Shown here: one piece after another, positions 1-64,000 of the stretch | How the letters are laid out: every line of letters starts with the position of its first letter | Position numbering within the stretch: the first letter of the stretch is position 1 | Origin: an uncultured virus (IMG/VR IMGVR_UViG_3300020473_000027) | Taxonomy: Duplodnaviria > Heunggongvirae > Uroviricota > Caudoviricetes | Direction: 5' to 3' (one strand) | Virus record (IMG/VR): IMGVR_UViG_3300020473_000027 | Length of the DNA: 64,000 nucleotides | Position numbers and translations under genes: made by a program | Notes under the pieces: model-generated | Seen by the model: only the letters and a program-made list of their open reading frames with translations | Databases searched by the model: none | Told to the model about the DNA's origin: nothing

Positions 1-648
1 GATGCAGATACTGGAGCAATTAAAACTGCTGTAGAAATTATTGATAATGCTATTAGCGGTTCAGAGATGCAGGTAGACGTTGTTGCTTCCTTACCAGCTG
101 GTAGTGCAGCTATCGGTAAACTGGCAGCTAATGATGGTGTAGATATTGGAGATGTAGATGTAACAAGTGTTACGACAGGATATGCAGCTGCAAATTTAGG
201 TAAAAGAGAAGATGATGCTCATGCCAACCAAGATGTTGGAGTCATGGCTCTTGCGGTTAGAAATGATGATGTAGCTGCTATAGGGGCGGCTGATGGAGAC
301 TATGCTCCTTTACAAGTAAACGCAGCTGGCTCATTATATACTACAGACGCAACAGGAGAAGCTGGTTCTATACTAGTAACAGGAACTAGCGCTGTAACAA
401 CTGGTATAAGTGGAACAAAATTTATTGCAATACAATTTATTGAAGATACTGTTTTTGCAAGCTCTGGTGGATTAGTTGCAGCTTCAGAACAATTATACCC
501 AGATGATACTGGCGTTGGTTCAGATATATCAAGTAATGGAGCGGCTATTGATGGTGTAACATTTCCACAAGGTATGACAATTTTTGGAAGATGGAATGGT
601 TTTACATTAGCAAGTGGTAAAGTTATCGGCTATATAGGGTATGTATAA
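1..648 (+). CDS. 5'-truncated virion structural/tail protein
   Basis: Frame is open from base 1 through the ATG at 67; Gly/Ala/Thr/Asp-rich; lies upstream of a tail fibre. Confidence 0.6.
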   Translation, partial: DADTGAIKTAVEIIDNAISGSEMQVDVVASLPAGSAAIGKLAANDGVDIGDVDVTSVTTGYAAANLGKREDDAHANQDVGVMALAVRNDDVAAIGAADGDYAPLQVNAAGSLYTTDATGEAGSILVTGTSAVTTGISGTKFIAIQFIEDTVFASSGGLVAASEQLYPDDTGVGSDISSNGAAIDGVTFPQGMTIFGRWNGFTLASGKVIGYIGYV

Positions 649-782
649 TGTATATGGCTTTAAGACTTACTTTACATTCAATGGCGACTCAAGCTGTAAG
701 ATTAGCAAGAGATATGTGGAACTCTACAAATCTTAACGATATATGGGAAAACGAGCACCGAAATTGGGATGATATAGTATGA
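648..782 (+). CDS. 44-aa hypothetical protein (MYMALRLTL...RNWDDIV)
   Basis: Hand translation; TAATG coupling to upstream gene; fills the gap. Confidence 0.55.
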   Translation: MYMALRLTLHSMATQAVRLARDMWNSTNLNDIWENEHRNWDDIV

Positions 783-807
783 AAAATTTTAATACGAGGA
801 AAATATT

Positions 808-2766
808 ATGGCAACTTTAGCAGGTAATACGATAGCGAGTACTTATCCGCTATTATTAAAAATAGATTCAAATGGAATTGACGGCACATTAAGAGCTGTG
901 CAAGATGGAGATGCTACTGATAGTGCTTTATCTATAGCTACCGATAGTGTATTAGTAAAAGGAAGTGGAGTAAGATTATACTTTCACGATGCTGATGGTG
1001 GCGAACATATAGCTGGAGATGGAACAGACTTAACTATTACATCTGGTAATGATATAAAATTAGCAGTCGGTAGTGCTGGTTCAGTTCACAGTTCTGGTGT
1101 AGGAGGAACTGGGAATACAGTTCTTGGTATAGACGCTGGTATAGGATTAGAGTCAGGTTCTAATTACAATGTCTTTATAGGAGACCTTACTGGCGATTCT
1201 TCCTTGAATGATTGTCTTTACAGTGTAGGAGTTGGTTATGCAGCGTTGAGTTCATTAACTACTGGAGATAGAAACACAGCTCTTGGATACCAAACTTTAA
1301 CAGCATGTACTACTGGAGAGGAAAATATTGCCATTGGTAGAAATTCTATGGATGCTTGTGTTTCAGGAAGTTATAACATAGGAATTGGCACTAATACTCT
1401 TGGAACTATGGCTGATGTGGCTTCAACATTTAATATCGCTATTGGGTATGATGCTATGAGTACTGCAAATCATGCTGATATAGATGAGTGTATTGCGATT
1501 GGTCATTCTGCTCTTAATTCTTTAGGAACAAATTCAGGAGGAGCTGGCTCAATAGCCATTGGTTATCAAGCCCTTGAAGATTTAACAACTGGTGATAAAA
1601 ATATTGCTATAGGATATCAATCGGCAGCTAACATAACAACTGGATTTCATAATGTTATAATAGGACACGGAGCTTTAGATGCAGCTGATGGAGGCGAAAA
1701 CCATAATATTGCAATGGGTGTAGACGCTTTAGGTTCTGCAAATGAAAATGGTGTATCAGCTAATATTGCTATAGGAACAAGGGCTATGGATTCAACTGGA
1801 GCTCAAGCTATAGCAAATTGTGTAGCTATTGGATACCAAGCTCTTCGAAATGCAGAAAATGCAGCTGATGGAACTATTGCTATTGGAAAAGAGGCATTAA
1901 CAGCACTTACAACTGCCACAGAATGTATAGCTATAGGACAGAACGCACTTTCTAGTATGACAACTTCTACTGGTATGATAGCCATAGGTGACGATGCTGG
2001 GAAAGATTGTGATTCTACTGGCTCAACTCCTGATGGTTGTATTTATATTGGAGCGTCTTGTGGTCAAAATTTAGATGATGGAACAAGAAATACAGCCGTT
2101 GGATTCGAAGCGATGACGGGTAATACCGAGAATGCGAATACTCCTAATTATAGTGTTGCGGTTGGATGGAAAGCTTTGACATCTATAACAGATGGAGACA
2201 GGAACGTTACGATTGGAGCTGAGTCTGGTACAAATCTTGAAAGTGGTAGCTACAATGTCCTTGTTGGATATGGGACTCAGGCAAGTGCTGCTGATTCAGA
2301 GAATGCAGTAGTTATTGGTTACGATATATCAGGTGGTGGAAATGAAGTTACGATTGGAAAAGCGTCTAATGTTCTAACTAATAATTTTACTTCAGGCTCA
2401 ACTTGGGCTCAAAGCTCAGACGAAAGAATAAAAACAGATATTAAGGATGATAACTTAGGACTTGACTTTATTAAAGAATTAAAAACCAAAACTTTTAAGT
2501 GGAAACCTTCAAACGAAGTGCCTAAAGAATTAACAGAGCATTACAATGAAGTAAACCAAAAAAATACAGATGTTGTAATGCATGGAATGATAGCACAAGA
2601 AGTAAAAGCAGCCTTAGATAAATCTGGAGTTGATACTTTTGGGGGCTGGTCGGAAAAATCAGATGGTTCACAAAATATATCAAGGGAAATGTTTGTAATC
2701 CCATTAATAAAAGCAGTACAAGAATTATCAGTAGAATTAGAAAATTTAAAGAAGAAGGTAGGATAA
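808..2766 (+). CDS. Tail fibre/spike with N-x-A-I-G beta-helix repeats and C-terminal S74-type intramolecular chaperone
   Basis: Many 'NIAIGYxAL' repeats; 'SSDERIK...HGMIAQEV...LIKAVQEL' chaperone motifs. Confidence 0.9.
   Translation: MATLAGNTIASTYPLLLKIDSNGIDGTLRAVQDGDATDSALSIATDSVLVKGSGVRLYFHDADGGEHIAGDGTDLTITSGNDIKLAVGSAGSVHSSGVGGTGNTVLGIDAGIGLESGSNYNVFIGDLTGDSSLNDCLYSVGVGYAALSSLTTGDRNTALGYQTLTACTTGEENIAIGRNSMDACVSGSYNIGIGTNTLGTMADVASTFNIAIGYDAMSTANHADIDECIAIGHSALNSLGTNSGGAGSIAIGYQALEDLTTGDKNIAIGYQSAANITTGFHNVIIGHGALDAADGGENHNIAMGVDALGSANENGVSANIAIGTRAMDSTGAQAIANCVAIGYQALRNAENAADGTIAIGKEALTALTTATECIAIGQNALSSMTTSTGMIAIGDDAGKDCDSTGSTPDGCIYIGASCGQNLDDGTRNTAVGFEAMTGNTENANTPNYSVAVGWKALTSITDGDRNVTIGAESGTNLESGSYNVLVGYGTQASAADSENAVVIGYDISGGGNEVTIGKASNVLTNNFTSGSTWAQSSDERIKTDIKDDNLGLDFIKELKTKTFKWKPSNEVPKELTEHYNEVNQKNTDVVMHGMIAQEVKAALDKSGVDTFGGWSEKSDGSQNISREMFVIPLIKAVQELSVELENLKKKVG
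1960..2633. repeat. 674-bp perfect direct repeat, copy 1
   Basis: Line-by-line comparison found it identical to 53117-53790 (offset 51,157); flanks remain similar for ~200 bp upstream and ~100 bp downstream. Confidence 0.95.
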
Positions 2767-2767
2767 T

Positions 2768-3031
2768 ATGATAGGATATAGAAAAATGAAGTCCAAAGGT
2801 CTTTGGAAACTTAGTAGAAGTGGTGATGATGTTGTGTATACTCGCAAATCATTCGACAAAGAGACTGGTGAAGAAAAAAGTAGTAAGGTGCGAAAAATTA
2901 CTTCTAAAGAAGTAGAGGTTGCTGAAAAAGCACTTAAATTTCAAATAAAGAAATTGCAAGAAGATTTAACTGATCTTACTACAATTAAAGAAGATATTAA
3001 AAAACAAGAAGCAATTGTAAACCCAGACTAA
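2768..3031 (+). CDS. Small coiled-coil protein following the tail fibre (possible fibre assembly factor)
   Basis: Position; homologue at 53943-54239 (Y-x-x-x-K start, K-x-F/Y-D-x-x-TGE motif). Confidence 0.6.
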   Translation: MIGYRKMKSKGLWKLSRSGDDVVYTRKSFDKETGEEKSSKVRKITSKEVEVAEKALKFQIKKLQEDLTDLTTIKEDIKKQEAIVNPD

Positions 3032-3032
3032 T

Positions 3033-4943
3033 ATGGCTGATATAAGGTTAACAAAAGATTCAGATAAAATAGAGATTGGCGCTAGAAGTGGCGGTGATTT
3101 AAATCTTTATCACAATAGTACTAATTCATTTATCGAAAATGAAACTGGTATTCTTTACGTTACAAATAAAGCTAATACAAGTTTAATACTTGGTACTAAT
3201 AATACTACTGCTGTCACTATTGATAATAGTCAAAATGTAACAATAGAAGGCAATCTTACTGTAAATAAAGCAATTACATTTAATGAAACAAGCGCAGCTG
3301 CTGATTTCAGAGTAGAATCAGATGATAATACTCATATGTTATTTGTTGATGGTAGTGAAGATAGGGTGGGAATTGGTACTGATTCGCCTGCAAGTACGCT
3401 TGAAGTTGCAGGAAAATTAACTGTTGATGATTCAAATGCATATATTGACTTAAAAAGAAGCGGAACAACCATATCTACAATAGGAGCTGATGCAACAGGA
3501 GAATTTATTGTATATGATACTTCTGCCTCTGCTTATAGGATGATTATTGATTCATCAGGTAATGCTACTTTTGCAGGTGATATAAAAAATTCAAGTGATA
3601 GTAAAAGTATATATGTTGGTGCAAGTGATGACTTGAGAATAGTACATGATGGCAGTAATTCATATATAGACCATGAGAATACAGGCGATTTAAAAATTAG
3701 AAGTCGTAGGCATAATGGAGATATACTGTTTTATAATGAAGACTCAGGTGGAACGGAAACACTTACTTTGCAATTAACAGGAGCATCAAATGCTAATTTT
3801 GCCGGTGCTATCACAATAAACACTTCAAATTCAGAACAGTTAATGCTTAAAGGTGCGACAAGCCCATATTTAAGATTTTACGAAAACACTACAGCAAAAG
3901 CCTATATACAATGGCACTCTGACGGATATTTAAATTTAGAAAATTCAGAGGCAGGTACAAATTTAGCAGTCGGAGCAAATGGTGTTGGAATTGGTACTAC
4001 TTCACCTGATTCTACATCATTATTAACAGTAGGAAGTACCACAGCAAGTGATGCGAATGGAATTTTAATAAATAGAGGAACAAGACCTACTATTTCAGGA
4101 AGTCAAGTTGCAATATCTTGTGTAACAAATGGCGACACAGGTGGAAGTGGTGAAGCAATGTATTTACAAGGTCCAGAGTTTCACTTTATGGATGATGATG
4201 AAAGCACAAAGAGGATGGTTATTAATTCATCAGGCAATGTCGGAATTAATGAAGCTTCTCCTGACCATAAACTACACCTAACATTCGCAGGTGATGCAGA
4301 TTTTGCAGGTGATGGCGACCTTGATGGTGAATCTATAATGAAATTGGAGGGAGCTAACAATGATGGCGAAGCTGTAATGATTAGATGGGCTAATCATGGT
4401 AGTATGAATAATTACTTTGGAGTTCATCAAGTTGGTGCAAGCGGTCAAGGCGATTTTGTTTGGACATGTTACGATGGCAGTAATTATGCTGAAACATTTA
4501 GAGTTAAGGATAATGGTAATGTTATAGCAAAAAAACTTAATCAAACAGGCTCTACAAGTAATAGATACCCATTATATTGGGTTTACTCTGGAGCTGATGG
4601 TTCGATAGAACCCTATACTGGCTCTGTTAGAGCTATGAAAAAAGATATTGCTGATATGGGTTCAGTTAACTGGATTAACTCTTTAAGACCAAGAAGTTTT
4701 AAGTTTAGAGATTTTGAAGATATTGATGGAGTAAGAACCTATAAAGAGACAACAAATGATAATCCTATTACTGAATATGGTTTAATTGCAGAAGAAGTGG
4801 ATGAGGTAGAAGGCTCTGACTATATAGTTGATAAAGATTCAGATGGAAAGGTGAAGGGTGTTTTATATCATAATTTAGTACCAATACTTTTAAAAGCATT
4901 ACAAGAGCAAAATGAACGTATTGAAGCATTGGAGAACGCATAA
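3033..4943 (+). CDS. Second tail fibre with GNVGIGT-type repeats and S74-like chaperone
   Basis: 'VGIGTDSP', 'GNVGINEASP' repeats; C-terminal 'LRPRSF...YGLIAEEV...LLKALQEQ'. Confidence 0.88.
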   Translation: MADIRLTKDSDKIEIGARSGGDLNLYHNSTNSFIENETGILYVTNKANTSLILGTNNTTAVTIDNSQNVTIEGNLTVNKAITFNETSAAADFRVESDDNTHMLFVDGSEDRVGIGTDSPASTLEVAGKLTVDDSNAYIDLKRSGTTISTIGADATGEFIVYDTSASAYRMIIDSSGNATFAGDIKNSSDSKSIYVGASDDLRIVHDGSNSYIDHENTGDLKIRSRRHNGDILFYNEDSGGTETLTLQLTGASNANFAGAITINTSNSEQLMLKGATSPYLRFYENTTAKAYIQWHSDGYLNLENSEAGTNLAVGANGVGIGTTSPDSTSLLTVGSTTASDANGILINRGTRPTISGSQVAISCVTNGDTGGSGEAMYLQGPEFHFMDDDESTKRMVINSSGNVGINEASPDHKLHLTFAGDADFAGDGDLDGESIMKLEGANNDGEAVMIRWANHGSMNNYFGVHQVGASGQGDFVWTCYDGSNYAETFRVKDNGNVIAKKLNQTGSTSNRYPLYWVYSGADGSIEPYTGSVRAMKKDIADMGSVNWINSLRPRSFKFRDFEDIDGVRTYKETTNDNPITEYGLIAEEVDEVEGSDYIVDKDSDGKVKGVLYHNLVPILLKALQEQNERIEALENA

Positions 4944-5035
4944 TGAGCCAAAAATTTGGAAATCTATATGCAAGACTTTTAGCTGTATTTGGATTATGGA
5001 CAGCCATTGCTTTCATATTTGAGATAGGATACTAA
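4943..5035 (+). CDS. 30-aa single-TM micropeptide (MSQKFGNLYARLLAVFGLWTAIAFIFEIGY)
   Basis: TAATG-coupled at both ends; near-identical copy at 54239-54331. Confidence 0.8.
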   Translation: MSQKFGNLYARLLAVFGLWTAIAFIFEIGY

Positions 5036-5256
5036 TGGGTTGGTTTTATACACATTGTGTAATTGCGATAGTCATTCTTATTGCAGATGCTACAGGAAAA
5101 TTAGAGCCTGCTATAAAGCAAATAGAGCAGAAGTTGGGAATCCCAGTTTATTATGCACCTAGCGATTCAGTAGATATGGAAATAGATAATCCATATCCTA
5201 TAGAAGATATTCCTCAACAAGATACATTTAATAGCCAAAGGGAAAATGATAAATGA
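5035..5256 (+). CDS. Small membrane protein of the lysis cassette
   Basis: N-terminal hydrophobic segment; homologue at 54331-54561. Confidence 0.7.
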   Translation: MGWFYTHCVIAIVILIADATGKLEPAIKQIEQKLGIPVYYAPSDSVDMEIDNPYPIEDIPQQDTFNSQRENDK

Positions 5257-5516
5257 GAGTAATACCAGATTGGAAAGAGTTAGGAAGGGTAATGCAATTT
5301 ATTATCACTTGTAGTTTTATTGGATTTATGTCTGGACTTATTGTTGTTTCCTGTACCGACGAGTTTCATCTTGGTAAAGGTAAAGAAGAGTTATATAAAG
5401 AAATGTTTGAAGTAGATTCTATAATGGCAAGAATACAGATGCAAATAGATAGTACAAGCATAGATTTTGAAAAATTTTATATAGACGCGCAAAAGATCAA
5501 TAATGGCCACAACTAA
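5253..5516 (+). CDS. Putative lipoprotein (spanin-like candidate)
   Basis: TM segment ending IVVSC; homologue at 54545 has VIVGC; coiled-coil tail. Confidence 0.55.
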   Translation: MRVIPDWKELGRVMQFIITCSFIGFMSGLIVVSCTDEFHLGKGKEELYKEMFEVDSIMARIQMQIDSTSIDFEKFYIDAQKINNGHN

Positions 5517-5769
5517 AGGAATTAGCGAAGATGCCCAGATTCATATTAGTATTGCATTTCTTATCAAGGCAATGGTGGCTGTTGCCATTGTTGTTGGCAG
5601 TTGGTATCAGGCTCAGATGAGATTTGCAGAGCAAGAAAGAAGAATAAAAGATTTGGAAGATAAGATAGTTATTCTAAATGCTTCTATTGAAGGAATGGAA
5701 ACACAACATATAGAAGATTTGGAAGAGCAAAACAGAACATTAATGCAAAGACTAGGATTAAAGAGATAG
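5503..5769 (+). CDS. TM + coiled-coil protein of the lysis cassette
   Basis: One TM segment then heptads; homologue at 54871-55143. Confidence 0.65.
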   Translation: MATTKGISEDAQIHISIAFLIKAMVAVAIVVGSWYQAQMRFAEQERRIKDLEDKIVILNASIEGMETQHIEDLEEQNRTLMQRLGLKR

Positions 5770-6230
5770 TGATTATTAGAAAGTGCAGTCAAGGACATAG
5801 GGTAAGAATTCATAGAAATACCACACCTGGTCTAACAAGAGTTAAAAAGTATACAAATGGCAATGAGGAAACTATTAAATATCCATCTTCATATGATTAT
5901 TTTATTGACGTTGATGGTGAAATTGTTAAGACAACAAATAGTTTTAAGGAAGCTGAGGAAGAGTATACTAAAGAATGTCAGAAGAAACATCCAGATAAAC
6001 CTGCCCACGGTAGGCTTAATATGGGAAAACATAAAAGTATTAACTATGTGGCAACTCAGGCTTCAGATTACCCAACTGATTCTAATACAAAGGATGAAAT
6101 TAAGTTCTTCCTTGATGTTCGCGATGTTCAGTATGGGGCAAGTGAAACAAAGGCTCAGTTGCTAGATTTAGTTAAAGAATTAAAAGAGAAAAAAATTAAA
6201 ATTACAGTGAGGGGAGTGCTTCATGATTGA
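5769..6230 (+). CDS. Hypothetical protein with C-terminal HeH/SAP-like helical motif
   Basis: 'TKDEIKFFLD...ETKAQLLDLV'; absent from the Y cassette. Confidence 0.5.
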   Translation: MIIRKCSQGHRVRIHRNTTPGLTRVKKYTNGNEETIKYPSSYDYFIDVDGEIVKTTNSFKEAEEEYTKECQKKHPDKPAHGRLNMGKHKSINYVATQASDYPTDSNTKDEIKFFLDVRDVQYGASETKAQLLDLVKELKEKKIKITVRGVLHD

Positions 6231-6522
6231 GGCATATGCGGAATATGGTGCGATAGGATTAGTATGTCTTTTATTTGCGTACATGATAATGAATCTTATT
6301 AAAAGTCAAAAAGATCAATCGGAAGATTTAGATGATATACGTCAAGCTATAGCAAAATCTGAAACTAAGATGGGTAATGTAGAGGCGATAGTTTTAAAAA
6401 TGCTTGATAGATGGAATCGTTCTGACGAGACATCACAACGCCATAGGGAAGATATCGTCAAGGAGTTAAACGATGTTACGGATGATTTGGCTTATTTAAA
6501 AGGAAGAATCAATGGAAAATAA
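6223..6522 (+). CDS. Holin-like protein (N-terminal TM + coiled coil)
   Basis: 'EYGAIGLVCLLFAYMI'; close homologue at 55537-55845; upstream of endolysin. Confidence 0.6.
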   Translation: MIEAYAEYGAIGLVCLLFAYMIMNLIKSQKDQSEDLDDIRQAIAKSETKMGNVEAIVLKMLDRWNRSDETSQRHREDIVKELNDVTDDLAYLKGRINGK

Positions 6523-6748
6523 AGATGTATGGAACTATCGCAATAGCCTTGATGAGAAAATAGGTTCTATAAATGCTCATGTTGAGAATATATACCACCA
6601 CATAAAAAGGGTGGACACTCATCTTGATAAACAGAATGGTCGTATTAGATATAACGAACAAATTATATCTAAATGGAAAGGAGTAGCTGTTGGCATACTT
6701 TGCGTAGCTTCCTTTATTTCGACTGTCATTGCAATGGTAATTAACTAG
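6512..6748 (+). CDS. Coiled-coil protein with C-terminal TM (XhlA-like architecture)
   Basis: 'HLDKQNG' then hydrophobic tail; homologue at 55842-56069. Confidence 0.55.
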   Translation: MENKDVWNYRNSLDEKIGSINAHVENIYHHIKRVDTHLDKQNGRIRYNEQIISKWKGVAVGILCVASFISTVIAMVIN

Positions 6749-6756
6749 GAGTAATT

Positions 6757-6912
6757 ATGAAAGAAGTAGTAGAAATATTAGTACAAAATTGGGAGTATGT
6801 TGTAATTGGCATACTTGCAATAGATAAAGCAGTCGCATTAAGTCCTTCCACTTGGGATGATTTATTGTGGACTTCAGTTAAAAAATCAATATATAAAATA
6901 GCGGGGAAATAA
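6757..6912 (+). CDS. 51-aa holin-like peptide
   Basis: Hand translation; AGGAG SD; TM segment then 'SPSTWDDLLW'. Confidence 0.6.
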   Translation: MKEVVEILVQNWEYVVIGILAIDKAVALSPSTWDDLLWTSVKKSIYKIAGK

Positions 6913-6913
6913 A

Positions 6914-7066
6914 ATGTTAAAAAGAATGATACAAAGATTAGTAAAGAAACATGGTATGAAAGGTCTACTTATATTAGTAGGTGACTATGCAGTTGGAGCA
7001 ACCAAATCTAAAAAAGATGATGAGATTTGGGAAGAAGTAAAAATGCTTTTAGATGGGATGAGCTAG
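6914..7066 (+). CDS. 50-aa holin-like peptide
   Basis: Hand translation; 'TKSKKDDEIW' matches 'TKNKLDDIW' in the protein at 56066. Confidence 0.6.
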   Translation: MLKRMIQRLVKKHGMKGLLILVGDYAVGATKSKKDDEIWEEVKMLLDGMS

Positions 7067-7458
7067 TGCCAAGATTTAGTTCTCGCTCTAAGAGGAGACT
7101 TAATACTTGCGATTCCAAACTTCAGAAATTATTTAAAGAGGTAGTTAGACATTTCGATTGTACCATACTTGAGGGACACCGAGGAGAAAAAGCACAAAAC
7201 AAAGCCTATAATGACGGGAAGAGTAAAGTGCAGTACCCGAATGGTAAGCATAATAAGCATCCCTCTGTTGCTGTTGACGTGGCTCCTTATCCTATTGACT
7301 GGTCTGATCGTGATAGGTTTCACTACTTTGGTGGCTTTGTACTCGGAGTGGCGAAAAAGATGGGTATGACAATTAGATGGGGCGGAGACTGGGATATGGA
7401 TACGAAGACAAAAGATAACAGATTTGACGATTTAGTACATTTTGAAATAAAGGAATAA
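7066..7458 (+). CDS. Endolysin, M15-family peptidase (L-Ala-D-Glu peptidase-like)
   Basis: 'EGHR', 'KH...AVD', 'IRWGGDW', 'DLVHFE' motifs; likely start is GTG 7066 (MPRFS, as in the copy at 56298). Confidence 0.9.
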   Translation: MPRFSSRSKRRLNTCDSKLQKLFKEVVRHFDCTILEGHRGEKAQNKAYNDGKSKVQYPNGKHNKHPSVAVDVAPYPIDWSDRDRFHYFGGFVLGVAKKMGMTIRWGGDWDMDTKTKDNRFDDLVHFEIKE

Positions 7459-10344
7459 ATGCCAAAAACGATTGCAACATTAAGAAATTTTGCAGGTGGA
7501 GTTAATTCCCAATATAACCCAAGGGATATAGCTGATAATCAATTTGGATTCGCCCAAGACGTAATTGGGGATAGAATTGGTGCAGTTAGAACTATGGGCA
7601 ATGGGAGTGGTACGCCAAGGCAGGTTGACAATTCAGCTTCCAATAAAACAATAGCTGTATTAAGTTCTACTGAGATAAAAGGTAAAATTACAGACGCAAC
7701 TTGTGACTACGATGACGATCCAACTATAGCTATGGATAGTACTGAAAAAATAGAAGCTGGTATGTCTGTTAGTGGAAGTGGTATTCCATCTGGGGCTACC
7801 GTTTCTTCTGTTACAAATGCTACTAGTTTTGAGTTATCAGATGCTACAACTGGTGGAGCTAAAACTAATCAAACATTAACTTTTACGGAAGGTCGCGCAA
7901 ATGCTACTGGTTATGGATTTAAACACTTTGAATTGGATTATGATGAATTAGAAAGAAATACTGGCGAACATTATATAGCAATGGTAAGCGCTGCTGGTGT
8001 GTTAAATATTTGGGACTACACTTTTAACAGTTGGAGTTCTGGGATGAGTCTTGATTTAGGTAGCGATACAAATTGTAAGCCACTTATTACTCCGATTAAC
8101 AATGGTATAAGGGTAGCTGATTCGGAATTAACTAATAATAGTACAATTAAATATTATATGTATGTCAAGAGAAGTCAGCTAGGAGTAAGTAGAAACGCTT
8201 TTTATGTAGGAAGCAACACATTGCCTGCTCCAACTGCTAGTTCAACTCAGAATACTTTGGTCAGTAGTGCAACTTATGACAGTGGACAGTTTAATTTTTC
8301 TGTAGAATCAACAGCAAATGAGAACGGAACATGGACTTCTGCTGATTATGTATTTGGTATATCTTTTATATATGACGGAAATCAGGAATCAGCTGTATCA
8401 ATTTGCGCTGATGGATTAGATAAAAATGATGTAAGTGATGACAGGGCTTTAAATATAACTGTTTATGCGTCAAATACTAGTGGGGCATCAGCTTATGATG
8501 CAAGAGTAACCGGAGCTCGTATTTATTGGAAATATGCATCTGGGCTTTCACTCAGCGGAACATCACCAGCTGCTCAGGGAGAATGGAATTTATTAGTAGA
8601 TGTAGATATAACAGGAACATCGTCAGATAACCACGCCTATGGTATACGGTCTAAGTTAGGTGATAAATTTTCTAATTGGACAACAGCTAATGCTTATACA
8701 GATGCTACTTGTGACACAACTAGTGGCTCTACAACAGTTACTATGGATAGCACAGCTGACCTATTAGTTGGAGTTGGGGTTACGGGAACAGGGGTACCAG
8801 TAGGTGCAACTGTAGCTTCAATAACTAATTCTACAACCTTTGTATTGAGTGCCAATGCGACTGCAAGTAACAGTGATCAAACGTTTACATTTACTAATGC
8901 TGTAGGAACTGGGTATAGGGCTAGTTGCTCTATCGTAGTTACTGATCCACCTATTGACACATATGCTACTTTAAATGGATATAGGAGTAGTGATGGTGCT
9001 TTAATTATAGGAAATGCTGGGGATGGGTATAAAACAGCAATCTTTACAAACAGAAGAATGTTTGTAGCTAATGTAAAAATGACTGGAGCTGATGGAAATC
9101 AAGTACAAGACGCAGATAGAATAATGTATTCTCCAGTTAATAAGCCAGATGTATTTCCACAAAGTCAATTTATAGATGTAATTAAGGGCGACGCTGAGGC
9201 GTATATTAGGCTTGAAGCTGTTAGTGATAGGTTGTTTGCCTTTAAAAAAGATACTCTTTTTATTATTAATATATCAAACCCAAGTCCAGCTGGATGGTTT
9301 CTTGAAGCAACCCACAAGGGAATGGGCGTACTTCATCCCTCCGCTGTTTTTAAAACAGATTTTGGAATATTATGGGTAAACCCTAATGGTTTGTACATAT
9401 ATCAAGAAGGTGGTGGTATAGCAGAATTAACAGAGGGTAAGATAATTAATGGTTATGGTACTGATGACTATGGTTTTAAATCTTGGGGAAAGCTTATTAC
9501 AGCAAATTCTATTGTTGGGTATTCTAATAAAGACAAAGAAGTTATCATTAATTTAGATTGCAGTAGCACAACTTCCGATCAAGATTTTGGAGGAAATGGG
9601 TCTGATGTAGTTGTGTATGATATGGAAACACAATCATTCTGGTATGGGAAAAATAGATTAACAAGCGGAGCTTTTGCTACTAATTTTGATTATGATTGGA
9701 ATGGTGATTTAATATATGGATCTGTTGCTAGTAACGGTGACGTTACAGTGAGATCTTGGCAGTCTGCAAGTCAAAATTCTACAGAAGCTTTTTTCTCAAC
9801 TAAAGATATTGATTTCGGAAGTCCTTCAAAAAAGAAAAAGATTTATAATATTTATGTAACATATAAGCATTCTGGTAGTAATAGTTTAGGGTCTTTTTTA
9901 AGCTACTCTACAAATGGAGGAACAAGCTTTGCAACATACGATGGAGATGGCTCTACGCAGATATCTAATAATACATTAGATCAAGCAACAAGTTGGGAAA
10001 TTCATAAGTTTACATTTACAACACCTGTGGAATGTCAAAGCATGGTTTTAAGATTTAATGCTCCTATAACAGACGGAACATGCGATACGACCAATACAGA
10101 TGCAACTGTAACTATGGATAACACAGGAAGAATAGCAGTTGGAATGTCAGTTTCTGGTACTGGTATACCAGTAGGTGCGACAGTTGCTTCGATAACTAAT
10201 AGCACAACTTTTGAATTAAGTGCGAATGCTACCGCAACCAATTCTAATACAACTCTTACCTTTGGTTCTAGCGCCACAAAGATAGATATTAACGACATTT
10301 CTATTGAGTATAGAGAATTATATGGAAAGGTATCCGCAACATAA
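7459..10344 (+). CDS. Tail tubular/nozzle-like (stabilisation) protein carrying three inserted DxTCD domains
   Basis: 'F.GG.N...PRDI..NQ' N-terminus, 'RIMYSPVNKPDVFP', 'TKDIDFG.P...KKIY'; homologue at 56691. Confidence 0.75.
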   Translation: MPKTIATLRNFAGGVNSQYNPRDIADNQFGFAQDVIGDRIGAVRTMGNGSGTPRQVDNSASNKTIAVLSSTEIKGKITDATCDYDDDPTIAMDSTEKIEAGMSVSGSGIPSGATVSSVTNATSFELSDATTGGAKTNQTLTFTEGRANATGYGFKHFELDYDELERNTGEHYIAMVSAAGVLNIWDYTFNSWSSGMSLDLGSDTNCKPLITPINNGIRVADSELTNNSTIKYYMYVKRSQLGVSRNAFYVGSNTLPAPTASSTQNTLVSSATYDSGQFNFSVESTANENGTWTSADYVFGISFIYDGNQESAVSICADGLDKNDVSDDRALNITVYASNTSGASAYDARVTGARIYWKYASGLSLSGTSPAAQGEWNLLVDVDITGTSSDNHAYGIRSKLGDKFSNWTTANAYTDATCDTTSGSTTVTMDSTADLLVGVGVTGTGVPVGATVASITNSTTFVLSANATASNSDQTFTFTNAVGTGYRASCSIVVTDPPIDTYATLNGYRSSDGALIIGNAGDGYKTAIFTNRRMFVANVKMTGADGNQVQDADRIMYSPVNKPDVFPQSQFIDVIKGDAEAYIRLEAVSDRLFAFKKDTLFIINISNPSPAGWFLEATHKGMGVLHPSAVFKTDFGILWVNPNGLYIYQEGGGIAELTEGKIINGYGTDDYGFKSWGKLITANSIVGYSNKDKEVIINLDCSSTTSDQDFGGNGSDVVVYDMETQSFWYGKNRLTSGAFATNFDYDWNGDLIYGSVASNGDVTVRSWQSASQNSTEAFFSTKDIDFGSPSKKKKIYNIYVTYKHSGSNSLGSFLSYSTNGGTSFATYDGDGSTQISNNTLDQATSWEIHKFTFTTPVECQSMVLRFNAPITDGTCDTTNTDATVTMDNTGRIAVGMSVSGTGIPVGATVASITNSTTFELSANATATNSNTTLTFGSSATKIDINDISIEYRELYGKVSAT

Positions 10345-11906
10345 TGGCTTTTCTTAAAATAGATACATCAAAATTGAACAGGCGTTATGGTAGAGGTGGG
10401 CCAGTTGAAAAGTCTGCTCGAGTAAGTACATTTAATACTCCTAGTAAAAATAGAGCTCCAGATATACCTAAAACTGAAGCAAAAGAAGGAGATGTTTTAA
10501 GCTACTTTGACGACACAAAAGGTAAGGTTTTAACTTCATTCGATGGAGGTTACCAATCTTCCGAAACGTCTAAAGTTTCAGATATGAATAAATTTGACCA
10601 GGGGCAGTATGTTACCACAGTTGATGCTCCTGCTAATGCCAAAGTCCAAACAAGAGGCGAAATACTTTATGCTATGAATAGGAAAAACATAGTTTCTTTT
10701 GGAACTGGCAGTGCGGACTCTACAAGTCAAAAATATATGGATTATTTAGCTGACGATACATGCGATACTACAAGCGGAAGCTCTACTATTACATGTGATA
10801 GTACAAATATTCTTAATGGAAAAATAAAGATTGGAATGAATGTTGTAGGTACTGGAATTCCAGAACATGCAATAGTTAAGACATTTTTAAGCACAACTTC
10901 TTTTGCGATTGGAACATATAAAGGAGCTAACGCTGGTGTTCAGGCTACGAGTTGCTCAACTGTAAATGCTACAGCTAATGGAACTAATGTTGAGTTAAAA
11001 TTTTATGGAACCGTACTATATCTTGATGGGAGCCGAGGTGGTAAACTGGGAAGTATAGTTTATATAGATAGAGGTAATGAATGGTATAAAAATACTGTTG
11101 ACTCTATAATTCTTCCGCGATCTGGAAGTGGAATTAATCCAAATAAGGAATTAGGCAGAGGTGAGGCTTATAGAATCACTTTATTGTTTGGATCCGATGA
11201 GTTTGCTCTTAGAGCAGGTAGTAGCGTAGGAAGTGGTGAAACCTATGGTAATGTAAATAATTCTAATAATTCTGGGGAGCATAAGGAAATACTATGTTCT
11301 GATGGCATTCCTTTTTATTATACTCCTTACAAGTTTGTCGATGCGCATATAAGATGGCTTACCCCTTATCCATCTCAAAAAACACCTGTTGAGCTAGAAA
11401 GTCAGACTAATAGTGATTTCAGACTTGTGTGGACTGGGCGAGCACCGAATCAACTGGTTGGAAATATAAAACATATGGTTAATGTGGCGCAACAGATAAG
11501 ATATGCAGATAGTAGCGATAATACAGTTATAACAGAAATAAAGAATACAAAGATTCCTGCTAAAGCTATTATCTCAAAAGTGGTGGCAAAGGTTGCTAGA
11601 ACTAGTAATTTAACTACACACGCTGTTAACCTTCAGATGTCTGCAACCTCGGGAACTGCAGCTGATTCAAGCATATCATCTGGAACTGAATTACTTGGGG
11701 CTGGAGTAGCAAATACAGATAGCACAGATAGTGCAAGTGCTTCTGATATAGATTTAAAGCAAAGTGGGGATGTATGGATATGTAATGATACCGTGAGAAA
11801 CGGTGGATCTGATCAATATTTATATATCTGCAATGCAGGTACTAGCAATGGAACAACAAATTCAACAGCTGGTACTGTAGAAATATACATAGAATACTAT
11901 GTATAG
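10344..11906 (+). CDS. Tail-associated protein with a DxTCD domain
   Basis: Coupled to the nozzle gene; N-terminal ~90 aa shared with the protein at 59126. Confidence 0.6.
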   Translation: MAFLKIDTSKLNRRYGRGGPVEKSARVSTFNTPSKNRAPDIPKTEAKEGDVLSYFDDTKGKVLTSFDGGYQSSETSKVSDMNKFDQGQYVTTVDAPANAKVQTRGEILYAMNRKNIVSFGTGSADSTSQKYMDYLADDTCDTTSGSSTITCDSTNILNGKIKIGMNVVGTGIPEHAIVKTFLSTTSFAIGTYKGANAGVQATSCSTVNATANGTNVELKFYGTVLYLDGSRGGKLGSIVYIDRGNEWYKNTVDSIILPRSGSGINPNKELGRGEAYRITLLFGSDEFALRAGSSVGSGETYGNVNNSNNSGEHKEILCSDGIPFYYTPYKFVDAHIRWLTPYPSQKTPVELESQTNSDFRLVWTGRAPNQLVGNIKHMVNVAQQIRYADSSDNTVITEIKNTKIPAKAIISKVVAKVARTSNLTTHAVNLQMSATSGTAADSSISSGTELLGAGVANTDSTDSASASDIDLKQSGDVWICNDTVRNGGSDQYLYICNAGTSNGTTNSTAGTVEIYIEYYV

Positions 11907-11927
11907 GTAAAAGAAAAGGAAATTAAT

Positions 11928-12812
11928 ATGGCAAATGGAAACGGATGGGCATCACAATTAGCTGCTTTTAGAACTGGCCAGGGAACTGGGGCTGGTATGG
12001 GTTTATATGACCTACTTGGAAAGGTAACAGGGGATCTTAGGGTTCTCCAGAAGAGGGAAGATGAACAGGAACAGCAATATGGAGAACAGCAGGATAAGTA
12101 TGCCGATAAAGAATCTAAGCGCGGAAGGGATAGAATAAAAGGAGCTTTATTGGGCGCAGCTCTTTTTGCTTTAACTGGAGGAACGTCAGCTTTAGGATAT
12201 GCTCTTGCAACTGGTGCTGGTAGTTATGTCGGTCAAAAAGCTGGTAGGGGTGGCGTTACATGGAGAACTCCATTAGGTCGAAAGAATACGCTTCAGCAAA
12301 TAGTTAAAAGTGGTTCCGATACTTTTTTCCACCAGGGAAGAGAAAGAAAATTAGATCGTAGAAGAGATGATATAAATAGATGGATTAAGCAAGCAGATCA
12401 AGTCTTTGACCAGAATATCACAACTAGCGCATTATCGGATGCATATACAGCTTACAAACTAGGTTCTCTAGATTGGAAAGGCTTTGCATCAAATCTTAAA
12501 AATCTTAAAAATTTACCATCGCTTGCAAAGGGAGAAATAAGCCTTGCGGATTACAAAAGACTCGCAGGAGGTGGTAGTTTAACTAGAGGGCCTTCACCTA
12601 AAGGGGTTGGATTAAGAAGTGGTTTAGGGATTGGAACTTTAGATAAGATTAGAGAGGAAGGATTAGAGCAAATGGAGCGTAATAAAAAATTCTATGGAGC
12701 TGGGTACCCAGATTATTTCTCTAGAATTCTTTCGATGGATAGGAATAGGCTTGACACACCAAAGAAATTTGATTATGAAGAAGCTATGAAGTTATTAAGT
12801 GGAGGTAAATAA
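11928..12812 (+). CDS. Putative internal virion/ejection protein
   Basis: Gly/Ala hydrophobic hairpin; follows tail genes as in podoviruses. Confidence 0.55.
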   Translation: MANGNGWASQLAAFRTGQGTGAGMGLYDLLGKVTGDLRVLQKREDEQEQQYGEQQDKYADKESKRGRDRIKGALLGAALFALTGGTSALGYALATGAGSYVGQKAGRGGVTWRTPLGRKNTLQQIVKSGSDTFFHQGRERKLDRRRDDINRWIKQADQVFDQNITTSALSDAYTAYKLGSLDWKGFASNLKNLKNLPSLAKGEISLADYKRLAGGGSLTRGPSPKGVGLRSGLGIGTLDKIREEGLEQMERNKKFYGAGYPDYFSRILSMDRNRLDTPKKFDYEEAMKLLSGGK

Positions 12813-12813
12813 T

Positions 12814-14379
12814 ATGGCAATATATCAACCACCACCACCACCTATGCCTACAATGGGAGCAAATATTTCTAATGATCCAGAGGAGCTTCAGATGAATCAA
12901 GATGATGGTGATAATAAGTCACCTACAATAGGTGAACAAAAGTTAGCTCAATGGCTTAAAGACGCTGGTCTTGGACAGTATACTGATTTCTTTGGAGGAG
13001 ATATTAGTAAGATAGCTGATAAATTAGGTCTTTCTGGAAAACAAGCGGAGATGTTTGCAAAGTTTATTAGGCCTTTTCAAAGAGAAAGATTTGATAAGCT
13101 TATTGGTTCAATTGAGCCATACAGGCAGGAGCAGGAAAAGTTTTTAGGTAGGCAGTATGACATAGGTCAAGAAGCAGCAAGAAGCGGTCTTTCTCAAAGT
13201 CTATCTGGGTTAAGGCAGAATCTTCAGCTTGGCGGTATGCAAGCAGCTGAAAGAAGCGGGGGATTTGCTGGAGCTGGCGCTCAACAATCTGCTTTGCAGT
13301 TAGCAAGAGATGTGGCTGGTCAAAGATATGGAGGTTTAACTGGTCAATATCAAACTAGACTTTCAGACCTTGGACTTACGCAAGAAAGAGGATTATCTGC
13401 TTTGGATGAAAAGATAGAGGGTAGAAAAGGTCAAGTGTATGGTCTTCTTGGAGACTATATGGATAGAGTTCTTACTCTTGGTCAACAGTTTTTACAATAT
13501 GACCCAGCAGGTGGAGGTTACGGCGGTCAGACTACCGGAGGAGGTGGAGGCTATGGAGGTGGATATAAGGACACGGGGGATGAAGGAGATGATGTTATAA
13601 CTACTGAAGAAATAGCATCTAAAGTAACTGGTTCACCAATAGGAAGTAGAACAAAGCCAGGAAAAGTAACTGCTATATCTGGCAATAAGGGAACAGGTAG
13701 CACTATAGGAAGTGGAACTACATTTGGAGGCACAACAGGTCTTGGAACAGGTTCTGGGGTAACAATTGGAACTGGAACCACTACTGGAACTGGCACAACT
13801 ACTGGAACTGGCTTAGGAACTACTCCGATAACTGGCTTGGGTAAGAATACAGGTACAAGCACAGGTCTAGGTCTAGCTACAACGACAGGTCTTGGAACGA
13901 CTACAAAAAATTTAAGTAATTATGTTCCACAACCTTTTAAGCCTGGAGTTCCAGATCCAGGATTTAAGTTAACAACATCAGCACCAGCTCTTATGGCTCA
14001 GCCAGCCGCCCCAGTAGCTACTACAAGCGGGGCTAATATAACATCAGATGAGAATCAAGGATTTGCACAGGCATCTTTAGGTGGAATGGAACAAGTTCAG
14101 CCAACCCCTTCAATTCAACCACCAGCACCAGTGGCACCTAAAGGTGGGCCAGGCGGTGGTTTTGTTGAAACCACTCAACCAGCTAAACCAGCAACTCCAG
14201 TACCGCCCACTCAACCACCAGCGCCACCACCTATGTTAAGCGCTGAATTAGGCGGAGGAGCAGCTATGCAAGAAGTCGACCCAGATGTAGGTTCAATGAT
14301 ACAAGCTTTTAAAAACCCGGGATACGGTATGTTTGATATCTTTTCAGATAGTCCCTGGTCAGATAGTCCCTGGGCGTAG
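12814..14379 (+). CDS. Putative ejection protein with G/T- and P-rich low-complexity C-terminus
   Basis: ATG 12814 after GGAGG; Q/G-rich helices; GTGT repeats. Confidence 0.6.
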   Translation: MAIYQPPPPPMPTMGANISNDPEELQMNQDDGDNKSPTIGEQKLAQWLKDAGLGQYTDFFGGDISKIADKLGLSGKQAEMFAKFIRPFQRERFDKLIGSIEPYRQEQEKFLGRQYDIGQEAARSGLSQSLSGLRQNLQLGGMQAAERSGGFAGAGAQQSALQLARDVAGQRYGGLTGQYQTRLSDLGLTQERGLSALDEKIEGRKGQVYGLLGDYMDRVLTLGQQFLQYDPAGGGYGGQTTGGGGGYGGGYKDTGDEGDDVITTEEIASKVTGSPIGSRTKPGKVTAISGNKGTGSTIGSGTTFGGTTGLGTGSGVTIGTGTTTGTGTTTGTGLGTTPITGLGKNTGTSTGLGLATTTGLGTTTKNLSNYVPQPFKPGVPDPGFKLTTSAPALMAQPAAPVATTSGANITSDENQGFAQASLGGMEQVQPTPSIQPPAPVAPKGGPGGGFVETTQPAKPATPVPPTQPPAPPPMLSAELGGGAAMQEVDPDVGSMIQAFKNPGYGMFDIFSDSPWSDSPWA

Positions 14380-14408
14380 AATAAAATAAGGTTTTTAAGG
14401 AGAATAAA

Positions 14409-16049
14409 ATGTCAAACGGTTTTAATTATGAATCACCTTTAAACGCTTTTTTAAGCAGAGGATTGCCTCAAATTGTTAGCGAAATCTCTAGAAAGCAAGA
14501 AAGAGATAAGGAACGCGAATCGCAAGATAAATGGAGATTGCGCGAATGGAATGAGAATACAAGGCGATACAATGAGAATGTAAGGCGAGAAGAAGATAGG
14601 GATAAGCTGAATTTCGATAATCTTTTAATTGAAAGAGGTTCAAAAATAAGTAGTTTACAAGGAAGGGATAATTATTACAGAAATTTATTAGACTCTGGTA
14701 AGCTAAGATCTGATAAAGGATATGATTTATTAGAAGGAGCAATGAAAACTACTGGAGAGCATATTAATATTGCCAATGATTTAGTTACTGGACTTGATGT
14801 GTATAATCTTAATGAATTTGAACTAAGGCAAGTCGAGAATCACTATAATAGTGGAGATTTTAATGAGGGATTTAATTCATTAATAAATATAATAGATAGA
14901 AAGTTAAAAGCAAGCCCAGAACAAATGATGAGAGCTAAGAATCTTTCGACTGAAAGGCAAAAATTAGCCGAGACACTAGTTGATCCTTTGTCGGCAACAA
15001 TATATGATGCAACCGCATTAGAGAAGATGAGGGGAGATAAAGATAGGCTTGATGCGGAGATATCTGAAATTTTTAGAGGAGCTTCTATATATAAAGATAC
15101 AGCTGGTGGTAATGTTGAATCGACCGATTACGGCGTATTCCAGATTAATGATAAAACTTGGGATAAGACTTCGCAAAAAATGTTTGGAAAAGATACAAGA
15201 AGATTAACACCGCGAGATAATATTAAATTGGCTTCTTGGATAGTTAAAAACAGTCCGCGAACTGTAGGTGGCTCAACTTCAGGATGGAATAATTGGTCTG
15301 TTGTGTTGAATGATTCATATAAACAGCACATGAATAAGTCTGATAGTTATTATATGGCTGGAGGTCTGTCTAAAGCTAATTTAGATTTAATAAATAAAGA
15401 ATTTGGGGATGATGCTCCTATAGCAAAAGCTGTCATGATGGCGGAATCAGGTGGTAGGCATAGCGCTATGAATCAAAATTTATCTGGAGGTAGAAGTAAG
15501 ATTGGGAAGAATATACTAGAACATAAACCTTTTGAAAAAGGAGGTGAGTGGAATAGAATAGCTATAGAAGAAATGTCTGGAGCACTCGGTATTTCTAGTC
15601 AAGAATTAAGGGATAAGCATGGAGATTATATAAATAAAAACTTTTTAATGAAATACGCTGGAAAGGATCTGAATCCTTCTCAAGCAAAGTCTGCTTTAGA
15701 ATCTTTTAAAAAAGATTTGGTAGCTCGTTCTAATATTGGTACTGTTAAATTTAAAATTCCCTCAGGGAAACATCAAGGTAAGAAAATTAATATAAAAATA
15801 ATAGAAGAAATGGTTAATAAAAGGAATAAACCAGATTGGCGAAGAAAGCAGAAATTAGGAAGTGTTTTATATAATATAACAGGTGGGAAAAGGCAGTATA
15901 AATGGATTGATGCTTTTGCCAAGGAAATTGGATATAACACAGCAGAAGATTTATTGCTAGATAAAAAAGAAGCATCTAGAAAAATAAATGAATATTACAG
16001 AGGTGCAACTTCAGCAACTCAAAAGAATAAATATGAGATAATATATTAA
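14409..16049 (+). CDS. Ejection protein with lysozyme-like/transglycosylase domain
   Basis: 'DYGVFQIN', 'NIKLA..I', 'GWNNW', 'AVMMAESGG' motifs. Confidence 0.75.
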   Translation: MSNGFNYESPLNAFLSRGLPQIVSEISRKQERDKERESQDKWRLREWNENTRRYNENVRREEDRDKLNFDNLLIERGSKISSLQGRDNYYRNLLDSGKLRSDKGYDLLEGAMKTTGEHINIANDLVTGLDVYNLNEFELRQVENHYNSGDFNEGFNSLINIIDRKLKASPEQMMRAKNLSTERQKLAETLVDPLSATIYDATALEKMRGDKDRLDAEISEIFRGASIYKDTAGGNVESTDYGVFQINDKTWDKTSQKMFGKDTRRLTPRDNIKLASWIVKNSPRTVGGSTSGWNNWSVVLNDSYKQHMNKSDSYYMAGGLSKANLDLINKEFGDDAPIAKAVMMAESGGRHSAMNQNLSGGRSKIGKNILEHKPFEKGGEWNRIAIEEMSGALGISSQELRDKHGDYINKNFLMKYAGKDLNPSQAKSALESFKKDLVARSNIGTVKFKIPSGKHQGKKINIKIIEEMVNKRNKPDWRRKQKLGSVLYNITGGKRQYKWIDAFAKEIGYNTAEDLLLDKKEASRKINEYYRGATSATQKNKYEIIY

Positions 16050-16050
16050 T

Positions 16051-19000
16051 ATGGCGCAAATTAGTATAGGCGATTTTTTTGGGGAAACCCAACCGCAGGA
16101 TTCCTTGGAACAAAGATTGGAATCTTTAGATGCTCTTGGTACGGTTACCCCTGACACTACAATCAGTATTGATGATTTTTTTGAGCAACCAACCCAGCAG
16201 GTTGGAGAAATGCCTAAAGTCCAGAGTTCTGATGTTTGGGATTGGTTACCCGATGTGTTTAAAAAGGGATATAATGAATCTCTTACTGGAATGGCGCAAA
16301 GAATCGCGACAGGAGAAGCACCTTTTGATATAGAAGATTATCATCCAAGTGTACTTAAAGATATAACTGCAAATGTTATCAGCTTTCTTGTGCCAACAGA
16401 TCTTCTTGCTTTTGGGTTAACTGGTGGAGCTGGAGCTTTAGCTGCGAAAAAAGCTGGGCAAATAGCTTTAAAACAAATGGCTAGAGCTGGCGTAAAGAAA
16501 AAATTTGCAGAGAAAACGCTTAAAGAAGGTATGGAAACATTGGTAGCCAAAGCTGGCGTTTCAGCTGGAACAGGTGCAACTGCTTTGGGAACTTATAGTG
16601 GAATAGCTGACGCTATGGTACAACAAATAGAAGAAGGAAATGTAGACTGGGGAAAGGTAGTCGGGGCTGGAGCTAAGGGAGCTACGCTTGGTGCAACTGT
16701 TGGCGCTATCGGAGGAAGGGCTGCTTTTAAAGGAACAAGTGAAGCTGGTAGGATAGCACAAGAGATAGCTGCATTTGGAATAGGTAGCCCAGCGTTAGAG
16801 TTAAGACTTCCAACTCCTCAAGATTTTGTTCACGCTGGTGGAATGATTCTTGGAATAAGAGGGGCAACTGGCGCTGCGAAAGCGGGATGGAGAGCAGCTA
16901 CAGGTCAGCCTATTATCCAGCCACAAGTAAAGGCTAAGAAAGCATCACCAGAAAAGATAGAAGAAGTAGCAAAAGCTAGGCTGGAAAAAAGAGAAGATAT
17001 TAGAAGTAAAGACCAGATATGGAAATCTGAAAGAAAAGGGTTTCAAGAAACTAAAATAGTAGGTGAGAGAACTAGCGATAAAACTGGTCTTAAATTATTT
17101 CAATTAAAAGATTCTAAGTCTGGAAAAACATTAGAACTTCCTAGAAATGAGTTCTTTAAAGAATTTGATTTATATAGAGATGCACTTTCGCCAGAAGCGT
17201 TACAAAAGAAAAGACTTGGTGAGGTTGCTGGGTTAAGTAAAAAGCTTACATCGGAAGAATATGGATTTTCAGATAAATTTATAAAAGAGAAGAAGTTCCA
17301 AATTGCTGGTAATGAAAACATAAGCAGTAAAGATATGAGTCCACGCCAATTATTTAAATACAGAAAATCATTAAGGTATGAAAAAGAACTCATAGATATA
17401 AAGAAAGACCTTAAGGGGCTCTTAGAATTTGAACCTGGCAAAACTCTTCTAGAAAGAATACTTCCAGAAAAATGGGTTCAACCAATGATGTCAGCAGAGG
17501 CTAGGATTAAGACTACAGAGGGAAGACAGCTTGGACATGATATGATTCCAAAAGCAGATGCAAGGAGAGCAGAATTGGTCGGTTCTTTTGTTCAAGAAGC
17601 TGTTGCTGAAAGTGGATTAAAAAAATATAAAAATCCAAAAGAGATAGCTGATGCGTTGGAAGGAAGACCGTCAAGCGCACAGGCTAAAGCTGTAGCTGAT
17701 AAAGTAAAAGTTGCGTTAGATAGGGCTTATGAGATGGCTAAAGATGCTGGTATAGATGTATCTGGTTATATAGAAAAGTACTATCCACGTATGATGAGGA
17801 AAGATATACAGCAAATAATATTTGATGACCTAATGCCTTTCCTTGAAAAGAATCATAAGCTTTTAGATAGCAAGATAACACGACCACAAGATTTGAGAAT
17901 TATAAATAAACTTATAGAGAGCTCAGTTAAGGCGGGTGAATTTAATAACTATACAAATAGGGCTTTAAACAAACTTGTCAAAGAAGGTAAGCTGTCGTAT
18001 AAAGACGCTATGGATAACCTTAGAAGTGATGTTATGGGAGAAATGTATTCTCCTTTTGGTAATCTTGAAAAAGCTAGAAAGCTTGAGTTGCCAGCTGAAT
18101 TTTACGAAAGAAATGCTAAAGAAGTAATAGTCAGGTATTTCGATAAGTTTGCAAGAAGGGTGGCTTCTGCTGAAGTATTCGGAAAAAAAGGCGAGAATGC
18201 TAAGGCTCTACTTGACTCGCTAAGATTTAAAAATCCTGGAGAGTACAAAGTGTTGAAAGAATTATATTCAAACTTTACTGGCCTTTCAAGCGTTGATCCA
18301 GCTAAAGCTATGTCACCTGCGGCAAGAAAGTTAGCAGAAAGAATTATGTCTTTCGAGTACGCAACTAAAATTGGTCTTGGGTTTGCAACTATACCAAATA
18401 TAACTCAGTTTACCATATCTACAGCAGCAGAAGCTGGGTATTGGAGATTCTTAAGGGGAGCATATCAGCTTCTTGATAAAAACACAAGGAATAAGATAAA
18501 ACGATCTGGGGCGACCCACCATAATGTAATGGATATGCTTCTTGGTACTGACATAGGCTGGAACCCAATGTCTTGGAGAGAAAACATTAAAAAGATTACC
18601 ACAGATAAAGGAAATAGATTTACCCACGTGGCTAGTTTACTTTCAACTGTGAGTTTATTTAAGCCTATAAACTACCTTAACCAGCTATTAGCCGCCTCAA
18701 CAGCTGATGTGTATGTTAGAGATTTACATAGAATTAGCAAAAAAAGTGTATCAGGTGCAAGAAGAGATTGGGCTAAAAGAAATCTTAAGAGACTTGGAAT
18801 ATCAGATAAGGATTACAATAAAGCTAGTTTATCTGATAAAAATATAGAGCATGCTATGTATAGGTTTGCGAAGGAAAGTCAGTTGCAGAAAGATATTCTT
18901 AAAGACCCACTTGCTTTTAACAATCCAAAGCTAAGACCATTCTTCATATTTAAAAGATTTGGTTTTAGGCAGGCTAAGTATATGAAAGACCTTATGAGAA

Positions 19001-19632
19001 GGGAAGTGTTTCAGCAGAAGAATGTATTGGTGCCATTAAGGCTAGCTGTTGGCGGATGGTTCGGAGCTGATTTTGTCATTTGGGCTAAGGATAACCTTAT
19101 AAAATTATTAAGTGGCGAAGATGTCGTAAGGGAGGATAGAAAAGGATTTGAAAAACTTATTGAATCTATAAGTACTGTTGGGGCTATGGGATTCTTTTCA
19201 GACATACTTGACGCTGAAGATAAGCTTGCAGCTATAAAATTTACCTTAAACCCAGTTGTTCTTTCAGATATGGAAAAACTATATACAGGAACAAGATCTC
19301 TATTTGACAATGTTGAAGAATATGGATTTAATTCTGTTGGACTACAAAGAAGCGTAAAGGGCTATGCTGGTATATTTGGAAGCGTGATAAAACAATTGGC
19401 AAAAAGAGCAGAAATGCCAGGTCAAGAAAAAAGAGGAATATCTAACGAAAAGGGAAAGCTTAGGTCAAAAATATTTGATTACTTCCTAGAGGGTAAGAAG
19501 GATAAAGCAAAACAACTTATTCTTGATTGGAACAGAAAAAGAGGAACGAATCCGTTTACAATGAATGATATAAGTTCATCAGATATATACCAATATGTTG
19601 TTCGCAAATTAATGTATAGGTTAACACCGTAA
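16051..19632 (+). CDS. Large internal virion (DNA-ejection) protein
   Basis: 1193 aa, helical, Gly/Ala-rich N-terminal segments; homologue begins at 62865. Confidence 0.65.
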   Translation: MAQISIGDFFGETQPQDSLEQRLESLDALGTVTPDTTISIDDFFEQPTQQVGEMPKVQSSDVWDWLPDVFKKGYNESLTGMAQRIATGEAPFDIEDYHPSVLKDITANVISFLVPTDLLAFGLTGGAGALAAKKAGQIALKQMARAGVKKKFAEKTLKEGMETLVAKAGVSAGTGATALGTYSGIADAMVQQIEEGNVDWGKVVGAGAKGATLGATVGAIGGRAAFKGTSEAGRIAQEIAAFGIGSPALELRLPTPQDFVHAGGMILGIRGATGAAKAGWRAATGQPIIQPQVKAKKASPEKIEEVAKARLEKREDIRSKDQIWKSERKGFQETKIVGERTSDKTGLKLFQLKDSKSGKTLELPRNEFFKEFDLYRDALSPEALQKKRLGEVAGLSKKLTSEEYGFSDKFIKEKKFQIAGNENISSKDMSPRQLFKYRKSLRYEKELIDIKKDLKGLLEFEPGKTLLERILPEKWVQPMMSAEARIKTTEGRQLGHDMIPKADARRAELVGSFVQEAVAESGLKKYKNPKEIADALEGRPSSAQAKAVADKVKVALDRAYEMAKDAGIDVSGYIEKYYPRMMRKDIQQIIFDDLMPFLEKNHKLLDSKITRPQDLRIINKLIESSVKAGEFNNYTNRALNKLVKEGKLSYKDAMDNLRSDVMGEMYSPFGNLEKARKLELPAEFYERNAKEVIVRYFDKFARRVASAEVFGKKGENAKALLDSLRFKNPGEYKVLKELYSNFTGLSSVDPAKAMSPAARKLAERIMSFEYATKIGLGFATIPNITQFTISTAAEAGYWRFLRGAYQLLDKNTRNKIKRSGATHHNVMDMLLGTDIGWNPMSWRENIKKITTDKGNRFTHVASLLSTVSLFKPINYLNQLLAASTADVYVRDLHRISKKSVSGARRDWAKRNLKRLGISDKDYNKASLSDKNIEHAMYRFAKESQLQKDILKDPLAFNNPKLRPFFIFKRFGFRQAKYMKDLMRREVFQQKNVLVPLRLAVGGWFGADFVIWAKDNLIKLLSGEDVVREDRKGFEKLIESISTVGAMGFFSDILDAEDKLAAIKFTLNPVVLSDMEKLYTGTRSLFDNVEEYGFNSVGLQRSVKGYAGIFGSVIKQLAKRAEMPGQEKRGISNEKGKLRSKIFDYFLEGKKDKAKQLILDWNRKRGTNPFTMNDISSSDIYQYVVRKLMYRLTP

Positions 19633-19736
19633 TGCCTAATCGAGCAGCGAAAGAACGCAAGAGACTTAGACGTAAACTTGCTATGGAAAACAAAAGAATT
19701 AAAAGAGAATTAAGGAAAGCTAGGAAGGAAAAATAG
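19632..19736 (+). CDS. 34-aa highly basic peptide (MPNRAAKERKRLRRKL...)
   Basis: Hand translation; TAATG coupling. Confidence 0.6.
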   Translation: MPNRAAKERKRLRRKLAMENKRIKRELRKARKEK

Positions 19737-19737
19737 A

Positions 19738-20397
19738 ATGAACGGAGCAAAAACAATAGGTGAATTAATGGGCGAATCCGAAGAGCCACTAAACACTATG
19801 AAGTCAATAGATGATATAATTAGTTCAGCTAACTTAAACGAGTTTCTTTCAGCAGCTCTTGAAGATGCGGTAAGCGTTGAAGCTTCAAATAATATGAGAG
19901 AATATGGCCCAAGAGAATTTGGACTATCTCAAATGCCTGAAAGACAGATAGAAGCTCCAGGTCTTGGCCCTCTTGTAGAGACTTTAGCGATGGGTGGAGT
20001 TGGTGGCGCAAAAAGTTTAGCTGATATAGCAAAGCAGATATTTAAGAAATCAACAGTAAGGAAGAAAGTAAACCCTCACTGGAGAAATCTTACCCCAGAT
20101 CCAGATCCAAAAACTCTAGCGAAAGAGTCATTAGAAAGGTCTAAAGCATGGAAGCTTCTTAGTAAAGAACAGAAAGAAGATGTGGCTAAATTGTATAAAA
20201 AAGAGTTCGATTTGAAAACTTTCGAAAGAGCTACGAAAGCCGAAAAAGGAGCTGAGGAACTTTTAAAAATGGGAAAGAAAAAAATTCACGGGAAATCACT
20301 CGCTGACTACATGAAATTAGAGGAGGGAAGAACAAGTCTACCTGGCCCGACGCTTCCAGAATTGGTTTCTCTTCTGTTAAAAAAATATAGTAAATAG
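19738..20397 (+). CDS. Hypothetical protein, paralogue of 20408
   Basis: Shares 'KSIDDII' and 'PERQIEAPGLGPL'. Confidence 0.6.
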   Translation: MNGAKTIGELMGESEEPLNTMKSIDDIISSANLNEFLSAALEDAVSVEASNNMREYGPREFGLSQMPERQIEAPGLGPLVETLAMGGVGGAKSLADIAKQIFKKSTVRKKVNPHWRNLTPDPDPKTLAKESLERSKAWKLLSKEQKEDVAKLYKKEFDLKTFERATKAEKGAEELLKMGKKKIHGKSLADYMKLEEGRTSLPGPTLPELVSLLLKKYSK

Positions 20398-20407
20398 GGT
20401 TATAAAA

Positions 20408-20854
20408 ATGGATAATAAGAAATCAATAGATGATATTATAGAAGCATCAGATATAGCGCAATTTATATCAGAAGTTATGGCAGATGAGACAAAGATAAAT
20501 ATAAATAAAGAAGTCAAATCAAAATATACCCCAAGAGAATATGAGATGTCAAGTGCGCCAGAAAGACAAATTGAAGCTCCTGGGCTTGGGCCTCTATTAG
20601 AGGCAATAAATCCACTTAAAGCAGGTAGCCTTATGGTAGCTGGTACTCCAAGGTTTGAAAATTTAATTAAAGTTCTTTCGAGAGCTAAACCAAAAGAGAT
20701 TCTAATGAAGAGTAATTATAAAAAGCTTTTGGATGATATAACAGAGCAAGGATACCCAAGAGAGGGTACATTGACAGATATTAAAGATATTAGTAAAGCA
20801 AATGATCCAGGAACAGCAGAGGCTATCCGTATTTTATTAGAGTCAATTAAATAA
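20408..20854 (+). CDS. Hypothetical protein, paralogue of 19738
   Basis: Shares 'KSIDDII' and 'PERQIEAPGLGPL'. Confidence 0.6.
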   Translation: MDNKKSIDDIIEASDIAQFISEVMADETKININKEVKSKYTPREYEMSSAPERQIEAPGLGPLLEAINPLKAGSLMVAGTPRFENLIKVLSRAKPKEILMKSNYKKLLDDITEQGYPREGTLTDIKDISKANDPGTAEAIRILLESIK

Positions 20855-21085
20855 TTAAAAAAGTTTTTTATCTTCTCTTCGTTGTCTCTTCATAAGGAGG
20901 CGGGTTTTCTTCTTTTCCCGCCTCTTTTTTTCAGATTGCTTCTCGTAGTGCCGTCTCTCCTTCAGTTCTTCCATCACCCCACTATCATTAAATACCCTTT
21001 TAAAGCGCGAAATTAGCCGTTGTACGCTTTCATTTTTCTTTTTTGATACTTCTACTGGCTTAGCTTGTAAAGTTTCTAATTTCAT
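20855..21085 (-). CDS. rpsU: Phage-encoded ribosomal protein bS21
   Basis: 'V...NES..RLI.RFKR.....GV.EELKERRHYEK.SEKKRR' bS21 signature. Confidence 0.88.
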   Translation of the reverse strand: MKLETLQAKPVEVSKKKNESVQRLISRFKRVFNDSGVMEELKERRHYEKQSEKKRREKKKTRLLMKRQRREDKKLF

Positions 21086-21375
21086 ACAACCTCCGTATTG
21101 TCGTTATAAAAAATGTTATACTCATCATAATTATTATCATACCAGTCAAGGCTTGGTCTTTTATTGTTTTTTCCACAGCTACCAGATCCAGCATTAGATG
21201 GTGAGCACCTGCAAAGCGAGTAAAAATAGTTTGGAATTTTATATTCTTCCTTGTAGTATTTTTTATATAAAATATTAACCATATCCAGAAATGGCATCAA
21301 AGGTCTCTTACAGTAACTACATCTGTATAATAACCTCACCTTATTTCCATCTTCTGTAACCTTGTAAATCGTCAA
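21082..21375 (-). CDS. Hypothetical Cys-containing protein
   Basis: ORF overlapping neighbours by 4 nt; CxxC; GGAG SD. Confidence 0.5.
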   Translation of the reverse strand: MTIYKVTEDGNKVRLLYRCSYCKRPLMPFLDMVNILYKKYYKEEYKIPNYFYSLCRCSPSNAGSGSCGKNNKRPSLDWYDNNYDEYNIFYNDNTEVV

Positions 21376-22715
21376 CCAAGCTCCTCCAACTCAAGTTGTT
21401 TCTTATCTATTTCATGGCTTGTTGCTGACTGTAGGTCATCGAATAATTTGCAACTATCACCAGAATAACCTACTTCTACTGATCCAGTAGTACCATATCT
21501 ATTCTTAGATACCACTAATTGCAATTCATTCTCAGTCCATATACGACCATCAGAATCTTCTTCACCATATCTTGATATATATGGATAGTGGGTAAATGCT
21601 ACTATTTCAGCATCTTGTTCTAAGTTTCCAGACTCAGCAAGGTCTGATAGCCTTGGTACTGCGTCAACGCGATATTCAATATTTCTATTTAACTGAGATA
21701 TAAGCATAACACACATATCTTCTGCTTTAGCAAGCCATTTATATTGCTTTGTTGTCTCCCCAATCTTATGTCTTAAGTCACGTCTGTCATTTGATGAATA
21801 CTCGATTAGACCGATATGGTCATCTATCACAACATCAGGATTAACATTCTTTATCTCATGGAAAGTATCTGATAATGTTCTTATATCATCAAACATAAAT
21901 AGTTTATCTGTGTAGTTTTTGTGTATAAAATCCATAGCTTCGTGTACCTTTGTCTTACTTGCAGGTATGCCGTGTCTTAAGTTTCTATAAGAAATAGTAT
22001 CGCCTTCCATAGCAATAAACTTTTTCATCATTTCAGTATTGGGCATTTCACGATTAAACATAGCGACTCTATATCCATTCATAACTAGATTTCTTGCTAT
22101 ATTTGCGGCAACAGTTGTCTTCCCATTAGCAGGTCTTCCAGCTATAATAGTTATCTCACCTCTTGTCATACCAGATATAACAGTATCAAACTTTTGAATA
22201 CCAGTTTTTATATTAGTCTTTCTATTGAAAATAGATTCACGAGTTTCTTCTAATAGCTCTTCCATATTAAACTCTTTAGATGGTTGTAGCTTTATAAGAT
22301 TTCCTATAAGAGTATGTGAATCATTAAGTAGATCTGTTATGTCATTTGAGTTATCTTCCGTTAATCCACTTAGTTTTTTAGAGTAGTCGCCAAGTTCTCT
22401 TCTAAGCCAATATCCGTGTAGTAATTTAGCATAATATCCTGCTCTCGATGGCGTAGCCTCGCTTGTTCCCATAGAAGTTATCTCGTATGCAATATTCTTA
22501 TCAATACTTTTTTTCTGTGGATAATTATGTGTAACAGTTACCATATCTATATGCTCTCCACGTTCATTGAGGGATAATATTGTTTCCCATATATGCCTAT
22601 GAAAATCATAATAAAAGACATTAGGATGTTCTATCCACTTTTGAGCTAAGTCTAAGTTTTCTGGTTTAATCATTAGAGAGCCAAGTAAAGCTCTTTCTGT
22701 TGATTCGTTATACAA
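21372..22715 (-). CDS. dnaB: Replicative DNA helicase, DnaB family
   Basis: 'E.ALLGSL', Walker A 'GRPANGKT', 'SQLNR', 'PRLSDLAESGNLEQDA', 'KNRYG'. Confidence 0.95.
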   Translation of the reverse strand: MYNESTERALLGSLMIKPENLDLAQKWIEHPNVFYYDFHRHIWETILSLNERGEHIDMVTVTHNYPQKKSIDKNIAYEITSMGTSEATPSRAGYYAKLLHGYWLRRELGDYSKKLSGLTEDNSNDITDLLNDSHTLIGNLIKLQPSKEFNMEELLEETRESIFNRKTNIKTGIQKFDTVISGMTRGEITIIAGRPANGKTTVAANIARNLVMNGYRVAMFNREMPNTEMMKKFIAMEGDTISYRNLRHGIPASKTKVHEAMDFIHKNYTDKLFMFDDIRTLSDTFHEIKNVNPDVVIDDHIGLIEYSSNDRRDLRHKIGETTKQYKWLAKAEDMCVMLISQLNRNIEYRVDAVPRLSDLAESGNLEQDAEIVAFTHYPYISRYGEEDSDGRIWTENELQLVVSKNRYGTTGSVEVGYSGDSCKLFDDLQSATSHEIDKKQLELEELG

Positions 22716-23415
22716 TCAATGTACCCTGCCTTTCTAATTGGTCTACTCTCGTTAAAGATATCTCGTAGTAGACTTCATCTATTTCCGAACCTATATATTT
22801 TCTATTGTTACTTATCGCAGACTCAGCAGTAGTTCCAGATCCAATGAAAGGGTCGTAAACAATTTCACCTTCGTCAGAACTTTTACTGACAAGATATGAA
22901 ATAAGCTCTACTGGCTTTTGTGTTGGATGTAATTTATTTCCTGTTCTTGCGAATGTAAATATATTAGGGTCTCTTCCTCCGTTTAACAATCGTCTTCCCT
23001 TGGTTGCGAATAATATCATTTCATACTTAGGGGCATAATCACCCTTTAAATCACCCATACTTGTATTATTCTTTTCCCATATTAATATATTCTTAATTGT
23101 AAAATGTTTCTCAAGAGATTGCTTAAATATATCTACATTATGGAAAGAACAAAACACATATATATGAGAATTGCTTTTAAGAATTCTATGCGATTCTTCA
23201 CACCAGCTATCTAACCATTCTAAATTGTCATCCCAATGTATACTTTCATACCGCTTAGCTCTATGATTACTTCTAAAATTCATACCATAAGGAGGATCAG
23301 TTATTATTAAATCTACAAATTGACTCTCCATCTTTCCCATAGTAATCATACAGTTTTCATTATGTATTTTATTTATCAACTTTTGGTGGGATTCTGTCAA
23401 GTGACTTCCTTTCAT
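22708..23415 (-). CDS. Beta-class N6-A/N4-C DNA methyltransferase
   Basis: DPPY precedes 'HPTQKP' and 'DPFIGSGTT'; start may be TTG 23379. Confidence 0.93.
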   Translation of the reverse strand: MKGSHLTESHQKLINKIHNENCMITMGKMESQFVDLIITDPPYGMNFRSNHRAKRYESIHWDDNLEWLDSWCEESHRILKSNSHIYVFCSFHNVDIFKQSLEKHFTIKNILIWEKNNTSMGDLKGDYAPKYEMILFATKGRRLLNGGRDPNIFTFARTGNKLHPTQKPVELISYLVSKSSDEGEIVYDPFIGSGTTAESAISNNRKYIGSEIDEVYYEISLTRVDQLERQGTLIV

Positions 23416-23743
23416 ATTGTTTTTTTAATCCATACGCTGAGTTTTCATTCTTTATCATACCAATGAGATACTTCAAACCATATCCTCTTTCATATAATTT
23501 TTCTTGCAGGTATTGTCTACACATTTTCCTAATAATAATATCCTGCACTTCCGTTGTCTCAGAAAAGAACGAGAATATATCCAGGTCATCAAGTGGAATA
23601 TTCTCGCTTATAGACTTAGTAGTTTCATCAATTAATTTAAGAGTAATCTTATCCCTTGTAAGTCTTTTCTTTTCTATTCTTTTGGTATAATCTTCCTTTT
23701 TTATCCTATGTCCGCAGGTAGGACACTTTCGCACTCTAGGCAT
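23369..23743 (-). CDS. Hypothetical protein with N-terminal CxxC
   Basis: 'KCPTCG'; within the replication operon. Confidence 0.55.
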   Translation of the reverse strand: MPRVRKCPTCGHRIKKEDYTKRIEKKRLTRDKITLKLIDETTKSISENIPLDDLDIFSFFSETTEVQDIIIRKMCRQYLQEKLYERGYGLKYLIGMIKNENSAYGLKKQYERKSLDRIPPKVDK

Positions 23744-24168
23744 GTTCTACTCTCCATTGGTATGTTTTTAAATGTGCTAGTATCATAATATTCAGTCTTA
23801 CCATACTTATTTCCTACAGACCACGGCCTCACACAGAAGTCACATCTGAATATACTATTCATTTCCTTAGACCTTATATTAGCTGACCTTGCCTCTTCTT
23901 CTATTAGATTATCAAAGTCAAACCAATCCTCACTGAAGTATGTTATAAGTGTTTCCATCTCTGCATATTGTTTTCTAAGATAATCGTGCTCACCTGTAAC
24001 AGTATTCGCAGCATCAGCCCTGTTTCTCTTTTTACTTGGAGGAGTCAGTTCAGAGCTTGGAGAGATTTCACCATTTCTAACCATCTCTCTAAAGGCTGGA
24101 TCACGAAAACCTCCCCGCCGTCCTCTTTTACGACCTGTGCGTCGACTTCCTTGCTCGGCTTTAACCAT
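23701..24168 (-). CDS. Hypothetical Zn-ribbon protein (start uncertain)
   Basis: Two CxxC; the long overlap with the resolvase suggests a later start. Confidence 0.5.
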   Translation of the reverse strand: MVKAEQGSRRTGRKRGRRGGFRDPAFREMVRNGEISPSSELTPPSKKRNRADAANTVTGEHDYLRKQYAEMETLITYFSEDWFDFDNLIEEEARSANIRSKEMNSIFRCDFCVRPWSVGNKYGKTEYYDTSTFKNIPMESRTCLECESVLPADIG

Positions 24169-24356
24169 TTTGCAACTCTCTTTCTAGTTTTACATTGCAG
24201 TTTGTATTCTTCTATTTTAATATCAACCTCTTGATGTTCACCCATAGACCTACCATCGGAACCCCAAGCTCTTTGTGAGCTTAGTCCATGTCTCTTAGCT
24301 ATGTCTACGCATAATCTTTCAAATCGGTTGCCTTTTGCTTTGCTCTTACTTGGCAT
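24045..24356 (-). CDS. Holliday junction resolvase-like PD-(D/E)XK nuclease
   Basis: 'SKSKAKGNRFER...D....Q.K.R'; start MPSKS after GGGGG SD. Confidence 0.8.
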   Translation of the reverse strand: MPSKSKAKGNRFERLCVDIAKRHGLSSQRAWGSDGRSMGEHQEVDIKIEEYKLQCKTRKRVAKWLKPSKEVDAQVVKEDGGEVFVIQPLERWLEMVKSLQALN

Positions 24357-24578
24357 ATCGGAACCCCCTTGCTTTTCTCCTAAGAATCCTTTCGCAGCTA
24401 ACACATATATCATTCACCTTTTCGCTTTTGAAATAATACTCTTTATGTCCACAAAGCATGACTTGTCTTTTGAGCTTTCTTAACGCCATTCGGTGTACCA
24501 GTAAAGCCCAGCTATCGTAAGGATAGCTCCTATTAATAATCCTAATAAGAATTCAGTCATTATAAGCTCCTTTCTTGC

Positions 24579-24758
24579 TTAATCGACTAATGCATCCATA
24601 TACTCTTCTTCCATCCATTTTTTACCCATATTATCCAGTTTATCGTATTTAGGGTAGCAGGATATACAGAGAACATAATTATGCAAAGCCGATAGTATAA
24701 CAGTATACTTGTCTTTATCATCCCTACATAGGGAACATTTTTTACCCTGTTTTTTCAT
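24579..24758 (-). CDS. 59-aa Zn-finger protein
   Basis: Hand translation; CSLC and CISC. Confidence 0.5.
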   Translation of the reverse strand: MKKQGKKCSLCRDDKDKYTVILSALHNYVLCISCYPKYDKLDNMGKKWMEEEYMDALVD

Positions 24759-24960
24759 TCCATTTTCCTTCCATCTCTTTACCTCTTTTCTCTATGTATT
24801 TAATTAGCTTTTCTTCATCGCCATTCATTTCTATGTAATTCTCTACAAGTACACCTAATCTTTCAAGGTAGTTCCTGTAATATTCAACCATAGAGGTAAG
24901 AAATTTTATTTCCTCTATTAGTTCTTTATATGTTTTTTTATTTTTCTTTCTTGTAGCCAT
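24742..24960 (-). CDS. Hypothetical protein
   Basis: ORF with GGAG SD. Confidence 0.55.
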   Translation of the reverse strand: MATRKKNKKTYKELIEEIKFLTSMVEYYRNYLERLGVLVENYIEMNGDEEKLIKYIEKRGKEMEGKWNEKTG

Positions 24961-24976
24961 ATTTTCTCCGTATAAA

Positions 24977-25014
24977 GGCTGGGGATATAGTTAATGTTAA
25001 TCTATTCCCCAGCC
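24977..25014. other. Intergenic GC-rich hairpin
   Basis: GGCTGGGGA pairs with TCCCCAGCC; no U-tract. Confidence 0.5.
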
Positions 25015-25113
25015 CAACCAGACAGAGAGGATAAGTTTTGCCAAACAATTTTCAATCTTTCAATTGCAACCCCAGACACCAAAAAGCCTTTCATAATTTT
25101 AGTGTTAGTAGGA

Positions 25114-25314
25114 TTAATTAGTATCCTCTCTATATTGTAAGTAAGCTTTTCTTAATCTATACCTAATCTTATTGTCTTCTCTTTCGCTTAATTTATATAT
25201 GGGTTTCTTAGGAGCAACATCTCTGTGTGCATCACACATAGCCTCTATTCCCTTATCCCATCCCATAAGCTCGGTCATAGAATCCTCTATTTTAATCCAT
25301 TCCTTTATTTTCAT
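25114..25314 (-). CDS. Hypothetical protein
   Basis: ORF in the minus-strand operon. Confidence 0.5.
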   Translation of the reverse strand: MKIKEWIKIEDSMTELMGWDKGIEAMCDAHRDVAPKKPIYKLSEREDNKIRYRLRKAYLQYREDTN

Positions 25315-25474
25315 CTATGTAACTCACGTTAAATCCGAGTCTTTCAGCTTTACCACAGATCCAGGCACAAAAATCTTCTACATCCTTATCTGTCATATCT
25401 TTACTTTTTTCTATTCTCAGTCTTTTAAGCATATGCTCAGACTCTTTTATATCTTTAAATTTTAATTCACTCAT
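25292..25474 (-). CDS. Hypothetical protein
   Basis: ORF with GAGG SD. Confidence 0.5.
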   Translation of the reverse strand: MSELKFKDIKESEHMLKRLRIEKSKDMTDKDVEDFCAWICGKAERLGFNVSYIDENKGMD

Positions 25475-25588
25475 TGTTTCCTCTCATTGCAATTGAGGAC
25501 TTAGCATAGGTGTCAATTCACTGTCTACTTATGTTTATCCAAAAGGATGTCAACGCAGAACAACTAAGCCCTCATATATCATGACGAT

Positions 25589-26188
25589 TTAGAAGGGCAA
25601 TTCCTCTTCTTTTTTCTCGCCTTCTTCCCAAGCAAATACCATAGAAGCCTTAGGTGATACCCTTTCTTCTCCTTCGCTATCAGTCCAAGTTTCGTGATAG
25701 AGCTTTGCAATCACTGGCGTACCAGCTATATCACTTTCGTCTAATTCTGGCAGATAAAACTTGCCGTCTTTTTCTTCCATATTTAAACCAAAACTATTCA
25801 CAAGTTCCATATAAGACCTATTAGAACCCATATTTTCGCTTAAATTTGGGTATTCGCTTTTACTAGGCTTCTTAAATCTAAAGAAGCCCTTGGAACGGAA
25901 ATCTCTTCCGACAAAGGTGGAACCACTTATTGATTCTCCCTTATCATCTTGATATTCCATTTCACTATTCTCTTCAGCAACCGTAAATGTTACTTCATAA
26001 ATATCTGAAAGAAATTTGTTTTTAACAACAACATTCCTCTTGATACTTAATGATTTAACATGAGCTTTATAGTCACCTTCTGGCATAGGCCCAGAGAAGT
26101 CTTGCTTCGGGTCATACCAAGAGTCTTGACTATCGGTACTGTCAAGTATCGTTCCGACATCAGCCATCTTTTTTCTCCTGTTCTTCAC
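25589..26188 (-). CDS. Putative single-stranded DNA-binding protein
   Basis: 'PMPEGDY.A.V' start of core, acidic 'EEELPF' tail; next to Sak; start probably MADV. Confidence 0.7.
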   Translation of the reverse strand: MKNRRKKMADVGTILDSTDSQDSWYDPKQDFSGPMPEGDYKAHVKSLSIKRNVVVKNKFLSDIYEVTFTVAEENSEMEYQDDKGESISGSTFVGRDFRSKGFFRFKKPSKSEYPNLSENMGSNRSYMELVNSFGLNMEEKDGKFYLPELDESDIAGTPVIAKLYHETWTDSEGEERVSPKASMVFAWEEGEKKEEELPF

Positions 26189-26801
26189 TAATTAGTTGAT
26201 CTATTCTGTTAATGACTCTTTCCAAGTCGGGTCTAACTACCTCACCATCGAACACACTCTTCATTATTTTATCTTTCCATTCTTCGGAAAGACCTTCCAT
26301 CTTCTCCTCCAGCTTTTCTATATCTTCATCCGATAAAGTAAGGTCTTGTTTTCTGTAAACATCATCGGCTATATTGCCTAATCTGTTTACTGCTCTCTTG
26401 AATCCATTAGTATTGGCACTTGCTAAATTCTTGTCTATATCGACAACATTCTCAGCCGTATGTGGCTTACCACGTCTAAATTGGACTCTCGCAGAGCCTG
26501 GGGAGAAAAACTCCCTCATTATCCCATTGTCGTTTATCCTTAGTACGCCAGTAACAATAACCCATTCAGATCCAAGGAACTGGACTGGATTATCACCAGC
26601 TGGCGACCAAGACCACGCAGGATATTCTTTCGTCAGTTCGTTACGCATATAGGCTTCGTCAACATAGTCAAAACCATCAGGTCTTGTCTTGATGTAAGCC
26701 TTAGGTGTAGTTCTCTGCGAAATATCTTTATGTTTCTTAATAAGAGATTCTTCCGTCATCTCATCTGAAACTTTAACTACTTTATTATTTTTATTAGCCA
26801 A
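26160..26801 (-). CDS. Rad52/Sak-like single-strand annealing protein
   Basis: 'IKTRPDGFDYV....L....WSW', 'ASANTNGFKRA..LG'. Confidence 0.75.
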   Translation of the reverse strand: MANKNNKVVKVSDEMTEESLIKKHKDISQRTTPKAYIKTRPDGFDYVDEAYMRNELTKEYPAWSWSPAGDNPVQFLGSEWVIVTGVLRINDNGIMREFFSPGSARVQFRRGKPHTAENVVDIDKNLASANTNGFKRAVNRLGNIADDVYRKQDLTLSDEDIEKLEEKMEGLSEEWKDKIMKSVFDGEVVRPDLERVINRIDQLISEEQEKKDG

Positions 26802-26813
26802 ATTTTGTTCTCC

Positions 26814-27689
26814 TTAAAGTGTCTCTTTAACATATGGACATACATCCCTAGCATCGCAATAGCTCTGGCATTTCTTACCTCCCCAAGTTTCTTCCTCATT
26901 ACACATTTCTGGTAACTTCTTGAGCTCTAATGCCTGAACTAATGCGTCTCTTTTGGTGGTAAATTTCTCTATTATATGGTCATTGTGTATATATGGTACA
27001 TCTACTAAATATATCTTATGCTCAATGCCGCGATCTCTCGCTGCTTGAATACCACCATCACGTACAGTTATCTGTACATACATATTTTTTATGAATTTAC
27101 CTTGTTTCTGCAACATGTATCTGTAGCAATTAATTTGCCACTCCCAATCACCAAGGTCTGCTTTTTCGGGATTGTTCCAATATCTTTTAACCTTTTTAGG
27201 CTGTCCTTTATCTCCCCACTTACCCTTTCGCAAGTACACTGCACCAGAGGGGTCATCTTCTAAATAAAAATCTACACCAAGTACCTGTGCTACTTTATAC
27301 GAGCCTGCATTCTTATAATCAATAAGAGATTCAGTCTCTTCGTCATAAAGGTCAACTATACCTGTTATATCCATTCCTTCCATTGATATCTCTGCTGATT
27401 CCTCATCTGCATTTTGTTCAAGTTTTGCATGATGCAATGTACCTGCCAGGGCAAAGGCATGCTCCTGTGGGTCAATAAAATATTCTTCTGTTCTTTTTAA
27501 ATAAGCCTCGCAAGTTCCTATTAAACATTCGGTAACGGAAGGCTTTCTATTTGGGTCTCTTTGTTTAGCCAACTCTTTTAACATTGGCATAACAATACCC
27601 ATTCTTTTGAGGTCTAGTTTTCCATTCTCAAAAATATCTTCAAACGATATATGTTCACCATCTGGGTATTTAAATCCTACTGCTGGCAT
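26814..27689 (-). CDS. Cas4/AddB-like PD-(D/E)XK exonuclease
   Basis: 'GT.HHA.LE', 'GIVDLYD', 'DYK', 'QxxxY', C-terminal C-x3-C-x5-C. Confidence 0.85.
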   Translation of the reverse strand: MPAVGFKYPDGEHISFEDIFENGKLDLKRMGIVMPMLKELAKQRDPNRKPSVTECLIGTCEAYLKRTEEYFIDPQEHAFALAGTLHHAKLEQNADEESAEISMEGMDITGIVDLYDEETESLIDYKNAGSYKVAQVLGVDFYLEDDPSGAVYLRKGKWGDKGQPKKVKRYWNNPEKADLGDWEWQINCYRYMLQKQGKFIKNMYVQITVRDGGIQAARDRGIEHKIYLVDVPYIHNDHIIEKFTTKRDALVQALELKKLPEMCNEEETWGGKKCQSYCDARDVCPYVKETL

Positions 27690-27721
27690 AATCCTTCTTT
27701 CTGTCTTGTTTTAATGTATAG

Positions 27722-27750
27722 ATAATACTAAACATAAAAAAACGAAACAA
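27722..27750 (-). promoter_or_regulatory. Sigma70-type promoter for the recombination/replication operon
   Basis: TTGTTT-17 nt-TATTAT on the minus strand. Confidence 0.65.
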
Positions 27751-27773
27751 GTTAAATTTATTATATTTTTTAC

Positions 27774-27802
27774 TTGACAGAGTGTTATTTAAGCCTTATA
27801 TT
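27774..27802 (+). promoter_or_regulatory. TTGACA-17-TATATT promoter with TTAAGCCT spacer motif, pointing into a (TA)n tract and antisense to the amidoligase
   Basis: Consensus -35; same motif at 36699, 38818, 41942. Confidence 0.7.
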
Positions 27803-27826
27803 GTTAATACTTGTTCTGGTTGGGTG

Positions 27827-27852
27827 ATATATATAATATATATATATATATA
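27827..27852. repeat. (TA)n tract
   Basis: Read directly; one AA interruption. Confidence 0.9.
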
Positions 27853-27857
27853 CTATA

Positions 27858-29018
27858 CTATATAGTAATCCAGTTACTATCAATATACTCCCTATCTTTA
27901 CTATATACTGGCTTATCAAACTTACGCACCCTTCTTATTATATACTGCTTTATATCGTCTAATTTAAGCATATCTATAAAAGCTTCTAATCCGAGGTCGT
28001 CTTCATCAAACACAAGTTTCTTAACGCTATCATCTTCCCAAGATTCAGGATCAGCATTGTCGTGTATAATCTTACTAATCTCTATTCCCTTCTGTACTAT
28101 TGATTGACATATAGTTATCCAGTTCTTTATCTTAGTAGGGTTGTTGGTTCCAGAATGATATCTAAACTCGATAGTTCCAAGATATACTCTTGCGTGTAAG
28201 TTTAATCCGTGATATCTAGAGTCATTGTACTTTTCAAAAGATGGAATTTGACCACAATTCTGATACCAACTCTGAATAAAATCGGAGTCATCATATATAC
28301 TCATTATTTGGTTTTTACCCATCGGCATTGGCTTACACCAGTTTGTGGTATGTCTTGAGTTTGGCATCATACTCATAATTGTTTTCTCAAAAGACTTCAT
28401 AACCAACATAACTCCTTTGAGTTCTTTGTAAAACAAATCTCTAGCGTCTATGTGTATATGCAATCCACAACTCCTATTCACCCAGTAATTTCCATCTTGA
28501 AGATATCCAGTCATCTTATCTATTTGATAAAACAAATGGTCTCCGTTCATAGGTTTGGATATATATTCGTAACCAACTCCATCTTCATCATTGATACTTC
28601 CATCACTACTTCTTCTCCAGTAATTATGTTGACTATCCTCATCTTCTGTGTATGGACTTATAGTTTCTATTTCAACACCAACCATTCTCTCGAATTTATT
28701 ATTTGAAAAAGTATCTCCCTCTTCTACAATAGAACCAATAATAATATCTCTATGGCTATGCAAGTCAACATCTGAACCTAAATCATCAAAGCAAGACTCG
28801 CAATACATACACTCATATGCTTCACTCCAGCAGCCGTAATCCATATGATCTCCTTCGCCACAGTTGTCGCACCAATAATAGTTTTCTTCAGAGCAGTAAT
28901 GGCAAACGACTTCTCCGTGAGGATTGCGATCTGTATCATCACTACTGAAGTCTTGTTCGCAATCGACACAAGTAAGCTGAGGTTCAGGTTGTTCAGTTGT
29001 TTGGTTTTCTGTAGGCAT
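27858..29018 (-). CDS. Putative amidoligase (COOH-NH2 ligase, glutamine-synthetase-like fold) with N-terminal CxxC repeats
   Basis: 'GVEIE', 'DGSI', 'GYEYIS.P', 'SCGLHIH', 'RY.GLN', 'GTIEFR'. Confidence 0.88.
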   Translation of the reverse strand: MPTENQTTEQPEPQLTCVDCEQDFSSDDTDRNPHGEVVCHYCSEENYYWCDNCGEGDHMDYGCWSEAYECMYCESCFDDLGSDVDLHSHRDIIIGSIVEEGDTFSNNKFERMVGVEIETISPYTEDEDSQHNYWRRSSDGSINDEDGVGYEYISKPMNGDHLFYQIDKMTGYLQDGNYWVNRSCGLHIHIDARDLFYKELKGVMLVMKSFEKTIMSMMPNSRHTTNWCKPMPMGKNQIMSIYDDSDFIQSWYQNCGQIPSFEKYNDSRYHGLNLHARVYLGTIEFRYHSGTNNPTKIKNWITICQSIVQKGIEISKIIHDNADPESWEDDSVKKLVFDEDDLGLEAFIDMLKLDDIKQYIIRRVRKFDKPVYSKDREYIDSNWITI

Positions 29019-29026
29019 ATTTCCTC

Positions 29027-29326
29027 CTATGCTATGCCATAATTAGCAGTTATTATGTAAGCAGCAAGAACGCTAATCTCTTTAAGCCATCCAAGTTTCT
29101 TAAGAGAATTATACAATTCCTCTTCATTCTCAGCAGATATATCTATACCTTCTAACATCTTAACTTGAGATTTAACATAATCCATATATTCATCATAGGA
29201 TTTATCTGCAATAAATGGATTTTTCTTTGCACGTTTGTAGAGCATCTTCATTACATAGCTCTTTGATTTTATCTGTATTGGGTCTGCTATGCCTACAAAT
29301 ACAGCTTTCTTCTTTTTTTCTACCAT
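29027..29326 (-). CDS. Hypothetical protein within the amidoligase module
   Basis: TAATG-coupled to the GATase. Confidence 0.6.
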   Translation of the reverse strand: MVEKKKKAVFVGIADPIQIKSKSYVMKMLYKRAKKNPFIADKSYDEYMDYVKSQVKMLEGIDISAENEEELYNSLKKLGWLKEISVLAAYIITANYGIA

Positions 29327-30534
29327 TATGAATTACCACCAGATATTTGTATAGCTCCACCATACTTCTTTTCGGTAGACTCGCAATATGCACAGAGATT
29401 ATATGAGTTTACAACAACCAGTTCTTTTGCTGGCTGATAATCTCCACAATAATCGCAAGACTTCATATCATACCTATTACCTCCATAAGAGCTACCAGAA
29501 ATATTAAACGAGGTATTATAACCACAGGTATCACATAGGTATCCATTGTAAGTATCTTCAACCTCGTCATATTGAAACTCTTGTTTACATTCTACGCACT
29601 TTACTTTCCAGTCTCCATTCGCGTCTAATCTCAGCTGAGCTTTCGGTTTAGCAACACACCTATAACACATTCCATCTTTTCTGTAAGTATTATCACCACA
29701 GACTTTACAAGAATCTGATATCCTAGAATAGAGGTTACCACCAAATCCGTATCCATCACCATACCCACCATATCCACCTGTATAGCTATATCTAGTATAA
29801 TTCTCATTAGTCTTGACTTTTATAGTATTTTCGTTTGGTGTTCCCCAAAACTCCCCTGTGTTGAACTCATAGACTTCATCAACTGGAAGTTCTTTTATGT
29901 CTATAACAAGACCAGCATCCTTTAACGAAGCTCCGAGAATTTTAGCAGTTGAAGCCCAAAATAGGCATCTTGCTTTTTTCCAGTATGCTACGTGAAGAGG
30001 TCTGCCTTCTTCGTGCATTAGCTTAAGCACTCTATAATCTTCATCAACCCAGCTTAACGCAAAGTCGCCCTCAAGAAGATCGAATACCTCCTGGTACTTT
30101 TCCTTCTTGTTAAGGAGACCGAAGATGACTTCTGAATCAACTTGAATACTCTTTCCTATTTTACTCGCTATCGTATCATAGTTATCTATAATACCATTAT
30201 GAGCACCGATTACACTACCTTTAACAAAGGGATGAGCATTTTGCTCTGTTACCATACCCTTAGTAGCTAATCTGACGTGACCCATAAATATAGTAGTATC
30301 AGCATCAATCTTCTCTAAGATTCCGTGCCAATCCTTACCACATACGAGTTCGTCGGAAGGAGTTAGAGTTTTATATACCAGCTTATCATCTTTTGAGCAA
30401 ATAGCAAATCCAGTAGAATCCTGTCCTCTTACTACCGATTCAAATGTCAAATTGCTGATAATATCCTCTATTCTGTCAAGTTGGGATTCAGATTGCCAGC
30501 CTTCTCGCTTAGCGAATCCGAATATTCCACACAT
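29326..30534 (-). CDS. Class II (Ntn) glutamine amidotransferase with C-terminal CxxC repeats
   Basis: 'MCGIFG', 'RGQDSTG', 'GHVRLAT.G', 'NAHPF', 'HNGII', 'DSEVI'. Confidence 0.93.
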   Translation of the reverse strand: MCGIFGFAKREGWQSESQLDRIEDIISNLTFESVVRGQDSTGFAICSKDDKLVYKTLTPSDELVCGKDWHGILEKIDADTTIFMGHVRLATKGMVTEQNAHPFVKGSVIGAHNGIIDNYDTIASKIGKSIQVDSEVIFGLLNKKEKYQEVFDLLEGDFALSWVDEDYRVLKLMHEEGRPLHVAYWKKARCLFWASTAKILGASLKDAGLVIDIKELPVDEVYEFNTGEFWGTPNENTIKVKTNENYTRYSYTGGYGGYGDGYGFGGNLYSRISDSCKVCGDNTYRKDGMCYRCVAKPKAQLRLDANGDWKVKCVECKQEFQYDEVEDTYNGYLCDTCGYNTSFNISGSSYGGNRYDMKSCDYCGDYQPAKELVVVNSYNLCAYCESTEKKYGGAIQISGGNS

Positions 30535-30580
30535 CTAACTGTTCCTTTCTTTTTTCTGTTAATAGTAATTACTCCGAAAT

Positions 30581-32461
30581 TCATTCAGCCACTACCCATA
30601 CTGGAGGTTCTCCTTGGGGAGATGGATTATTTCTGTCTATCATATCCCTAACATAGGGGATTAGACTATCAGCCTTCATTGCTGATAAGTAATCACTGAA
30701 ATCCTTTGATTCTTTCTGTATAAATAAATCTTTTATTTTATTACTAGTACCTTTGAGAAGATTTGCTCCAAAATCAGATATAGTTAGACAAAACATCATC
30801 CAATTAACTATACTTTGCGAATTGAGACTTCCGTGATGGTATCTGTATTCCACAGTTCCGTGAAGCATTCTGGAATGCATATTTAAACCTCTATATCTTG
30901 AGTCATTATACTTCTCAGTACTAGCATACGTATTGTTCATTTCTTTGTACCAAAGATTGCAAAATTCTCCAATACTCCTTACCTCTAATATAGCTTTTGT
31001 TGGTATCTTGTCGTTCATAGGAGTTGAATATCTATTCTTACTTCTCTCCAGAGGTAACATTTGATATATAAATGGTTCTAATGCTCTAGCAACAACCATT
31101 ATACCTTTTAATTCTGAAACTCCCAAATAAAATGCATCTGTATGCACGTGAATACCACAAGAATTATCTGTATACCACCCATCCTCCAATGCCCAATTAC
31201 AGAAGTCTTCTACTGAACGTAAAGCATCATCACCAACTTCTGGCATCATCATAAATTCTCTTCCACCTTCAGACAATGAACCATCGTGAGTATCAGACCA
31301 ATTTTTTGGATACCCATCTACGTAATCTCCACTATCTTCTAGCTCGGAATGCCATTCATCGTGAACACATTCGATCTCTACAGCTACTGGAGTTTTGCTT
31401 TTATTTAATCTATATATCTTGTCGCCAGGTAAAAGTATTTTACTTATTTGAGACCTACTGAGAGCTCTTGATGGATTTGTCATACCATTAAAACAGGCAA
31501 TATCGTAGCATTTAAAACATAAAAAATCTGAATTAAAATTATATTTATCTTTATCAATATGGATAGAGCTACATCCTCTACATTTAAAAATTCTATTCTC
31601 TTGGCAAAAAAAGCAAACTTTAATCTCTTTATATTCTGGCTCTGGCAAAAGCATAAACCGAAATGATGTATTGCAGTATCTTTTTGTACTCTCACAAACA
31701 TAACAATCATACTCATACTCATCGCAACAAGTATTACAGAGATGTTTGTTGTATCTTAAATTTATGTTCGCCTCTGGGTTTATCCATTCCTCGCATCCAT
31801 AACATCTCACAAATTCTCTAGCCTCAAAATTAATCCTTTTTCCAATCTCTCTAAGAGATTTAATCAGCTTACTTCTTTCAGGGCTTTCAGGTTCAAGGGG
31901 TGAGTTATCTCCATAATTATTTTTAATTTCTAATTCCGTCAAAGGAGAAAGCGTTGCATCTGCCAATTCTTTCGACATATACGCCCACTTACCTCTTTTT
32001 GGCGTTAATAGCTGTATATTTCCGTTGCTCTTATATATGTCAAATATATAACCTATCCTACCATAACCCTCTTCATCGTATCCATCATCAATTTGCTCCT
32101 CAAGAGCAGTATCGAAGGTAACTAATTGACCAACTCTCCAATCCCTTGAATCTGACACTAGTCCTATTTGTTCCCAGTGAAGATATCTCTCTGTATCTAC
32201 TACATTTGAGTTTAATATTACACCACCTGCCGTTTCATCGTCAATTTGTGGCAATCCTCCTGAATCTACGCTACTATCTGTATCTGCTTCAAGGGTAAAC
32301 ATTTCAACTGAGAAATAAGTCTCATAACAATATGGACTATCATCTATATCTCTTAAATCTGTAATCTCGCCAAGAGAATCATAAGCCAAATCTTCCTCGT
32401 GGTGATTGCTCGATCGGAGTAAAAATACTTTTTCTCCTTGATTAAAGTAATACTTAGGCAT
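30581..32461 (-). CDS. Second amidoligase with long N-terminal extension and CxxC repeats
   Basis: 'AVEIE', 'DGSL', 'G.EF', 'SCGIHVH', 'RYRGLN', 'GTVEYR'. Confidence 0.88.
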   Translation of the reverse strand: MPKYYFNQGEKVFLLRSSNHHEEDLAYDSLGEITDLRDIDDSPYCYETYFSVEMFTLEADTDSSVDSGGLPQIDDETAGGVILNSNVVDTERYLHWEQIGLVSDSRDWRVGQLVTFDTALEEQIDDGYDEEGYGRIGYIFDIYKSNGNIQLLTPKRGKWAYMSKELADATLSPLTELEIKNNYGDNSPLEPESPERSKLIKSLREIGKRINFEAREFVRCYGCEEWINPEANINLRYNKHLCNTCCDEYEYDCYVCESTKRYCNTSFRFMLLPEPEYKEIKVCFFCQENRIFKCRGCSSIHIDKDKYNFNSDFLCFKCYDIACFNGMTNPSRALSRSQISKILLPGDKIYRLNKSKTPVAVEIECVHDEWHSELEDSGDYVDGYPKNWSDTHDGSLSEGGREFMMMPEVGDDALRSVEDFCNWALEDGWYTDNSCGIHVHTDAFYLGVSELKGIMVVARALEPFIYQMLPLERSKNRYSTPMNDKIPTKAILEVRSIGEFCNLWYKEMNNTYASTEKYNDSRYRGLNMHSRMLHGTVEYRYHHGSLNSQSIVNWMMFCLTISDFGANLLKGTSNKIKDLFIQKESKDFSDYLSAMKADSLIPYVRDMIDRNNPSPQGEPPVWVVAE

Positions 32462-32509
32462 AATATATCTCTTTAGTGTTTAATTCTTGTACCAAGAATA
32501 ATCTCCTTA

Positions 32510-32668
32510 TCAAGTAATTCCAGGTTTATTATTCTTAATCATCTTTAATCTCTCTATATATGCATCAGCTTCTTCTTGGTTCTTAGCGTAGAACTTCTTA
32601 CCCTCATATTCGTATGGCTTGAGATTATGTTTTATGTGGAAGGGGAGTCGTTTTTTCTTTCTCGCCAT
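32510..32668 (-). CDS. 52-aa basic hypothetical protein
   Basis: Hand translation; AAGGAG SD. Confidence 0.5.
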   Translation of the reverse strand: MARKKKRLPFHIKHNLKPYEYEGKKFYAKNQEEADAYIERLKMIKNNKPGIT

Positions 32669-32802
32669 TTCTTATCTCCTTTTATTACATATAATATATA
32701 GTAAAATACTCCAGACAGAAAACTGCCTCCTGTTAATAGGATATATGCCAAGCCGTGAGGCTCACCACAAAATCCGAGTAAATGTTTAATTGTCTCTATC
32801 AT
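32632..32802 (-). CDS. 56-aa membrane peptide (HLLGFCGEPH motif)
   Basis: Hand translation; GGAG SD; TM segment. Confidence 0.5.
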   Translation of the reverse strand: MIETIKHLLGFCGEPHGLAYILLTGGSFLSGVFYYILYVIKGDKKWRERKNDSPST

Positions 32803-32894
32803 AAAATATAAATTTTAGACTCCTATCCAAAAAAGAATTTAATACATTTTTTTTCATAAAGTCAAGTCTTTTTTTTTAGAGATAAAAATAATTT

Positions 32895-32949
32895 TAGAGT
32901 GCTTTAATACCCTCTGAAGCGTCTCTAGTGTGCTTTAATACTCTCTGAA
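32895..32949. repeat. Two tandem ~24-bp direct repeats (TAG.GTGCTTTAATAC.CTCTGAA), 31-bp period
   Basis: Read directly; core TTTAATACCCTCTG recurs at 36138-36151. Confidence 0.75.
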
Positions 32950-33068
32950 AAGACTCTTCTAATTAGAGCTGAGTATGCCTTACTTATCTGTTCTTCGGGG
33001 ATTTCCGAGGTAGAAAGCTGGCCTGGTATCTTTTGTGGACAAAATATTATTTATTCCTCTTTATTATT

Positions 33069-33272
33069 TTAATTACAATTTGAACAACATCGAGTACTAT
33101 TTTCAACTGTTACATTCATCTCTATCTTCTTTCCTCTCTGGTCTTCAAAACTAATTGTACTACTATCTTTTTTCTCTTTGATTGTTACGTGCTTAACTTC
33201 AGAGATTCCTTCTTCTCTCAGAATAAGATGGATAGCACTATTAAGATTATGTGTATCTGCCATATGTATCAC
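33069..33272 (-). CDS. Small early-region protein
   Basis: AAGGAGGTG SD favours the MADT start. Confidence 0.55.
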   Translation of the reverse strand: MIHMADTHNLNSAIHLILREEGISEVKHVTIKEKKDSSTISFEDQRGKKIEMNVTVENSTRCCSNCN

Positions 33273-33298
33273 CTCCTTTCTTGGCGTTTAATGATTGT

Positions 33299-33664
33299 TT
33301 ATTGCGAAGAGCATTTACATTTACATTTTTTATCTCCATATGCATATACTCTCCTTCCCCAAGTATCGTAAAGAACTTTCCAGTCGCCATTTTCCTCTCT
33401 TTCAAGAACAGTTATAAATTCGACAGAAATAGGTTCTTTGGAGCAAACATCATATCTACTATCATTTACCACAAAACAGATATAACCTTTCCAATTAGCC
33501 TTATTTACTGCCATAATTCGCATATTATCAAGTCCAATACTCTCCCAATCATCTTCAAACTCACCTTCGAACTTTCTAATAACTTCGTTAATCTCTTCAT
33601 GCCAACCTAACTCTAAAATAGCTTCTTGGTCGGTTCCCATCTCCCATTTATTATCTTTTAACAT
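33299..33664 (-). CDS. Early-region hypothetical protein
   Basis: AAGGAGGTGA SD. Confidence 0.65.
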   Translation of the reverse strand: MLKDNKWEMGTDQEAILELGWHEEINEVIRKFEGEFEDDWESIGLDNMRIMAVNKANWKGYICFVVNDSRYDVCSKEPISVEFITVLEREENGDWKVLYDTWGRRVYAYGDKKCKCKCSSQ

Positions 33665-33700
33665 CTAAATCACCTCCTTTCTATAATGTTTTAGGTTAAT

Positions 33701-33958
33701 TTAATGTACTCTACGAAGCATAAATCCTCTTCTTCTACGCTTAATTTCTTTATTAGTTATTCGTAGATAAAGACTAAATGCTCTTGCATTGTCTCTATGA
33801 ACAATACCCTGTCCAATATATCCTCCAACTTTTGGTTTCCTATATCTTCTTTTAAGTCTGTAAATAGAATCTATATTTGTCAAATATCTATTTAAGAGAC
33901 TAACCATTTTACGAGTAAACCAATTATTAGGTATTCCCCTTGCGATATGCTCATACAT
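33701..33958 (-). CDS. Early-region basic protein
   Basis: AAGGAGGTGA SD. Confidence 0.6.
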   Translation of the reverse strand: MYEHIARGIPNNWFTRKMVSLLNRYLTNIDSIYRLKRRYRKPKVGGYIGQGIVHRDNARAFSLYLRITNKEIKRRRRGFMLRRVH

Positions 33959-34124
33959 CTTGTTTCACCTCCTTTCTTTTTCTTACGTAATGCCAAATGG
34001 CTATGAGTTGTTTCTTGTGATAAGAGTTAGCCTTATGGCGAGTTATATTAAAATATTTCTGAGCCCATTCGGAAAGCTCGTGCTTAGTACGAAGAGGGCA
34101 TTTGTTATATGAATAATTTATCAT
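33951..34124 (-). CDS. 57-aa hypothetical protein
   Basis: Hand translation; overlaps the start of the next gene. Confidence 0.45.
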   Translation of the reverse strand: MINYSYNKCPLRTKHELSEWAQKYFNITRHKANSYHKKQLIAIWHYVRKRKEVKQDV

Positions 34125-34418
34125 AATGCTGGCTTGGTTAATGATATGAGGTTATAAAATTAACTAGATAGACGCATTATAATAAATTGTAAAACTAAGA
34201 GTAATAATAAACATTACGAGAATAAATATTTCGAAATATCTATCCAATAAATCTCTAATTTTATTTAACATTTTTAGTTATCTCCTTTTAGAATAATATA
34301 TAGATTAATGTGCTAACACCTAATATAAGTATTATGCTGAACATTACAAAAAATATACATTCGATTATTAAGCTGGTTAGTTGTTTTAAGCTATCCATTT
34401 TATTATCTCCTTTTTTTG

Positions 34419-34694
34419 TTAAATTCCCATTTTTTTATCTATTTTATAGTGTTGTAATCTCCAATCTTGTCCAACACTAACAAATACGGCACTCCCAAGA
34501 TGAAAAACATCTGGAAAAACATCTTTATCATAGACCATTTCAAATATAACTAATGCGTAGTTACATCTGGGTTTATCCCATAACCAGTTCCTTCCGTGCG
34601 AGATAAAACCATCTTGTATGCAACCACTTTTTATTCCAGATAATTCGTCATTCAGAATATCTTCGAATGTGCTAATAGTTTTATTGTCTAACAT
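34419..34694 (-). CDS. Early-region hypothetical protein
   Basis: GGGAGGTGA SD. Confidence 0.6.
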   Translation of the reverse strand: MLDNKTISTFEDILNDELSGIKSGCIQDGFISHGRNWLWDKPRCNYALVIFEMVYDKDVFPDVFHLGSAVFVSVGQDWRLQHYKIDKKMGI

Positions 34695-34726
34695 CTAATT
34701 CACCTCCCTTCTAAGAAGTTATTAGG

Positions 34727-35218
34727 TTAATATGTTCTATCAAATATCCGTTGGTCTATCTTTTTGACCTTTGACTGAACTTTGTTATTTCTGGGTATTC
34801 TACTATTTTTTATCTTTTTTTCCATCTTCTCTTGTGCTTCTTCTATCTTTGGCGTTTGGTCTACTACTTCACCATCAGCTTTTTCTACCCATTCTGTGAA
34901 AACGCGATAATCCTGAAAAAGTGTATTAGTATTATGGTCATAAAGCTCGAAAGATTGGTTTCTGAATTGACATTTCTGATAATGTGGTTTTATTATTAAT
35001 AAACATACACTAAGAGATGGTAAGTTATTAGTCTCGTTTCCACTTGGAAATGTAAGATTCCAACCATCTGGCGTTTTACAAATCTCAAATCGCATTGGTT
35101 TTAGACCTTTGCTTTTAGTAGATTTAATCAACGCATCTCTTGATTGCTTTAATTCCTCTAATTTCTTTTCCGTATTAGATATACGCTTATCCATTAGATT
35201 AATTAAATTATCTGACAT
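34727..35218 (-). CDS. First gene of the leftward early operon, hypothetical
   Basis: AAAGG SD; promoter directly upstream. Confidence 0.65.
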   Translation of the reverse strand: MSDNLINLMDKRISNTEKKLEELKQSRDALIKSTKSKGLKPMRFEICKTPDGWNLTFPSGNETNNLPSLSVCLLIIKPHYQKCQFRNQSFELYDHNTNTLFQDYRVFTEWVEKADGEVVDQTPKIEEAQEKMEKKIKNSRIPRNNKVQSKVKKIDQRIFDRTY

Positions 35219-35273
35219 TTAATTACCTTTCTGGTTACTTTGATTAATTCTGGATATAATCTTCATTTGTTAG

Positions 35274-35302
35274 AAGTTACGAAAAAATAATGACAATTCC
35301 AA
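35274..35302 (-). promoter_or_regulatory. Putative early promoter
   Basis: TTGGAA-17 nt-TAACTT on the minus strand. Confidence 0.5.
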
Positions 35303-35532
35303 GAACTTTCTTTTATTAAAATCTCAGACTAAATACTTGTCCTAAAGCTATGATCAGGGAAATGTTAAAATGGGAGGATCGTGGTTTAATACTATCTATT
35401 AAATAATTAGACTTCTAATAGTTTGTTAAATTATAGGTGTATAATCGAATTAGTTTGTTTAATTGATAGATAATCATTAATATTAGTTATGTCAATTACG
35501 ACATATATTAACAAAACAAGAAAGGACATAAA

Positions 35533-35923
35533 AATGTCTAAAAATGAAGAAAATAAGAAAAAACTAGCTACCTATCATTTCGAAGGTTGCGTTCAAACAT
35601 TAGTAGGTGCTTTTACCACTTTTAATGTTAAGGCGTCTAAGAAAGAAGTAGAAGAATATCGTAGAATGGTAGAAGCCTATACAATAGATGAAATGAATAA
35701 TGCCGTTTTGCCGTTAGGTTTGAAAGTTAAGGTTAGAAAAAACCTAAACTATATGAAACTACCACTAGAAGCACAAAAGAAGGTAGACGAAGTAGATAGG
35801 GCTATTGGTGATGATAATTGCTATCAATGTAGTGATGGTACGTTATTAGAAATAGGTAGGTATATAAAAACACCTACATCAAAAAAGCCTAGTTTCGTTC
35901 CATTTAAAAAGGATAAGAATTAG
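35533..35923 (+). CDS. Stand-alone hypothetical protein
   Basis: AAGGA SD before ATG 35533 (ORF open from 35489); followed by its own terminator. Confidence 0.65.
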
Positions 35924-35952
35924 ATTTAATTCTAATCCTTAGAAAGAAGAAG

Positions 35953-35985
35953 AAAAGCCTAGCCTAAAAAACTAGGCTTTTTTTT
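35953..35985 (+). terminator. Rho-independent terminator (possibly bidirectional)
   Basis: AAAAGCCTAG-loop-CTAGGCTTTT plus T run. Confidence 0.85.
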
Positions 35986-36221
35986 ACCCTTTAATTATTA
36001 CTATTTAGATTTTTTAATTTATAACTATGTTTCGGGATCTAGATTTTTCAACTAAATTAGAAATTTTCAATCTAGGTAGACGGGGATGCCCTTTTTCGCG
36101 ATAAAGACCCACACACATTGTAATCCAATTTTTGTAGTTTAATACCCTCTGGTAGTATATCTATAATATAACATCACAGGTCAAATATAAATATAGCGTT
36201 TAAACGCTGAATTTGGTACTT

Positions 36222-36455
36222 CTACCGCATTTTTATGATTTCTTGGTATGAAGGTATGGATTGTTGTGTTTTTGGCACAATTTCGACATATTCATACTTT
36301 TGGTGTACGAAGCAATAATTATCTTTATTTATCAATACATTTTCAAAATAATGTTTTCTTCCTTGCGCATCTTGTACAAATAGGGAAGCATCCTCTTTTA
36401 TATTGTTTTTATAAGAACAGCTTTGTAATATAAGTAAGATTAGTAATTTCTTCAT
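36222..36455 (-). CDS. Putative small lipoprotein
   Basis: MKKLLILLILQSC signal peptide/lipobox. Confidence 0.6.
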   Translation of the reverse strand: MKKLLILLILQSCSYKNNIKEDASLFVQDAQGRKHYFENVLINKDNYCFVHQKYEYVEIVPKTQQSIPSYQEIIKMR

Positions 36456-36598
36456 TTTTCGTTTTTTTCAATCTTTTTCTTTTTTCTATAATCTGGTACC
36501 ACAGTACGTGATTCAACCCAATCCTTAAAAATTTTGGTATAATTTTTTGCATATCGAGTAAAATCGGTAACTCGATTTCTATCGCCTTTACCATTCAT
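36452..36598 (-). CDS. 48-aa basic protein (MNGKGDRNRV...YAKNYTKIF)
   Basis: AAAGGAG SD; ATGA overlap with the lipoprotein gene; preferred to the track ORF 36409-36594. Confidence 0.65.
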   Translation of the reverse strand: MNGKGDRNRVTDFTRYAKNYTKIFKDWVESRTVVPDYRKKKKIEKNEK

Positions 36599-36648
36599 GC
36601 GATCTCCTTTCTTTCTTTCACTATTACGTTAGTAATAGTTTTCTTTCT

Positions 36649-36672
36649 TATATATATATAATATATATATAT
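36649..36672. repeat. (TA)n tract
   Basis: Read directly; one AA interruption. Confidence 0.9.
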
Positions 36673-36698
36673 TAATATTTATCTCCCCACGTAATAAC

Positions 36699-36727
36699 AA
36701 TATAAGCCTTAAGTAGCAGTTTGTCAA
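36699..36727 (-). promoter_or_regulatory. TTGACA-17-TATATT promoter with TTAAGGCT motif
   Basis: Minus strand reads TTGACA aactgctacttaaggct TATATT. Confidence 0.7.
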
Positions 36728-36751
36728 GTTTTATTTTAAATTATTTTTTAC

Positions 36752-36780
36752 TTGTTTCATATTTTTATGTTTTGTAATCT
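36752..36780 (+). promoter_or_regulatory. Sigma70-type promoter TTGTTT-17-TAATCT
   Basis: Homologous to 27722-27750; GTG start 5 nt downstream. Confidence 0.65.
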
Positions 36781-36785
36781 TTAAT

Positions 36786-36992
36786 GTGAAAAAGAGTAGT
36801 AAAACAGATGCTAGACGATATTGTGCTAATTGGCATGCGGGGAAATGTCTTGGTGCAATGATGTATCGTGAAGACGGCGAACTACGATTTGTGATGGATT
36901 CAAAGAAGGTGGGCAAAGATTGCGTCGTAGATGAAGGCTGTGAATACTTTGATAATGTAGTAATCCCTGGAATGGAGGACAATGGGCGATAA
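36786..36992 (+). CDS. Small Cys-rich protein, probably leaderless
   Basis: Four Cys; no SD; start abuts the promoter. Confidence 0.6.
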   Translation: MKKSSKTDARRYCANWHAGKCLGAMMYREDGELRFVMDSKKVGKDCVVDEGCEYFDNVVIPGMEDNGR

Positions 36993-37134
36993 AAAGAAAG
37001 TACCACCAAAACAAATAAAGTTTTTGGAGCGAATGATTGATGATGTTAAAAGGAAAGATAGACCAATAAGGGCGCAAGTGATACCATGTACGGTTCCAGC
37101 CTGGGGTTCAATCAAAAAAGAAAAAGGAGAATAA
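36982..37134 (+). CDS. 50-aa basic hypothetical protein
   Basis: Hand translation; GGAGG SD. Confidence 0.5.
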   Translation: MGDKKKVPPKQIKFLERMIDDVKRKDRPIRAQVIPCTVPAWGSIKKEKGE

Positions 37135-37428
37135 ATGCGTAAAATAGATATTGGCGGACATAAATACTCAGTTAAGTTCATGGATGGTGAAAAAGCAGGT
37201 GAAGGTAATAAATACTTATTTGGAATGAATAATCCTCGTACATGCGAGATATTTCTAGATGAGAAGCTTGTTACATCAAGAAGGAACGAAACTTTCTTGC
37301 ATGAAGTAATTCATGTGATTCTCGTAAATACTGGTTGTGAGCACGATGAAGGGCTTATAGAGAGTCTTGCTAACGGTTTTCATCAATTAGGAGTAGGAGA
37401 GTATCTGTGGAAAAAAGTAGACAAGTAA
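37135..37428 (+). CDS. HExxH metallopeptidase-like protein
   Basis: 'ETFLHEVIH...HDE'. Confidence 0.75.
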   Translation: MRKIDIGGHKYSVKFMDGEKAGEGNKYLFGMNNPRTCEIFLDEKLVTSRRNETFLHEVIHVILVNTGCEHDEGLIESLANGFHQLGVGEYLWKKVDK

Positions 37429-37760
37429 TAGATAATATTGAAACAAGCTATCCTGTAATGATGGATAGGTTTAAAAATATTACTAATGAACAATATGAAT
37501 TGTTTTGTCGAAAGCAATATGACTACGGTAGTGGGAATATAACACTTGGTGGCGATCTTGACGATGATGATGATAGAATGCTTGCTTTGACAGCTCTAGT
37601 GATAAGAATGAATGATAAAGTAAACCGATTGAAAAATATAATATTAAAGCATAAGGGTAGTAATGCTGTTAATGGTGAAACCTACATGGATGCATTTAAG
37701 GATTTGTCGGTATATGGAGTTATTGCACAGCTTGTCTCAGAGAAAGTGTGGGGAAAATGA
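37407..37760 (+). CDS. DUF1599/nucleotide-modification-associated (all-alpha NTP pyrophosphohydrolase-like) protein
   Basis: 'K..DYG..N', 'IRM.DK..RL', 'E...D...DL..Y'. Confidence 0.75.
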   Translation: MEKSRQVIDNIETSYPVMMDRFKNITNEQYELFCRKQYDYGSGNITLGGDLDDDDDRMLALTALVIRMNDKVNRLKNIILKHKGSNAVNGETYMDAFKDLSVYGVIAQLVSEKVWGK

Positions 37761-37848
37761 GAATATTGTTTCTTTACATTGAATCTTTATTCTTAAGATT
37801 AGCTCTTAAGATAAATTGGTTTATTAGCAAGCATAGGAGAAAATAAAA

Positions 37849-38814
37849 ATGAAGTGGACTAAAGCTGAAATTGAAATTCTAAGTCAATATACTAGAACAA
37901 TGAAGAGTGTTCGTGATATATGCTATGAATTAGATAACGCTGGATTTATGCGCACATATAAATCTGTTACTAGAAAAATAGAATCTATGGGATGGACAAG
38001 ACCAACTGACTTATCGGATCTTACAGTTCTTCCAAAAATACTATTATTTGATATAGAGACTACACCAATGCCTGTGTGGGTTTGGGATTTTGGTAAACAA
38101 TACGTTCCGCCTACTAATCTTGTTAGGGATGATAAGGGAAACCAAAAAGTATGGTATGTCCTTTCTTGGGCTGCTAAGTGGCTTTATGATGATAATGTTC
38201 TATCTGACGTAGTAACACCACAGGAAGCTTTAGCCAGGGATGACTCAAGGGTTATTGAGTCTATATGGAAACTTCTTGATGAAGCCGATATAGTGATTGC
38301 TCACAATGGAGATAGGTTTGACATAAGAAAACTTAACGCTAGATTCATACTTAATAGCATGAACCCACCATCTCCGTACAAATCAATAGATACACTGAAG
38401 ATTGCAAGAAAAGAATTTGCATTTAGTTCTAATAAGCAAGATTTTCTTACAAAGACATTTGGTTTAGCTGAAAAGCTTAAAACTGATTTTCAATTATGGG
38501 TTGATTGTATGGATGGTAATAAAGAAGCTTTGGATAATATGCTTAAGTATAACGAAAGGGATGTGGTTGGATTGGAGCAAGTATATCTCAAATTAAGGCC
38601 TTATATTAAAAATCATCCAAATCTTGGTGTTTTGATGGGAGATAATGTTTGTCCTACATGTGGAAGTAAAAACTTAAAACCATCTAATGCTACATACTTT
38701 ACAAGTTCAAACGAATTCCCTGTTTATAGGTGTGGAGGATGTAATTCTCCTTTCATACGAAGTAAAACTCGTATAAGCACAGATAGTACAGAATTAAGAA
38801 GTGTGGCGCGTTAA
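37849..38814 (+). CDS. DEDD/RNase H-like 3'-5' exonuclease with N-terminal Myb/HTH-like segment and C-terminal Zn ribbon
   Basis: 'FDIET', 'AHNGDRFD', 'IDTL', 'YNERDV', CPTC and CGGC. Confidence 0.85.
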   Translation: MKWTKAEIEILSQYTRTMKSVRDICYELDNAGFMRTYKSVTRKIESMGWTRPTDLSDLTVLPKILLFDIETTPMPVWVWDFGKQYVPPTNLVRDDKGNQKVWYVLSWAAKWLYDDNVLSDVVTPQEALARDDSRVIESIWKLLDEADIVIAHNGDRFDIRKLNARFILNSMNPPSPYKSIDTLKIARKEFAFSSNKQDFLTKTFGLAEKLKTDFQLWVDCMDGNKEALDNMLKYNERDVVGLEQVYLKLRPYIKNHPNLGVLMGDNVCPTCGSKNLKPSNATYFTSSNEFPVYRCGGCNSPFIRSKTRISTDSTELRSVAR

Positions 38815-38817
38815 CAC

Positions 38818-38846
38818 TTGACAAAGGTGTATTTAAGGGTTATATT
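38818..38846 (+). promoter_or_regulatory. Late-type promoter TTGACA-17-TATATT (TTAAGGGT motif)
   Basis: -10 ends 7 nt before the terS ATG. Confidence 0.75.
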
Positions 38847-38853
38847 ATAATAT

Positions 38854-39618
38854 ATGCTGGTTCGCAAAATAAAAAATGTTGAACATATGGTATATAGCAA
38901 TGAGGAGGAGTTTCGCCAATACTGTCCTGATGAAAACTTAACTCGCAATTGGAGGGACGGCACTGAAGGTAGCTGGGTAATGGCTGACGACGGACAAATC
39001 TGTCAAGTTCTACGGCGGGGTGAGCTTAGGAATAGTCAGTCTACGGGCGTGTGTAACAATTACATTAGGACAGCTATTGGTTCTTTTATTTGTAGGGATA
39101 ATATAGAAATGGCTGGCAAACTAAGAAAGAATATGTACTCTTTTGGCTCTGATGATGTTTCCTTATATCAGCAGAAGATACATAGGAAAAAGCCAACTAG
39201 AAGAGAATTCCTATTTGCTAAATACGTAGCTCAAGGCGATGGTATTGCTGAAGCGTTTATGAAGGCATATCCAACCAATAACGAAAAATATGCAGATTAT
39301 CAAGGTAAAATACTATTAAGTACTGAAAGGATCAAAGGTTTGATTAGAGAAGAAGTAGACAAGGTCTTACATGAGGCTGAGATCACACCGCTTTATTTAC
39401 TTGAAAGAATGAAAGAAGTCGTTGATAATGAAGGTTCTCAAGATAAAGATAAGATACAGGCAATTAAAACATTAATGCAGATTAGTGGTATGATGGAGAC
39501 TGAAAAGAGAACTGAGTCTGTTACATTGTTTCAAGGATTTACAAAGGATCAATTAAATGCTATCCAAGGCGGAGATTCGAAAAAGCTCATTGAGGCTTCG
39601 AGAGAAGTTGAGAAATAG
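38854..39618 (+). CDS. terS: Terminase small subunit (putative)
   Basis: 'F..YV..G....EA...AY' HTH, 'DKIQAIKTL..ISG'; upstream of terL. Confidence 0.7.
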   Translation: MLVRKIKNVEHMVYSNEEEFRQYCPDENLTRNWRDGTEGSWVMADDGQICQVLRRGELRNSQSTGVCNNYIRTAIGSFICRDNIEMAGKLRKNMYSFGSDDVSLYQQKIHRKKPTRREFLFAKYVAQGDGIAEAFMKAYPTNNEKYADYQGKILLSTERIKGLIREEVDKVLHEAEITPLYLLERMKEVVDNEGSQDKDKIQAIKTLMQISGMMETEKRTESVTLFQGFTKDQLNAIQGGDSKKLIEASREVEK

Positions 39619-39625
39619 AGACTGT

Positions 39626-39781
39626 ATGATTTGCAATTTCCCAATGAGGGAATATGCATCTATATGGTATAATGCAAATAAAAATAATTTTTCGGTAGAA
39701 TGTTCCGAATGCTTCTCATCGTATGATGAGCATTTTGAAATCAAGATGCCGGGATTAATATTTAATTATGGAGAATCGTAA
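39626..39781 (+). CDS. Small Zn-ribbon protein (start uncertain)
   Basis: CMIC and CSEC motifs. Confidence 0.45.
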   Translation: MICNFPMREYASIWYNANKNNFSVECSECFSSYDEHFEIKMPGLIFNYGES

Positions 39782-40017
39782 TGAAAGAAGTAAAATTTGA
39801 TCTTGTATTGCAAGTTCATGATGAGTTAGACAAAGAAGAATTAGCTGATATGTTAAAAAGATATCTTATTAATAATCAGACTGCTAGTTCAATCGTTCAA
39901 AAAGTTATTGGTGAAAAGGATGCCCCAGAACATTTTAATATATCTTCTATGGGATTAGCTGAGCAAAAAGTTGTTAAAGCAAACAAACCTAAGAAAAAGA
40001 CAAAGACAAAGAAATGA
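39781..40017 (+). CDS. Hypothetical protein
   Basis: Translationally coupled ORF, GGAG SD. Confidence 0.55.
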   Translation: MKEVKFDLVLQVHDELDKEELADMLKRYLINNQTASSIVQKVIGEKDAPEHFNISSMGLAEQKVVKANKPKKKTKTKK

Positions 40018-40364
40018 AATTAGCTGTTTACGGTACACTTCGAAATGGAGATAATAATACTGGCAGGGTAAAGAATACGTCTTTAGTATATCCAGGCCAC
40101 CAAAGATTCCCAGCTATGATTCAAGATTATAAGGGTAAAGGAACAGTGGTTGAAGTTCATGATGTAACTAGTGAAGATATAGCTCAATATGATATGTATG
40201 AAGGTATTAATATTGGATTATACGATAGGGTCAAGGTTGATGTTGAATTAGATTCTGGAGATAAAGAAAGAGTTTGGGCATACGTTGCTGGGCCAAGGCT
40301 TTTGAAGATGGTCGATGTGTTTGAAGAAATTCCAAATGGAGATTGGTACGATAGAAAAGTTTAA
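40014..40364 (+). CDS. Gamma-glutamylcyclotransferase (AIG2-like)
   Basis: 'AVYGTLR.G', 'D.YEG....Y.R..V', 'AWAY'-like segment, 'I..GDW'. Confidence 0.9.
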   Translation: MKLAVYGTLRNGDNNTGRVKNTSLVYPGHQRFPAMIQDYKGKGTVVEVHDVTSEDIAQYDMYEGINIGLYDRVKVDVELDSGDKERVWAYVAGPRLLKMVDVFEEIPNGDWYDRKV

Positions 40365-41922
40365 TATAATTCCGAACGATTTAGATGAAAAAGAGAGAGT
40401 CCTTAATATGGTATCTCAAGACTTGGTAGCTTTTGGTCAATTATTTTTACCAGAAGACTTTATGAAGTCTAAGCCAGCTCCTTTTCACCACGAGGTTGGA
40501 GGTCTTTTTTTAGATGATACTATAAGAAGACTTTGCCTAGTGCTTCCCAGGGGTCATACTAAATCTACTATGGCTAAAGCTGCTCTTCTTCATAAAATAT
40601 GTTTTAATCCTCAAGGTAAGAATGAATTTGCTGCATGGGTTTCTGAGGAGCAAGGGCAGGCGGTAGATCATCTTAAGTATATTAAAAGTCATATAGAATT
40701 CAATCCTGCATTGAATTATTATTTTGGTGATATGGCTGGAACAAAATGGACTGAGAAAGAGATTACAACCTCTAAAGGTGATAGGATTATAGCTAAAGGA
40801 ACTAGTCAAAGACTCCGTGGTCGATCAGAACTTGGGCTTAGATATACAAAGATTATACTTGATGACTTTGAGTCTGAGTTAAATACAAAGACTCCTGAAA
40901 GACGCAAGGAAATTAAAGAATGGCTTATGTCTACAGTTTACCCAGCGCTCGAGGAGTCAAAAGGAAACGAGGGAGCTATATGGTTAATTGGAACTATTGT
41001 TCACTATGATTCTGCATTACAAGGAATATATGATGGGTATCTAGAGGCTAAAGAAAGTGGTGAGGATTATACTTGGGAAATGGTTTTTCATAGGGTAATA
41101 GAGAATGATATTCCATTGTGGCCATCTTATTTCCCAAAAGAAAAAATAGCTAGGATAAGAAAAGATTATGAGTATGTTGGGCAATTACATAAATTTGCCC
41201 AGGAATATATGAATGATGCTCGTGACCTTGAAAGTGCAAAGTTTAAAATAGATAAAATAAATTATTATGATGGTCAATTTAAAGCAAAAAATAACCAAGC
41301 ATATATTATTACGAAAGAAGATGCAATTCCAGTCAATGTATATATGGGTGTTGATTTGGCTTACGAATCTTCCGCCCAACATGATTACCAGGTTATTTTG
41401 GTTATTGGTATTGATAGCGATAAAAATATCTATGTAATAGATATTTTCCATGAGCATATTCCTTTATATGATATGCCAAGAAAGATATTTCAGTTTGCTA
41501 GAGAATACCAACCGATAAGAAGGGCAAATGTAGAACATGTAGGTGCTCAAGGTATTATACGTGATGCTGTGAATGAGCTTTCTGGTAAAGATAGAAAGAT
41601 GGCTCCTGGAATAGCAAGAGGAGTAAGACCTCCAACGGGAATTAAGAAAGAAGATAGGCTTGAATCTCTATTATGCCCAATTGTTAATAGGGGTAAATTA
41701 TTTATTAAAAAACAACATAGCGATTTGGTTGATGAAATGTTTCATTTCCCAAAAGGTAAGAATGATGATATACTTGATGGCCTATGGTATTCGGTTATAA
41801 ATGCAAGATCGCCAGTAAGTAGAAAATTTGATGCTGAGAATTTTGAAGAGACAATTGAGGAGAAGAAAGAGTTTTTAGGTAGAAAAATACTTAGAAGTTG
41901 GGTTACAGGACAAAGAATATAA
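40315..41922 (+). CDS. terL: Terminase large subunit
   Basis: 'PRGHTKST' Walker A, 'IILDDFE' Walker B, 'GVDLA', 'DDILDGL'; start probably ATG 40336. Confidence 0.93.
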   Translation: MCLKKFQMEIGTIEKFNIIPNDLDEKERVLNMVSQDLVAFGQLFLPEDFMKSKPAPFHHEVGGLFLDDTIRRLCLVLPRGHTKSTMAKAALLHKICFNPQGKNEFAAWVSEEQGQAVDHLKYIKSHIEFNPALNYYFGDMAGTKWTEKEITTSKGDRIIAKGTSQRLRGRSELGLRYTKIILDDFESELNTKTPERRKEIKEWLMSTVYPALEESKGNEGAIWLIGTIVHYDSALQGIYDGYLEAKESGEDYTWEMVFHRVIENDIPLWPSYFPKEKIARIRKDYEYVGQLHKFAQEYMNDARDLESAKFKIDKINYYDGQFKAKNNQAYIITKEDAIPVNVYMGVDLAYESSAQHDYQVILVIGIDSDKNIYVIDIFHEHIPLYDMPRKIFQFAREYQPIRRANVEHVGAQGIIRDAVNELSGKDRKMAPGIARGVRPPTGIKKEDRLESLLCPIVNRGKLFIKKQHSDLVDEMFHFPKGKNDDILDGLWYSVINARSPVSRKFDAENFEETIEEKKEFLGRKILRSWVTGQRI

Positions 41923-41941
41923 GAAAAATATTAAAAAACAC

Positions 41942-41970
41942 TTGACAAGTGGTACATTAAGCCTTATATT
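41942..41970 (+). promoter_or_regulatory. Late-type promoter TTGACA-17-TATATT (TTAAGCCT motif)
   Basis: Directly upstream of the portal SD. Confidence 0.75.
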
Positions 41971-42008
41971 ATATTTAAGGCAAATTGTATTAATTAGGAG
42001 ATCTTAAA

Positions 42009-44039
42009 ATAGCTAGCGAAAACAATAACGTCGTACAAGACGAAGCTCAAAACAATTTAGACCTTTGGAGAAGATGGCGTGATGCGCGTGTAGACTGGGA
42101 AGTCGAAGCCAGAGATGCTATTGATTTTGTCCTTGGTAATCATTATACTCAAGACGAATCTGATGCATTAAGCGCAGTAGGGCAGGGTGACTTTATTATA
42201 GATAGAGTCTACGCAGCAGTTGATAAACTGAAGTCACTTTTAACATCTAAGAATCCAAAGTTCTCTGCTATCGCAAGAGAAGATTCTGATAGTAAAATAG
42301 CACAAGTGTGGAAAACTATTCTTGAATACTGTTGGGATATATCTGATGGCGATACAGAATTCAAACAAGCTGTGCATGACTATGCAATATCTGGGCTTGG
42401 GTATTTTTATACTTATATAGATCCAGAAGCTGATTTTGGTCGAGGTGAGGTTAAGTTTACTCATGTAAATCCATTTAGAGTTTACGTCGACCCAGCTGCT
42501 AGAAGCAGATACTTTACTGATGCATCTGCTATATTGCTTTCTACAATACTCACAAAGAGCCAGGTAATAAGCCTTTATCCAAAAATAGAAGAAGTTATTG
42601 ACGATATAGATACAATGACTAATGAAGATGATTATCCATCTTCCACACTTAAGAACTCCTCGCAATCTTTTACGCCAGATGTTGTAAAAGATAAAGATAG
42701 AGCTGGCTATGAAAAATATAGAATAATAGAAAAATTTGAAAAAGTAAAGATTCCATTCTACAGATTGTTTAATAAGCAAACTGGGGAAGAGAAGATTGTT
42801 ACCTTAGAAGAATACCAGTCAATATTGGAAGACAGTTCTCATTTATTAGAGTCTGGTCTGATTGAAGCGGTAGAAATATTACAAACACGTATCAGGGTGG
42901 TTGCTACAATGGGTCAATATCTTCTATACGAACAATTACTTAATACTGATATATATCCTATCATCCCAGTTCCAAATATTTGGACAAATACCCCATATCC
43001 AAAATCAGATGTGATGAAAGTAAAAGACTCACAACGTCTTTTAAATAAATTGTTTTCATTAACATTAAGTCATGCGCAAGCATCAGCTGGTCTTAAGTTG
43101 CTTGTTCCTGAGGGAAGTGTTGATGATGTCTCGCAATTGGAAAAAGATTGGGCTAATCCGAATGCTGTTTTAGAATATAATCCAGAATTTGGAGAGCCAC
43201 ATTTCCCATCACCTCAACCATTGGCTAATGAATTTTATCATTTAATAGATAGGGTAGAACATTATATAGATTTAAATTTTGGTATTCCAGAGTTGATGCA
43301 AGGATTTCGCGACAAAGCTCCAGATACCGTTCGCGGTACAGCTATGCTTTCCGAAATGGGCGAAAGTCGAGGAAGGTCTAAGCTTAAGGACATAGAAGCA
43401 AGTCTAAATCAACTTGGAAGATGTATATATAATCTTGCAAAAGGTCATTATACATTCCAGAAAACTTTTAGAATCGTGCAACCTAATAACGATCTTACTG
43501 AATTTGCAGTAAACAATAGGTTGTATGACGATAAGACCAACGAGCTAACTGCAATAGATAATGATATTTCTATAGGGCAGCATGACGTTCGTATAATATC
43601 AGGTTCAACATTACCCTCTAATAAGGTAGCAGAATACGAAATGTACCTTGAGGCTTATAAGTTAAACTTGGTAGATGATGTCGAGGTCTTGAAGAAAACC
43701 GAGATCTTTGACAAAGAAGGCGTACTTACGCGCAAAGGTATGATGGCGCAAATGCAGTCGTACATCCAACAACTTGAAGGGCAAGTGAAGGAACTCAAGG
43801 GTGACTTGCAGACAGCAGACCGTGAGGCGGTACATGCTAAGAAGCAGGTTATTACTGAGAAATTCAAGAGTGATTTAAACGAAGTTGTTTCTGAGGCTAA
43901 ATTCAAAGAAAGAGCTAAGATTAATCAATTGGAAGGTGTGATTGATAAAGCGCAAGTTCGTGCCGAAGCTGCGTTGAAAGTAGATAAGGCGAATAAAGGG
44001 AGTTCCTCTAAGAAGGGGAGCGCACAAGCAAAACGATAA
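42009..44039 (+). CDS. Portal protein (P22-like), apparently starting at ATA
   Basis: Frame is open 99 codons upstream of the tracked GTG (42306) with a portal-like 'W....R..W..EA..A..F..G' segment; AGGAG 8 nt before ATA. Confidence 0.88.
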   Translation: MASENNNVVQDEAQNNLDLWRRWRDARVDWEVEARDAIDFVLGNHYTQDESDALSAVGQGDFIIDRVYAAVDKLKSLLTSKNPKFSAIAREDSDSKIAQVWKTILEYCWDISDGDTEFKQAVHDYAISGLGYFYTYIDPEADFGRGEVKFTHVNPFRVYVDPAARSRYFTDASAILLSTILTKSQVISLYPKIEEVIDDIDTMTNEDDYPSSTLKNSSQSFTPDVVKDKDRAGYEKYRIIEKFEKVKIPFYRLFNKQTGEEKIVTLEEYQSILEDSSHLLESGLIEAVEILQTRIRVVATMGQYLLYEQLLNTDIYPIIPVPNIWTNTPYPKSDVMKVKDSQRLLNKLFSLTLSHAQASAGLKLLVPEGSVDDVSQLEKDWANPNAVLEYNPEFGEPHFPSPQPLANEFYHLIDRVEHYIDLNFGIPELMQGFRDKAPDTVRGTAMLSEMGESRGRSKLKDIEASLNQLGRCIYNLAKGHYTFQKTFRIVQPNNDLTEFAVNNRLYDDKTNELTAIDNDISIGQHDVRIISGSTLPSNKVAEYEMYLEAYKLNLVDDVEVLKKTEIFDKEGVLTRKGMMAQMQSYIQQLEGQVKELKGDLQTADREAVHAKKQVITEKFKSDLNEVVSEAKFKERAKINQLEGVIDKAQVRAEAALKVDKANKGSSSKKGSAQAKR

Positions 44040-44110
44040 TCATAGGTTAAGCTTCTTCGGGATATCGCACGGTATTGTCCGAATATAAGAAGAAATCTAA
44101 AGGAGGTTAT

Positions 44111-44983
44111 ATGGAAGAACAAGTGCAAGAAAGTGTAGTAGAAGCACCAGAGGCAGGTGCTGCTGTTAATACAAGAGAGGGCTTAGATGTTTCTATGCCT
44201 GATGTTGAATTGGCTTCAGATGTGCCAAATGTGCAAGAAGCTGTAGTAAATGAGGCTAATAAAAGACCACCTAATTTAATTACTAAAGAAGGTGATGAAA
44301 GCCAAATAGACTACGGTACTGACTGGGAAAATGAAACTCGTAAATTTCAGTCTATGTATGATAAACAGAAATCTGATTACGAGAGTCTTAAGTCTCAATA
44401 CGAAGAGCTTGCTCCGATGCAAGACTTACGAAAGGTTCTTGACGAAAGACCTGATGTAGTTGAGTTGATGAGAAACAAGCTTGAGGGAAAACCAGTTCAA
44501 GAAACTATACAACAACAGGATGATACTGATATTGTTGATGAATCATCTTTTGACCCGTGGGAGGCCTATTACAAGCCTGAGTCTCCTTCGTATAAAATGA
44601 GAATGACTCAGGAAAAGGCTTTGGTAGATGAGGCTGTTGGACAACATATGTCTCAACTTCAAGGTCAAGTTGCGTTGCAAAATTTACGCAATGAATTGTC
44701 TAGCAACTATAACATGCAAGATGAGAAGGATATAAATGAATTTATTGAATTTGCAACTACACCAAGAGATCAATTACCAATGGATTTGTTAATTGACGTG
44801 TATCGTAAATATTATAATAAAGGCTCGGATAATGTTTCTCCAAACATGGAAGCTGTAAAGGCAACTCAAAGCATCCCTAAGACTGCTGGGATTCTTCAAG
44901 GTGGCGAACCACCTCAAAAGAATGAACAGGATTCTGCGTGGGATAGAATTTTGCAAGCAGGGCAAGCAGGGAGAATTCCCTAA
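44111..44983 (+). CDS. Capsid scaffolding protein
   Basis: Acidic coiled coil between portal and capsid genes; AAAGGAGG SD. Confidence 0.75.
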   Translation: MEEQVQESVVEAPEAGAAVNTREGLDVSMPDVELASDVPNVQEAVVNEANKRPPNLITKEGDESQIDYGTDWENETRKFQSMYDKQKSDYESLKSQYEELAPMQDLRKVLDERPDVVELMRNKLEGKPVQETIQQQDDTDIVDESSFDPWEAYYKPESPSYKMRMTQEKALVDEAVGQHMSQLQGQVALQNLRNELSSNYNMQDEKDINEFIEFATTPRDQLPMDLLIDVYRKYYNKGSDNVSPNMEAVKATQSIPKTAGILQGGEPPQKNEQDSAWDRILQAGQAGRIP

Positions 44984-45012
44984 TTAATATAATCAAATAG
45001 GAGGTAACACAA

Positions 45013-46461
45013 ATGGCTGTTACAAGTGGAGTAAAATCCAGTTATGATATCACAGCTGCTGCTACCAGTGCTGGTGTAGGAACCGCTCCTGACCGCAGAA
45101 GATTATACGATTTTTCAGATCGAGTTGCCGAATTGGCACCAGAGGAATCGCCGTTTTTTGTATATCTTTCAAAAGTTGCAAAAGTACCAACGGACGATCC
45201 TGTATTTCGATTCTTAGAAAATCGTTCCAAGATTGATTGGACTACCCGTAGTTTTAAAACAGCTGCTGCTGTAAATGGAGGTTCTGCTGTTAGTGCAGGA
45301 AGTTCTTATACATTTACAGTTGACGCAGATGCTGCTACTGGTGGAACATCTTCAGGCGGAGCTTCAGTAGATTTCCTTGTAAAAGGAATGGTTTTTGCAG
45401 TTAATACTGTAAGTGGCGCAAGTGGATATTCACAAACTCTAGTAAGAGTTGATTCTTCCCCTCAAGATCAGGGTACATCAACTACTTTTCAGGGTAAAAT
45501 AATTGACATTTCCAATACAACTACAGCTGGCGATAGTGCTATTACTGGCGAAGATATTATCGCTGATAATGATAATTGCCAAGTAATTGGTACATCATTT
45601 GGAGAAGGAACAGGTTCACCAGATGCATGGTCAAACGAAATTGAAGATGACTTCGGTTATACTCAAATTTTTAAGACTGCAGCTGAAATGTCAAACACAG
45701 CAATTGCTACTCGCTATCGCGGTTATGCAAACGAATGGGAGCGCATTTGGGCTCTTAAACTTCGTGAGCATAAAGTAGATATTGAGCGTGCAATGCTATT
45801 TGGACAAAGAGCTCGAGTGAGTTCTGTTCAGTACACAGAGGGTATTGTGGGGCATATTTTAAAGAATGGTCAAGCAACTCTTGACGATTCTGCTTTCTCA
45901 TATTCTTCTGGGTCACCTTATTTTAGAAGTGTTGCAAGTGCAGAGCTAACATATGACAGATTGCTTTCAGATTTAGAAGTAATCTTCGATCCAGCTCGCG
46001 GTGGCGCAAGTGAAAAACTAGTTCTTGCAGGTTTACCTGTAGTGAGCTTTTTTAATAAGCTTGGATCAACATCATTCTTGAGTCAAAGTATGGCTTATAA
46101 TGCCAATGCTGCTTTAAGTGGTGGTGCGACTACAACTAACCAATCACCTCATCGTATGAATATGTCAGAGCGAGCAGGTGCTTTTGGTCATAAGGTAATG
46201 ACTATCGAAACAATTCATGGCACAATGCACTTAGTGAAAGAACCACTATTTCGTGGTATTTCTGCTAATATGATGGCTATGGTTGATATGAGTAAAGTAT
46301 CTTATCGCCCATTGGTTGGTAATGGACTTAATCGTGATACTGCAATTTTAACTAACGTACAAAACGCTGATGAAGACTTGAGGAAGGATATGATCCTTAC
46401 TGAAGCTGGTTTAGAAATTTCTTTACCAGAAGCTCACGCTCTTTATCAGGTAGAGCTATAA
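45013..46461 (+). CDS. Major capsid protein (SU10/DUF5309-like)
   Basis: 'L.PEESPF', 'YTQIFKT', 'EHK.DIERA.LFG', 'TEAGLE...PEAH'; follows scaffold. Confidence 0.88.
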   Translation: MAVTSGVKSSYDITAAATSAGVGTAPDRRRLYDFSDRVAELAPEESPFFVYLSKVAKVPTDDPVFRFLENRSKIDWTTRSFKTAAAVNGGSAVSAGSSYTFTVDADAATGGTSSGGASVDFLVKGMVFAVNTVSGASGYSQTLVRVDSSPQDQGTSTTFQGKIIDISNTTTAGDSAITGEDIIADNDNCQVIGTSFGEGTGSPDAWSNEIEDDFGYTQIFKTAAEMSNTAIATRYRGYANEWERIWALKLREHKVDIERAMLFGQRARVSSVQYTEGIVGHILKNGQATLDDSAFSYSSGSPYFRSVASAELTYDRLLSDLEVIFDPARGGASEKLVLAGLPVVSFFNKLGSTSFLSQSMAYNANAALSGGATTTNQSPHRMNMSERAGAFGHKVMTIETIHGTMHLVKEPLFRGISANMMAMVDMSKVSYRPLVGNGLNRDTAILTNVQNADEDLRKDMILTEAGLEISLPEAHALYQVEL

Positions 46462-46472
46462 GGAGGGATTAA

Positions 46473-46961
46473 ATGTATAACAGTATTAATAACTCTAGTA
46501 GTGGTGACTACGGCGAATATAAACGTAAAATTGTCAATGTAAACGCTTCAACATATAGTGTACTAACTAAAGATTCTGGTTCTATTATTACAATTGATGT
46601 AGCTGGTGGGTGTGCAATCACTCTTCCAGCAGCAGAAGCTGGCTTAGAATACGAATTCCATGTTGGCACAACTTTCACAGGTACTTGGTCAATTACAGCT
46701 GCTTCAAGCGCTGATACTTACCAAGGTGTTGTATGGACTCATGATAAAGATGAATTGGGTGCTGTAACTGCAATGAATGAAAACATTGATACTTCAGCAT
46801 TTAACTGTCCAGCAGCTGCTGACTATGTTATGACAGCAGACGCGGATACTGATGGTAGATTCATTGGTAGTCATGTTAAGTTTACTGCTATTTCTGATTC
46901 AAAGTGGCTCCTTTCGGGTAACTTGTTCGGAGACGGTACAGTAACACATATCTTTAGCTAA
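46473..46961 (+). CDS. Putative capsid decoration protein
   Basis: 'DSG...ITLPAAEAGL.Y.F' beta-rich; follows the capsid gene. Confidence 0.6.
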   Translation: MYNSINNSSSGDYGEYKRKIVNVNASTYSVLTKDSGSIITIDVAGGCAITLPAAEAGLEYEFHVGTTFTGTWSITAASSADTYQGVVWTHDKDELGAVTAMNENIDTSAFNCPAAADYVMTADADTDGRFIGSHVKFTAISDSKWLLSGNLFGDGTVTHIFS

Positions 46962-46989
46962 TAGTTAAAGATAACAGTTTTGGATACTG

Positions 46990-47018
46990 TGGGGCTATTC
47001 AAAAAAAGTTTAGCCCCA
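46990..47018 (+). other. Hairpin after the capsid genes (terminator or processing signal)
   Basis: TGGGGCTA pairs with TAGCCCCA; no clear U-tract. Confidence 0.5.
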
Positions 47019-47051
47019 AACATCCTAAAAATTTAAACTAAGGAAATAGAA

Positions 47052-47261
47052 ATGGCAGATTATAACTCATCAAACACAGATGTAAAAGTATTTATTCACG
47101 ATCCAAAACCTGGAACTAAGACGCAAAGTTCTGGTGAGATAGCTAAAGATATATATGATTATATAGCTGGATTAGATTCAACTAATAATAAAGTTATATC
47201 TATATCACATTGCGCACTAAAGGGTGATAAGATTATGACTATGGTTGTCTCTGGTGCGTAA
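47052..47261 (+). CDS. Hypothetical virion-associated protein
   Basis: AAGGA SD. Confidence 0.55.
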   Translation: MADYNSSNTDVKVFIHDPKPGTKTQSSGEIAKDIYDYIAGLDSTNNKVISISHCALKGDKIMTMVVSGA

Positions 47262-47472
47262 ACCTAAATGTCAACATTGTGACGAGCCTAACCCAGAACA
47301 TTGGTTCTATTGTAGAAGTTGTGGTAAAAGAGCTGCTGAGCGAAAATTTACAACAAATTCATGGATGCGATCTGAATCTGGAAAGAGGACTGATATAGAA
47401 TTTAATAGCATTTCTATCGATGAAAGCGCAGAACGATTAAACAAGGTAGATAATCGTTGGAAAGGATTTTAA
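47245..47472 (+). CDS. Zn-ribbon protein
   Basis: CQHC and CRSCG. Confidence 0.55.
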   Translation: MSLVRKPKCQHCDEPNPEHWFYCRSCGKRAAERKFTTNSWMRSESGKRTDIEFNSISIDESAERLNKVDNRWKGF

Positions 47473-47473
47473 T

Positions 47474-47575
47474 ATGCCTTATGGCAAGGGAACTTATGGG
47501 AGTAAGAGAGGAAGACCTCCCAAGAAGAAAAAGGCAAAGAAGAAAAAATCTTCCAAAAAGTCTAGGAGATATTAA
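47474..47575 (+). CDS. 33-aa basic AT-hook-like peptide (MPYGKGTYGSKRGRPPKKKK...)
   Basis: Hand translation; AAGGA SD; TAATG coupling. Confidence 0.7.
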   Translation: MPYGKGTYGSKRGRPPKKKKAKKKKSSKKSRRY

Positions 47576-48057
47576 TGGCTGGTACATTAAAAGTTAAGAT
47601 TGAAGAAAATATTATACTTGACAATCAAGACTATAGCTCTAAAAGAGTATTAGAAGTTGGAAGCATTGCATCTATAGTAAAAAGAATTGTTAATATAGGT
47701 ACTAATGAAATTGGATTGCTTGGATTTGGAACAGCTTATAATACTGAATTATCTAAATCTTATTTAGCAGGTCAATTTGATGAAGACAATGTTAGATATA
47801 TAAGAATTACGAATTTAGATAGTACTAATCATATTGCATTAGTTTTGAAGAATGAAAATAATGATGAATTTGGGGTAAAAGTTGACAAAGGATGTTCTTT
47901 TTTATATTGCGCTGATTTAGCGGGTGGCGTTGTAGATACCATGGATTCCGCAGATGCCGCTGGAATAACTCCTAATTCATTTGGCGATTTGGTTGATATC
48001 ACTTGTGCCGCTGACACAGCTGCTTGCGATGTTGAAGTCTTTGTGGCAAGCACCTAA
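47575..48057 (+). CDS. Virion structural protein
   Basis: Beta-rich, 'VRYIRITNLD..N'. Confidence 0.6.
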   Translation: MAGTLKVKIEENIILDNQDYSSKRVLEVGSIASIVKRIVNIGTNEIGLLGFGTAYNTELSKSYLAGQFDEDNVRYIRITNLDSTNHIALVLKNENNDEFGVKVDKGCSFLYCADLAGGVVDTMDSADAAGITPNSFGDLVDITCAADTAACDVEVFVAST

Positions 48058-49055
48058 TGGCTACTTTCGAAGCACAAGTAGAGGGTCTTACTAGTCTATC
48101 TATTGATGGCAGTAGTGCACCTACTCAAACAGAACTTACACAATTTCTTACTGACGGAGCTAAAGAAGTTATAAACTCACTTCCTCCAGGATTACTTCCT
48201 CTTTGCGCAGCTCAAGCAACATTTACTTCTACTGCTGCTGGAAGCGAATCTGAAACATTAAACACTGGTAATATTCTTAATGTTCTTAGAAATGATGGAG
48301 ATATAGATCAGCCGTGCAGGCAAATTAGTGCTGATGATAAAGGAAGAGTATCAGATCCTAAAGATATGTCTTATGCGAAAATATCTGATCCTGTTTATTA
48401 TGTTGAAAACAATAAGATAAACGTTTTACCAGATGGAGGTTCTTGTAAGTATTCAGAAGTTCAATACCCAGCTGTTGCCTATGGTGATTCTACTATTAGT
48501 GCAACTTCATTATCTGGAGTAACTGCAACTGCCGCTGATCCGACGGTTTTTACTAAATCAAGTCATGGACTTTCTACTGGCGACGTAGTTAAGTTGTCTA
48601 ATTTTAATGAAATGACAGAAGTAAATGGAATGACAGGTACAGTTACTAAACTTGATGCAAATACATTTGAAGTTAATGGTGTAGCAGCAGATCCAGCTGA
48701 GACTACTGGTGGAAATGTTGTTAAGATGGGAGGTTTTCCAGACGAAGCTGAATATTTAGTTCCATTATATGCATCTGTCAAGGCATTGCAAAATAAGATG
48801 GGAAGTATGTCAGCTGAAATACCTGTAAATTCTGATCAAGATGGAAGCTTCAGTAGTTCTAGCTCAAGTTCCCAGGGATATGAGAAGGTAAGAAATTTAT
48901 TAGAATCCCAGGAAGATATAGAACTTTCAAGCGGAACTATAGCTGCCTTGAGTAGCGAGATGCAACAGTTTGTAGCAGAATATCAATGGTATCAATCGCA
49001 ACAAGCAAAATTAGAAGCTGATTATGAAAAAGGCTTACAAAGATTAAGAGGTTAA
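48057..49055 (+). CDS. Head-tail adaptor-like protein with inserted E1-FCCH-like beta domain
   Basis: Helical N/C termini; insert 'HGLSTGDVV.....MTEVNG....TKLDANTFE'. Confidence 0.6.
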   Translation: MATFEAQVEGLTSLSIDGSSAPTQTELTQFLTDGAKEVINSLPPGLLPLCAAQATFTSTAAGSESETLNTGNILNVLRNDGDIDQPCRQISADDKGRVSDPKDMSYAKISDPVYYVENNKINVLPDGGSCKYSEVQYPAVAYGDSTISATSLSGVTATAADPTVFTKSSHGLSTGDVVKLSNFNEMTEVNGMTGTVTKLDANTFEVNGVAADPAETTGGNVVKMGGFPDEAEYLVPLYASVKALQNKMGSMSAEIPVNSDQDGSFSSSSSSSQGYEKVRNLLESQEDIELSSGTIAALSSEMQQFVAEYQWYQSQQAKLEADYEKGLQRLRG

Positions 49056-49056
49056 T

Positions 49057-49413
49057 ATGGCTGTTCATGGATTAACTGTAAAAGAAATTCTTTCAAGGGT
49101 AAGGCAAGTATTTCCTAATGTAGCTGAAAACTATGTTATTAGTTTGATAAATGATGGTATAGTTGAAATGGGAAAATATAATTCTAAAGTAGTTACAGCT
49201 AAAATAACAACTGTTGCTGACCAGATGTATTACGATTTAAGTGATGTTGCGGAAGATTCATCAGGTAATAAACTTGAAGTAAATAAAGTAACGCAAGTAT
49301 TCTTAATGGATGATGATGGTGATTATATAAAAATACCAAGATTATTAAATACAGATTTATTATTAGCAGACGCAAGTAGTGAATCTAAACTAAACGTACC
49401 GGACTCGAAATAA
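49057..49413 (+). CDS. Adaptor-like structural protein
   Basis: 'T..EI..RVR.....I...IND'. Confidence 0.5.
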   Translation: MAVHGLTVKEILSRVRQVFPNVAENYVISLINDGIVEMGKYNSKVVTAKITTVADQMYYDLSDVAEDSSGNKLEVNKVTQVFLMDDDGDYIKIPRLLNTDLLLADASSESKLNVPDSK

Positions 49414-49844
49414 TGGCAAGTAATATTAAATATCCAGAAGATCAATCATTATGGTTTTTAGAGGGTGATAATTTAGCTCTAATAACAAACGTAGATAGTT
49501 CTGGAAATGCAAACACGACAGATAGAAAAAATTGGAAGGCTATACAAGAAGCCGTTACTGATGGCATTATGGTTAAGTATAATGCAGAACCTAATTCAGT
49601 ATCAAATCTTTCAGATGAACCCGACATAGACAACACATGTCATTCTGCTTTAGTTGATTATGTAAAGTCTAGATTATATCTAGATAGAGCTGGGGGTACA
49701 GAAGACCCTAATGCTGCTGGAGCATCTCTTAGCTTATCACAATTACATAGTGGTAAATGGAATGATATGGTAAAGAGAATGGGTATGAAAAAACGAGATA
49801 AAACTGGAGGAACAAGATCGGTTGTTCCACATGATTTAACATAA
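49413..49844 (+). CDS. Adaptor-like structural protein
   Basis: 'P.I....H.ALVDYV..RLY'. Confidence 0.5.
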   Translation: MASNIKYPEDQSLWFLEGDNLALITNVDSSGNANTTDRKNWKAIQEAVTDGIMVKYNAEPNSVSNLSDEPDIDNTCHSALVDYVKSRLYLDRAGGTEDPNAAGASLSLSQLHSGKWNDMVKRMGMKKRDKTGGTRSVVPHDLT

Positions 49845-49869
49845 CATATTAAAATAAAAAGGAGTAAAT

Positions 49870-50235
49870 ATGAAAGTTAAACTAATACAAGTTGTGAACA
49901 GTTCGGAAGCGTTTGGTAAAATAGCGCAGCAACCAATGAAAGCCGCGGTTAGCTTTAAAGTTGCAAAGAATATTAAGAAGCTTAGTGATGAGTTATCTGT
50001 CTTTGAGCAGTCAAGGGGAGATTTAATTCGCAAGTTTGGTAAAGAAGATAAAGAAGGAAATGTAGCCATTGAGCCAAATACAAAGGAAATGGCAGAATTT
50101 CAAAAAGAATTAAGTGATCTACTCAATGTTGAAGTAGATTTAAATGGGTTTAAGAAAATAAAACTAAGCCAGTTATCTAAATGCGAACTTTCGCCACAAG
50201 AAATGGCAAGTTTGGAGTTTGCGATACAGGAGTAA
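49870..50235 (+). CDS. Hypothetical helical phage protein
   Basis: AAGGAG SD; tail region. Confidence 0.6.
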   Translation: MKVKLIQVVNSSEAFGKIAQQPMKAAVSFKVAKNIKKLSDELSVFEQSRGDLIRKFGKEDKEGNVAIEPNTKEMAEFQKELSDLLNVEVDLNGFKKIKLSQLSKCELSPQEMASLEFAIQE

Positions 50236-50238
50236 AAT

Positions 50239-50574
50239 ATGGCAAATATAAATAAGTTTAAAGCAAATGAAGCTGTGAACATAGAAGCTGCTGCTGAGTG
50301 GAATGTACAGTCAAGACTAGATATATCAAGTCAAGATGAGGTAACATCCAATGTTACAGGTGTCCATCAGATTGGAGTATATAGTGATTCTGATGTAAAA
50401 TTTAGATTTGATAATTCTAGTTCAGATACAATCAGTGCGAATAACGATCTAGTCTTACCAGCTCAGACGCTTACATTTGTTAAGGTACCGCAAGGTGTTG
50501 GAGGAACTATGTATGTTCACTTTAAGCAAGTGTCATCAGCTTCTTCTAAATATCTTTGCTTAGTACATATGTAA
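50239..50574 (+). CDS. Small beta-rich tail protein
   Basis: AGGAG SD; precedes the fibre genes. Confidence 0.55.
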   Translation: MANINKFKANEAVNIEAAAEWNVQSRLDISSQDEVTSNVTGVHQIGVYSDSDVKFRFDNSSSDTISANNDLVLPAQTLTFVKVPQGVGGTMYVHFKQVSSASSKYLCLVHM

Positions 50575-50583
50575 GGAGAATTT

Positions 50584-52326
50584 ATGGGTTACGGACAGGT
50601 AATAAGTAAAAACTTTAGTGCTGGTGGAACCATGGGTGGCGACCTAACGCTTGATGGTGATTTAATCGTCAATGGAGATGGTTCTGGCAATTATGATGAG
50701 ATAGTTAATGGCAATTTAACTGTATCTTCAACTAATAAGTTGGTACTTGGAGGAGATGGTAGTGATAGCTACATTTTTGAATCAGCAGCTGATGCATTAG
50801 ATTTGTATGCAGGTGGTGCACAAATGCTTCAATTATTAGAAGGATCTTCTGATTACGTATGGGTTCCTCTTGATACTACAAAATTTGCGATAGGCGCAGG
50901 TAAGGATTTGCAAATATATCATGACGGAAGTCATAATTATATAGATGCTGTAACTGGAGATCAGGATATTATATTTAAAGGAACTGATAGTAGTAGCGAT
51001 ATTACTGCTTTAACTTTAGATATGAGTGAAGCAGGAGCAGCTACATTTAATAGTGATGTTACAGTTGGTGCATTATTGAAGATGCCTACTAATACAGCAG
51101 CTAAAATATTAGTAGCAGATGGTACTAGCTATGAAGAAGCAAGTATGTCAGGTGACGCTACAATAGCAAGTGGTGGCGCAGTTACATTAGCTTCTACAAA
51201 TACTAATCTTACTACATTAGCAAATGTTACAACCGTTGGTGCTCTCGATGCGGGTTCTATTACAAGCGGGTTTACATCAATTGATGTAGGCGCAGGAGCT
51301 ATAACAACAACAGGTACCGTAACAGGTGGCCAGTTGTCGGTAGATGATATTACTATAAATGGTTCTACTATATCTGATGGTGGCGATTTTACTCTTGATA
51401 TTGGTGGTGATATAACATTAGATGCAAATGGTGGTCAGATAAATGTCAATGATGATGGTGCAACGCATTTTTTATTAGACTGTGATGCTACTCAACTTGT
51501 TATTTATGACGACCAGGATACTGGCGATTTATTTTCAATTACAGTAGCACAGCATGGAGCAACTACAATAGCTACTACAGATGATGATGCAACGGCAGGT
51601 CACCTTACATTAGATGTTGATGGCAATATTACTATGGACGCAGATGGTGGAACAATTACGTTTGCTGATGCAGGTTCTAGTTTAGGAACTATTACAAGTT
51701 CAGGATATTCAGGAACTTCAGCAGTCGCTACAGCAGTAACCGTTGCGGATGAGTCTAGTGACACATCTTGTAATGTATTATATGTTACAGCAGCTACTGG
51801 CGATCTACCACCTAAGAGTGGAACTAATTTAACATTCAATTCAAGTTCTGGTGTACTAACTGCTACAGGATTTGCAGGTGCGCTAACAGGAGATGTTACA
51901 GGCAACTGTAGCGGAACTGCAGCTACTGTAACTACAGCAGCTCAAAGTAATATTACTTCCCTTGGAACATTGACTACGCTAACAGTAGATAATGTTATTG
52001 TTAATGGCACTACAATAGGACATACTTCTGATACAGATTTAATGACACTTGCAAGTGGTGGATTGACAGTCGCAGGAACTATTGCTGTAGGTGCAAATAC
52101 AGATGGGCATGATGTTACCTTTTATGGAAATGGGAATGGTAAATATATGCTTTGGGATGAAAGCGAAGATACATTAGCTGTGGCAGGTACATTACAAACT
52201 CAAGACCTTGTATTAAACAACGAAAGAGGTCATTACAAAATTGTAGAAGAAGAAGAATATTTATCTATAAAAAATGAAAAGACAGGAAAACTATATAAGT
52301 TTGTTCTGGAGGAAATAGATGGCTAA
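50584..52326 (+). CDS. Tail fibre (proximal/adaptor fibre)
   Basis: T/G/D-rich repeats ('ITSLGTLTTLTVDN'); C-terminal 'DL.L.N..G.Y.I.E...L.I.N..TGK.YKF'. Confidence 0.8.
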   Translation: MGYGQVISKNFSAGGTMGGDLTLDGDLIVNGDGSGNYDEIVNGNLTVSSTNKLVLGGDGSDSYIFESAADALDLYAGGAQMLQLLEGSSDYVWVPLDTTKFAIGAGKDLQIYHDGSHNYIDAVTGDQDIIFKGTDSSSDITALTLDMSEAGAATFNSDVTVGALLKMPTNTAAKILVADGTSYEEASMSGDATIASGGAVTLASTNTNLTTLANVTTVGALDAGSITSGFTSIDVGAGAITTTGTVTGGQLSVDDITINGSTISDGGDFTLDIGGDITLDANGGQINVNDDGATHFLLDCDATQLVIYDDQDTGDLFSITVAQHGATTIATTDDDATAGHLTLDVDGNITMDADGGTITFADAGSSLGTITSSGYSGTSAVATAVTVADESSDTSCNVLYVTAATGDLPPKSGTNLTFNSSSGVLTATGFAGALTGDVTGNCSGTAATVTTAAQSNITSLGTLTTLTVDNVIVNGTTIGHTSDTDLMTLASGGLTVAGTIAVGANTDGHDVTFYGNGNGKYMLWDESEDTLAVAGTLQTQDLVLNNERGHYKIVEEEEYLSIKNEKTGKLYKFVLEEIDG

Positions 52327-53923
52327 CGTCAAATTTGATACTAATTCTAGAGTATTTTTATCTAATGATGGTACTGGAAGTGGTAATACAGTATTTGGAA
52401 AGAATGCTGGAGCAAGTATAGATAGTGGAACAAATAACAATGTATTCATAGGTGAAAATGTAGCAGATGCAACATTAGTTGATGCTATTGAGAATGTTGC
52501 AATAGGTTATGGGGCATTGAGTGCATTAACGCAAGGTGATAAAAATATTACTATTGGATACTCTGCTGGTGAATCTATTACCGAAGGATATCAAAATGTT
52601 TTAATAGGAGATAGAACTGGAGATTTAATTACAGATGCAAAAAATTGTGTAATTATTGGTAGTGGAGCTGGAACAAGCAGTATTACAGACGCTGCAAGTG
52701 GAACTATTGCTATAGGAAGTCAAGCATTAGAAGACCTTACAAGTGGAGACCAAAATATTGCTATAGGATATCAATCTTTAAAAGGTGTAAGAACTGGAGG
52801 TCAGAATATCGCTATAGGATATGAGGCGATGGAAGATTCTGATAATGGAGAGAATCACAATATTGCAATAGGTACAGAAGTTTTAAAATCTGCAAATAGT
52901 GATAATTTGTCAGCTAATATTGCAATAGGAACAAGGGCTATGGGGTCTGTTGATTCTGGAGAGGGAGTTGCAAATTGTGTAGCTATTGGATATCAAGCTC
53001 TTCGAAATGCAGAAGATGAAGCTGATGGAACTGTTGCCATTGGAAAAGAGGCATTAACAGCACTTACAACTGGTATAGAATGTATAGCTATAGGACAGAA
53101 CGCACTTGCTAATATTACAACTTCTACTGGTATGATAGCCATAGGTGACGATGCTGGGAAAGATTGTGATTCTACTGGCTCAACTCCTGATGGTTGTATT
53201 TATATTGGAGCGTCTTGTGGTCAAAATTTAGATGATGGAACAAGAAATACAGCCGTTGGATTCGAAGCGATGACGGGTAATACCGAGAATGCGAATACTC
53301 CTAATTATAGTGTTGCGGTTGGATGGAAAGCTTTGACATCTATAACAGATGGAGACAGGAACGTTACGATTGGAGCTGAGTCTGGTACAAATCTTGAAAG
53401 TGGTAGCTACAATGTCCTTGTTGGATATGGGACTCAGGCAAGTGCTGCTGATTCAGAGAATGCAGTAGTTATTGGTTACGATATATCAGGTGGTGGAAAT
53501 GAAGTTACGATTGGAAAAGCGTCTAATGTTCTAACTAATAATTTTACTTCAGGCTCAACTTGGGCTCAAAGCTCAGACGAAAGAATAAAAACAGATATTA
53601 AGGATGATAACTTAGGACTTGACTTTATTAAAGAATTAAAAACCAAAACTTTTAAGTGGAAACCTTCAAACGAAGTGCCTAAAGAATTAACAGAGCATTA
53701 CAATGAAGTAAACCAAAAAAATACAGATGTTGTAATGCATGGAATGATAGCACAAGAAGTAAAAGCAGCCTTAGATAAATCTGGAGTTGACACTTTTGGA
53801 GGCTGGTCGGAAAGAGCAGATGGTTCACAAAGTATATCAAGGGAAATGTTTGTAATACCATTGATTAAAGCAGTTCAAGAATTATCAGCTAAAGTAGAAG
53901 AATTAGAATCAAAATTAAAATAA
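52319..53923 (+). CDS. Tail fibre/spike with NIAIG repeats and S74-type chaperone
   Basis: C-terminal part identical to the protein at 808. Confidence 0.9.
   Translation: MANVKFDTNSRVFLSNDGTGSGNTVFGKNAGASIDSGTNNNVFIGENVADATLVDAIENVAIGYGALSALTQGDKNITIGYSAGESITEGYQNVLIGDRTGDLITDAKNCVIIGSGAGTSSITDAASGTIAIGSQALEDLTSGDQNIAIGYQSLKGVRTGGQNIAIGYEAMEDSDNGENHNIAIGTEVLKSANSDNLSANIAIGTRAMGSVDSGEGVANCVAIGYQALRNAEDEADGTVAIGKEALTALTTGIECIAIGQNALANITTSTGMIAIGDDAGKDCDSTGSTPDGCIYIGASCGQNLDDGTRNTAVGFEAMTGNTENANTPNYSVAVGWKALTSITDGDRNVTIGAESGTNLESGSYNVLVGYGTQASAADSENAVVIGYDISGGGNEVTIGKASNVLTNNFTSGSTWAQSSDERIKTDIKDDNLGLDFIKELKTKTFKWKPSNEVPKELTEHYNEVNQKNTDVVMHGMIAQEVKAALDKSGVDTFGGWSERADGSQSISREMFVIPLIKAVQELSAKVEELESKLK
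53117..53790. repeat. 674-bp perfect direct repeat, copy 2
   Basis: Identical to 1960-2633. Confidence 0.95.
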
Positions 53924-53942
53924 CAATTAAACAGGAGAAATA

Positions 53943-54239
53943 ATGCGAAATTATAAAGCACTCAAAGCATCGAGTAAGGTTTCAGTTAGAAAGCAAGAAG
54001 CCGCTGATGCTGTGTACAATGATGATGGGTCTGTAAAAACAAATCCAATCCAAGAAGAATTGCAAGTTGTTTGTAAGAGATACGATTCTACGACTGGAGA
54101 ATCTTTAGACGACTCTGTTCAGGCATATAGTCTTAGTGACATATCTAGAGAAATAGATAGATGTAAAGCTGAAGTATCATCTGCTCAAGATAGGCAAGCT
54201 GAATGGGAGCAATTAGAAAAAGATTTAAAAGCTCTTTAA
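53943..54239 (+). CDS. Homologue of 2768
   Basis: Synteny and shared motif. Confidence 0.6.
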   Translation: MRNYKALKASSKVSVRKQEAADAVYNDDGSVKTNPIQEELQVVCKRYDSTTGESLDDSVQAYSLSDISREIDRCKAEVSSAQDRQAEWEQLEKDLKAL

Positions 54240-54331
54240 TGAATCAGAGGTTCGGGAATTTATATGCTAGGGTTCTAGCTGTATTTGGATTATGGACAGC
54301 TATTGCTTTCATATTTGAGATAGGATACTAA
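54239..54331 (+). CDS. 30-aa TM micropeptide, homologue of 4943
   Basis: MNQRFGNLYARVLAVFGLWTAIAFIFEIGY. Confidence 0.8.
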   Translation: MNQRFGNLYARVLAVFGLWTAIAFIFEIGY

Positions 54332-54561
54332 TGGCATGGTTTTATACACATTGTGTGATTGCGATTGTGATTCTGATTGCGGATGCAAACGGAACGCTTG
54401 AGCCTACTGTAAAGAAGATAGAACAGAAGTTAGGAATCCCAGTTTATTACGCACCTAGCGATTCTGTAGATATGGAGATAAGTAATCCTTATCCAATAGA
54501 AGATATTCCTCAACAAGATACATTTAATAGCCAGAGAGAAAGCAATGAGAGTGGTGCCTGA
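54331..54561 (+). CDS. Homologue of 5035
   Basis: High protein similarity. Confidence 0.7.
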   Translation: MAWFYTHCVIAIVILIADANGTLEPTVKKIEQKLGIPVYYAPSDSVDMEISNPYPIEDIPQQDTFNSQRESNESGA

Positions 54562-54808
54562 TTGGAAAGAAATGACTAGCGCATTAAGGGTTATTGTCGC
54601 GTCGAGCTTTGCTGGGTTTTTAGTCGCTTTAGTTATAGTTGGATGTATGGATGAATACCACATAGGAAAGTCAAAAGAAGAGCTATATAAAGAAATGTTT
54701 AAGGTTGATTCATTAATCAAGACAATACAATTACAGATAGACAGCACATCTATTGACTTTCAAAAGATTTATATAGATTCTCAGAGGATTAATAATGGGC
54801 ATGAATGA
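54545..54808 (+). CDS. Putative lipoprotein, homologue of 5253
   Basis: VIVGC lipobox-like motif. Confidence 0.55.
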   Translation: MRVVPDWKEMTSALRVIVASSFAGFLVALVIVGCMDEYHIGKSKEELYKEMFKVDSLIKTIQLQIDSTSIDFQKIYIDSQRINNGHE

Positions 54809-54890
54809 GACAACATTGGGAATAACGGCTCTAGTGATTTTTTTAGTAGGAATTGTAGTCATGTGGAGAAATGGTGTCAAAGGCGATTAG
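54801..54890 (+). CDS. 29-aa TM peptide
   Basis: Hand translation MNETTLGITALVIFLVGIVVMWRNGVKGD. Confidence 0.45.
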   Translation: MNETTLGITALVIFLVGIVVMWRNGVKGD

Positions 54891-55143
54891 TGCAGATTCG
54901 CAGATTCATATCTCATATGGAATACTTTTTAAGGCAATTTTTGTCGTTAGTCTCGGTACCGGATTATGGTACCAAGCTCAGATGAAATTCGCTGAAATAG
55001 ATAGGAAGTTAGAAGATTTAACAGATAAGGTTACTGTGCTGACCGCATCCGTTGAAGGGATGGAACAGGAGCACATAAAAGAGTTGGAAGCAACAGTTCA
55101 AGAACAAAAGAGCCTGTTGCAGAAGATAGGATTAAAGAGATAA
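54871..55143 (+). CDS. Homologue of 5503
   Basis: 'QIHIS', 'WYQAQM.FAE', 'GLKR'. Confidence 0.65.
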   Translation: MVSKAISADSQIHISYGILFKAIFVVSLGTGLWYQAQMKFAEIDRKLEDLTDKVTVLTASVEGMEQEHIKELEATVQEQKSLLQKIGLKR

Positions 55144-55165
55144 TAAAATAACAAAGGAGTTAATA

Positions 55166-55396
55166 ATGGCTAAAGCAGAAAAAGAAAAGTCAGTAGTTAA
55201 GATAGACGATAAAGAATATGATGTAGAATCACTTACAGATGAGCAGAAAGCAATGGTGAATCATATTCTAGACCTTGAAAGAAAATTGCAATCAATGGAG
55301 TTTAATCTTGTGCAATTACGCTTTGGAAGACAGGCGTTCGCAGACGCATTGAAAGCCTCGTTGGGTGAAGCGAGCAGCGAAGACGAATCAAAGTAA
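55166..55396 (+). CDS. Hypothetical coiled-coil protein
   Basis: AAGGAG SD; 'IDDKEY....L.DEQK'. Confidence 0.6.
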   Translation: MAKAEKEKSVVKIDDKEYDVESLTDEQKAMVNHILDLERKLQSMEFNLVQLRFGRQAFADALKASLGEASSEDESK

Positions 55397-55544
55397 TATT
55401 CTAGATAAGGCCATAGTTGCCGCTATGTTTGTTTTATCTATGATTATTGCTTTTAGTTTGAAGGAAGATAGAATGCTACCAGTGTCTTTAGGGGCATTGG
55501 TAGTGATTGGATTAAGAGCAACGAAGAAAGTAATAGATGATTGA
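55365..55544 (+). CDS. ~59-aa two-TM peptide
   Basis: Hand translation; fills the gap before the holin-like gene. Confidence 0.4.
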   Translation: MKRAAKTNQSNILDKAIVAAMFVLSMIIAFSLKEDRMLPVSLGALVVIGLRATKKVIDD

Positions 55545-55845
55545 GACATATGCCGAATATGGTGCAATAGGAGTAATAGTAAGTCTTTTTGTAATGTTGA
55601 TAATGAACTTAATTAAAAGTCAAAAAGCTCAATCAGAGGATTTAGACCAGATACGTCAGGCTATTGCAAAATCTGAGACAAAGATGGGTAATGTAGAAGG
55701 TATCATATTAAAAATGCTTGATAGATGGAATCGCTCTGATGAGACAAGTCAACGTCATAGAGAGGACATTGTACGCGAACTGAATGACGTGACTGATGAC
55801 TTAGCATATCTTAAAGGTCGTATTAACGGTGGAAAATCGAGATGA
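55537..55845 (+). CDS. Holin-like protein, homologue of 6223
   Basis: Near-identical C-terminal part. Confidence 0.6.
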   Translation: MIETYAEYGAIGVIVSLFVMLIMNLIKSQKAQSEDLDQIRQAIAKSETKMGNVEGIILKMLDRWNRSDETSQRHREDIVRELNDVTDDLAYLKGRINGGKSR

Positions 55846-56069
55846 ATGTGAACGATTATAGAAACGAAACGACAGCAAAGCTGGTCAAGTTAGATGAGAG
55901 GCAGATAAGTATCTTTAAGACCTTGCAAAGAATTGAAAAACATTTAGAGAAATTAAATGGACAAACAAGTAAGAATAGTGACGCTATCATTATGTTTAGA
56001 ACATGGGGTTCGGCTGCTCTATTCATTGTCCCTATTATAGTAACATTAGTAATGAGGTTAATACCATGA
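55842..56069 (+). CDS. Homologue of 6512
   Basis: 'YRN', 'HL.K.NG', C-terminal TM. Confidence 0.55.
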   Translation: MNVNDYRNETTAKLVKLDERQISIFKTLQRIEKHLEKLNGQTSKNSDAIIMFRTWGSAALFIVPIIVTLVMRLIP

Positions 56070-56305
56070 TTGAATGGATTCAAAATAATTGGATGAGTAT
56101 CGTAGGAACTGTCGCTGTTATAGGCGGTGGAATGTACATACCATTCGTAAGAGGGTTTGTATTAATGGGTTTAAAGACCATGATAAGTGAAGCAGTCTTA
56201 AAGAAGATAGCTATACAAATAGTCGAAAAGCTCGTTAAATCAACGAAAAACAAGTTAGACGACATCTGGTTCGCTGAATTTAAAAAGAAGGTCGAGGATG
56301 CCTAG
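56066..56305 (+). CDS. Holin-like protein
   Basis: GAGG SD before MIEW; TM; 'TKNKLDDIW'. Confidence 0.6.
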   Translation: MIEWIQNNWMSIVGTVAVIGGGMYIPFVRGFVLMGLKTMISEAVLKKIAIQIVEKLVKSTKNKLDDIWFAEFKKKVEDA

Positions 56306-56690
56306 ATTTAGCATAAAAAGCAAATCTAAACTTCATAGTTGCGACGAAAGACTTATTAACCTTTTTAATGAGGTGGTCAAACATTTTGACTGCATGATTT
56401 TGGAGGGACACCGTGGAAAAGAAAAACAAAACGCGGCTTACGATAAAGGGAATAGTAAAGTACGTTATCCTAATGGTAAGCATAATAAGAGTCCGAGTAT
56501 TGCTGTGGATGTTGCGCCGTATCCGATAGATTGGACAGACCGTGACAGGTTTCATTACTTTGGCGGTTATGTTCTAGGGGTAGCAAAACAGATGGGATTA
56601 AATATTAGATGGGGAGGGGACTGGAATCAGGACACCCAAACCAAAGACAATAAATTTGATGATTTAGTTCACTTTGAGATAAAGGACTAG
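56298..56690 (+). CDS. Endolysin, M15-family peptidase
   Basis: Same motifs as 7066. Confidence 0.9.
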   Translation: MPRFSIKSKSKLHSCDERLINLFNEVVKHFDCMILEGHRGKEKQNAAYDKGNSKVRYPNGKHNKSPSIAVDVAPYPIDWTDRDRFHYFGGYVLGVAKQMGLNIRWGGDWNQDTQTKDNKFDDLVHFEIKD

Positions 56691-59126
56691 ATGCCTAAAC
56701 AAGTTCATTATATTAGAGACTTCTCAGGTGGTATAAATAGCCAAAGAAACCCGAGAGATATTGCGGAAAATCAATCTCCCTTTTGTCAAGATGCTATGGG
56801 CGATAGAATGGGCTTACTGCGAACCATGGGTAATGGTTCTGGTGCGCCTCGACAAATCAATAATTCTGGCTCTACTAAAACTGTTGCAGCTCTTGGTAGC
56901 ACTGATATGCTTGAAGCTAGAGGTCATGGCTTTAAACATTTTGAATTAGATTACGATGAAGGTGGGAGTGAAGAAGAAGGTGGTGAGCATTATTTTGCCG
57001 TTGTAGATGAAGGTGGAGAGCTTAATGTATGGGATTATAGTAATAATAACTGGACAGCTCCCAGCGGAGGAGATTTAAATTCTAGCGCTGGAGATGTAAA
57101 AGCGGATATTATTTCTTTAGATAATGGGTTAAGAATCCATGATACTGATTTAAGCAATAGTAGCACACCTATATATTATAAACACATTAAGCGCAGTCAA
57201 CTTACAACTGATAGGTCTGGTTTTTATGCTGGAGCTACGACTTTACTTCCTCCTACTGCTGGAGACCATACCGGCTCTGGATATTTAGACGGTTCTGTTA
57301 ATTTTGATATAACCGCTGAAACGGATGCAGCGAGTATTGGCTCATGGAAAGATACAGATTATGTATTTGCTTATAGTTTTGTGTACGATGGAAATCAAGA
57401 ATCAACACTAAGAGTTTGTCCAACAACATTATCAGATGGGAGCGTAACTGCAAATAAACCATTTAAGGTGGATGTAAGAGCGGCCAATGCGACAGGGGCA
57501 ACAGATTTTGATGCCCGTATAACAGGAGCTCGTATTTACTGGAAGTATTACGATGAGGCGCAGGAAAAAATAGCAGAAGGTGAGTGGAACTTATTTGTTG
57601 ATTGTGACTTCACAGGAGGCATTAAAGATGCAACTTGTGATACTACCAATAACGATGAAACTGTTACTATGGATGACACAACTGTTATTAAAGTTGGAAT
57701 GGCTATTACCGGCTCTAATATACCAGCGAATACAAAGGTTGCCTCTATTACGAATAGTACCACTTTTGAAATGACCAATAAAGCTACAGGGGCTGCTACA
57801 AATACTACTTTAGTTTTTAGAGGCTCTGATAAAAGTTTTGGTATACGCGGTAAGCTAAGTGATGAGTATACTATGTGGACACGCGCAGCTGGTGGAGATT
57901 ATACAGCGACTATTATTTTACAAGACCCCTCTATTGACACTTATGCTACTATTAATGGATATGGAAGTAACGAAGGAAAGTTGTATATAGGCGATTCTGC
58001 GGATGGATATAAGGCATCAGTATTCGCCAACCGAAGAATGTTCGTTGGTGGTGTTAAAATGACGTTTGAAGATGGTATACAAAGGCAGATGCTTGATAGA
58101 ATAATGTATTCACCTGTTAATAAACCAGATGTATTCCCATTAAGTAATTTTATTGACGTTGTACAGGGTGATGCGGAACCTTATATTAGATTAGAATCTG
58201 TAGGTAATAAGCTCTTCGCTTTTAAATCGGATAATTTATATGTAATTAATATTGGAAATTCTAATCCTGCTGGTTGGTATTTAGAAAGCACACATAAAGG
58301 TATGGGTGTTATGTCAAGTGGAGCAGTATTTAAAACAGATTTTGGTTTGGTTTGGGCTAACGTAAATGGTCTTTATGCATATCAAGCAGGTGGGGGGCTT
58401 ACAGAATTTACTGAAGATAAATTATTAAGTGGTTATAAAACCGATGGTTACAGCAAACCTTCGTGGGGTAAATTAATTACAGCTGGAACTGTAGTTGGTT
58501 ATGATAAAAAAGAAAAAGAAGTTGTTGTCTTGTTAGATTCTGGGTCTGTAACAAACGACCAAGCTTTTGGAGGAAATGGTGCAGATGTTGTTGTATATGA
58601 TATAGAAACTAAATCTTTTTTCTATGGTAAGAATAGATTATTAAGCGCTGGTATTGCATCTAACTTTGATTACGATTGGAATGGTGATTTGGTCTATGCC
58701 AGTGAAACAAGCGACTCTGTAGATATTAAAGCTTGGCAATCAGATGACCAAACATCTACCGCCTTTTTATACCAGACAAAAGATTTTGATTTTGGTATAC
58801 CTTCAAGGTATAAAAAGATATATGCTGTATACTTAACCTATAAGCATTCTGATAGTAACGCTGCAACAACATTTTTAAAATATGCAAAAGACGGTGGAAC
58901 TTCATTTGTTTCTGTTGATGGGGATGGCTCTACTGAACTAGCAACCAACTCGCTTGACCAAGCAGCAACTTTTGAAATTCATAAAATTACTTTTACAACA
59001 CCCTTAAAATGTCAAAGTATTGCGCTGCAATTAAATGGGCCTACAAGCAATGCAACCAAGCTTGAGATTAACGATATTGGTATTGAATATAGACTATTGC
59101 CAGCAGCGAAGGTAGCAGCTACATAA
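56691..59126 (+). CDS. Tail tubular/nozzle-like protein with one DxTCD insertion
   Basis: Colinear with the protein at 7459. Confidence 0.75.
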   Translation: MPKQVHYIRDFSGGINSQRNPRDIAENQSPFCQDAMGDRMGLLRTMGNGSGAPRQINNSGSTKTVAALGSTDMLEARGHGFKHFELDYDEGGSEEEGGEHYFAVVDEGGELNVWDYSNNNWTAPSGGDLNSSAGDVKADIISLDNGLRIHDTDLSNSSTPIYYKHIKRSQLTTDRSGFYAGATTLLPPTAGDHTGSGYLDGSVNFDITAETDAASIGSWKDTDYVFAYSFVYDGNQESTLRVCPTTLSDGSVTANKPFKVDVRAANATGATDFDARITGARIYWKYYDEAQEKIAEGEWNLFVDCDFTGGIKDATCDTTNNDETVTMDDTTVIKVGMAITGSNIPANTKVASITNSTTFEMTNKATGAATNTTLVFRGSDKSFGIRGKLSDEYTMWTRAAGGDYTATIILQDPSIDTYATINGYGSNEGKLYIGDSADGYKASVFANRRMFVGGVKMTFEDGIQRQMLDRIMYSPVNKPDVFPLSNFIDVVQGDAEPYIRLESVGNKLFAFKSDNLYVINIGNSNPAGWYLESTHKGMGVMSSGAVFKTDFGLVWANVNGLYAYQAGGGLTEFTEDKLLSGYKTDGYSKPSWGKLITAGTVVGYDKKEKEVVVLLDSGSVTNDQAFGGNGADVVVYDIETKSFFYGKNRLLSAGIASNFDYDWNGDLVYASETSDSVDIKAWQSDDQTSTAFLYQTKDFDFGIPSRYKKIYAVYLTYKHSDSNAATTFLKYAKDGGTSFVSVDGDGSTELATNSLDQAATFEIHKITFTTPLKCQSIALQLNGPTSNATKLEINDIGIEYRLLPAAKVAAT

Positions 59127-60100
59127 TGCCTATTACATACGACAAATTAAAAGGTAATTTTATAGCTCCTGAAGAGCAATCTGGAATTAATGATTATGTT
59201 GATACTTCTGTTAGCCATCCTAATAGAGCACCTGTTGTTGGGCGTACTGATGCAAGAGAAGGAACAGTTTTAAGTTATTTTGATGATAGTCGAGGGAATA
59301 TCCAGTCAGTAGGACATGGTGGATATCAAACAGAATCAGCTCAAAGAGTAGAGGATAAGAATAAAGTAGAAGAAGCTTTAGATTTATTTGAATCTGGTGG
59401 TAGCGCTAGAGACTTCTTCGAGATTGGTATTGGTGATGGATTACAAGCAAAATCTGCCGCTAAAGCTGGTGGTAAAACATTTACAGAGTTTGAGGAGGCG
59501 ATTACAGCTGCTTCAGAAACTGCTAGTGGTGGTGTAGACCTAGGCCTTGAAACAACCTTATCTCACAGCTATGTAATGCGTCAAGATTTAGATATACAAA
59601 AAGGTGAACTGGTAAAATTAGATGATAATAATGAAATAGTAAGGGCAGATACTAAAGAAGACCCTACTATTATTGGAATATTATGGATGGATAAAACAGG
59701 GTTAGATAGTGTTAAATTCCTTGATTCTTTTAATAACATTTTACCTGAAGAAGAAAGAGATACTAAAAAGATTGTGCGGGTAGCCTCAATTGGTGATACT
59801 CGTAATTATGCATACAAAGATAATGACAATTATGAGAATGAGTTATTATTGGGATGTAAAGTGTGTAATCAAAATGGAGACATCAAGAAAGGCGACTTAC
59901 TGTGTTCGTCTGATGTCCCGGGTTATTTAATGAAACAACCCGTACAATACATAGTAACAGGATTTAATGATAAGAATGAACCAATTTATGAAAGTAAGCA
60001 AGTGATTGCTAATATTACAGTAGGTAAGTCCATGGAAGATGTCACGTACGATTCCGATGGAAAAGCTGAGAATGTATATGGCTATCTCTATTGCGGGTAA
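59126..60100 (+). CDS. Tail-associated protein with peptidase-G2/IMC-like chaperone C-terminus
   Basis: 'KVCNQNGDIKKGDLLCSSDVPGYLMKQ'; N-terminus shared with 10344. Confidence 0.6.
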   Translation: MPITYDKLKGNFIAPEEQSGINDYVDTSVSHPNRAPVVGRTDAREGTVLSYFDDSRGNIQSVGHGGYQTESAQRVEDKNKVEEALDLFESGGSARDFFEIGIGDGLQAKSAAKAGGKTFTEFEEAITAASETASGGVDLGLETTLSHSYVMRQDLDIQKGELVKLDDNNEIVRADTKEDPTIIGILWMDKTGLDSVKFLDSFNNILPEEERDTKKIVRVASIGDTRNYAYKDNDNYENELLLGCKVCNQNGDIKKGDLLCSSDVPGYLMKQPVQYIVTGFNDKNEPIYESKQVIANITVGKSMEDVTYDSDGKAENVYGYLYCG

Positions 60101-60112
60101 TAAGGTAATATT

Positions 60113-61561
60113 ATGGCAAATAGTTTAATGGAATTATATGGCGGAGGAATGGTAGGCAAATCTAACAATTATCAACTTGGTGGGCGAATAGCAGGAGCTA
60201 GAAGAAGTAGAGAGTACCAAGGTGAGATGAGAGAACTTGAGAGAAAGCAGAGAGAGGCTGCGAAAAGGCAACGAAAAGCAAGCGGATTAGGAAATGTATT
60301 GAGTAAAGTTGGCGCCGTGGCGGGGTCATTTATACCCGGAGTAGGAACAGCTATAGGTTCTGGCATAGGAGCTGGATTAGGTAGAATGCTTGGGGAAAGC
60401 ACATATAAAAGCACTGATTTTGGAGAGGGGAAATATGCAAAACAGTCTCGCTCTGATTTGCAAGGAATGTCAGAAGATTTTAAAAAAAGCATAGGCGAAA
60501 GAGCTTTAGGTGAAGGTGTTACCACAGCAGTTGGTGCATATTTTAAGCCAAAGGCTATAGAGGGAATGCAAGACTTCATTGCTCGAGAAGGATTATTTGG
60601 AAAATCAATTGACCCCGGCGGGAGGTTTGCTAAAAAAGTTACAGAGCAAGGATTAAAAGATAACCCGTGGTTAGACCAAACTGATGCAGAATTTTGGGAT
60701 GAAGTTCCTTTTGCTGCCCCAGAGAGGCCAGTTACCTCCGGGATACCAAAACTTGGTCTTTCTGAACTTACCTTTCCATCTGTAGATGATGTAAATATAC
60801 CAGAGTTACAGCAGGGTATTTTTGATTTAAGACCGTCGTTAGCCGATATATCAATGGAAGATATGATGATTTATGGTAGAAATCCAATTGGGCCATTGTC
60901 TCCAGCAATGATGGCAATGAGGGCGAATCCACGTGCATATAAAAAAGGTGGAGGTCTTGTTGATTATTTAAGGCCAAAGATGCAAGCTGGAGGAAATGTT
61001 AATCCATACGGATACGGGACGGCTATAGACCCGCAAGCAGCATTAAAACAAATGGGAATGGGAACCGTTGCTGCCGACCCAAGATTACAACAATATTTAG
61101 GAGATTTACCATCTTTTCAAATGGGGTATGCTCAGCAGGTTGGAGATTACAGGACAGGTGCCCAACAAGGTTTATTAGGATTGGCTCAAGCAGGCGCTTC
61201 AGGGGCTGGAGGATTTGCTGGCTCAGGAGCTGCAACAACACAATCACAACAACAAAGACAACAAATGGTAGACCAGTTTGGACGCCAAAGACGTGGTGTT
61301 GTTGAGAGTTATCAAGCTGACTTGTTAAGTGCTATTGGGGATATAGAGCGAAAAGGTGAATTTGAGTTTGCTTCTGGAAAAACACCTTGGGAAACTTTAG
61401 GAATTACTGAAGAAGAGTATAACAGAAGAACAGAAGCGGAACGTCAGAGATTACTAAGTCAAGCAGGTAATGTTGGAATTTTAAACCCAACCCAAGGGAC
61501 TGGGACTACAACAACTACAGGCGGAGGCGCTACCCAAACAGGTTCTACTGGTGGTTTGTAA
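60113..61561 (+). CDS. Putative ejection protein
   Basis: Gly-rich hydrophobic hairpin; 'GGFAGSGA' resembles 12814. Confidence 0.55.
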   Translation: MANSLMELYGGGMVGKSNNYQLGGRIAGARRSREYQGEMRELERKQREAAKRQRKASGLGNVLSKVGAVAGSFIPGVGTAIGSGIGAGLGRMLGESTYKSTDFGEGKYAKQSRSDLQGMSEDFKKSIGERALGEGVTTAVGAYFKPKAIEGMQDFIAREGLFGKSIDPGGRFAKKVTEQGLKDNPWLDQTDAEFWDEVPFAAPERPVTSGIPKLGLSELTFPSVDDVNIPELQQGIFDLRPSLADISMEDMMIYGRNPIGPLSPAMMAMRANPRAYKKGGGLVDYLRPKMQAGGNVNPYGYGTAIDPQAALKQMGMGTVAADPRLQQYLGDLPSFQMGYAQQVGDYRTGAQQGLLGLAQAGASGAGGFAGSGAATTQSQQQRQQMVDQFGRQRRGVVESYQADLLSAIGDIERKGEFEFASGKTPWETLGITEEEYNRRTEAERQRLLSQAGNVGILNPTQGTGTTTTTGGGATQTGSTGGL

Positions 61562-61592
61562 TAACGTTAATCAAAATTAAAGGTAAGATATA

Positions 61593-62855
61593 ATGGCAAC
61601 TAGATACGAATTTGGCGATGTTTTGCTTCCTGTGGCTGAAGATTTAGCATCTGCAATCCCACAGGCGATGGCTTATGATAGTCAAATTAAATTAGCCGAA
61701 GCAAAATTAGCATTAGATACTCAGCGTGAAAATAGAATGGCTGAAGCACAAGAGTCTAATATGCAACTAAACAGGGAAAAGCTCAAATTAGACCAAGCGA
61801 ATCACGAGAAAGCGATGGCTTTTCAAAAACAACAAGCAATGGATAGAGAAAAAAATAATCTTCTGCGTCTAGCAAAAGACCCATACCAAAAAGCTATGAT
61901 ATATAGGAAGTATGGAGATTTTGAATCCGCTTCTTATTTTCAAGAAGAGGGGGACAAACAAGAAGACGATAAGGTATCTTTGCGGGATTTTTACTCAACT
62001 ACAGGTAATGAAAATATTATTAAAGAAGGGGTTAAGGTTTTATCAACCATAGACCCTACATCTGGAGCATATGGAAGTGTATTGAAACGAGTAGATGATG
62101 CATTAGATGACCAAAGAAATGTTTACGCCGATATGCTTAAAATACCTGAGTTTAAATTAAGATATGCTGCAATCGAAGCTAAAATTAAAAATCCCATGAG
62201 TACAGATACAGATATTCAATCAGCTATAACGGCATTGCAAGCTATGCAAACTCAGTATGAAAAACGATTTTTTGGTGGCGCAGGTGGAGAAGGTGGAGAA
62301 GGTGGAGAAGGAGGAGCAGGAGGAGCAGGAGGAGCAGGCGGAGCAGGCGGAGCAGGCGGAGCAGGTGGAGCAGGTGATGATGTAAATGATTTACTAAATG
62401 AAAAAGTATTTGAGCCCGAAGGAGCTTTAAGTTTCTTATCTGAGGAGGAAAGGCAGGATGTGAAAGAAAAAGTAGAGCCTTTAGAAAAAAGATATGATGA
62501 ATTATCTGCTCAACTTGCTGAATTGGAAACTCAAAGGCAGGGGAAGTACGATGAACTTAAAAGCAAAAAAGACACCCTATCTAAATTGGCAAAGCAAATT
62601 AAATATTATAGCAGAGTCGGTAATAAAGAAAAGTCCCGAGAAATAAACAAGTCTTATCGTGAGCTGCAATCTGAAATTGCTAGTTTAAGTGGCGAAATAT
62701 CTAAATTAAAAACGTTAGAACGGGGCTTTGGAACTTCTACTGTTTCCCCTCAAGATGAATCTTTAGGTGCTCAGATTACTAGGATAAATCAAGAAATTGG
62801 AAAACTTCGCAGACAAAGCAGAAGATTATCTGGGCAGCCAGCGTATGGTGGGTAA
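61593..62855 (+). CDS. Putative ejection protein, positional equivalent of 14409
   Basis: Coiled coils around a GGE/GGA linker. Confidence 0.55.
   Translation: MATRYEFGDVLLPVAEDLASAIPQAMAYDSQIKLAEAKLALDTQRENRMAEAQESNMQLNREKLKLDQANHEKAMAFQKQQAMDREKNNLLRLAKDPYQKAMIYRKYGDFESASYFQEEGDKQEDDKVSLRDFYSTTGNENIIKEGVKVLSTIDPTSGAYGSVLKRVDDALDDQRNVYADMLKIPEFKLRYAAIEAKIKNPMSTDTDIQSAITALQAMQTQYEKRFFGGAGGEGGEGGEGGAGGAGGAGGAGGAGGAGGAGDDVNDLLNEKVFEPEGALSFLSEEERQDVKEKVEPLEKRYDELSAQLAELETQRQGKYDELKSKKDTLSKLAKQIKYYSRVGNKEKSREINKSYRELQSEIASLSGEISKLKTLERGFGTSTVSPQDESLGAQITRINQEIGKLRRQSRRLSGQPAYGG
62276..62375 (+). repeat. 9-bp tandem repeat encoding GGE/GGA
   Basis: GGTGGAGAA and GG(A/C)GGAGCA units. Confidence 0.85.
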
Positions 62856-62864
62856 TGCTTTTTA

Positions 62865-64000
62865 ATGCCCAAATATAATATAACACAAGAAGAAAGAGAT
62901 TTTTTACAGTCACTCGGCTCCGGGCAATCTGGACGCAATGAAAAGCTATATGGCTTTATCCCGGGTGATTGGCTTCCTAACTGGGTAAAACAAGGGTATA
63001 ACCAAAGTATAGAGGGAATGGCCCAACAGGTTATTAAGGGTGAGCCTGTGTTTACCATAGACCAAACCTATGACCCTAATATGTTAGAAGACGTTGCTTC
63101 AACTGTATTGAGTTTTTTTACACCAACCGACATTGCAACGATGGCGTTAGGTGGCGGCTTAGGAACTGCGGCGATTAAAAAAATAGCAGTTAATAAGATT
63201 GTAAAAGCAGGTGGGCGAAAAGGGCTTGCAAAGAAAGCGGTTGAACAAGCATATCCCAAGGTTGTTAATCAACTTAGAAACCGCGCAGTAACTGGAGCAA
63301 CTGGATTAGGTTTTTATTCTGGCCTTCAATCGGCTCTTGGTCAACAGGTCACTGATGAGGATATTAGCTTCACAAGAACATTAAAAGACACAATAACTGG
63401 AGCGGCGTTGGGTGCAGGAACTGGTGCTTTAGGTGTGGCTTCTAGAAGTGCTGCACTGCAAAGAGGTTTAACACCTACCCAAGCAACTTTAGTTGAAAAA
63501 GGAGCGGAAACCGCACTCTTTGGAACCGCGGGCCCAGTGTTAGAAGGTGAGTTACCTTCTGCTGAATCATACATTCATGCGGCTGGTGTTATTGGTGGAT
63601 TAACTTTAAGTAAAGCGGCTCAGAAAAAAATATTTAAACCAAAAATGAGGGAGGTTGAAGGAGCTGAACTTGAAGCAATTTATAGGGAGAGCGCTGAAGC
63701 GAAAGTAGAACGACTTACTCCCAAAAGGTTACAACAAGAAGTATGGACAAAAGGAAAAGATGATGTAGTTATTATGACTGACTGGGTTAATACCCAAAGA
63801 AACGAACCAATGCTTTCTATTCGCAAGGTTAATAAAGATGGCACGCTGGGTGAATCATCTACTGTCCCTAAAAAGGAGTTTTTTAAACCAGTTAATGAGG
63901 GTGGGTATAGATTAAAGAAGACCAAAGATGGAGTGGACGTAGATGCTAAAATACAAAGAAGAACATTTGAACTAGCTGGTAAAAAAGAATTAGACATGAT
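62865..64000 (+). CDS. 3'-truncated large internal virion protein, homologue of 16051
   Basis: 'DWLP.W.KQGYNQSIEGMAQ' matches 'DWLPDVFKKGYNESLTGMAQ'; absent from the ORF track, which shows no stop for it. Confidence 0.8.
   Translation, partial: MPKYNITQEERDFLQSLGSGQSGRNEKLYGFIPGDWLPNWVKQGYNQSIEGMAQQVIKGEPVFTIDQTYDPNMLEDVASTVLSFFTPTDIATMALGGGLGTAAIKKIAVNKIVKAGGRKGLAKKAVEQAYPKVVNQLRNRAVTGATGLGFYSGLQSALGQQVTDEDISFTRTLKDTITGAALGAGTGALGVASRSAALQRGLTPTQATLVEKGAETALFGTAGPVLEGELPSAESYIHAAGVIGGLTLSKAAQKKIFKPKMREVEGAELEAIYRESAEAKVERLTPKRLQQEVWTKGKDDVVIMTDWVNTQRNEPMLSIRKVNKDGTLGESSTVPKKEFFKPVNEGGYRLKKTKDGVDVDAKIQRRTFELAGKKELDM

Follow-up and report, generated by a model that had tools for sequence, protein, structure and literature searches.

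A 68-residue domain with the signature DxTCD recurs in five copies, all in frame on the + strand, in the window, by which we mean the whole analysed stretch of 64,000 nucleotides. The explanation that we favour, and regard as probable rather than secure, is that of a portable barrel which rarely enters a new loop, spreads by recombination and acts as an outward-pointing knob for weak adhesion. A profile search gave exactly five matches, at E 1e-23 to 1e-34, whether run on the window or on the full record of 73.5 kb, with the next-best match within the window at E 0.6, which confirmed the five places, and the frame, proposed by a sequence-only reading of this DNA. The nozzle gene of phage X (7459..10344, + strand, 961 aa) holds three inserts. 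Insert 1 (7678..7902, +) adds 75 codons to the empty allele, with a core barrel of subtype A at 7687-7890 (+; aa 77-144 of the X nozzle); insert 2 (8683..8919, +) has 79 codons replacing 5, with its core at 8695-8898 (+; aa 413-480); and insert 3 (10066..10272, +) has 69 codons replacing 3, with its core at 10066-10269 (+; aa 870-937). Copy 4 (10746..11009, +; aa 135-222) lies in the gene after the nozzle of phage X (10344..11906, +, 520 aa) and is a longer variant (88 aa) that has two additional loops and more cysteines. The nozzle gene of phage Y (56691..59126, +, 811 aa), whose product is 57% identical to the X nozzle, contains copy 5 (57621..57824, +; aa 311-378). Copies 2 and 3 had been said to differ largely by synonymous changes, which is half of the picture: of the 68 codons, 25 differ synonymously and 22 non-synonymously.

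The record is chimeric and combines two phages, X and Y. At their joint, an exact 674-bp repeat of 1960-2633 is found at 53117..53790 (no strand assigned), in a tail-spike gene. Phage X is a 51,157-bp circle (1960-53116), which also includes the genes for terminase, portal and capsid, placed at 38-52 kb, and phage Y contributes only the flanks of the record.

The X nozzle gave no Pfam match over the cut-off and no named PHROG match. Its predicted model (pLDDT 79) matched the podophage tail chains of SU10, A4, the crAss001 muzzle, T7 gp12 and P22 gp10, with E 3e-16 to 7e-9 and a TM of about 0.3, and the gene sits between the lysis and ejection-protein genes, as expected of a podophage nozzle. 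The predicted fold and the gene place thus point to a podophage nozzle, a tail tube/head-closure protein, as the host of the inserts. The gene after it, with no family match in Pfam or PHROGs, is from its position probably a tail appendage; the domain is present in 15 of its 42 homologous ORFs, and several others are shortened. The 332-aa neck/adaptor-region gene of X carries a sixth plug-in barrel, of another family (48504..48734, +, 77 codons, Pfam E1_FCCH over the cut-off), and a near-identical 255-aa allele of this gene is without it. A distant adaptor homologue has the DxTCD domain in the very loop where X has E1_FCCH.

The module was predicted as a six-stranded beta-barrel (pLDDT 79, two of five models above 75), and the full X nozzle model showed the identical strand pattern in every insert. 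The top seven solved structures aligned over 64-68 of the 68 residues with an rmsd of 2.0-2.6 and Z 6.2-7.9; the best of them, the capsid decoration protein of phage Bridgette (Z 7.9), falls below the structure tool's caution mark of 8, and the fold scores are middling. The predicted fold is that of an FCCH-like closed six-stranded barrel, a likeness of fold and not of common descent. Searches of Pfam, PHROGs and the sequences of solved structures returned nothing significant for the module: none of 93 copies reached any Pfam cut-off, and the best PHROG match was phrog_10467 (function unknown, E 8e-5). Weak matches to MlaD, CEL-III and ATP synthase barrels fell below the cut-off and were rejected. 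The module family is without a Pfam or PHROG model.

Strong protein-level conservation was shown together with saturated synonymous sites. Across host families, 645 pairs of subtype A had a mean amino-acid identity of 77% and a fourfold-site identity of 0.32 (chance 0.31), whereas 207 pairs of the nozzle itself, at equal saturation, had 67% amino-acid identity; the sample is skewed to close relatives (the best 80 of 218 pattern matches and the best 150 of 2792), and for this reason 77% is not a family-wide figure. Identity reached 94% between copies in unrelated proteins, one pair had 64 of 68 residues identical with only 22 identical codons, and subtype B had a mean identity of 49%. The third-position GC of the domain tracks that of its host gene (rho 0.79, n 98), which indicates that the copies are long resident. 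The module is acidic, with much Thr, Ser and Asn and few aromatics (W 0%, Y 1.4%), and has a cysteine in 85 of the 92 filled cells of the cysteine column.

In IMG/VR, 102 carrier ORFs fell into 20 host clusters, among them three other tail/head-closure families and one virion-protein family (phrog_457, 376, 578, 3287), 137 proteins at 80 bits or more formed 48 clusters, and 553 clusters matched the module at E 1e-10. Like an accessory domain, the module occurs across virion proteins, and across viruses, that are unrelated to one another. Small carriers of 115-140 aa also occur, and distant relatives are repeated in tandem in proteins that also have autotransporter (PATR), PEP-CTERM, flagellin or RHS domains. 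A subtype A copy had no match among 50,697 GenBank phage records, and in cellular genomes all 15 matches were partial, 13 of them coming from Verrucomicrobia. In open-licence PubMed Central and bioRxiv, we found no paper on the module family or its spread. Some carriers, on contigs of roughly 100 kb, are probably archaeal viruses of magrovirus-like type, going by a halovirus-related PolB and a thermosome-type chaperonin, features given for magroviruses in part of PMC5434244. A family B DNA polymerase was found in 5 of 5 such contigs, that of one having haloviruses as its best matches at 23-25% identity, and all five chaperonins scored 335-420 bits on the thermosome model versus at most 60 on GroEL, below the cut-offs of both models. 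The MCM helicase model PF00493 matched none of the five; magrovirus replisome proteins are reportedly too divergent for simple searches, as stated in a passage of PMC5434244. A bacteriophage copy and a copy from a probable archaeal virus were 76% identical.

Among 39 distinct nozzle orthologues, 26 have no module and 13 are filled, at four different loops; the empty ones measure 739-751 aa, with short loops that are similar across the deepest split. Site 1 is filled in six of the 39, spread over three host clades, site 2 in three, site 3 in six (a different, divergent variant being held by L034, L090 and L091) and the Y site in four, namely Y and L032, plus L113 and L114 with a divergent variant; the Y site is empty in the sister pair L111 and L112. 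Three further approximate sites were seen in four distant nozzles. At site 2, a contig of the DNA run X13 joins 8682 to 8929 via 24 other letters and matches the empty allele. A two-sequence alignment of X and Y fuses X copy 2 with the Y copy, and the 39-orthologue alignment parts them, at reference positions 306 and about 331. The sites of X and Y are thus unshared, and the distance of about 25 residues given before for these two copies agrees with the 22-25 or so measured here. In the T7-like nozzle family, there were nine matches in eight proteins, at several sites, and other members have clean empty loops, so that in both nozzle families the module is optional among close orthologues. The mapping onto the 39 orthologues bears out the proposal that one domain was gained independently, with the frame kept, at several loops of virion proteins.

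In the mechanism that we propose, a new loop would be entered rarely, by non-homologous recombination, and the filled allele would then spread among related phages by homologous recombination, flanks included. The first and last strands of the insert are predicted to continue strands of the host, which would bring the ends together and let the host fold survive. The spread is seen at site 1, which needs three changes on the host tree and where every carrier clade has a well-supported empty sister. Over about 100 codons around this site the identity to the empty sister drops to 55-80%, from mostly 80-99% away from it, and carriers of different clades show 87-95% identity over the 20 codons that follow the insert. 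Site 3 gives a weaker signal of this kind in its flanks, and mosaicism of the nozzle genes is not confined to the surroundings of the inserts. The new-site step is inferred by exclusion, with zero fresh new-site insertions caught. Fourfold identity between window copies at different sites was 0.22-0.56 in every pair (chance 0.31; 12-31 sites each), and since these copies are near chance, the moves to new sites must be old. The term "hopping" used earlier therefore stands for the several independent sites and fails for the recent movement seen, which is transfer at the same site with flanks. In topology tests on 42 hand-chosen rows that left out the divergent variants, a tree holding all nozzle copies together was rejected (p-AU 0.02) and one grouping the three X-type sites was not (p-AU 0.14). 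Copies at sites 2 and 3 share up to 79% identity with a fourfold identity of about 0.5, and given this similarity and the unrejected grouping, some sites may have arisen by copying within the gene. Of the domain trees, we rely only on the 42-row tests, since 55 of the 99 forks stay open in the 102-row tree, which was built by the quick method.

Two other origins were weighed. Sites that are ancestral with differential loss, the outcome that would have refuted the sequence-only reading, or a domain that is a neutral passenger in loops, would accord with the single change on the host tree that sites 2 and Y each need, and precise loss could occur by recombination with an empty allele. This very improbable account is already contradicted by the topology test against a single nozzle-copy origin and by a conservation that equals or exceeds the nozzle core's, which is unlike neutrality; the 26 empty orthologues with their similar short loops also speak against it. 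A selfish DNA or RNA element, comparable to a Rickettsia palindromic element, a MITE, an intein or an intron and inserting itself in frame, perhaps with a trans-acting enzyme, would account for the many independent sites, for a copy nested in another copy in protein P0035 and for a flank co-transfer that resembles homing, and a cysteine does lie near the N-terminus. We find it barely credible and already largely refuted. The longest word shared by the two junctions is 5.19 versus 4.99 in same-gene controls (difference 0.20 ± 0.13, n 63), so that an apparent direct-repeat excess (5.19 versus 4.73 across copies) is gone with these controls; terminal inverted repeats are absent (4.78 versus 4.59), and RNA folding has a mean z of -0.25 over 25 copies. 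Every conserved column varies in synonymous codons, both serine codon classes included; a DNA motif was considered for 6 of 64 columns with skewed codon use (p < 0.001) and rejected, these being scattered and never fixed. Junction residues and insert lengths vary by site, and all copies seen lie within ORFs, nearly all of them virion-like, and avoid random genes. Intein families matched none of 93 copies, and 68 residues (at least 130 in inteins), a Thr-Leu-Thr-Phe end in place of His-Asn and a barrel fold are not those of an intein/Hint domain. Terminal repeats, target duplication and DNA-level conservation, as in MITEs or palindromic elements, were lacking in our copies; old insertions may have lost such marks. 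Among the 69 window ORFs, many of which have no match at all, PHROGs revealed no transposase, integrase, reverse transcriptase or homing endonuclease. These searches of junctions, ends and ORFs agree with the earlier remark that transposase, intein motif and target-site duplication are missing. Self-splicing is unlikely because of the open frame and the protein-level selection. Contigs of one RNA run showed no splice joint, under a patchy cover that could reveal neither splicing nor expression.

For the portable barrel, the fold relatives suggest display on the virion surface, and the conservation suggests a job there, for which weak adhesion is our best guess. Since the domain is acidic, Thr/Ser/Asn-rich and near-unchanged across viruses with very different hosts, we would guess that it makes low-affinity contact, assisted by calcium, with some marine polymer or surface that does not depend on the host. 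Most glycan-binding modules carry aromatics, and the scarcity of W and Y argues against a classical carbohydrate-binding module. With the same origin and spread, the module could instead be a protective or stabilising knob, or a modification scaffold, that shields the particle and is no adhesin, which we rate as rather unlikely. The acidic, hydroxyl-rich make-up would suit this role, as would candidate N-x-T sequons (212 N-x-S/T motifs versus 139 ± 11 in shuffles) and the single conserved cysteine as a candidate cross-link; disulfide links between tail-tube rings are reported for one siphovirus, though not via its FCCH domain (PMC13576161, in part). However, the copies are not independent, so that the sequon count is no test, and Asn in the sequon columns frequently gives way to Ser, Ala or Thr, much as it does in ordinary turns. 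The solved chains of closest fold are at most 31% identical, which means that folding alone does not need a conservation of 77-94%. More tentatively, and as a possibility that we would not bet on, this barrel, kept nearly invariant by selection wherever it is inserted and common to bacteriophages and archaeal viruses, might be a pan-viral marine surface tag recognising a target of the sea and not of any one host. A mineral, a modifying enzyme, gel particles or some polysaccharide of wide occurrence might be this target.

With loops that are empty, filled or occupied by another barrel in close relatives, this is an unusually well-resolved natural domain insertion, in which the gain of a site can be separated from the spread of the filled allele, and the sites show which nozzle loops can accommodate a folded domain. 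That phage surface domains provide weak accessory binding is an old, unverified idea; if one ligand underlies the conservation between bacterial and archaeal viruses, a 68-residue protein makes it testable. If the surface tag were true, the purified domain would be a tool for studying the way in which viruses of the ocean attach to particles or keep clear of them.

Several known systems resemble the module in part. The beta-barrel of phage endosialidase (PF12195; PDB 4hiz), which bears a sialic-acid site, belongs to its fold class (Z 5.7, 23% identity), but is a fixed part of the enzyme. Ig-like accessory domains of tailed phages were reportedly treated by Fraser et al. in 2006. Like the module, they are optional and exchanged among unrelated phages, and weak carbohydrate binding has been proposed for them, unverified according to the review (PMC8718954, in part); BACON domains of crAss-like phages are optional surface domains of the same kind (PMC6949934, in part). 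Unlike the module, both have another fold and occur mostly as terminal fusions or tandem arrays, and the passages concerned do not describe near-invariance across unrelated host proteins (PMC8718954, PMC6949934). Rickettsia palindromic elements also lie in frame in unrelated genes at many sites, but are described, in part of PMC10969869, as palindromic DNA of about 150 bp in metabolic genes; in the module, palindrome and DNA-level conservation are absent and selection acts on a folded protein. Gp7 of Arthrobacter phage Bridgette (PDB 8ECI) is a capsid decoration protein on the virion exterior (bioRxiv 2022.09.09.507160, in part), which the module resembles with a Foldseek E of 0.003, TM 0.75 and an rmsd of 2.0 over 65 residues at 29-31% identity. 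As described there, Gp7 is a free 124-aa protein forming dimers on the capsid, whereas the module is covalently part of other proteins. E1 FCCH (Pfam PF16190), present on the tail tubes gp39 and gp13 (family PF08813), has the identical predicted six-stranded barrel class, and its barrels point outward on two tail tubes (PMC13576161, in part). The module compares with human E1 FCCH at Z 6.5 and with a phage tail tube at Z 7.0, and E1 FCCH is the nearest named Atlas cluster (0.86-0.87), which serves as a lead only. None of 93 module copies matched PF16190 at E 0.05, its gathering cut-off of 29.5 bits being unreached; the PF16190 model matches the record only at 48543-48680, and the module profile compared with this FCCH copy of the window gave a probability of 0.5%. 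Both domains are optional on virion proteins and can occupy the same adaptor loop, but E1 FCCH is fused near a terminus, whereas the module sits within loops, at many sites, and is far more conserved in sequence.

All five copies of the DxTCD domain that the sequence-only reading had located were present in frame (7687-7890, 8695-8895 and 10066-10266 in the X nozzle gene, 10749-11009 in the next gene and 57621-57823 in the Y nozzle gene), and a profile search of the window and of the whole record gave exactly five matches and no further copy. Their pairwise identity was 40-68%. The differences between copies 2 and 3 had been described as largely synonymous; synonymous changes were indeed found (25 of 68 codons), but 22 codons differed non-synonymously.

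The record contains two podophage gene sets that are related to each other and lie about 51 kb from one another, and 674 bp of the tail-spike gene are repeated exactly (1960-2633 and 53117-53790). In three of four sequencing runs, which may include the source sample and were read from contigs, the contig depth over the repeat was approximately the sum of the depths on both sides; in the fourth, the left of the repeat was present, the right nearly absent, and the repeat-crossing contig continued with the X letter. Contig depth and the crossing contig thus indicate that X is circular (51,157 bp), with Y in the flanks, and the record is chimeric, merging two phages through the repeat. Elsewhere X and Y differ by about 30%, and the identical tail-spike stretch suggests that a receptor-binding segment was exchanged recently. 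Given its endolysin, weak holin match, lytic transglycosylase domain and DnaB helicase, X is a bacteriophage; all X-containing runs were marine or aquatic. The window also carries a set (27858-32461 on the minus strand, and 40014-40364) with two amidoligase-family genes on either side of a glutamine amidotransferase and a gamma-glutamyl cyclotransferase elsewhere, with a possible role in peptide or cell-wall modification. An inverted 135-bp repeat of 75% identity (27726-27857 and 36651-36776), mostly outside long ORFs, is possibly a common promoter or regulatory element.

No family model named the X nozzle gene (7459-10344), and its predicted structure resembles podophage nozzles. In this model one strand pattern recurs in each insert, with long first and last strands extending host strands, and the inserts are read, from the secondary structure string only, as a putative barrel on a hairpin stalk. 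Among 39 distinct close nozzles, drawn from 44 loci plus others, 26 had no copy (a few being cut at the 5' end, one beyond site 1) and 13 were filled: six at site 1, six at site 3, four at site Y and three at site 2; at sites 3 and Y the same loop was occupied by two different variants. Three more approximate sites came from four distant nozzles, of which three aligned with 31-33% identity. At the junctions, 75 codons were added with none replaced (site 1), 79 replaced 5 (site 2) and 69 replaced 3 (site 3), and the empty site 2 was seen directly in a DNA contig of another study. The T7-like nozzle family likewise had copies at several sites and other loops that were cleanly empty. An intein/Hint-like segment with weak, sub-cut-off PF14890 matches lies in homologues of the gene that follows the Y nozzle gene (loci L032:4538-5989, L113:3428-4333, L112 and L114); the 324-aa gene of Y lacks this segment. 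In the adaptor-region gene of X (332 aa), a Pfam E1_FCCH barrel (48504-48734) fills a loop that is empty in a near-identical 255-aa allele (P0315); the same loop holds a DxTCD domain in a distant homologue (28% identity) and in none of 120 closer ones.

The domain had been proposed to hop between sites with no transposase, intein motif or target duplication, and these absences were borne out: junction repeats were at control level and no mobility enzyme was found among 69 ORFs scanned. Together with the lack of detectable RNA structure in the copies and the free variation of synonymous codons in all conserved columns, this rules against a self-mobile element; the module is neither an intein nor a palindromic element of the Rickettsia type (PMC10969869). 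The observation is real and well supported, largely as the earlier reading described it, except for self-mobility: the module is an exchangeable accessory domain. Copies from different host families had a mean fourfold identity of 0.32 over 3963 pairs (chance, 0.31), the single high pair (L008/L012) consisting of one protein that the clustering had divided, and the domain's GC at third positions tracked the host gene, so gains at new sites are old. On the host tree, sites 1 and 3 need three changes each, with empty sisters; around site 1 the host gene departs from that of the empty sister over about 100 codons, of which the first 20 resemble those of other carriers. Same-site movement is later than new-site gain, and since nozzle genes are mosaic elsewhere also, ordinary homologous recombination is enough to explain it. 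In topology tests (42 rows, 69 columns) a tree with all 14 nozzle copies together was rejected (p-AU 0.02) and one with the seven X-type copies together was not (p-AU 0.14), so sites 2 and 3 were possibly filled by copying within a gene or genome.

Across different host families, subtype A kept a mean identity of 77% with its synonymous sites saturated, higher than the 67% of nozzle pairs at equal saturation, in a sample that leans toward close relatives; 68-residue nozzle windows reached 91% at the 95th percentile, and subtype B averaged 49%. In the extreme pair, which includes L020 and may span two host families, 64 of 68 residues were identical although 42 codons differed synonymously and three serines had switched codon class. 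As solved barrels of this fold share at most 31%, we infer that a specific function is conserved. For this putative function we would favour weak adhesion first, and shielding or modification second.

The 102 carrier ORFs formed 20 host clusters, which take in further families of tail and head-closure proteins as well as giant proteins and small ones of 115-190 aa. At E 0.001 the profile matched 2792 representatives, and at 1e-10 it matched 553. Its distant relatives are arrayed in tandem in proteins that have autotransporter, PEP-CTERM, flagellin or RHS domains; for 3 of 10 looked up, the record of the protein or of a cluster member had a Verrucomicrobia or Planctomycetota name, clusters 2 and 4 being taken as two proteins with three records. 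One copy appears nested within another in protein P0035 (aa 142-274), the giant proteins of L059, L058, L030 and L018 carry a variant whose first loop is extended by 10 residues, and individual giant proteins, the largest of about 6400 aa, combine several subtypes. The carrier contigs probed were six in number and 95-118 kb long. PolB and a thermosome-type chaperonin were each found in 5/5 tested and MCM in 0/5, and the one polymerase tested had haloviruses nearest. Judged by the gene content described in PMC5434244, the contigs probably belong to viruses of Marine Group II archaea. X copy 1 and the copy of one such contig (L042, G002) share 76% identity, with a fourfold identity of 0.29. The family B polymerase of a carrier contig is split in two pieces (G005:C1:70915-72482); a two-piece enzyme is reported for group B magroviruses in PMC5434244, and PMC10160649 gives general magrovirus background only.

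The isolated domain was modelled as a small barrel (pLDDT 79). Its best structural match was the Bridgette Gp7 decoration protein (Z 7.9), followed by a phage tail tube (7.0), the phage Chi tail tip (6.7), E1 FCCH (6.5), and tailspikes and endosialidase (5.7-6.4); many predicted phage virion proteins matched also. Such middling scores give a fold class and not common descent. No copy reached any Pfam cut-off, and the domain is not a PF16190 member. The predicted fold is the same as that of the outward-facing FCCH barrels of tail tubes described in PMC13576161; PMC13612043 reports a local match only. In how it works, the DxTCD domain is comparable to the Ig-like and BACON accessory domains (PMC8718954; PMC6949934), and it stands above an ordinary example because it is strongly conserved between unrelated proteins and, probably, between viruses of bacteria and of archaea.
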